A stretch of 58,703 nt of DNA, the filler included, from Streblomastix strix (Eukaryota), in the NCBI GenBank assembly GCA_008636045.1. It is 2 parts of 2 records of this genome, joined end to end, with 100 filler letters (N's around TTAATTAATTAA, not from the genome) between each part and the next. Parts side by side here need not be neighbours in the genome. Positions count along the whole stretch, not along the records: positions 1 to 29,344 come from SNRW01000103.1; 1 more part is not named here. One strand, 5' to 3'. A program made the translations under genes and the position numbers. Every line of letters begins with the position of its first letter. The stretch's first letter is position 1. Shown here piece by piece: positions 1 through 58,703 of this stretch. The notes beneath the pieces are model-generated. The model was not told the DNA's origin, ran no database searches, and worked only from the letters and a program-made list of their open reading frames with translations.

Positions 1-2601
1 TATATTTTGTACTTTTAATAGTATATGTTCTTTTCCAATGTTCATTAGTAACATATTTCATTCTTCTATTAAATTAATTTCTTTCATTGTTTAATATAGC
101 TCCATTAATTATAAGCTTCTCTCCAGCTACGATTTTACTGCTTCTATTTTGAATATTTGTTACTTCTAATGTTATCTTATTATTTGATAATATTTATGAT
201 GGATCTGTGGTCATCAACACATCTAAATGTTCTTAACCATGAGCAACTGTGTCCCAAATTCCTGGAATTTATCCACTTTCATCAAATTTTACTATATAAT
301 TATTATGTTGTATGTCTGTTCCAATATTCTCCAATAAATTCGCTTTGATGGACAAGTCTTTTCCTGATTTAATTGTGGATACTTAGAGATTTCTTAATTC
401 ATTTGTTTCTATTTCAATATTTCCACTTTCTGAGTTTATAGTTGAGTGATTATTATTCATTACTTTCGAAGCAGCTTCTAAATTAATAACTCCTTTTGAT
501 GATAATAATGCAGAATCAAGATTAATAAATTCTTACAATTCAAGTTTAATATTGTCTTCTGATAAAATTTATGATTTGTTTTCAAGGATATTTCCTTTGA
601 TTAACAGATCACGTCCTGAATGAATAAGAGATTAATTGAAATTTCTAATTTCTTTTGTTTCTATTATAATATTTCCACTTTCTGAGTTGATAGTTGAGTT
701 ATTAAAATTCATTAATTTCGAAGAAACTTTTAAATTAATATTTCCTTTTGATGATAATAATGCAGTGTCCTAATTAAAGAATTCATTAATTGTCATGTTA
801 AGATCTCCTTCAGAAAGAATTTTTGAATAATTTAATAATACATTGGTTTCTATGCTTATATTCTTTTTTGCTTTTATTAATGCATTTGTACCTATATTGA
901 TAATTTAATGTTGAATTTTTAAATGAATATTATTACCTTCAATTATTGATTATATTTAGGAAATATCTGCTTTTAAACTTGTTTATTTTTTGAATGATCC
1001 AAAATTTCGAAGAAATCCTCCTAAAATAATAATGTTTCCTTTTGCAATTATCTGATATTTAATAAGAAATATCATACTTGGATGATTGTTTCCATTCTGA
1101 AAATTTGTTATGGTTATATTTCCACCTGCAATTATTGGTTTCTCTGTGCTTATATAAATGTTATTGATTTTGAAATAAATATCATTTTCTGAATTGAGAA
1201 TTGATCTATCAATAATTCTTGAATTTTACTAATTTTCAATTATAATACTATTTCCTGATTTAATGATTGATTCATCTTATATATTGAGATTTTTCTTGGC
1301 TTTTATTTTCACATCTTTATTTGAAGAAATTGTTGCATTTTCACTAATTAATATATCATCCTAAGATTCAATCATTAAATCGCTCATAGTGCTTATTAAA
1401 TTTCCATTTATTTTAATGGATGATTTCTCCTCTGTTGTATTGAATGTTATTTATTAGCTCTAAATAATTGCATTATTATGAAGTACTATTGAATTTCTCT
1501 TTTAATCATTACAGATATCAGATGTAGTGTATTTTGCATATGAATTTCTAATTTCAATCCCATTTCCTGTTTTAATATTAATTATTCCTTCTGGTGCTGA
1601 TATTTCACCTTTGATTGTTATATTGTATGCAATAAAATTAATTATATTGGCAGATTTAAATTCTGCTGATCTTCTAATTTCCAGATTATTTTATATTCCC
1701 AAATCAAATTAATTCTTTGTTACGAATATTGATACAATAAAAGTAACATATTATATTCTTTCAGTAGAAAATTAGTCTAAAATAATCCCAAATGGATTTA
1801 TAAATATAACTTCAGCATTTCCTCCAACTAATTCAATACTCCCATTTAATTCTGTATTAATTGAATCCATTTCTAGTAATATACATTATGCTTCTTCCTT
1901 ATCTAAATTTGGATTCTATTCAATTTCCTTTCCTTATTCTGCTTTAATAGGAAGAATACTATTGTTCAAAATAATCTTTGTTTTATTTTAATAATTTTGA
2001 ATATTAAATAAATTACGACTTAATCCATCATCGTTTGGTTTTGAAATATTAAAAATAATAATTAAGTCAAAAATGTTGTTTAAATTATCTTTACAATCTT
2101 ATTTTTCATTTTCTTTGTCTGATGACTTCAAGCATTATTAAATTATATCTTCTTTATCATTTTCTTTCTATTTATCTAAATTTTCTTATTTTTCATTTTC
2201 AAATAAATTCAATCAATCTTTACTATCTTCTTTATCTTATACTGTCTAATTAACTTAATTAATAATTTGTTATGATGTGAATTATTCAGCATTTGATTCA
2301 TCTTAAAATTTGATAGTAAAAAGGATGTATTCATCATCGAGCTGACAACAAAATTATATTAAAAGTTAAAAATAAAATTGAATAATCTAAACGAATCACT
2401 AAAAAAATATTTACAAACTAATCCAATCTAAAATATTTATTTTGAATCATCTAGAATTTAATCATCATATTGCAAGACCAAATTTTCAGCTTTAAAATTA
2501 AATTGTTGCGCCATCTTTTGCTTTATTTGATAAATAGTTGGTGTTATATCAATTTCAATGATATACTATTAACCAGTTATAGATCTAATATTTAGTTTCA
2601 T
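1..2601 (-). CDS. UBL domain fused to a filamentous haemagglutinin/CdiA-like (TpsA) protein; 3' end lies beyond the window start; one in-frame TGA at 2213-2215
   Basis: With TAR=Gln, exon 1 (2601-2419) reads MKLNIRSITGQQYIIEIDITPTIYQIKQKMAQQFNFKAENLVLQYDDQILDDSKQIFQIGL (UBL). A GT..AG intron spans 2418-2342. Exon 2 continues in frame. Below 2212 the frame is open to base 1 (~737 codons) with TPS-domain motifs IFNISKPNDDGLSRN, IILNNS, NPNL (1904-1915), LNGSIELVGGNAEVIFINPFGI (NPFGI 1784-1798), then beta-helix repeats and a CdiA-like TTDPSQILS...NRSSKIVAGEKL segment. Confidence 0.85.
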
Positions 2602-3003
2602 TCTTAAAAATTAAATTTAGTAATAAATAAATAAATATTGAAAGTATGTTTAATTAATACAGTGGTATTGATAAAATAAAATTAAATATATTAGTTTTAA
2701 ATATTATAAAGAGAATATTCAATTAAATATAAGTTAAATTCAGTGATAGAATAATTTATTCAATAAATCAATAAAATAATAAATAATAAATAAACTTAAT
2801 AGCCACAACATTTTGTATATCAAAGTTTTAAAACTTGAAACGAATAGAGAATGCAAAATAAATGATAATTTATCGATTAAATAATTCAAATTATAGTGAA
2901 AATGTTATTGTTTGGGAACAATTTAGGAAATTTAATATTTGAATGATGTATTTATCAAATTAAAAGCAATTATAATTAAATTCTTTATTAAATAATATTA
3001 TAT

Positions 3004-3195
3004 ACATCTAAGCATGGGGCTATTTTGGAAAATCCCTTAAAATCGAACAATGCCACTAGTTACAATCGGGTTATAAGCAATGCCGCAAAAGCCCATATCT
3101 TCAGTTTGGATAATTTTCGCTCCTTCTGAATGGTGATGTTTTTTGTTTGGGATGATTGGAGATGATGTAATTTTACTCATGGGAGAAAATGCTGT
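3004..3195 (-). pseudogene. Isolated SPRY/B30.2-like exon
   Basis: Splice-site-bounded segment reading ...KIIQTEDMGFCGIAYNPIVTSGIVRFQGIFQN, similar to the start of SPRY-like domains; no complete gene traced. Confidence 0.4.
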
Positions 3196-4091
3196 AAAAT
3201 AGTAACATAAATGTAATATATAAATTGTTTATTAATCTATTTCTTGCTAAAAATTTAGTTTTAATAATAATTTTTTGTAAACTGTATTATGAGTTGAAAT
3301 TGAGATGGATAACGATATATATTATATAAATATGTATAAAGAACTAAATTAAAGTAAGAAATTATGTTATATGGCAGGAAATTGATTTAGTTCAAGATTT
3401 ATTGGGTAAATTGAGAAAAATTATAAAAAATCATTGAAAAAATGGTTTAAACGTTATTCGCGGGTTAAGATATATTTTGGTTTTTGAATGGAGATAATAT
3501 GTTGTTTTACAAGTGTTTCAAAACAATCAACCAATAAACAATCACAATTTCGTTATAAAAAATTAATTGTTTTATTTTATATTTTTAAAAAATATTATTG
3601 AGCAATATGGAAATGAATAGGGAAATTTGAGAATTACATTAAAAATTTGATATTATCTAAAAATTTTACTTGAATTGAGAATTTAGTTGCAAAAAAATAC
3701 ACTATAATGAAAATTTGATTAAAATAAATAAATATAGTTAACAATTGTTCAATAGAGTGTGGAACAAAATAAATAGTTTATCAAATGTTAATGAAGCAAA
3801 ATGTTTAAATATCAATTCAATGTTTATAAAATTAATAATAATTATTATGATGATTACAAATTATTATATTGACGTTCATAAATTGATAATTTTATCTCAT
3901 ATATAAAGTTTAATTATATTCCAACTATTATGAATACAAAAATTAAAGAAAAAATAAAATATTAATAATCTTCCAAAGTGGGTAAATATAAATAAAAACG
4001 GGTTTTCTTTTCCTTATTCAAATTCATTATCAATGTTAATATTGAATTGTTTATGATTAAATTATTAAGAGATTATTTGTATTTCATTTAA

Positions 4092-7000
4092 TCACATATC
4101 ATTAAAGTTCGGTTAGTGAGTAAATGAAGATGAATATTAATTTAAAGAAGAATCAAACTAAATAGAACAATCATCGATCATTTATGATGGTGTTTATACA
4201 TTAAGGTCTTTATGAAATTAGTTTGTGTTTGAAGGAAGTTAAGAATTAATGAATGAAGGAGGAGGACTTATGAATTAAGATAAAGATAAAGTTGATAATG
4301 AAGATGAAGATTATGAAAATTAATTACCAAATGGAAAAGAAGGAGAAATAATTGAATCTGAAATATGTGGTGAAAGAGGAGGGAATTCTAACTATGATAA
4401 ATATGAATCATCTATATTNNNNNNNNNNNNNNNNNNNNNNNNNNNNNNNNNNNNNNNNNNNNNNNNNNNNNNNNNNNNNNNNNNNNNNNNNNNNNNNNNN
4501 NNNNNNNNNNNNNNNNNNTTGATAATGAAGATGAAGATTATGAAAATTAATTACCAAATGGAAAAGAAGGAGAAATAATTGAATCTGAAATATGTGGTGA
4601 AAGAGGAGGGAATTCTAACTATGATAAATATGAATCATCTATATTCAAAGGGGAGTAAATATGTGAAATACATTCTGGTGATGAATCCTATGTTAATAAT
4701 GATGATTATATTGCTGATGTGGAATGGAGGAGTGAATCAATTGTTGATGTTGGATTTATATTATCTGAAATTTATTAAACTTATTCTACTTGAGCTATTT
4801 GAGGCATTTGTAATTGAACAAATGCTGATTAATTATTCATCAAATTATTTAATTTTTCAGGTTCATCTACCTTGATATTTGTTTCTTTTCCATTTTTATC
4901 CATAAATTTATATTCCATTGTTGTTTTTTTATTCAAATCATATGCACTTTCTTCATTATTAATTTTTTTTTCTATTTCATTCATTATTAAAATTCCATTT
5001 CTTTATTTTATTTTATTTTCTTATTCATTTCTAATTGAAAAATCATTTACTATCTTTTTATCTTCAGATAACGAATAAATATCTTCAAATTAATTAACTA
5101 TTCTTTCATTCAATTAATAATCTGCTGGGTTTTCAGTTTTTAAATTGTTTGAATTAATATTATTTAAGTTAATATTATCAATATGATATTAATTATTAAT
5201 TAGTTAAGAGTCGTTTATTTATGTCTAAGAAATTGGATATGGATATTATGAAGGAAATGATTACAAATATGTAATTGGTTGTAGAAATAATTGTTGTTGA
5301 AGAATAGGAACAGGAATTAATTATTAAATAAGTAGAGGCTGTTAAGAATGTAAAATCTGATATTAAATATATGATTATTGAGAAGAAATTGGTTAATGGA
5401 CTTGATTATTTGACATGTTCAATGATTAATTTTTATATATTATTTAAGGAGAGATTAGATGAATATTATTAATTGATTCTGAAGCTTATTATATTTAATT
5501 AGTTTATGGTAACAATGTTTATTATGTTTATTAATATGTTAATATAGAATTAGGTTATTCAATTAGAATTTAATTAATTGGTACAGTTGATATTTCTTAA
5601 CTAAAACGGTTTTCTTAAGGATTAAGAAAATTGATTTTCTGAATAACATTTGGATTGATTATTTCTTTTGATTTAGAATTTTCTATTATTCTATTCTTAT
5701 CCGTGTCTAATTCTAATGATTATATATCTTTATTACCTTTATTTTCAGATTACAAGAAGTAAGATATTATTTAATCATTTTCATTTTCTTATTCATATAA
5801 TATCTACTCTTTATGAATATTATTTATATAATCTTAATGTTGCTTTTTCTTTTCAAATTATTTGTTTTATTGAATAATAGATTGCTTTTCATGTTTTTCA
5901 CTTGTTTTCACTTCTGAATTTGAATCCTATTTTATTTTATTATTTTATTTCTAGGATTTAAAGGATTATGATAAATTAAGAATTGGTGTCGGTAATAAAG
6001 AAGAAGTTGAATTGAAATTTTAAGTTTATGATTAAGATTATTTAATATTAGGAGAATAGTAATATTATTAAGGTGAAATATTTGATGAAGAAATTTTAGA
6101 ATGAGATTGAGAATTGAAATGATTATTATATTATTAAGGATGTATCTATGTTGATTTAGATTAATAATTTTAATATTTAGGAGATGTTGCATTATAAACT
6201 AGTGAATTATTTGGATGTGAATGTCTTGATATTTATGGAGGAAAAGAAGAATTATGTGGATAATTAGATTAATAAGATAAGTTTTAATATTTGTTTTGAT
6301 TTTAAATTTCATTTTATTCTTTTCTCTTATTAATATTTGATCTGTTATAATTATTATTTATATCTTATGAATATTAGGGTGGAGAAGGTAGTAAAGCATC
6401 ATTTGAAGAAGTTTCTAATTTATTGGTTTTATTATCGATATTTTATTTCTATGTTATGTTCATAATATTATTTATTTTAATATTCTATTCATTTTATAAT
6501 AAATTATTTTCTCTATAATTCTATTCTTTTTCATTCTAAATTTCTTATTTTTCATTTCTGTTAACTTTTATCAAATCTATTCCTGTTTTCTTTTATTTTA
6601 TTTCATTCAATGATTTATATTATGAAATTAATTCTGGTGAAGCAATTTCAATATTTACACCAATTAAACTCTCTAATGTATAGTTTAAATCTCTACGAAT
6701 TGCACTTCGAAGATAAATATGAACTTCTGAGTCATCAATACGTAATATTTATTCTTTCTTATCTCCCATCAACATTAATACTGACTATTCCATATAAAAA
6801 TATAATGAAATAATATTGTAAATAGAAAGCAAAGTATTCTCTAATAAAAGCAAAACAGATTTAATTAGGATATTAATTTCAAAATTATATATATTTCATA
6901 CTATTTAACCTCTCAAATTGTTTCCAAAATGAATAAATCCTTCTCCAATATATAATCCTTTATTATCTTTCATTAGATCAATTCTTTTGACTTCTCCAAA

Positions 7001-7832
7001 CTATCCAAATAAAGTTGATATATCAATATCTTTCATCTTATATGGACTTTTTCCTCACTTAAATACAACTTAAATAGAATTATTTAATACTTTAGAATCA
7101 ACCCATGCAACTTTCATCCCTCTTATACCCAAGAAATATCTCTGAATTTATTGTTTTGCTATTTCTGCTTCTTTTCTGGAAGAAAACTCAACAAAGGCAG
7201 TTCTCATCCCTCCTACTATTCCTACATCAAGATCAACAACTTAGCCAAATGAACTATAAATAATGAATTGTAATATCAATAATAGATCACTTCATTCAAC
7301 TTACTATTTCAAAACCTCATTTCACAGACAAGATCATCAACTCTACACATCAACGGAACATCACAAACTGCAAGACACGCATTTCGTTATGATATCTCCA
7401 GCCATACACGTTTATGTCCAACTCTCTGAATAAACAAAAAAGAACGTATAATCATAACTTCACTAACAAGAATAATTCAATACTAATTCTCTCCCTTATT
7501 CCAATGCTCGACAAGCTTCATCTTCTGTCAGAAATATCGCAAATGCATAGCCTTTCTACCGCTCACCTTGATCTCCAAATTTAAGAATAATCTTCTCAAG
7601 CGCCCCTCGTGCTCGCAATGCATTCCATAACTCCATATCACTAAAATCTCTCAGTTGGCCTGAAATGCAGAGACACCCTAATTAAGTACATATTGATCAT
7701 AATAAGTTCTGCCTCAAAAATTAACAATCTATGCATACGTTTATTCTCATCGATAGAAGCCTAACTGCATAACAATTATGAATCACATGAATTAAGAAAA
7801 CTAATTACACGATCTGTTTGTTGTGTACTCAT
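4092..7832 (-). CDS. Multi-exon RNA-binding protein with three RRMs and a long Q/N/S-rich tail; one in-frame TGA at 7055-7057
   Basis: ATG at 7832 and several short GT-AG introns. RNP1-like motifs KGYAFAIF, RTAFVEF and IGEGFIHF. The frame is then open for ~700 codons (6780-4520) with TAR=Gln and reaches TGA at 4092-4094 beyond an N gap. Confidence 0.8.
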
Positions 7833-10401
7833 GTTTAGAAAGTTAGATCTTTACACTTTGCTCGCTTCTTAATCATCCCTTCTTCATTCATTTTCAGTTT
7901 CTATTTTTTTATTCATCTCAATATGTTCATAATACATAAATTATAGAAAAGCAAACTTAATGAATTTTCAATTAGCCAAATCGTATTTTCTTTATGTCAA
8001 TATAGAAGAATACCTTTAAAAATTATTATGAATCATTTAAAATATTTGTGGTTACTTTAGATAGTATTATTAAATAGTACTAAATAAATAAATAATAATT
8101 TCACTTGTGTTTTTCCTTTAAATGATTTGTTAGCTTGTGTGTGGAGAATTTAATGTTAAAAAATATCGAACAGAGATAAGTGATGATCTGTTTTAAAAAA
8201 TTTATTGATTTGATTTGCTTTTAAAAGTAATTTGCTTTATATTGTGATTTATCATAAATAATTGTAGTATTTGTACTGTTACTGTCCAATTTATGTTTCC
8301 AATGATTTTTTATCATCAGTTGAACAGATCTTTGCATTATTTGTTGGTTTGAAATTTTTATTGAAAGAATTACAATCTAAATTGTAAGTTTGAATAAAGC
8401 AAATTTACTAAAAGTAATCTTAGATTTATTGGTTTCCTTTTTTTGTAATAAAATAACAATCAAATATTAACTTGAATTTTATATTTATATATTTGAAAAT
8501 AATTTCAAAATAAAATATTTTATTTAAAGATTTAAAATAATTGCAACAAAAATATTTTCCAAGATGATTATATTAAAATTCATATTTCTAATAAATTTTA
8601 TATATTGATTAAATATAAAATTACTTTTTAATTATAGTTTTGCGTAAATTAAATTGATTTTTTACTTATGTTATAGTTTAAAAAAATATTTTTAGTAATT
8701 TTCATTAATCTTTAGTGAAAATTAGTTTTTTATTGAAAATAAATTAATTACTACATAAAATTTAAAATTTGACAGATTAATCATATAAAACTATTTTTTT
8801 TATAAAAAATATTAATATTATTTAAAATTATCAATAATTATTGAATAATAATTTCTCATTTTTATTTAAATGATTCAGCAAGTTTTGAAATAAATTTGAT
8901 TTTTATTTAAGTAAATTCTAGTTTTATGCGATTAATTACTAAAAACATACGTATGTTGAAATAGAATTCATTAATTATTGATTTCAGTTATGAAAAATTA
9001 TACAATTTCTATATAAAATTATCGAATATTTAATCAGATACATTCATGATTTTATAATGATTAATCTAAAATTCTCCATCATTCTTTAATAGATTTTTTC
9101 TTCATTTTCGTTAATTTTTAAATTATTTTTCTTTTATAATTAATTTCAAATCAATAATATATCGATAAATAGATTTTATAAATGAAAATATATATTGTTC
9201 AAATATATAATGAATAGATCAAATTTTAAATAAATATTGATTGATTTAATTTTATTATAAAAAACTGCATATTAAAATTCTTTATCATATAATTATTTGT
9301 TCTTCTTAATATCAAAATTTGCAATGATAAGTATAAAATAAATTTATTCATAGAAGAGATAAAAAAAGATTCAATTTTAAAAAATTATATAATGTTCAAA
9401 TTTAATTTTTTTTAAAATTTAAAATTAATTCACTCAATATTATGATAAAATGAACCAATTAATAATGTGAATAAGTAAATAATTAATTTTCGAAGTAACA
9501 AATTCAAATATTTTAAATGAATTTATTTGAAAATTTTTGAAGTTTAATTCTTTTTATTTTTATATATGATGAAAAATTTTTTGGAAATCAGTACAAATTA
9601 TTAAGATCAGAACAAATGAAGATTTATACAATTTTTTATCCATGGTTCTAAAATGATATTTACTAGAATAAAGACAATTGGATTAAAGTTCATTAAATCG
9701 AAAAATGATTGAATAAGATTATTTCAAGCAATGGAAAATTCACAATAAAAAAACAAAATTAAAGAATCGATTTAAATCATTATATATCCGAATTATATCC
9801 TAGTTATTGAATTAAAATTGTAACAAAATTGTAGAGAATTTCAATAGTGAGAAAAACAGAGATCAAGAATCATTTGAAATCTTCTGACTTCATCAAAAAT
9901 TTAAATTAGTTTTGAGCTACTAATTTTTGAAGGAAAATCTGTCAGATAATCATTTTATATTGAAAAATATTATATTCTTAACTTTTCTTCTAAATTTTTC
10001 GAGAGCTTCTTTAAAAAAATTTTGTCATTAAAATTTATATTATAATCTTGCGACTTTTAAATACTTTTATTTTCAGTCAATCAAAAAGATATTTTTTAAT
10101 TCTTTTATAGAAGAATATTTATTTGAATTATTTATAGAGATATTATATAAAAATTTTGGAAATCAAGATTTTTTGTATAAAAATAACAACATTCGTCCAT
10201 GCCAAATGACTATGAGCATCAATGCATATTATTATTTATTATAGCCAATATATATGAATAATGTATAGTATTAATCAAATAACTAATTAGCATTTATACC
10301 GTCAACAGAGTTGGTATCAAATTTCAACAAAAAGTAATATTTATAGGTGAAAATTATTATTATTATCTATAATGATTATTTATTTTTTTATTTCCTAATA
10401 A

Positions 10402-13400
10402 ATGTCGAAGTTAATAAAAACATAAATTTTTTAATTGATGGCTATTTTTAGACTAATTAATGAATCAGAGAAAAATGGTTCAATATATACTGAATTAATA
10501 ACTAAATTATAAGATTAAAATTATACAGGAAATTGAATAAACTCAATTATTGTATAATAGTTTCTTCAGCAATATTTTGCATTACCATATCAATAACTTA
10601 TGTAAGAAAATGATGTCAATTAATCAAATTTCATAAATAAGTTGTATGATAGATAATATTAACTTTTCATTAATGAATTTGATGTTGATTGAATATTTAA
10701 TGATATTATTAATAAAGCAAAATAGAGATTAATAATTAATAAAATTATAGAAAAATACAAAGTTAAACGGTTTGATGTTGATAGAATATATAAAGATAAA
10801 ATCAATAAACTTTAATATAATCTCAACCAATAATTGATATAAAATGAAGATGATTTCTCTAGCACATTTTCAACAATTGAGAATTTAAAAAGAGTAAATA
10901 AATTATCATAAGTAGCATTACAATTATTTGATGTTGATAGTGAAGAAGAGACAATTAAAGCAATAAAAATAGTAAATAAATATAAAAAAAGTGAAGCAAT
11001 TGGTGAATGTATTTATGATAAAATTACTTATAAACTTCATTATTTTAATAAACTAAATCAGTAAGAGCAACTGTCTTAATATGCAGATAAAGATTACGAT
11101 TCATACAAGTGTCTTCCATTTAAAGTTTAAATTGATTTTGGAGTTCAATTATAATGAAAACTTGATGGAAATAATTGTAAATATTTTTGTAGAATTCCTC
11201 CATTAGATAATGCTTTCAAAATTAAATAATCGACAATAACTGACAAAAAATCATTAGAATAATTCAAAGTAGATATGTTTAAAGAGTTAAGAGAATTAAT
11301 GGAACGAAAATATGAAGACACTAGAAAAATGATAGTTGGAATATTTAATATAATGTTTGCTACTTATAAATTAATAGATACTGGATCAAAAATGTCATAT
11401 CTTGATAAACATGTCAAATTGCATTGAGTTCATTATATTGATTCTGATAATAAAATATGTTTCTTTATAGTACAAGCCTATAAAATAAGAAGCTAAGTTG
11501 ATAATAAAGTTAATAACCGCTAAGTAATTTCATTTGCTAAATAATTATTCGCATATTTCTATAAAATTAAAAGTAAATATTAACTGTCTGAGTATGTATA
11601 TAATAATGCATCTAAGAAAGATTAGTCATTTAACAAATATCTAGAAAGCTATTAAGGGTTCAATATCTCTACAGAAATGACTAAACTTACAGATACATTT
11701 AATCATGTAGTTTATATATACACTTATCATGAAAAATTAGAAGGAAAAACAGGTTAGTATAGATTATTTAATTCATATGGTTAACATAATAATGAATTAA
11801 TGACTTTAAACTTATTACTCATTAGTGATGAGAATGAGCAACATAAAATATATGTATCTATCGTAGAGAAACTTAATGGTGTTCTTATATGTCCACATTG
11901 CCATGATTATGTAAAAACATTATCAGAGACAAACAAAAGAGCTAACGAATATTTCAATACTCATGTAAAAAAATGTAAATCATCAACTCATGAACTGTCA
12001 ATCTTATTACATGATATTTAAATGCCAATATGCTCTGCAATACTAAGTCATCCAACAATAGAATATTTAAAAGCATATAGATTAATGGATCAATTTAATG
12101 CATAGCGAGGATTTATAACATATGACTTTGAAACATTAGTGATTAAATTATGAAAAATATAACAGATTAAACAACATTACTATCATAATTATTTAGATTA
12201 TCAATTGCATCAACGGAAGTATATCCAAATAATGATAAATGATATGAATTAAAGAAAAAATATTATACATTATTCGATGAATTATCTTGCAATTATTAGG
12301 AATAAATAGAGAAATATGAAATACTTAACTCCTCATCTTTTGTCCATTTATGGTTTGTACAGACGTTTGAATCGGCAGAATAGATATATTTGTGTATGAA
12401 GTATGATGATGAAAATATTCCATTTGATAAATATGTCAAAATATTGGGGTGGAATAGTTCAAGATTTGATATTGCTCTATTATTGGATGCATTATATTGT
12501 GAACTTTGGACAATGTGTGTAACTATTGGTGATCTCAATAATACTAAATCAATTACGGTAAAACATAAGAAGTCACGCATGAAACTATAATTCATTGATG
12601 CTGAGAATCTATTTGGACCAATGTCATTTAAAGAATGCGTAAAAGATTTTGGCGATAAATCTGAACATAAAGATGCATTTCCTTATAAAATTTTTAACTC
12701 AAAAAATTGGAAAGAAATAATAATGAAAACAGAACCATTTAGATATGAAGATTTTAAATCATAGCTCAAAGGAGGCTATTCTAATATAAAAGATGTATAT
12801 GATTAATATTTGGTTGATTTTTAGAGATTCAATAATTGATTAAATTATTTCAAATATTTTAACATTAATAATATAGAGATTATGGTTAAACTTTCGATGA
12901 ATTTAATAGATACATTTGAATAATTCAATACTGATGTTTTATACTATATTTCAATAGCTTCATGTGCATATTTAACGAAACATTATTCAACATATTTCCC
13001 TTCAAAATTTTATCTGAAAAGTGAATAATAATAATACTGTCGAGATTTTAATATCACTGATGACTATTCAAATCTAAACTCTTAAACGTATCATTTTATA
13101 CTAACAAAATGTTCTTGGAAAAATATATATTATAATTATAAATAACAGGATAATAAAGCTGGTTGAGATACAGAGAAAAATGTAACAGCGGATGACTATG
13201 ATTACTATAAAAGTTATTTGAAACGTCAGTGTGTTCAATTTATAATGTAAAATTTATTTACGATAATCCTCCAAGTTTAGATAGATAAAATAATGAACTT
13301 CCTCATAAAAAAGGTAACTGTATGCCTGCTTGTGTTTCATATAATATTACTCATACAAATAGAGATCCAAAAATAGCATCATTACATGTCAAGATGAGAT

Positions 13401-14970
13401 AGTATGCAATTAAGAACAACGTACCTATTACAGTTAGTGCTGAATGAATATATAAATTACTTCGAGTATGTATTTCAGGTGGTCTTGCAGCAGTATTTCA
13501 TAGAGAGAATATAGCTGTTAAACCTCATATAAATGAATTAACTTATGATGAATAATCAAATAATGTGAATTCATAAGATAATGAAAATGCTGCCACTCAT
13601 GTACTTGCTCTTGATGATAACAGTCTTTATACAATTTCATTTTCTTCAGCTAAAAATGAAAATATTCTTTACACTGATCATAGAATATATATAGCTGGAA
13701 GATCAAGATTTTATTCAGAAAAACCATATGTAATTAAAAATTGTATAGAACAAGGAAAGGATATATTTGATGCAAAAGTCAAAGGTTATTTTCCTAAATC
13801 GGAAAACAATAATTTACTTGCATTACCACCAATCTTTAGAAATATTGAGATAGAAAACAAGGAGGTAGTGATAAGCGAATATATGTATTCACAAGCACAA
13901 AATCATTCACAACCAATGACTAGCAAAGATAGAAAACTTCCAACATTATTTGATACTAATGATTAATACATGGTATTTAATAACTATTTTCTTTGGCTTC
14001 TTGTTGATTTTGGTTTCATCATTACTGATTACAAAGCTATTGCAATCTTTGAGAAAAATATGGCATATGAGCTTTTTGTTAGAACAATGATGAATTTAAG
14101 AATATTAACTATATTTGCAGGATCATCTAAAGAAAAATTCTATAAATTAATAATTAACGCATCGTATGGATACAATACATTAAATACAGAGAAGTTTGGA
14201 AAGATAAAATTATTAGATAAAGCTGATATATTTATTGCATAACATCACCCTAATCACATTGGTACCAGACATATTAGTGCTAATACATTTGCAGTATAAA
14301 TTAAACCTAAAACAGCTACTTGTTTTACATCACTTTAATCAGTAGTATTTACATTAAATAATGCAAAATATTGATATGTCAATTAAATATATAACTTCAT
14401 ATATATATGTCTAGACTGCAAAGGATTTCATTTTGTTCTTGCAGATACTGATTCAATTAATATTGCTATAGCAGGAGATCCAAATAAAGACTGTCAGTAA
14501 TAATTTGAAGCTATAAAATCAGATAAATAGTTATATGACTAACATATATATTAGTATTAGCCTGAACCTAATAAAGACATCTATAACTATAAAAAGATAT
14601 TTGGATTTGGAATTGAAAATGAAGGGTATGAACTTACATCATTAGGACCTAAGTGCTATTCAATGATTGTGCACAAATGGAACAAAGAAAAATAATAATA
14701 TGAATTTAAACCAAAAATTATATCTAAATGAATTAGCAAAACAAAACAAATTTCTTATAATGATTATGTCAATGTAATTATTAAAGATATAGTGAAAAAA
14801 GGCATTATTAGAATATTAAAAATATACGATAAAGTTATGAGTAACATTCAAGTTGAAAAGTATGCATTATTTTGACTCAATAATAAATCAATAGTACTTA
14901 GGAATTAATGTTGTTGCCCTTATATTAAAGGATTAACTGCTAAGGATTATCAAATCAAAGATTAACAATG
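10402..14970 (+). pseudogene. Protein-primed family B DNA polymerase (pPolB), frameshifted
   Basis: ExoI TYDFET (~12120), ExoII GWNSSRFD (~12450), motif A ALDDNSLY (~13610), motif B KLIINASYG (~14145), motif C ADTDS (~14441), LGPKCY. CPHC..HVKKC Zn finger upstream. Frameshifts and TGAs present. Confidence 0.9.
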
Positions 14971-15000
14971 AAATATTATTATTTTTTTATTTAATATAAC

Positions 15001-15597
15001 ATGGATCATCAATTAAATCAGTTAAACGAAATTGCTTCTAATGCTAAAGATATCAAGTAGCTAATGGAAATATAATCGTAACTATAATAATAATATGATA
15101 ATTAATTGAATTAATGTAAATGGAAAATAAATTATAAAACTAATTTTCAAAATTATTAAAATAAACCTATTCTAATCAAATATAACAAAATGAATGATGA
15201 ATCAATTTAATTGATGAAGACTCCGTCTGATCTGACTTTTAATGAAGCAGAAGATTGTACAGTTAATATGCGAAAGATAATGAGAAAAAGGTTATTGAAG
15301 CAAATACATTGGATAAATGTTGAAAATACTATAGAAAACTGTTTGTATAATACAATAGATGGATATAGATGTGCAAGAGATAATTACATAGAAAAACTAT
15401 AAGATATAGATGAAAAGAATAAAAAATGATTCGATTTATTTTTTCTAAATCAAATGACTATCTTTGAACCTATTACTGCAAATATAACCATAGCAATTGA
15501 AGCACTTGAATCGCTAAACATTGATTGGCATGCTATTTGGAAAGCTATTTATGAGGTGGGAATCAAGTAAACATGCGAATCAAAATTATGTGTATGA
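15001..15597 (+). pseudogene. Hypothetical element protein (one internal TGA)
   Basis: ATG 30 nt after the pPolB stop; MDHQLNQLNEIASNAKDIKQ...; frame open with TAR=Gln except a TGA near 15427. Confidence 0.5.
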
Positions 15598-15645
15598 ATA
15601 ATGCAGTAAAGTAGACCTTATTTGTATTTTTTATCTTATTTGAAA

Positions 15646-16239
15646 ATGTCTGAAACATAATCAGAAATAGAATTGGTCAGTCTTAAAGATAATAGTGAAT
15701 TTGAGAAATCAACTTAAGAACAATGGATAATCAAAAGAAGAGAATATGGGTTTATTCCTAACTTCAGAAAGAGTAAGTGTGGGTATTTGCGTGAAAATGT
15801 TGGTGGATAAATGTATGCTCTTTATAAAATTATTGACGAACAAATTGTTGAAAATAATGAACCGATTAATAAGACATGAGTTGATAATAAAGACTAAAAT
15901 AAGTTAAATAATAGTTTAAGTAATTTAAGATATGATTCTGCAAGTGATAATTATAAAAATAAAATGAAACATAATAAAGATATAATTTTTGAATATGTTG
16001 ATGAAATTCCAGATGATACTTTCACTATTAATGATTATGAAGTTTATTTGTTTGAATTTTATTACTTTATTGAAGAAACAGATTAGTTTTATGATTATTA
16101 TGGACTAAAATATAGGGTATTGCTCATTAATGAAAAAAAGCGTAATAGATCATTATATGTATGTGCTTATAATTCAAATAATGATAAAATAAATATTTTC
16201 GTTAATAAATTTAAAAGGCTATATAACTTAATAAATTGA
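15646..16239 (+). pseudogene. HNH endonuclease (NUMOD4/HNH_3-like), degenerate copy
   Basis: GYLR..VGG...YKII.EQ...VDNKDQNKLNNSLSNLRY; alignable with the adjacent copy; catalytic His lost and internal TGA. Confidence 0.65.
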
Positions 16240-16329
16240 GTCTTTAACATGCAAATCAAATTTATGTAAAAGAATAATAGAGAAAACTAGATTTTAAAAT
16301 TTTTTTTATTTTATTTATTCTGATAGTAA

Positions 16330-16935
16330 ATGGCATAAAAAGATTTATAGACTTAATTCATTTCACTAAAATCACATATATATTTTGAGATTTTAGCTAA
16401 AGAACCATGAATTATCAGAAGAAAAGAAGATATATTTATTTTTAAATTTTGTAAAAACAATAAAGGATATATAGTAGTACGTTTAAATAATTAAACTCAT
16501 TTACTACATAGATTGGTTGCAGAATAGTTTGTTGCAAGTAATAATCCAACTAATAATAAATAAATAGATCACATAAATGGTTTTAAGACTGATAATAATA
16601 TATAAAATTTATGCTGGGTAGATAATAGTATTAATTGGTAAAATATACATTCACATAATAAAGAAATTATATATGACTTTGTAAATAGACTTCCACATGA
16701 TGCAATTACAATTGATTATTAAGGTAATCATCATAATTTTTATGAATTTAATTTTTATTATTAAAGTTTGGAAACAGATAAATTTTACTTCTTTAATGGT
16801 TTTAATTATAGGATATTACATATTAATACATAAAAGAAAAATGGAATATTATCTGATTATACTTATAATGGTAATAATCATAAAGTAACTATATTTATCA
16901 ATAAATTTAAACGATACTACAATTTGATAGATTGT
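16330..16935 (+). pseudogene. HNH endonuclease (NUMOD4/HNH_3-like)
   Basis: KGYIVVRLNNQTHLLHRLVAEQF...IDHINGFKTDNNIQNLCWVDNSIN; one TGA where the paralogue has Trp. Confidence 0.85.
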
Positions 16936-16968
16936 GTCTTTTATTTTTGCTTCCCTACTATAAATTAA

Positions 16969-17720
16969 ATGGCATTAAGAAAATAATGACAATTTGATCA
17001 ATAGAAAAATATTGATTCTTATGTATTAACATATGATTATTTATATGATTTTAGTAATACTGATACTATATTTTCAAAGGATGATATGAAGAAATTATTA
17101 GATAAGTATTCTGATAAAAGAGTTCTTGAAATTGCGTATTATATTACTTACTTAATAATTGATGATTATACTAAATTGTGGATTAAATTTAAGAGTTTGA
17201 TTGAGGATGAAAATCGAGATTTCAATAAATTTATCATTGCATAGGATTAAAATGATTAATAAATTGCATAAGCAAGATATGGAAGAATTAAAGAAAAACT
17301 ATAAATTTAAGCCCATTAACCTATTAAGATTGATGAACCAATTTTATTATAATAGAGATAAACTTAATCTTTGACAAATAAATAAAAAGCTAAAAATCAA
17401 ACCTAATCAATTACTTCTGTTAATGAGCTTAATAAATTAACGTAATAATTAATAAATATTATTAGTGAGTAAGAGTAATTCCATTTAGATAATTATATAG
17501 ATCCAAACAAAAAATTAATTAAAAAGCTTTAAGAAGAAAATATTAGTTCAAAACAAACATTTTTTATCAGAATTCTGAACCATAAGTTCAATAAAAATAG
17601 TTCAAAATATTGGATTAAATAGCATAAACTGTTAACTAAGTAGATTAATCTCTTAGCTAATGGTATAACTAATATATTTTTTAATTTACTGGGAGATATC
17701 CATAGAAAATGTACTCTTTG
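16969..17720 (+). pseudogene. Hypothetical Q-rich element protein upstream of the integrase
   Basis: Long frame open with TAR=Gln (one early TGA); no recognised motif. Confidence 0.4.
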
Positions 17721-18720
17721 AAACTTTAACCAAAGAAATTATATAAACAATCTAAGAAAGATAACTTATTCCAAGAATTTACATAAAATCAATTCCATTT
17801 CAAATCAAAGTACGATTTTATCCGTAAAGCTAATTACTATGATTTATTATCTCACAAAATTAGTAACTAATTTGATATTTATCCTTAAACTAATACTCTA
17901 GAACCTCATGACTATTAACTAAAGCCACTAGTGAAATTTGAAAGACCATACTTCTCACCTAACTACAATTCTTAGGAAATAGATTAAGTATTCATTATGA
18001 AAAAGAATGTTGAAATGAAACAGTATATATTCGCTATTAATGTAAACACTAAATATTTAATAGTAATACCAGTGAAATCTAAATCAAAAGTCCCAAAACT
18101 TGATGCTCTAAAATAGCATATATCATTTGTTTAGATTAATGATATCAGAAATGATGGTGAGAAATCTTAAGCTACAAAATTACTAAATGAATTCTATAAA
18201 CAAAATAGCATAAATACAATCTTCATAGGCAATAATTTTATTAATCATAATAGAGTAACTGATAGGGTTATTCGAACAATAAGAAACGCATTCGATAATA
18301 ACATTTATGAACTTGTTAATGAATAATTGATGAAATAAACTGTTGATATATATAGTAATACGCCACATATTGCTTATAAAAAAAAGTATAGTCTAATATT
18401 AGTTTAAAATGATAAGAGAATATAAGGATAATACATCTATCACTACAAACAATAATTAAATGATGCATTAAGATTTTAAAAAAATAGTTTAAAAAAGTAT
18501 AAAAATGGTAATATTTTACTGTAACACTTTAATGTCGCAAAAACAAAACACTAGTTTGATAAAATTGACATAATTTCAATAATATTGGTACATTTATGGA
18601 ATATGTTAATGGTAACATTAAAATTGAGTTATTGAATCCATATAGTGATTAATTGACAGTAATTTTATCAATATTCTTTACAAAATTAGTGGCAAAAAAT
18701 ATAAATAAATTAGATAATGA
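17720..18720 (+). pseudogene. Retroviral-type (rve) integrase, Polinton class
   Basis: FERPYFSP..NS.EID.VF; YIFAINVNTKYLIVIPVKSK; IRNDGE; HNRVTDRVIRTIRN; YSNTPH. Frameshifted at both ends. Confidence 0.8.
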
Positions 18721-18775
18721 ATATAAATATCTCTTTAATTAAAATTATGAATTTATTTTTATTATTATTATTGAA

Positions 18776-19093
18776 ATGGAAACAATAATCGATACTAAAA
18801 TCAATGAATCTGAAAGTGAATAAGTTGACAAATAAATTGAAAAGAGACCAGTTGGAAGACCAAAAAAATATTTCAACGATGCTGATAGAAATAATGCAAT
18901 ACGTAAACAACGGTTAGCAACAAAGAGATAACATGCATAAATGAAAGCCTAGATTTACAGTAGAAATAACACTGTTCAAAAATAGTCAATGAAATTACTA
19001 TCTGATCATAATTTTAAAGAAGATGATATGAGTTTTATGTTAGAATTGTTATAAATTGACTTAGACTAAAAGATCATGCAGAAGAATAATTGA
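18776..19093 (+). CDS. Small AT-hook-like DNA-binding protein (105 aa)
   Basis: Uninterrupted ATG-to-TGA frame containing KRPVGRPKKY followed by a basic helix. Confidence 0.65.
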
Positions 19094-19479
19094 CTTAAAT
19101 TTATTTTTTTATCAAACTGAATTTGATATTTGAAATAAAAGTCAGTACATCATTAATAATCATAACATTAGTTGAGATAACTAATCTGTTTTTGATAGCC
19201 TGTGCATTTCTTATAGTAACTGAGTAATAAAAACTTATTTAAGAGAAATATGCTAAGAAAGATCACTCTGAAGACTATTTATCTATGTTTAATTGAGAAT
19301 ATTTGTTATTTATTTTTGGTCTGACAAAATGACGTAAATTATATCTCCAACATCAACATCAAATGAGTAATTTGAAAATGTTTTCACTTACAGCTTGAAT
19401 ATCAGATCTTCTTTCTTATCAATAATACTAAAAATCATCCCATTCTGCACATAAAGATTACATAATATACATTATAATA

Positions 19480-22400
19480 ATGATAACGCTACATTTCATT
19501 GCGGATTATGTCGCCCACCTTACATAAGGCGATTTGACCTCTTTTATTGCACTTTGGCTCGCTCAATGGGGCCCAGATCGCTCAAATTTGAACGAGACCC
19601 AAGGTTCTGACACACAAACGAGTAAGTAGATTGATCAATTGGCGAAAAAAGTCATTGAATAAGCGAACAACATGATAGCGATGATGCGAGAGCGAGTGAA
19701 GCAGCTGTTCAACGCTGAAATACAAATTTTTCTTGCTGAAAGCCCATTTATCGCATTCACATTTTGTATACTTGATAAGGACTACGAGGCAAAGATGAAG
19801 TACTTAAGTGGATGGACTTTTGGCAATTATACGAAAGCGGTGAGTCGTGAGAACTCGAAGGACTTATTTATAAAAAAGGAGAAAAGGAGTCGCTATTCAT
19901 AGGATATAAAGCCGATACAATCATAAGTGAGAGCGCAAGATGAGAATTTGGAACATATATAGAAGACTGTGATTGATTTGGAACATGGAAACGGAGAAGA
20001 AGGCTGGGATGAGCGCTTCTAGAAATTTCCGGAAAGACTGAATGAGCTGAACAGGCAATAAGGTGCAAGGTCAATAAAGATGAATAATATCTAATAAGGG
20101 TAGAGGATGCATTACAGAACATGCTAGAGCCAGAGAGAGAAAATGGCTGAGATTTTGAGAAGGAAAATGGAGGAACAAGCATCAGCAATTAAGTCGCTGG
20201 CTATTTTGACAGATTATTCATATTTTGAAATTTGGGCAAATTTAGATATATGAGATCCGACAGGAAAATTGTGACGCCAAAGGGTAGGACAGGGCTGAAA
20301 CAGGGTGACTATTACGCAGATGTGATGACCTGGCTTATATATGCATAATAGGCTTTATTGGTAGCAATGGAGAATGGGTTAAGTAGTCATAATAATATTG
20401 AGCAGATTTCGGATTCTAACGCAAAGCATTGTGTAGGTGCAAACGCGGTGACGCAACGGAAAAAACTGGCAAATGCTCCAAAGGAGCTGAAAGGGGTAGT
20501 GCGAGTTAGTACTTTGCCTGAAAATATATTCTCTGATGACAATACTGAAAGTACTAAGAGTTATCTGGACCTTAATAAGGTCGATTAATTGTATTTTCCA
20601 TTTCATCAAGGCTTTACGCGCACCCGCAGTCTTAAACTTAGTAACCATAATAGCCCTCGCATTTATACAAACCGTACTAGCCATTCCAACCTTTCCAGCT
20701 ATTCAAAATATAGCAACCACCGTATGCTGCGAGCCAATTCAGTTATGGGGGAGGAGCAGAAGCAGGAAGGGGATTCCAATCAAGGGGACGCGGAGGAAGA
20801 GATAGGGGAGCTTTTAGCTCCAATTTTATACCATTAGGAAGGTAGTGAATGAGTGTAGAAAGGAGTGTTTAGAGTGGATGTTATGGGGGGAATGAATGAT
20901 ATTGGGGAATAGGAGTGTAAAAGAGTGAGAGAAAGAGTTTTGAGGATGAGAAGTCGTTGGGGTGAGGGTTTTAACAGTACTATAAACTTTACCCCAACGC
21001 AAATATTACTAGAGCCCGTTTATTACATTATACTAGAGCCCACGAAAAAATAAATATGGATAAAACAATTAAGATAAGAAGTTATTCAAAATTGAAAAAT
21101 TTGGAGATTAATGCAAAATTAACGTGGTAATGAAGAGTAATCTAATTCAATGGTAATTAGCAATATGCGGATTAACTAGATCAATTAATAAGGGAAGAAC
21201 AGAATTAAGGAATCATTAGAGTAATTAACTAATAGGAAGTCCTATTATCAAATAGATCATTTTCAATAAATAATCCGGGAGGAGGATTGATGAGAATAAT
21301 AGATTGCAGACCATTGAACACACATCTGAAATCGCTACATTTCACGAAGAACTACTTGATTAAAGTATTGGAAGTTTGGAATAAATACGACTGGGCATGC
21401 CTGATGGATATCAAATCGGCGTTTAATCAAGTGGCAATAACTGGGGAGTTGGATAAATACCTAGCTTTTACGCACAGGTGGTTTCATTATACGCAAGTGG
21501 GAATGCCATTAAAGATTTCAATTGCTACAAGAACCTTTACGAAAACAATTTAAGCAACAAAAAAAGAGTGAGAAATAAGAATCTTATATGAGTAATCAAT
21601 TATCCAGACGATATTCTGTTTCTGATGAAGGATTAAAAATGGTTAGAGAAGGAAACAGAGAAGATAATATAGGAGTTTAGGAAATATGGATGGGTGACTA
21701 ACGAAAGTGAGAGTATGTTCAAGCCAGAATAGCAATTTGTGTTCCTGAGATGGATGTTTAACTCAACAACAATGAAAATCAAATTGACTAATGAGAAAAG
21801 GAAGGAGTTGAAAACAGTAGTTTAAAGATAAATAAAGCAAATAATGGAATAAAGATTACAATGGATCAAAAGCGTGGCAAGTTTGGTTGGTAAGCTCAAA
21901 TTTTTCACTCCATAATTCAAACGAGGAGGACTGCACCTATAATATACAAATATATAAATATGCAAAGATGCGAGAGTAATAGGCTGGACAAGCGAAATGG
22001 TTGTAACAAAGAAGTGCTTAACAGAACTGTACTGTGGATGATTCAGCAGAAGAACAACAAACCAAGAATGATAGATTAATGATAAAAGCAGATAATAATA
22101 TAGATGGACGCGTCAATTTTGAGATAGAGAGTATGTGTGATTAAAGATAATTTTCGAATTAAAAGAATATATGGAGAATGGGAACCAGATATCGAGAATT
22201 CGGACTTGTAAGAGATACTGGCGATATATGGAGCAGTACAAGTGCTGAGAGAATATATTAATCAATAGGAATATAGTTGAATAATGATAGAAACAGATAA
22301 TACAACAGTGTGTTTCTCAATAGCAAAAGCAAAAGCAAAATATCATTTGAGGAATGCGATAGATTCGATTTTATAAACTGAAGTTGAAAATGCATGGATA

Positions 22401-23880
22401 TTAACTATAAGATATATCGCTGGGAAATTGAATAAAGAGGCGGATGCGTTATCAAGGTTGTCGATGGCAGAGGATTATTCAATAAGGAAAGAAATATTAG
22501 AGGAGGTATTGAAAGATTGGTAAGTAAAGATAACAGTAGATTTGTCCGCAGCAAGAAATAATGCTAAACATAAGAGATACTATATATTAAGGAAGGACAA
22601 AAAGGTGGATGGAGGAGATGCGATGAGAATTCCCTGTGAGCAAGAATTCGCACTAATACATCCACTGAAACCAATAATTAGTAGAATAGTAAGGAAAATA
22701 ATAGATGAAAGAGTTTAAGGTGTAATGATAGTACCTTCTTGGCTGTGGAAAGTTTGGTAAATATAGCTAAAGGAAATAACAGATAGAGAGAGGGAATTGG
22801 GAGAGAGCGTGAAGGTATTAGAGATGGGATCGAAGATGAAGAAGAAGAATCTGAAAGTTCATCCGGGGAGGATATTGGATTTAGAGGTAAACTGGGATAA
22901 GATGGAGGCAAGACTATTTGGAAATGCTTTAGGAACATCCAGATTATCAGGAAATGCAATTAGAACAATAATGGATAATTAGCATGGGAGTTGATGAAGT
23001 CATGCTTGCGCCCTATCAGCCATTTAGGAATATATGTGGAAGAGAGAAATAAGTATAGAGAGATTATCAAGGGTAGAGAAACCATATATTACTGTGGCAG
23101 AATATATAACAGACATAATAATAGATTTGTCGGACGCATTTGTAATACAAGCAAGGACTTCGGTATCAAAAATCTTTGAATTAATGGATAAAGAAGAAAA
23201 TGACATAAGAAATAAAGCAATAGAATAATTATTGTTAAACCAGTGGCAAATGTAAGGGAAGTTATCAGAGAAGTAATAATTTGGAAAATGGAACAGCTGC
23301 TCGACTATATAGTGAAACTTAGAATGTAATGAGACGAGGAAAAGTTAACAATTAAGGATTTAAGAACAATGGTTATAACTATATTTATGATGAATTCAAT
23401 TTTATGATTATTAGAAATTTTATAGGCAATGCAAAATATAATATAATTAGAATAAGGAATAATAATGATTACCAATTTGCTTAAAGAGAAAAGAAAGAAA
23501 ATGTAAATATCTCTAAAAATAGTAAGCATTAAAGCAATTTGTCCAATTGAATGGTTTGAAACATGGAATGGGAGGGAAAAGTCAAAACAACAGATAAGGA
23601 CCTACTTTGGAAAAACATTGAAAAAAAGGTCATTAACACGAGAGAAGTGTAGCAAAGAGGTACATGTAGTCATGAGTAGCGTTGGTATTGATGAGAAATA
23701 ATCAGTAACAATTGTAAGAAAGGTAGCCATTTTCGCAATGCAAAACAAGAATAAAACCAAGATAGAGATAGATAGATGGAGTAGATATAGTGAATCAGCG
23801 GATAAAGTAAGATATAATTACGATGTGAATAACAATGATAGCATAAGGAAAGAGCTATCCGAATGAGTCTCGACTAGGGA
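19480..23880 (+). mobile_element. Decayed DIRS-type (tyrosine recombinase) retrotransposon
   Basis: GC-richer gag-like region (19.5-20.85 kb); RT (IIDCRPLN, MDIKSAFNQV, GMPL, YPDDILF; 21.25-21.9 kb); RNase H (MDAS, ETDNTT, AGKLNKEADALSRL; 22.1-22.46 kb); methyltransferase-like domain (VDL.AARNNAK, LIHP, MIVP.W); then the recombinase. Confidence 0.9.
22902..23866 (+). pseudogene. Tyrosine recombinase of the DIRS element
   Basis: KAICPIEWF; S.TIVRKVAI; IDRWSRYS...VRYNYD; TGA at 23864-23866; frameshifted. Confidence 0.75.
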
Positions 23881-24845
23881 AGAGCGTAATGTGAGTGAGT
23901 TATTGGAGTGAAGTTTTATTTATTATATAATGTAATATTAAATATGTATTATGCAATAATAAATGATAAATGATGAAATGTTAGTATGTTGAATTATTTG
24001 ATAATAAATGTTTGAATGTTGAAATTGAATAATAAATAAATTAAAATATAATATAATATAAGATAATATAATAAAATCAAATAAACATAATAATATATTA
24101 AAATGTAAATATAAATATATACGAAATGAGAAAAAATTAATTAAATATAATTATTATTTGAATTGAATTATTATGAAATTAATAATTATATTACTCAATC
24201 ATAGACAATCTCAAATTAATTATATCTAATGATTAAATAAAAGAAATTGCTGAATATTTGTGAAATAAATCAAAAGAAAAAATCTGCTCATAAACTATTC
24301 ATTTAATAATTGCAATTATTTAGAAAGGTAAAAATGAAAATAAATCACCAATTCTAAAGGATGTTTCAATTGAATTGGTGAAATAATTAATATTCAATTA
24401 AAATAAGGAGATTACTTGAGTTGCAAAGGAATTATAAAAAAATTTATTAAGTATGAATTAGTTAAGTATTTAGAATAGATCATTTTAAAGATAATGATGT
24501 TATATTTCAATTAATTTCTTAAAGTTATCCAATTTCATTGTCAAATGAATAAATGTAAATAATTTCTATTACATATTTATTTTTTATTAAAATTGATAAT
24601 AAAATGAAAATAGATTTGATTCAAATTTCAAAATAAAGTTTAACGATTCATCTCACGTTTTGTCAATAAACAGTTTGAACAAGAATTAATCTAAATAATA
24701 ATTTAAATGTATGTTATTTATAATTTGTTATATGAAATTACGCGTAAATTGCACTTTAATTTCTTATTTTGCTATTAAATAAATAAAATACATTATAATA
24801 ATTTTATTTTATTTTATTTATCTTTATTTATTTTTTCTTATTCAG

Positions 24846-38339: not shown

Positions 38340-39220
38340 TTTATAAAGTTTCATTATTTTTGAAAATGCCAAAAAAATTTTGTAAAATTCTCATTACCTA
38401 AATAAAAATCATGATTACCCTGATAAAATTTAAAATAGAAATATAAATAAGATCAAAATAATAATTATTTCAATAATAAATCGCAATATACAAATAACAT
38501 CTAATTTCAAAATACACTTCAAATTTCGCTGTAAGTTTCTGCAATGATCTTAAATTTAAATTTGGATTTGGTTATAACACACTTTTATCTGAATAATGAT
38601 TTTCCTAATAATCAGGTATTACTTCGCTTATAACTTCAATTGAATCAACTGGATCTCCAGTAATGCAAATAATATTTCCTTGTAGTTCACTCACTTACTA
38701 TACTATTTTATCTAAAAATGATTAAATTATTGATCCTATATGGGTATCTGATATGTGGATTATACGTAATAGTTGTTTGAATTTGGAATTCCTGAACGAA
38801 TAAAGTGTTAAGTTAATACATAATTAAAAATAAAAAGTTATATAAAAAAATAAAAAAATTAATCAAAACCATTTTTTTCCCTTATTTGATTTTTAATATG
38901 AATGCTCCTATTAGATTGGATTTGTATAAGTATTTAATAATGATTACTACTATTGCAACGCAGACATTTTAAGCACGTTGATGCGAAGAAGAAGAAACAC
39001 CAAATATAATCTAATGAATAATAACGAAAACAAAGAGTAGCTTAATAAATAATTAGTAATTAGTGGATATGATGAGTAGAAATCGAGCTTTCAATTTGAT
39101 TTTTGTGCACTGGTCTCATACGGGTATTCAAATAAACAGTGTTATAATTTGTAGTCTCTCTGGTTCTGGTAGAAAATTAGAGATAATTAATAACTTTCCA
39201 TTTAACTAACTCATATCGAC
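38340..39220 (-). pseudogene. Calcineurin-like metallophosphoesterase (YkuE/TMPPE-like), degenerate
   Basis: LRIIHISDTHIG, ICITGDPVD and, in the next exon, GNHD (~38410); hydrophobic upstream exon; no C-terminal motifs found. Confidence 0.7.
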
Positions 39221-40399
39221 CTCCTAATTTGATTCAATTCTTTATTAGCTACTTATTATTAAGATAATTGTTTTTTATTTAAATTATCATCAGAATAATA
39301 AGAATAAAAAAAATAAGATTAAAGAAAGAATAAAAGAAAGAATAAGAATAAAAATAAAAATGAAAAAAGAAAAAGAATAAAAATAAAATTTTTAATAAGA
39401 ATAAGAATAAGAGAAAGAATAAGAGAAATTCAATTAAATAAAATAATACATTAAAAAAGAAATTTTGACATGTACTTTTGTGTCAGATGGTTGTATTTCA
39501 ATTAATTATTAAAAATATATAATAAAAATCAATAAAAAATCAATTATTTATTCATTCTTTACATTTTATTTAAATTAGAAAGATACTAAAAGATAAAAGT
39601 TAATGACCAATAAAATGATGATGTGTATTTTGCTATTCAGTCTAACGAAAAAATGACCAGTCTGACAATCAGACCATAATTATCATCCAAAGAAAAATAT
39701 AAATAAGAAAAGATAAAATATGAAATGAAGTGAAAATAGAAATTTATATAAAGGTTCGCAAATAATTTTCAAATAAAAACTAAAATAATAAATATATAAA
39801 ATGATGAATAAGGATTCTATATTAAATATTTATAACTAAGATAATAAAAAAGCCCCTTTAAAATATGATCATGGAAAATGCTAAGTTAAAAACATATTAA
39901 CTAGGACAATAGCATGAAATATATTAAATTATCATCTTAAATTTTAACTTCCTTTAAAAAGTTATATTAAATAGCTTATCACATTTAATAAATATATATT
40001 ATATTTCAATCCTTTTATTTTCATATTCTCAAAATAATATTCTCTATTTTCAAATTCAATTCTAATAATTGAGATCCATATTATAGTCAATCACTCTCTC
40101 GTATTCACATTTTCTATTAATAATAAATGTGAATGAATGTATGAATGAATATGAATAAATATAAATATAATATTAAAGTAATTGATATATTGTTTCCAAA
40201 TTTTATTAATTAATTTAATTAATTAATAAACAAACTTTTCAGAAGATGCCCTTTTTAGTGAGTAAATACTATGTTATTATTTTGTGTTTGGATGACCATC
40301 AAATGAAAGCTAAATGTATTAATAATTAATTAAGTATGAAAAATATATAATATAACATTAATTTTCAATGATTATTAGTTAATAAAAAATAAAAATTTC

Positions 40400-43392
40400 T
40401 TTGTTTCAATATTATTTATAAGTCAAACATAAAGTTTTAATCTCTTTGGAACATTAACAAAGATAATTGGACCTTCATTAGTCTCATGGAATATGCGAAT
40501 GGTGTTTTATTCAACATCATCTCGAAGATCAAGTTCAAAGGTTATTCTAATAAAATACAATATAAATAACATTTTGAGTTAATAAATTCATTTTTATTTC
40601 TTTAATATTTTATATTCATAATGATTTATTATACCTATATTTATCTTAAGTTGGAATCCATCTGAACACTTCCATCCAACCTAATCTGATTATACCTCTA
40701 TAAATATTATAATGATAAAAATATTGAACAGGATTAATAAAATAAATATTATAATAATTAAATGAATTATTAAATAAATTATAAATGAAAATAATTTAAA
40801 TGGCAAAAAAAAACTTTATTCATTTAATAATATTCAAGTAATTATTATAATATTCATAAATGTATATAATCAAACTCTTTTTCATCATATGTAATTGCTC
40901 TGAAGTTCTTCCCTGGAACTGGAATGTTGTTCTTTATTTCATCTCCTGCAGCAATGAGTCCGAATCCTGAATAATATATATATAATAAATGAATTAAAAT
41001 TATTTAAATTAATTATTACAGTTCATCTAGAAATTTATTCAATTCATGTAAAATAAATAGTACAATCACACTTCTGGAGTTCTAAGAATTGAAATATTGA
41101 TTGTTGACTCTGTAAATCATTTTCTCAAACACTTATGTTGAACATTTAATCTTTTATGGGATTGTTTCTTCAACTTCTTCTTTTTCTTCTTCAATTCTTT
41201 ATTTCTATAATTCATTCAAACTGATTATATTCAATAATTAACTTTATTCTTTTTCATTTTCTTTCATAGTTTCAAAATTCTATTCTGATTTTTAATTGTC
41301 ATTCATTGTTTTGATATATTTTTCTTTTTCTTGTTCTTTTTCTTTTTAAATTTCAAAATTCATTTCTAAATTCTAATTATCATTTATTGTTTTGATTTAT
41401 TTTTCATTCAAATTATCAATTTCCCATTATCTATATTCTTGAAGATTTTGATAAGAAACTGATGTATTGTAATCAATCACTTTCTCATATGCAATAGTCC
41501 TATTAATTGTAAATAACAAATATGAAAATAGAAAAAATTAAATATTTGATTAATTAATTTAGTAAAATTGTTCAATTTGTTTTATTTAATCAAATAAACT
41601 ATTATTTCTATTATTACTAATCATACTTCTTTTATGAAGGCTTTGGGATTTCAAAGATCTTATTTTTGTATTTGGTGCCTGGAAGATTGTCATGAGCCAA
41701 CTGCACATGTGAAATAACACATAAATAAAATGAACCATTAATTTTAATAATAAAATACATTCAAATGCACTTTTAATTTTTATTAATTTAAAATTTAATT
41801 ATGATACATATATTTTGAGCTGCTTTGGAACATTTACGAATAGAATGGGTGATTCTTCTTTTCCATAGAAGATGCGAATTGCAGTCTGTGGAATACTCTC
41901 TCGCAAATCAAGTTCAAAGGTTATTTTTCTGATTAATAATATAAATAAAAAAGAATTAATTTTTTAATAAACATTTATATTTCATTTCTTCTTTTATTTA
42001 TTTTTATTATTCAATGTTATACCTCTTCTTCCTACTTGAAGGAATCCATCTAAATACTTCTAACCAACCCAATCTTATTACTCCACTATATTTTATTAGA
42101 TAAAGATAAATATCAATGATAAATAATAAAGGAAAATATATTCAATCTTTATTTATCTATTTAACTAATAATGAATTATTTATTATTGAATTTACAAATT
42201 AATACTAACAAATATTCAAGTAATTATTATAATATTCATAAATGTATATAATCAAACTCTTTCTCATCATATGTAATTGCTCTGAAGTTCTTCCCTGGAA
42301 CTGGAATGTTGTTCATAATTTCATCTCCTGCAGCAATGAATCCGAATCCTGAATAGTATAAATAATAATATATAAATTAAAAGTGTTTAATATAAAATAT
42401 GAAGAAATTAACAAATATATTTGTGAATATAAAATGAAAAAATGAATTAATTATTAAAATTTATGAATGTTAAAATCATATGATATTTATATAATATATT
42501 AATTATTCACCATACTTCTTGAATTCTGAGAATCAATGAACTTATTTTTCACTTGAAATACTTTCTTTTCAAACACTTATCCCAACAGCATCGGTTCAAG
42601 AATCAGATTTTCTTCAGTTTCAGATTAACGTTCTTTTGAATCAGATTATGAAAGCTCTTCCTTTTCTGAATCAAATTTGTCTTTGATTTATTATTAATGG
42701 AAATGTTCTTGTTATAAACTGTATTTATGTAGAGAAACTGCATAATCCTAATCCGAGTTTTCAATATTATCAACCTAATTGATTTAAATATTTCCAACAC
42801 TACTACTACTATCATTATCATTAAGTTAAATTTATGTATTCTGTAATTATTGCAAAGCAACTTATATCTCTTCTTAATTCTTGTACAATTCTGCCCAGAC
42901 AATGAAATCTTCTCCAAATAAACAATCTTCATTTTGCGCTAATAATTTCACTTGATCAATTGCACCAATTGCACAAAGTATTGCAGTTACTACTACTAGT
43001 TCCTGAATAAACAATTTATAATATAACTAATATTAACAAAAAAGTTGAAAGCATACATCATTTTCAGGTGAATTGATATCTATTAGGATTTGTAGGAGTG
43101 TGTTTGTAAGCGAGGTTGATTCAACAATCTCATTCAATTCATCTGTAAATTTCGTTTAGGCAACGATAATGAGATGAAGAAACTACTTCATAAATTCAAT
43201 ATCTGTTTCATATATTCTTATCTGTGAAATATATAAGCGAATATCATCAAGAATGGCTGATGTCTAGGATAAGAATTTAATAAAAAAATTGGAAAAAAAT
43301 TAAGTAATAGATTATACATCTGCAGACACATTTTACTCTACAGGTTTGTGTAAAATAATGTACGCAAATTCTTCTTAAATGTCGTCAGTCAT
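40400..43392 (-). CDS. Multi-exon protein with two tandem SPRY-like units and a coiled coil
   Basis: ATG at 43392 and many GT-AG introns. Repeated exons GFG(F/L)IAAGDEI..NIPVPGKNFRAITY, G(V/I)IRLGW and ITFELDLR. Integrity not verified. Confidence 0.6.
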
Positions 43393-43623
43393 TAATGTTG
43401 CTCAAAAAGAAAGTGCTAAGGGGAAAAAAATGAAAATAAACGAAAATTTTGTTAATAAAAGGTGCGCTATTATCAGATATTATAATTATTAAAAAATATT
43501 AAGCAAGTATTTATAATTTGATTTATTAAATTAATTATATAGAATTTAATGCATATATCCTATTAAAACACAATATTACTAAATTTTCTTGCTATATAGG
43601 AATGTCAGAATGATGGACGGAAA

Positions 43624-43669
43624 GTGCGGATTTTTCCGCACAGCAATCAGGAGTGCGGATTTTTCCGCA
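43624..43669. repeat. Twin GC-rich hairpins (gtgcgga-ttt-tccgca)
   Basis: agtgcggatttttccgca occurs twice about 29 bp apart; each copy is self-complementary. Confidence 0.85.
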
Positions 43670-44119
43670 AGCTAAATTATGAAAAGATCAATAAAAAAAA
43701 TTTTTTCAAAAAATTAAATTTTTGTAGATAAATAATTTAACCTAACAATTATGATAATGAATCAATAAATATATTATATATATATAGTTTATTATAGTAA
43801 CAAGTCATAAATAAGCCTGGTTGACAAGAACGCAAAAAATATTTTTCTTTCAAAATACCAGTGATTTGTAAACAAATTTAGATGAAATGGTAGCTAAGGT
43901 AAGCGTACTAGTGATTTAAATCAAGATAGTATATATTAGAATGCTTTACACTATTTTAGAGCAAGTTTTCATTTTAGAAAAATCAACATAACAAACTTTT
44001 CCCAGTTAACACTTTAAAAACGTGCACAAAAGAAATTAATCAATTTATAATTATTAATAATATATTTATTATTATACAATAAATAAAATATAATTATAAA
44101 TATAAAGAAAACAGAAATT

Positions 44120-47100
44120 CATTGCTTGAAAAAATCACTCTCCTTTTTCCACCCGCACAACTTGTAAACATGTTATTATGGTGAGTTGCTGCCATTTATA
44201 CCCCATCATTAGCCGCTCTTACACGCATTTCTCTTTTTTATTCGACAGTCAATTTTGCAATTTAGTTGCTATCATTTGAATGGAGAACTTCAAGAATTTA
44301 TTTAATATATTGCATTCTTTATATGTGTAGTTACTTGTGACTCCTTCTTTGGAAAGGATATCACATGAAGCTCCATCTTTAAGGCTCTTGAAATCATCAA
44401 TGAATAATGAAATTTTCTCTATTTCGTTGAAATATTTCAATTATTTCTATTTTCTTATCCATTTGAATAATGTTTTCACAAAATTTCAATATATTTATCC
44501 ACATACGAATCCTAAATTTGATTAATTAAATAGTTCAATAATGATAATCCAGCGAGTAAAAACAGCGTGTTTATGTTTGCATAAATAACAATAAATTAAT
44601 TAATATAAAGAACTTAAATGCATATATCATTTTATCTATATAATTTTTAGCATTATCGTCATAGAATTATTTAACCTTGATAACATAGTTAAATTATTAT
44701 TAATATCCTGCTTCAGCTATGCCACTAACCTCCCAATAAGCCGAATCAGTATCACCTTCCACGAAGTGCATTTTCTCCATGACAAACGCTTTATGCATAA
44801 TATTATATATAAAATTTACATAATGATATTTAGCATTATCCTGCACAAAATAAGTTTCTTATATTGATGTCTTACTTGTGCAAGTCTCTGGTTTTAATTA
44901 TACCACGTATGCATCCGCTGATAATTATTGTTCATCCATAAAAGTATTTGACAAATGGGCTTTTAGTGCTCACTTCTAATCCATGACTTTTATTTCGGAA
45001 TATTTCTCTGTGTTCATTCCATCGGATCCATATGATGAGTTCATAGTTATTTTACAAAATTATTCTAATTCCTTACTTTCTTCTATTTTCGCTTATAATC
45101 TCTTGCTTATAAATTCCTTTACTAATAAATAAAATCATTCATGCTTATTAAAAATATTATTTGTTTTATATCATCAATAATAAAGTGGCAATCATCAATT
45201 AGGAACAATATACTGTAAGAGCTAAAAGACATAAATTCGCCCATCGACGATAACAAATTGGTTAATTTTTGCTATTTTTAGACTGTTTTAATGTTGTTGT
45301 TATTCATATGATTATACATATAAGGCCCAATGGTATCTTTGCTAGTGGTAAAAGGATAATTTCTTAAAATAGATTGGAAATTAATAAAATCATTAATGTA
45401 ATTTTCGTCAATGTGCCCCTTTAATTCAGCTTTAAATAATTAATCATGGCCCACTTTTATGTTCATTATCTTATCCTTATCGTTTGTCCTATCAGTAACA
45501 GAGCCATATATATACATTTTATTTCCAATGTATTTTATAAATTTATGTGGCTCTGATTATTTAACGCTGAGATATAAGGAATTGAAATCAACGCCGATGA
45601 TATGAGATATTAGAATATTTGATGTTTGTATTTGAACCTTTTTAAGTGCCTTATCATATTTGAGTTAAATTATATATTCATTACCCGCAATATTTTCTCG
45701 ATGCATTACATTAGATATGCTGCCAGTTATTTCAACACAAATCAGTTTATACTCTTCAATGTTTGTTTAATTATTGGGGAGACAATTATGCATGCAATAT
45801 CTGCGAAGTTAAATAATTAACTGACAAATATTTTTATCTTAATTTGAACAATATTTATTGCAATAGAAGCAGCACGATTGTACATTAATTTTTGTAGTAA
45901 GTAAATTATTATTGATTCCATCGAGTGTTGGCTTATTATTCACTGTAAATTTATCACCACAAATAGCAAATGCTGATGATTCGAGTTATTGCTTAAAATA
46001 ATCGTAATCATTAACTGAAACATTATTTTTAGTATCTCATTGTTTAATTTAGTCTTAAAATTTATATCTATCCATTTTATATTTCCAATAATTGGGATAT
46101 AAAATGAATTTATAAGAATTGTCTTCAATAGGGGGAAATTATCGTTTATATCAAAGTCTTTTTAAGCTAAAGCGTATTTGATAGCGTTTGCACATGCTGC
46201 CAATGGACATAAAGCTAATCATATCAATTTTATATTTGAAGTTCATTTAGATTAAATTTTCTATTGATGTTATCATTATTTTTGTATCCTAATCATTATA
46301 GTATTGTAGATATTCTCATCATTTTATAAATTATTTTGCACCGTTAAGTTGAAGCAACGCAAAATCCTCTAAATATTTTTTTAAATCGTCATTGTTCATT
46401 GATGAGTTCATTAGTGTTGAATTGAATACCTCTTGAAGAAATGACCTGGAACTATCGAGAATTTCGATATAATTATTGAGTGCTTGCGCTAAACTATAAT
46501 AGATTTGGCTTATGATAAACTGCCAATATAACTCTTAATTTTCCAGCTTTAAGATTATAAGTGTTTAAATATCAATGCAAAATCGAACTTTTCACTATTG
46601 AATCTAACGACGGGAACCTCAACGTATTCACTCTCTTATATCTCAGCGTTTTTATATATGTTGTCTTCCTATATTTACTTCGGTTCAATAAATATATATT
46701 TGTGCCATTAATTTATAAAATCATCGCCATTTCTGATATCATAGTAAATCATTTTTATACCTTATTTATTCTTTATAGTTGAAGCTACAAAAAGGGGTAC
46801 TAGTTATGATATCTATTTACTTGATTTACTAAAATCCTTATTAATTATTTTCTCCACTGTTTCTAATTCACAAATGATATAGTATTAAGTTGGTTTAAAT
46901 TTATTCTTTCTAATATTTGCCAGTAAGTACGCGTATGTCTTATCCTACGTTATATGCAGGCAAAATGGTCTTTGAACAGTTTCCAATTAAATTTTTTTGA
47001 CTATTTTTCCTTTGTTTATTTTGCATTTCTTAATATGTTTCTCATATTGTTCTACGAAATGAATGCCCTTAAGGTCAAATGTTTTTTATTTACAAAAGGG

Positions 47101-48600
47101 GCAAAATTTTGATCCTGTTATAGTTTCATTATTAGAGATATAAAAAACTTGGACATATATTTTCATCATTTTTCGCTGAGTTAATTAATACATTAAAGTC
47201 AGGAACTTAAACGGGTTCATTTATGGCTCCATCGATGGACACGTTATCGGCTTCGTTAACGTCTTCATTATATCTATAGACTTTTGACTAATAATATGTT
47301 TAATTCTCCACGAAATAACAATATATATTTACATTATTTTTTTTCCCTTACAACGAATTAATCAATTTCTGTTTCAATATCGAACCCAGTGAAATCATTT
47401 AGCCATTTTAATATTCAATATCATCTATTTTATACGCTAATTAATAAAATTTAGCCATATGTTCCTTTGTCATTAGCTCTCGTGAATGTTCTTTAATTCC
47501 TTTCTTTGTAGAATCGGGAAATTTAAATAAATTATAAGCGTAGAACCTGTATATATTATATTTGCTTCTTGTTGTTCTCAAACAATTTTTATGCCCCTTC
47601 AAATAAAAGTCAATTAATTTCTTAATGCTGCCGCCCACATGGTTTTGAGATAATTTGTACGAATTATTCATCATTTAATAAATTGCAATGAAAAGTTGTT
47701 TCATGCTATCTAAATTAAAGTTTTACCTTTCAATTATTTCCGATTTTACATATTATTTATATTCCTCGATATCTTATTCAGTGATTATTGATTTGGGGGT
47801 ATGCTTTTATGTCCTTGCTTCATCAGGACTAATATTACCGTAAGACACTGACAGCTGCCAATTTTTTTTCCGTTTTGTTCCTCATATATTACTCCAAAAT
47901 CAAAGCTAATTTTAAATGTTTTATGGTTTTATTTTTCATAGACGTCATCAATAAATTTATTTATCTCGCCTAAAGAATAAATGAAATTATTATAGTATAT
48001 AGTGCTAATGGGGTTTTCAATATCTTTTTCAAAATGGAACCCTTTACGTGCATCATCAACTGCTTCAATAAACTTATCCTCTATTTGCGGTGGAAAATAA
48101 AGTAAGGTAATAGACAAGTTATTTTCAATCTCATTAACTTCATCATTATTATATTTATTAATTTGATCCTTAATTTCTTCATTTTATATTATATCAATGT
48201 ACATTTGAGGTAAAACGAAATTGCGTCATGTCTTGCTAAAGTTCTCGGGTTTTGTGAATTAAATTGTTTCGTTACGCAAACGCTATTGGATTTAATAATC
48301 ATGTTCTTATTATGCCAATTCTTATTACTGTTCGCGTTTATTTTCTTTCAAATCCAATTCATATTAATTTTAATGGAAATAATTGATTTGATTATTTTAT
48401 TCCATTTATTATTGTTAAGCTTCAGCAACTTACCGCCAATGTGTAGCAGCCGCGAAAGTATTTAGTTTTGTTAAATTAGTTCTTCATCTTTTGAGTTATT
48501 CCAATTAATCTAATACTTAATTTAGTTATTATTTTAATGTGGGAACAGTTAAACGACGATTAACATTATTTTATCCAACGTATTCAGGCAATAATAGAAT
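44120..48600 (-). pseudogene. Second pPolB, frameshifted
   Basis: Motif A GVDFNSLY (~45580), motif B FCKITMNSSYGSDGMNTEKY (~45030), motif C EGDTDSAYW (~44750), CPFC Zn finger (~47095). Confidence 0.9.
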
Positions 48601-48769
48601 TTTCTTTTTCTTAAGATTTGGTATTTATTACAAATTAAAAAAATAATAAATAAAAAATAAATTTAGTTTGGATAAATTAACTACGATTTATAGGGAAATA
48701 AAAAAAAATAAATTAAAATAAATTAAAAATAAAAAATAAAATAAAAATAAAATAAAATAAAATAATTAA

Positions 48770-50280
48770 TATCACCCATCAATGTTTTACCATCAATGAC
48801 TTATCATCGATGCTTTATAATTAATATTATATCTCGAGTAAAAGATTATTATACATTTCACCGAATTATGTAGGCACCTTACGGCCAAAGTTATCATATA
48901 ATGTAAATACTACTGAATTTTTCTATCCGATTAAATACTCTTGCGAGAACATGTTCTAAAACCATAAAACAGGAGCATCAACCAAGTTCTATTTGAAATA
49001 TACATTATTGAACCCATTACCACCAACTGTCGCCATCGTTATCCCTTTAAATTAATTATTTACTGATATAATTAATATCTGTAGATACTCAATAAAATTA
49101 CCTATGTTGGGGCAGAAAATTGGTAGATCAGGAATCAAACTATTAGCTGAAAATTTAGTCCTATAAAACCATGTTTCTAAATCAATCAATTTTTATTGAC
49201 GACGAAAGATTTGATAATTTATTTGATCCATTTTCATTTAGGCCATCGTATAAATCCAAAGCGCCAGCAAGTTGAGCATATAAATTTGGTGATAATATTT
49301 ATTTTTTTATCGTACCAGATAATATTCTCCGTTGATGAATATTCACTAACAACTTTCGCTATGAACTAATCGTAGAAATCAGCTCTTCCAAACAGCGGCA
49401 TAAATATCTGTCCATTCGCTAGTGGAAAAGGCTGGCTGAGAGCTTATTATTCTGATTAGAAAAGTATTTAAATTATTGATTATTTATTGCATTGTCTATT
49501 ATTAAACATCAATAGGCTGGTAATCTGATGTTGTAAATGATCAGTCTGCGTTAATGTTTATTTTCTTACAAAGTAAATAATGAACAGATAATGTATTAGG
49601 AGCTAGAGGTTCCATCGAAGTTATAAAGTTTTTTGTAATTGGGCAATATAAGCGGATTTATCAAATCGATCGATAAGCTGTTACAGAGCAGTAATCCATT
49701 TTCCAATAATGATAAAGAATTGCATTAATACATAAATTATTCTAATTCATTGCTTAACTTACTACATCCTACACAAAATTTGTATTTAATGAAAATTTAT
49801 TATTTGATAACTTTTATGTATGCTCAATAATTAGATTATTGAAGCAGGTAGCCCGTCGATTTGTAGTTGAAAGATAATTGAAATACTATTCTTGTCCATC
49901 TGTGAAATTATTATATCCAGTACTTGATAATGTTAATAATTGCGGGACATATTTATATCCCTGATTATCTTAGTCAGCAACATATTAGTTATTTATAGCT
50001 GTATTAAAATTTAGCCTGATTGGGGGGCAACTCCGTTAATGCCACGAGTGAAAAGGTATTATTTCTGTTATCCTGCTAATTATATTTTTCTTTTAAGGGT
50101 TGAAATTATATTTTGCAAAATTTCTATATAATCACTATTTAATTAATAGGTTAAATTTATCGGTATATTATTAATGCTATTTACTTGAAATGAATTATAG
50201 CTAAAGGGTATGGTTGTTTTCCATTATACGAAGACTTCTTCTGAGTCAGAACTAATAATTTGCATGCAGATGTTTGACAT
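48770..50280 (-). pseudogene. Putative minor capsid (penton-like) protein
   Basis: N-terminus MSNICMQIISSDSEEVFVQWKTTIPFSYNSFQVNSINNI; C-terminus NSVVFTLYDNFGRKVPTQFGEMYNNLLLEI resembles the 'L.D..GR' end of Polinton/virophage pentons. Weak resemblance, judged by eye. Confidence 0.4.
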
Positions 50281-50539
50281 TTATACATAAGGAACTAACC
50301 AACCTAGAGAAAGCCTTGACAGTATTATAAAAATAGATAAATACGGAGATCGTACGATTTATTACATTTCGAAGCCCAAAACAACATAATACGAAGACCT
50401 AATGTTATAAAATCCGATATAATCAGCCCAAAAGGCACCAAAGACTTTTTTAACGAACACCATACATAAGGATAACGTACCATAAAAAATTAATGCACAG
50501 CCAAAAGAACTTGCTACTGATTTTGCAAGCCGACGGTTA

Positions 50540-50934
50540 CCATAACCTCTTAACAAAGGCGAATAATATGGTCGTTGATATTTCTTTAATAGTTTTAATT
50601 TAATATATTGAACAATTTCAGAATTATCTTTTACCTTGCTACGAAATGGATTTTAAATACGTTCGAGGTTAATTTATTTCTTTACTTATTTTTATTAAAC
50701 TGGCTTCGCTTTCTATTTAATTCTTTCTGCATGAAATTTTAAATAATTGTCTAAATAAATTTTATACCTTTGCGAGATTGATCTATTTTTAAATATCTAT
50801 TCTAAATTATCTATTGCAAATTATTAATTAAAATAATTATTGACATTTCTAACGAAATCCTTCAATTATATTTTATCTGGTTTAAAACTTAAATTATCAA
50901 ATATCTCGAAAATTGATTTATATTTATTGGTCAT
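50540..50934 (-). pseudogene. N-terminal remnant of a Polinton-type integrase
   Basis: KYQRPYYSP matches KFERPYFSP preceding the catalytic core of the element 1 integrase; the core is missing here. Confidence 0.5.
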
Positions 50935-50965
50935 TTTAAATATTTGAAATTGTATATTATTAAAT

Positions 50966-51050
50966 GTTCGTTAATGGCTCAGTGAGACTGGTCTCTCCAC
51001 TTCCCAGTCGAGTGTCTAGGTTCGATACCCCCCGCTCACGTCCTTTCGTT
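50966..51050 (+). ncRNA. tRNA-like / Pol III-type element (pseudo-tRNA or SINE head)
   Basis: A-box-like tggctcagtga (50975-50985), hairpin gactgg..ccagtc, B-box ggttcgatacc (51019-51029), T-rich end. Acceptor and T stems are imperfect and there is no 7-nt anticodon loop. Confidence 0.5.
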
Positions 51051-51094
51051 TGAGATCGATAATAGTTTGTTTTAATTTTTTCTATGTCCTAGGG

Positions 51095-51970
51095 GGTCAA
51101 CTGTCCTAAAAAGAATCATTGTTCATTTCATATTTCAATAAAAAATGAAGATTCAGTTGAAGAAATAAGAGAAGGTATATTAATTAATTTTGTATCATTA
51201 TGCGATTAGAATACGATTCTAGGTCAGAAAATGATTGATGATCATTCAAATATCGAAAAAATTAATCACAATATTATTAATTTTGCTTTATTAATTGAAT
51301 AATTCAGTAAATAATATTAGTAATATTAATAAACGGTTACATCATAAATTCAATCCAATTCCTTATAATCTACTTCTCATTCTCAACTCTTCCACATTTG
51401 CGATATAAATATATTGTTTGGTTCACTCGAACTTCTTTGTCATCTCTTTTTTGTAGCACTATATTTGTTGAAAAAATGTTATTATTCCCAGAATTTGGTA
51501 ATTCTCAAATCAAACTTTTGAGATTTGAAAGAAGTAAAGGAAATAAATAAAAGAAATAGTAAATGATTGATGAAAATCTTTCATTGCATATCAGATATTT
51601 AAGTCTTTAAACTTTGAGTTCAACACAATTGTCCGAAGGATCAAATGCATAGAATCAACTTATATTACCACATAAATATATATATCAGCATATTTAATGC
51701 ATTCGAATTGGAGGAGGAGGCTTTGAATCGAACAAAAGAATAATAATCAACTTATTTGAATCACTTAGAAGTATATTCACATTACTTTCTGATGGTGAAA
51801 GTTGGAGTCCATCACAGAAATAACTCATAAAAAGTTGCGAAGAAACAATTGAATCAGAAAGTGAGATTGAAGAAGTATAAACACATCTGTTTCATATGGA
51901 TCAGAGTGTTGGGAAATGGGTCAGATTGAATGGATTATGGATTAAGATGATATTATTGCAGAAATGGTGA
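51095..51970 (+). pseudogene. 5'-truncated STAGG/EEEG family copy
   Basis: Begins at NCPKKNHC (cf. NCPPDINC in 29445-30614); IGGGGFE...CEETIESESEIEEV; internal frameshift/TGA. Confidence 0.6.
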
Positions 51971-52234
51971 TTTGAAAAAGTGGAGGCGTAATATCAATTG
52001 ATTTTATATATCAGTGATAATTTATCTAATTTTTGCTATTTTTATTTTTTTATATCAATATTATTTTTTTTTACCTTTATATTCCTTAAAATTATATTTT
52101 TAACTTTTTATAATAAAAAAATGAACAATAATTAATATTTCAAATAACAATGAAAATTTGAAATGAATCGTAATTAAGAAATCAAGAAAGATAAAAAGGG
52201 ATAATGTTAAAAGTGATTAAATGAATATTATGTT

Positions 52235-53845
52235 TCAAGTTGAAATTTTTGTCACATTATTCAATTTTTCTATCGCTAATTCAGCATCAATCCTAATCCC
52301 ATCATCCTGATCTTCTGAATGAAACAAATTAGAATCAACTTCTTCAACTCCTCCAAATTCTTCGCAATTTTCATTAATTTCTTTTGCGAGTTTGGGCATC
52401 GATTGGCGCCAACTGTAATCAAGACAAAGTTATCCAATGATTGAACTAAAACTTCTCAGTGAAATTTTGATTATTTTGTTGTTTTCTTCTTCAGATCCAC
52501 CTGCTGTACTAAATCCTTCAATAATAACTTGAATGATTTTTAGATTTTAGATTAATTATTTTAGTTCTTTTTAATCTCCTTAGAAACTTATTGCATTCAG
52601 ACATTGAATACTTAATTTTCTTATATATACGGCTTCTTTCAACTATTTCTAATCAAATGGAACCTTTCTCCCGAATTATGTAAGTTTGACAACTGATGTT
52701 TCAAAATTTGTTGCAGATTGAGATTATTGTAATATTTGATGATTAATTGAAAGAGTGAAGTTAAATAATGAAATTATTTCAATGATTACTTGTTGAGTTG
52801 ATGTGAAATGTGAATAATATTCTTAAATAGAAGAATGAGGATTAATTTTAATCAAATCATATTTATATGTTAAATTGATGTTTGCAAAATTGATAATATT
52901 ACTAATTAGATATTATTAAAAGAATTCGTTCTAAGATAAATATTATCTACATTTTCCATCCCATCCTAGAATACTTAGTGTGCTAATTATTGAACATTCA
53001 ATTTACTTATATAACGTATAATCTTTCAGTGAAAAATTATATATATTATTAACTTATGAAAAGCATTATAATTGCAGAATATTAACAAGTTAATCATATA
53101 TCATGGGCTGCTTTGTGAAAAATTGTCGGTTATATATATCTTCGACAAGTCCTTTAAGTGCAAGTAGAAATCTGTTTTCATCATTCAACTTATTTTCAAT
53201 ATTTAATTTACTATTTTATGATTATTCAAATACTTATTTTTCTTATTTATATTAAAAGTTTAATAGTCCTCGCAAAAATGTTATCTGATAAATATATATT
53301 TCACCACAAATTTATTATATGTTTATTTCAAGTTATTTTCTTTTGTTAATGAAGGATATAGTTAGAACCAAGTCATTGATGAATTATGAATAAAATTCGC
53401 CTGGTTTTATATCTTATTTTTCGTATTCAACATTTTCCATCAATATTTATTCTACTTTAAGAGCCAATCCAGATTGTATGAATAAAATTAAGAAGACATT
53501 CTTATTAAACCATCCTGCATAATATGCTCCTTGTTCAGCAATTGTTTCAACAATTCTAAGAATTTATTTCTCAAATGCTGAATTACCTTCTTTAATCAAT
53601 TTATTCAATTATTCGCAGATTTCAATATTGATAAAACTCTGTAATTCTGTGCTGTCGCAAACTAAAATTAGATTATTAATTTGTTCCGCTAGGTTAATTT
53701 TCTCGTTTTCGGTTGAAGAATTAGAAATTTTCTTCAGTAATTTCATTACATCATTATTTTCAATCTGAATTGTATTTATTTCTTAGGTTTTGTTTTCAAA
53801 TGCTTCATTATCAACAGATTTTGATGTGAATTTGGCTATAGACAT
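52235..53845 (-). CDS. Intact intronless STAGG/EEEG helical (ARM-like) family protein, 536 aa
   Basis: Uninterrupted ATG (53845) to TGA (52235-52237) with TAR=Gln; GFSTAGGSEEEN...CEEFGGVEEVDSNLF. Confidence 0.9.
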
Positions 53846-54245
53846 ATCTATTGTAATAATAAAAGGATTTTAAACAAAATATAGAGAAAAATTATAAATT
53901 ATAAAGTAGAAATTTAACTAATAAAAATATTTCTTATTTTTAATAATATGAAGAAAAATTTATATTATTTTCATTAAAAAGAATTGTAATAATTAATATT
54001 TAGAATGTGAATAATGTTAAATTTAGTTTTTCGGAAAAATTATTAATTACATCTAAAGATGGTTAAATTATCAAGTTAAAGAATAAAAAATGAATTATAT
54101 AAAAATTAGCAAATAATTTTCTTAACATTTATTAATAATTATATTCCGAAGCTTCAAATTTTCATCAACTAAAGAATTTATTATAAATATTAAAATTAGG
54201 TTCAAATAGTTTGAAAAAAAACATGATAATATTACATTAATTTAG

Positions 54246-54381
54246 GGGTGTTATATGGTGCCCGTGGTTCCACGAGAAATTATCCGAAGATGACATCACA
54301 AGCATAGATTGGCACCACCAATTAAATTTGTTGGTTTATTATGTTGGAAAACATTAAAATTTATTTTATTTGCATTTGTAG
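54246..54381 (+). pseudogene. Possible WD40-like exon
   Basis: Between tttag and gtaaac; reads VIWCPWFHEKLSEDDITSIDWHHQLNLLVYYVG. Confidence 0.3.
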
Positions 54382-55383
54382 GTAAACTAGAAAATTAAAA
54401 GATATTGTATAAAAATATTAAAAATATTAATGGAATTTCAATTAAATTTAATAATTTTAATATTAATATATTAAATTTAGAGCAAATTAGTCGCATTTTT
54501 ATGACGAGCGATCTACCGGCGTAAAACAATTATAATTTCATTTCATTTTGTTCAAAAATAAATAAATGATTGATTGCAATTACTGAATTGCATTACTACA
54601 GAATTTGGTACTATGTTGATTGAACAGCATTAAAAATTAAATTCTACGATTTTACAGAAAAAAATTATATGAAACTAAGGTTTGAGTTCTAATTGGTTTT
54701 ATTTTTCTACAAAATTTAATACAAATACATATACACTAATATATACGTAGTTCTGAACGAACAAATGAATCCTATTGGTTGATCTGGAGCTCTTTTTTTT
54801 TAACTAATGATGAATATAAGTGTAATTAGAACTGAAAATTAAAGCAAATTTTGGAATAAATCAATGTCTAAAAGCTTAGTAAGAGCAAAAATTGGCAGAG
54901 AAATATTTTATCAAGAATTCTGCTCTCAGTTCAAATTTAACTCAAATTTAACATTATCTTGAGTGCACATATTATATTCATTTACATATAGTTTTCAAAT
55001 AACTATTCAAATGGCTTTTAGGGAAATAAGTTCAATTAAATAAAAACGCGAAAACTACTCTAATATATATTAAAACTGCCTTCCAAACATTTGATTATAA
55101 ACAAGTCTTAAATTATTCATTTTTTTAAAACTTCAAAAATGTCAGTTATCTACTATTAAACTTAGAAAACGTAAATTAAATTCTTCGTCTATTTCTGACA
55201 AAAACAAAACAAAAATTATATAATTTCTTTTATTTGAATGATAAAGTTATATAATACATTTTCCCCGATGATTTTTGCTAACGTACATTAATATTTCATT
55301 TTTTTTATCTACTTAAAGCTCTCTTTTCTAAAATAATATTTTTTCGTTGATTAAAACTATTTTTTCTCTTTTATATTTCAGTG

Positions 55384-57275
55384 ATGGAGGTTATTTTTGA
55401 GTTTCCTGCTCGAGCTAATGGATATAAATTGCTTTATGAGATAGGCCAAGGATCATCTGCCAAAGTCTGGCGTTCGCAATGCATATCACTGAATTAAGAT
55501 GTTGCCATAAAAATCATCGACATTGAAAAAGTAGTTGGGACCTTCGACACAGTTCTTGTATATCATAATATTATTAATAAATTCAATTATTGCCTATTAT
55601 TTATATTCATTCAATATCATAGAAAGAAATTGGAGTTCTCTTGTCATCGAAACACAAAAACATCTCGAATATCCTGATTTCATTTGTTAATTAGAGCGAA
55701 CTCTGGGTTGTAATGCCACTATTTGTTGGTATTCATACTTATATACTATATGATATTCCATCAATTAATTAATATTAACAATTAAATATTTTGTTAATTA
55801 TTATATTCAATAAATAATTACTTACTTTATAATAACTGAGAAATGTAAAGATTCGTGCCTCGCCATCATTCGAGTTGTCTTCAAGCATGGTTTCAATGAA
55901 GATGTAATAGCAGTGATCCTCAGAAGCACAGTTGGTGGAGTTGAATAGATGCAGAAGTAAGGTGAAATGGATGGTGATGTAAAAGCTTTAAATTTATTGA
56001 TGAGGGCTTTTGGGACAATCGCTCTTTCTGATTTTGGAGTGAGTGGTCTTCTTATTGAGAATGGAGAAGGCAAATAAGAGAGGAGGACTTTTGTAGGGAC
56101 ACCTTGCTGGTATTAATTAAGATATACTTATATAATGTAATACTTATAAAAATATAAATATTTGTTATAAAAATGTTTAATTTATTATTGTTATTTATAT
56201 AATTACTATATTATCAAATTCGCATCTCTTTACATCCAGGATGGCAACCGAGCTCATCGACATCAATTTGGGTTACGACAGCAAAATCGACATTTGGGCC
56301 ATCGGAATAACAGGTATTGAATTAGGGAATGGAAAAGCACGACTATCTGATCTGCGACGAATGAAAGTACTGACGATGATTCTGAAAGGACCTGGACCTA
56401 TGTTAAGTGATAATGAAGTAGATAATGAGAGTGATTCATCAGATTGGAGCTCAGATTCAGACTCGGAGTCAAACTCAGATGATGCAGCTCAGAAATAGAA
56501 GAAATAGAAAACTACTAAGAAATTGATTAGTTATTCGAAACCTTAACGGACTTCAGGATAGAATTTGATGAGTGAGTTGAATGATGTTGATAATGATGAC
56601 CCCGTAGCTGAAGATGGATAGAGCCTTACGTCTTGTTCCAAAGTGAGGGTGTAGAAGCACATCCAGTCGAAGCTGATCTCAAATTCGAAACCCTTTTCAA
56701 GCTCTTTCAAAGACTTCGTGTAACAATGCCTTCAAACTGATCCTAAGAAAAGACCATTGGCTTCCAAATTACTGGAGGATAAATTGGTTAGTGGTGCGAA
56801 AGGTGAAGAGATGTTATTAAAAGAGATTCTAAGGTTAATTGTTCCAGTTGAAGAAGTGATTCAGGTTCAACAACAGAAACTTCGGAAACTCAACAAAGCT
56901 ACGATCTGAACTATGAAGAAATCCCCACAGACAAATATCGATGTTACAACTTCGCAATAAAGACAAACTACACGACAGACACATGATGCAGTTATATAAG
57001 GTAGTAGTGAAGGAGCTTCATCCTAACAACAACAACAACCAGTTGAACAACAACAACAATAACCTGTTGAACAACAAATACATGAAGTCTCTGGATTTGA
57101 TGTTATCTGTGTTAAGATTGAAGGAGCTTAAAGATAAGATAAGTAAAGTAGTTGTGATGAGAAGAAAGAAGATTGTAAAAGTGAAGAGAATAAGAAAACA
57201 GTTGATGAAAAGGATGTTTGGGATTTGTAGATTGATGAGAACAAGAAGGAATAGGATTAGAATTAAGATTAATGA
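55384..57275 (+). pseudogene. STE20-family (OSR1/SPAK-like) Ser/Thr kinase with degraded catalytic loop; in-frame TGA at 56907
   Basis: IGQGSSAKV, VAIK, ELWVVMP, DGDVKALNLL (for HRDxKxxN), SDFGVS, TFVGTPCWMATE, DIWAIGIT, CLQTDPKKRP. Three introns; Q/E-rich tail to TGA 57273-57275. Confidence 0.85.
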
Positions 57276-57820
57276 AAGACGAATAATGAATTAGGAAATA
57301 TAAAAATGATGAAGATAATACATTTATTATATAGATATGATCGGTATGCTTCATATGATTATATGAGGTTGTATTGATTTTATACATATGGTTGAAAAGA
57401 GACAGGAAATGCAAATTATTATTTTGATAAAGTTTATAAATAGATAATAAACACAGTATATTAGAATATTATAATATGATTATTTATTTTTATTGGTTAA
57501 ATTTGTTTATTGATTCACTTATGATGAAAATATTAAGTTAATTTTCTACAATATTAATCAATTAACTTAATCAAGCGCTGTAATTCTTTTCAATAAAATA
57601 GTTTTAATTATTCACAATTAGAAAAAAAAATAGTCTTATTAATAATATTTTGTAGAGAATATGAGTGAGATATTATATTTATTAAGTGAGATTAAATTAA
57701 TGATCAAAATTAAGACAGATTGAATAGCAAACTCTAAAAATGACATATATTTGAAAGGTGTTTAACTCTTAATCTTTAAATAAATCTTAATAATTAATAT
57801 ATTCTTTTTCATTAGTTTAT

Positions 57821-58703
57821 TCATTCCCATTCTTTTCCCCATTAAAGTCCTTTCGATCCATAAACTCCTTATGAAGTGGATTTAATCAGTCTTTCGAATT
57901 TGATAACAGTAAAAGAAGAAGATTTATCGAATGTATAAACCTGATTGAATGAAATAGTGAATTAAAGAATGAGTATTGAATAACTCTTTTTATAAAATTA
58001 TTAATATTGTAAAAGATAATTAAATTTGTATATGCAAACGAACCCAGAATCTAACAGCTTCAGGTATGTCAATTACAAAGTTTGGCTATTCAATATCATC
58101 CACGAAAAATGTAGCTTTTCGTGGAACAGTTGTCATATCGACTTCAACAGCAATTCTTTATCCATCATAATATTTCTGATTTACTTTTGAATAGGTTAAA
58201 TGGACAAGTTTTCCGCTGATAATATAATATAAGTAAATGAGAATGAAATAAATTAATAAAAAGTAAGAGATTATGATCAATAAAAAATTTAAGTTAATTA
58301 TTAATATTTGAGAATGAAAATATTGTTATTAATAATAATAAATATATGATTCATACTCTGAGTAATATTTAACTGTCTTTTAATCATCTTTAAAATATGT
58401 ATAAGATGAAACGTTGAATATTAAATAATAAATTGATTATAAATTAAGAAATTCAAAAAAATAATATAATATAAATTAAATAAAATTAATAAAATTATTT
58501 ATTATATATCATTGCAAATAGTAATTAGTAAAAATTTTATATATATTAAATAAATACTTCCATCATCCCAAGGTCCTTTACCAGCAGCAAAAGAACAAGA
58601 TGCATCAGCAATACCAATCACTGTATTAAATATTAAATATATAGTGGATTGAATTAAAGAATAAAAATATTATAATTAATAATTCATTTTATTATTCACA
58701 TTC
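57821..58703 (-). CDS. 3' exons of a SPRY/B30.2-like gene starting beyond the window end
   Basis: IGIADASCSFAAGKGPWDDG; GQRIAVEVDMTTVPRKATFFVDDIEQPNFVIDIPEAVRFW; final exon ...LQWGKEWE* with TGA at 57821-57823. Confidence 0.8.

What the first reader, a model, noticed from the sequence alone, without database searches (positions are those of the whole stretch)
1..2601. Eukaryotic UBL-headed filamentous haemagglutinin/CdiA-like protein: a domesticated bacterial two-partner-secretion adhesin or toxin
Seen: a UBL exon, a 77-nt GT-AG intron and an acidic linker lead in frame into a TPS (haemagglutination-activity) domain with NPNL and NPxGI motifs, followed by >500 codons of beta-helix repeats. 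About 30 in-frame TAA/TAG codons show the gene follows the host code. Established: TPS domains belong to Gram-negative TpsA proteins (FHA, CdiA), normally preceded by a Sec signal peptide and exported by TpsB; UBL 'header' domains front eukaryotic Crinkler/RHS-type effectors. Inference: a horizontally acquired TpsA whose signal peptide was replaced by a UBL header, possibly acting as an adhesin or contact-dependent weapon toward gut bacteria or ectosymbionts. Caveat: one TGA (2213-2215) separates header and body.
Basis: partly seen in the sequence, partly recalled or inferred. Interest (0 to 1): 0.92.

Follow-up and report, generated by a model that had tools for sequence, protein, structure and literature searches.

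The report
Protist's tamed bacterial toxin filament
A single-celled eukaryote, likely a termite-gut oxymonad, has a host-coded gene that joins a ubiquitin-like head to the body of a bacterial contact-dependent toxin filament likely taken from a Rickettsiales symbiont; it is predicted to act as a disarmed bacterium-binding rod, and the stop codon that splits this copy is likely absent from a second haplotype.

Summary
Observation confirmed. On the minus strand a ubiquitin-like (UBL) exon, a 77-nt GT-AG intron and an acidic linker lead in frame, across one TGA, into 737 codons read with TAA/TAG=Gln: TPS domain, beta-helix repeats and a CdiA-type segment, cut by the window edge. An annotated Streblomastix strix paralogue (KAA6399727.1, 1910 aa) has the same UBL-then-TpsA order and is colinear (32%, E 2.5e-83). 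In three trees the eukaryotic rows group with TpsA-like proteins of termite-gut Rickettsiales, whose loci show swapped C-termini and orphan cassettes. GC and codon use are host-like (GC3 0.15 vs 0.47). Contig geometry implies a second haplotype that differs inside the stop codon (inferred; letters not seen). Against the weapon idea: the paralogue has seven helical repeats where the toxin tip should be, there is no signal peptide or membrane helix, and no TpsB was found. Recent changes look neutral (dN/dS about 1) and there is no RNA evidence. Origin about 0.9 sure; function open, best guess a cytosolic bacterium-binding adaptor (0.4). Not found in print in nine searches. New variant of a known kind.

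The parts
2419..2601 (-). Exon 1: ATG and first 61 residues of a ubiquitin-like domain
   Evidence: Pfam PF00240 E 1.5e-10; 26 of 59 identical to the paralogue's UBL, against 11/56, 5/18 and 12/47 for three other UBL-like stretches of the window
2342..2418 (-). Predicted 77-nt GT-AG intron
   Evidence: GTTTGT..T-rich..CAG; fits length and 3' features of Streblomastix introns but has T, not A, at +3 (PMC1501061 passages); gives an ungapped UBL alignment; no RNA
2216..2341 (-). Exon 2: last strand of the UBL and start of an acidic linker
2213..2215 (-). In-frame TGA; real in the DNA, likely haplotype-specific
   Evidence: Run X1 record 7 matches 2096-2243 with no difference; record 6 has the same ends, 6 differences, no gap; 30-nt overlap geometry puts the last difference at 2213 (inferred)
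2057..2212 (-). Acidic linker continued (body residues 1-52), where bacterial relatives have a signal peptide
   Evidence: hydropathy scan shows no hydrophobic stretch, bacterial relatives have one near the N-terminus
1553..2056 (-). Degenerate TPS domain (residues 53-220) with NPNL and NPFG
326..1552 (-). Short FHA-1-like beta-helix repeat region (residues 221-629)
   Evidence: Fil_haemagg 25 bits; all-beta single-sequence model, pLDDT mostly 55-90 here; tblastn to CdiA-like plasmid genes over up to 91% of the frame
343..826 (-). Internal tandem duplication of 84 codons (343-574 and 595-826, 76% identical), absent from the paralogue
2..325 (-). Conserved segment with the DPSQI motif, lying between FHA-1 and FHA-2 where CdiA has its receptor-binding and YP domains; frame runs off the window
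   Evidence: 76% identical to the paralogue, 43% to a Rickettsiales protein; aligns to DPGKI/DPAKI of two CdiA; domain order from PMC9086364 passages

Best explanation
This is a host-coded gene in which a ubiquitin-like head is joined to a TpsA/CdiA-type beta-helical body likely acquired from a termite-gut Rickettsiales symbiont, and it is predicted to work as a disarmed, cytosolic rod that would bind bacterial surfaces and couple them to the host's ubiquitin machinery. Shown: domain order, host codon use, a paralogue with the same order, no signal peptide. Inferred: donor and direction of transfer; long maintenance of the frame by selection; a second haplotype without the stop. Predicted only: that the most conserved segment, at the position of CdiA's receptor-binding and YP domains, still binds bacteria; that UBL (plus two UBA-like domains in the paralogue) recruits proteasome or ubiquitin-binding partners; that the window's missing 3' half is toxin-less like the paralogue's. 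The allele in the window would give only a 103-residue UBL peptide.
For: Origin: TPS 94.9 bits with a bacteria-only profile; paralogue colinear from the first Met, E 2.5e-83; paralogue vs Rickettsiales TpsA 30% over residues 591-1591, E 3e-116, while other genomes of that order reach at best 1e-16 (8 of 300 others, different query); trees 97/84, 91/91, 98/94; the two genomes are small, from a lower termite, family UBA1997, one listed among putative endosymbionts (PMC11257099 supplement rows). Host residence: GC 0.23, GC3 0.15 and TAA-dominated Gln like two neighbouring host frames, donors GC 0.46; DNA also held by a run of a second study at 98-100%. Long selection: neutral drift of 0.1-0.25 changes per base would give 5-12 stops in the body, none seen. 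Disarmed: homology to the donor ends at the DNKIFTEKGR/DHRLLTSDGR motif, after which the paralogue has seven 24-28-residue helical repeats with no match. Cytosolic: no hydrophobic stretch, no TpsB in the window, UBL plus UBA-like hits in the paralogue.
Against: No binding, location or expression data. Recent change looks neutral: dN/dS 0.96 (pN/pS interval 0.57-1.85) between the internal duplicates; 2 of 8 allele-like differences synonymous, 20% expected; 4 of 10 shown in a diverged copy. The stop haplotype is the deeper one (6.3 vs 3.1). The window's 3' half is unseen. The paralogue is an automatic gene model whose DNA I could not read, its UBA hits are below cut-off and it lacks the first half of the TPS. 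Long branches and odd composition could pull the TPS tree together, bootstraps of two trees had not settled, and nesting inside the Rickettsiales rows is not shown (AU p 0.28). The receptor-binding label rests on position only.
Confidence: 0.4

Rival explanations
1. Once useful, now decaying: the family was domesticated long ago, but this copy is under relaxed selection and is becoming a pseudogene, leaving at most a small UBL peptide.
For: Real TGA in the deeper haplotype; neutral-looking recent changes; other Streblomastix relatives are annotated as short pieces, 236 and 168 aa; candidate introns that would remove the TGA are 67-73% purine against 38% for the accepted intron.
Against: 737 codons without a further stop or frameshift; a likely open haplotype; 76% identity kept in one segment; solvent-exposed or arms-race surfaces can also show dN/dS near 1 (general knowledge).
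Confidence: 0.23
2. Surface adhesin: the UBL head routes the protein out by a non-classical path, as proposed for Crinkler headers, and the beta-helix tethers or selects the ectosymbiotic bacteria that coat the cell.
For: FHA-type fold and best-kept segment at the receptor-binding position; UBL headers are proposed to aid translocation (PMC5289972 passages); Streblomastix carries epibiotic bacteria (PMC1501061 passage).
Against: No signal peptide, membrane helix or anchor seen; the header here resembles ubiquitin/Rad23, and its kinship to Crinkler headers was not tested.
Confidence: 0.2
3. Armed contact-dependent weapon against gut bacteria: the window's copy keeps FHA-2 and a toxin tip beyond the window edge.
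For: Donor loci look like polymorphic toxin loci: differing C-termini, small downstream genes, orphan C-terminal cassettes; a poly-UBL gene with a nuclease-like motif lies in the same window (motif recalled).
Against: The complete paralogue has no recognisable toxin or pre-toxin domain; no TpsB and no export signal; the donor tips match no Pfam toxin either.
Confidence: 0.12
4. Artefact: a bacterial contig or amplification chimera joined to a eukaryotic UBL gene, or two unrelated neighbours.
For: No single contig in the laid runs spans the whole gene; 2244-2259 is not covered by a listed piece.
Against: 34 in-frame TAA/TAG make the body unreadable in the bacterial code; overlapping contigs run from the TPS into exon 2; a paralogue on another contig has the same order with a related UBL.
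Confidence: 0.03

Closest known systems
CdiA / TpsA of two-partner (type Vb) secretion, contact-dependent growth inhibition
   Same: TPS, FHA-1-type repeats, conserved DP..I segment and, in the paralogue, FHA-2 in the same order (PMC9086364, PMC5422565 passages).
   Different: Eukaryotic, intron-bearing, TAA/TAG=Gln; UBL instead of a Sec signal; short FHA-1; degenerate NPNG; no TpsB; no VENN, toxin tip or immunity gene in the paralogue model.
Haemagglutinin-like polymorphic toxins of Rickettsiales (here family UBA1997 from a termite gut)
   Same: Closest sequences in three regions; compact build; degenerate TPS; no TpsB found in 2 of 2 genomes, in line with the statement that Rickettsiales lack CdiB (PMC11077975 passage).
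   Different: They have hydrophobic N-termini, varied tips and downstream cassettes; the eukaryotic paralogue has UBL at the front and helical repeats at the end.
Crinkler/RHS-type eukaryotic effectors with UBL header domains
   Same: A eukaryotic UBL fused ahead of a bacterium-derived conflict module (PMC5289972 passages).
   Different: Their C-termini are enzymes such as NTPase, REase or kinase; here the acquired part is the delivery filament and the enzyme tip seems lost.
Teneurins (recalled, no call)
   Same: A bacterial polymorphic-toxin scaffold taken up by eukaryotes and reused for binding.
   Different: RHS/YD shell with a membrane anchor, not a TPS beta-helix; ancient and widespread.
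Rad23/Dsk2-type UBL-UBA shuttles
   Same: UBL, and two weak UBA-like hits in the paralogue.
   Different: Fused to a bacterial beta-helix; the window's copy has no UBA.

Membership tests
TpsA (type Vb passenger) | N-terminal TPS domain | tested here: met
   below Pfam's cut-off
TpsA (type Vb passenger) | Intact NPNL and NPNG motifs | tested here: inconclusive
   NPNL kept, NPNG reads NPFG; NERG in the paralogue; motif roles from PMC5422565
TpsA (type Vb passenger) | Sec signal peptide | tested here: not met
   UBL and acidic linker instead; no hydrophobic stretch in a simple hydropathy scan
TpsA (type Vb passenger) | Beta-helical repeat body | tested here: met
   fold search ranks FHA and HpmA TPS structures first but only at E 0.09 and above
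TpsA (type Vb passenger) | Cognate TpsB transporter | tested here: inconclusive
   none in the window; the host genome is not held
CdiA | FHA-1, RBD/YP interval, FHA-2 order | tested here: met
   window up to the interval; FHA-2 only in the paralogue, E 3.9e-10
CdiA | Pre-toxin motif and C-terminal toxin | tested here: not met
   tested on the paralogue only; the window's own 3' half is unseen
CdiA | Linked immunity gene | not testable with these tools
   would lie beyond the window edge
Crinkler/RHS effectors | UBL header | tested here: inconclusive
   UBL present; not compared with Crinkler headers
Crinkler/RHS effectors | Enzymatic CR-toxin C-terminus | tested here: not met
   none in the window's part or the paralogue

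The most novel reading that the evidence does not exclude
A protist has captured its own endosymbiont's contact-dependent toxin filament, removed the warhead, swapped the bacterial export signal for a ubiquitin-system head and expanded it into a gene family that recognises or manages its bacterial partners: a domesticated type Vb CDI scaffold in a eukaryote.
Probability: 0.4. Interest if true: 0.9.

Novelty: new variant of a known kind. Interest (0 to 1): 0.72.

Why it matters
TPS passengers are tied to the Gram-negative outer membrane, so a long-maintained eukaryotic family of them is unexpected. It would be a traceable gene transfer from a putative endosymbiont of termite flagellates to a host nucleus, and gives a concrete candidate for how an oxymonad recognises, holds or controls its bacteria, a question with no known molecule to my knowledge (recalled). 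The conserved segment can be tested directly for bacterial binding.

Tried and rejected
No host genome is held, so copy number and the 3' half could not be read. Word-indexed protein searches with the window frame found nothing; the HMMER scan did (516 hits at E<=0.001). Locus scans with the window frame found nothing in genome or metagenome contigs, nor did a degenerate motif scan; back-translation ignores TAA/TAG=Gln, so these blanks are weak. No RNA holder listed: no evidence either way on expression. The Atlas gave only sub-0.9 unnamed hits for the paralogue's tail, and that tail's model is too poor to search (pLDDT 43). The single-sequence model of the window frame is poor in the TPS start and last 100 residues and gave no fold match at E<=0.001. 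Pfam ShlB rang in neither Rickettsiales genome nor in controls; a TpsB protein query found 0 of 2 genomes (87% and 63% complete) and 2 of 2 control plasmids. A hexamer count gave no usable splice-donor signal. An alternative donor four bases on (GTAAAT) would shift the frame with the same acceptor, or drop the UBL's last strand with a later one (read); I kept the 77-nt intron. Removal of the TGA by a second intron was judged unlikely, not excluded. Earlier-findings look-ups returned nothing. The S. strix genome paper and the Crinkler header paper by Zhang et al. are not held.

Full report
Observation. The window is AT-rich and has no frame over 132 aa in the bacterial code. With TAA/TAG read as Gln, 2212-2 on the minus strand is one frame of 737 codons, open at the window edge; none of 2000 shuffles gives such a run. 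Upstream lie an ATG-led UBL exon (Pfam E 1.5e-10), a 77-nt GT..CAG intron, a 42-codon second exon and one TGA at 2215-2213. The TPS domain is real but degenerate: FHA structure 1RWR at E 1.3e-9, 94.9 bits with a profile made without any eukaryotic row (controls at most 5.7), yet only 21.2 bits against Pfam's cut-off of 33.5. The frame matches 18 plasmid records, 8 over at least 80% of its length; the three I opened are TpsB-TpsA loci with small downstream genes, two with VENN and two with an annotated immunity gene. Its last 108 residues hold a DPSQI motif that aligns to CdiA between FHA-1 and FHA-2, where the review PMC9086364 (passages) places the receptor-binding and YP domains.

Host. The DNA is held by two termite-gut metagenome runs of two studies. 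The code, the intron features (PMC1501061 passages) and the named paralogues point to the oxymonad Streblomastix strix or a close relative; this is inferred. The body is fully host-like: GC 0.23, GC3 0.15, 34 of 40 Gln codons TAA/TAG, as in two neighbouring host frames, against GC 0.46 in the bacterial relatives.

A family. The HMMER scan gave 516 hits; I looked up 28 of the 150 listed. The only eukaryote-named records among them were S. strix: KAA6399727.1 (1910 aa, found as a cluster member) and KAA6395310.1 (236 aa); a later search added KAA6359372.1 (168 aa, partial), which starts just past where the window's frame ends and may or may not be its continuation. KAA6399727.1 is the best match in all four segments of the frame (45, 31, 42, 76%) and aligns from the first Met with the window's spliced head, X at the stop, and body (32%, E 2.5e-83). 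The two UBLs are closer to each other than to three other UBL-like stretches of the window, a small control. The paralogue reads UBL, two weak UBA-like hits, second half of the TPS, FHA-1, conserved segment, FHA-2. It is an automatic model and I could not read its DNA.

Donor. The nearest bacterial proteins are from two Rickettsiales genomes, which the supplement of PMC11257099 lists as family UBA1997 from the termite Glyptotermes, 1.2 and 1.5 Mb estimated, one in its table of other endosymbionts (rows seen; main-text passages call such lineages putatively endosymbiotic). The paralogue matches one of them over 1000 residues at 30%, E 3e-116. Of 300 other genomes of the order, 8 matched a donor fragment, at E 1e-16 or weaker. 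Trees of the TPS (60 rows), the conserved segment (45 rows) and FHA-2 (31 rows) put the eukaryotic rows with these proteins at 97/84, 91/91 and 98/94. Rows were chosen from my hits: all above a score threshold for two trees, 40 picked plus 20 random for the TPS. Cautions: long branches and composition, unsettled bootstraps in two trees, unnamed metagenome rows in the same groups, and an AU test that does not reject Rickettsiales monophyly without the paralogue (p 0.28). Direction bacterium to eukaryote is inferred from the spread of TpsA in bacteria. The donor loci look like polymorphic toxin loci (differing tips, downstream small genes, orphan cassettes 62-100% identical to tips), though no tip matched Pfam. 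TpsB was not found in 2 of 2 incomplete genomes but in 2 of 2 control plasmids; PMC11077975 (passage) says Rickettsiales lack CdiB. So the TPS may have been freed from its transporter before the transfer.

The stop codon. In run X1 one contig matches 2096-2243 exactly (depth 6.3), so the TGA is in the DNA, though only 28 of its letters lie on one side. A second contig has the same ends, six differences and no gap (depth 3.1), and the contig before ends at 2125, a 30-base overlap. In a 31-mer graph such a pair runs from 30 before the first difference to 30 after the last, which puts the last difference at 2213, the third base of the stop; any change there gives a sense codon. The letters were not printed, so this is inferred; the second contig may be an allele or a near-identical copy, and X1 may be the window's own source. 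Thirteen in-frame GT-AG pairs could splice the stop out, but all are 67-73% purine against 38% for the accepted intron.

Selection. The two paralogues are 31-45% identical over most of the body, yet the window's body has no stop; neutral drift of 0.1-0.25 per base would give 5-12. So the frame was kept for most of its history. Recent change shows no constraint: dN/dS 0.96 between the internal duplicates, 2 of 8 allele-like differences synonymous (small numbers, only the differences the tool listed).

Mechanism. Homology between paralogue and donor ends at a shared motif near residue 1590; the donor continues into its tip, the paralogue into seven helical repeats without a match. Neither eukaryotic protein has a signal-like or membrane stretch, while the three bacterial ones scanned do. 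The anatomy therefore points to a protein made in the cytosol, without a warhead, that best preserves the segment CdiA uses for target contact, with a head that links to the ubiquitin system. I take a cytosolic bacterium-binding adaptor as most likely (0.40), ahead of decay (0.23), surface adhesin (0.20), armed weapon (0.12) and artefact (0.03). Every functional step is predicted, none shown; the origin alone I put near 0.9.

Known kinds and novelty. It works like a CdiA scaffold but fails membership (no signal peptide; no toxin tip in the paralogue). It shares the UBL-header layout of Crinkler effectors (PMC5289972 passages) but lacks their enzyme modules. Eukaryotic uptake of bacterial toxin domains is known (PMC3482391, table passages only). 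Nine searches (listings and abstract starts) showed no report of a eukaryotic TpsA or of this family; PMC10703272 and PMC6759080 were seen as passages only, and the first has no mention of haemagglutinin or adhesin. The S. strix genome paper, its supplements and Zhang et al. 2016 were not available and could list these genes. Verdict: real, new variant of a known kind, interest 0.72.

Noticed in passing
window 24850-26430 (+): Several UBL-like units in a row (Pfam ubiquitin, 2 stretches) leading towards a frame with a D..ExK nuclease-like motif (recalled; no Pfam hit): Crinkler-like layout, apparently with frame breaks.
   Followed up: partly
window 13448-14374 (+), 17469-18635 (+), 46408-47361 (-): Frames that resemble protein-primed DNA polymerase and integrase remnants of Polinton-like elements (recalled motifs); no convincing Pfam or PDB hit.
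   Followed up: partly
window 56043-56909 (+): Protein kinase exon, Pfam Pkinase E 1e-10, supporting a eukaryotic contig.
   Followed up: partly
window about 4296-4644: About 120 bases repeated on both sides of a 100-N gap: probably an assembly gap artefact.
   Followed up: no
L005 10001-15800, L016 269-13159, L017 5553-12531: Small-genome Rickettsiales (UBA1997) carry several TpsA-like genes with differing C-termini, downstream small genes and orphan C-terminal cassettes, with no TpsB found; the tips match no Pfam family.
   Followed up: partly
proteins P0011, P0004, P0006, P0159: Unnamed or generic metagenome proteins close to the family; P0011 shares a mid-region insert with the eukaryotic copies and sits beside them in the TPS tree (89/36); low Gln content suggests standard-code organisms. 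Source organisms unknown.
   Followed up: partly
P0163 residues 1604-1800: Seven 24-28-residue helical repeats without a known match.
   Followed up: partly
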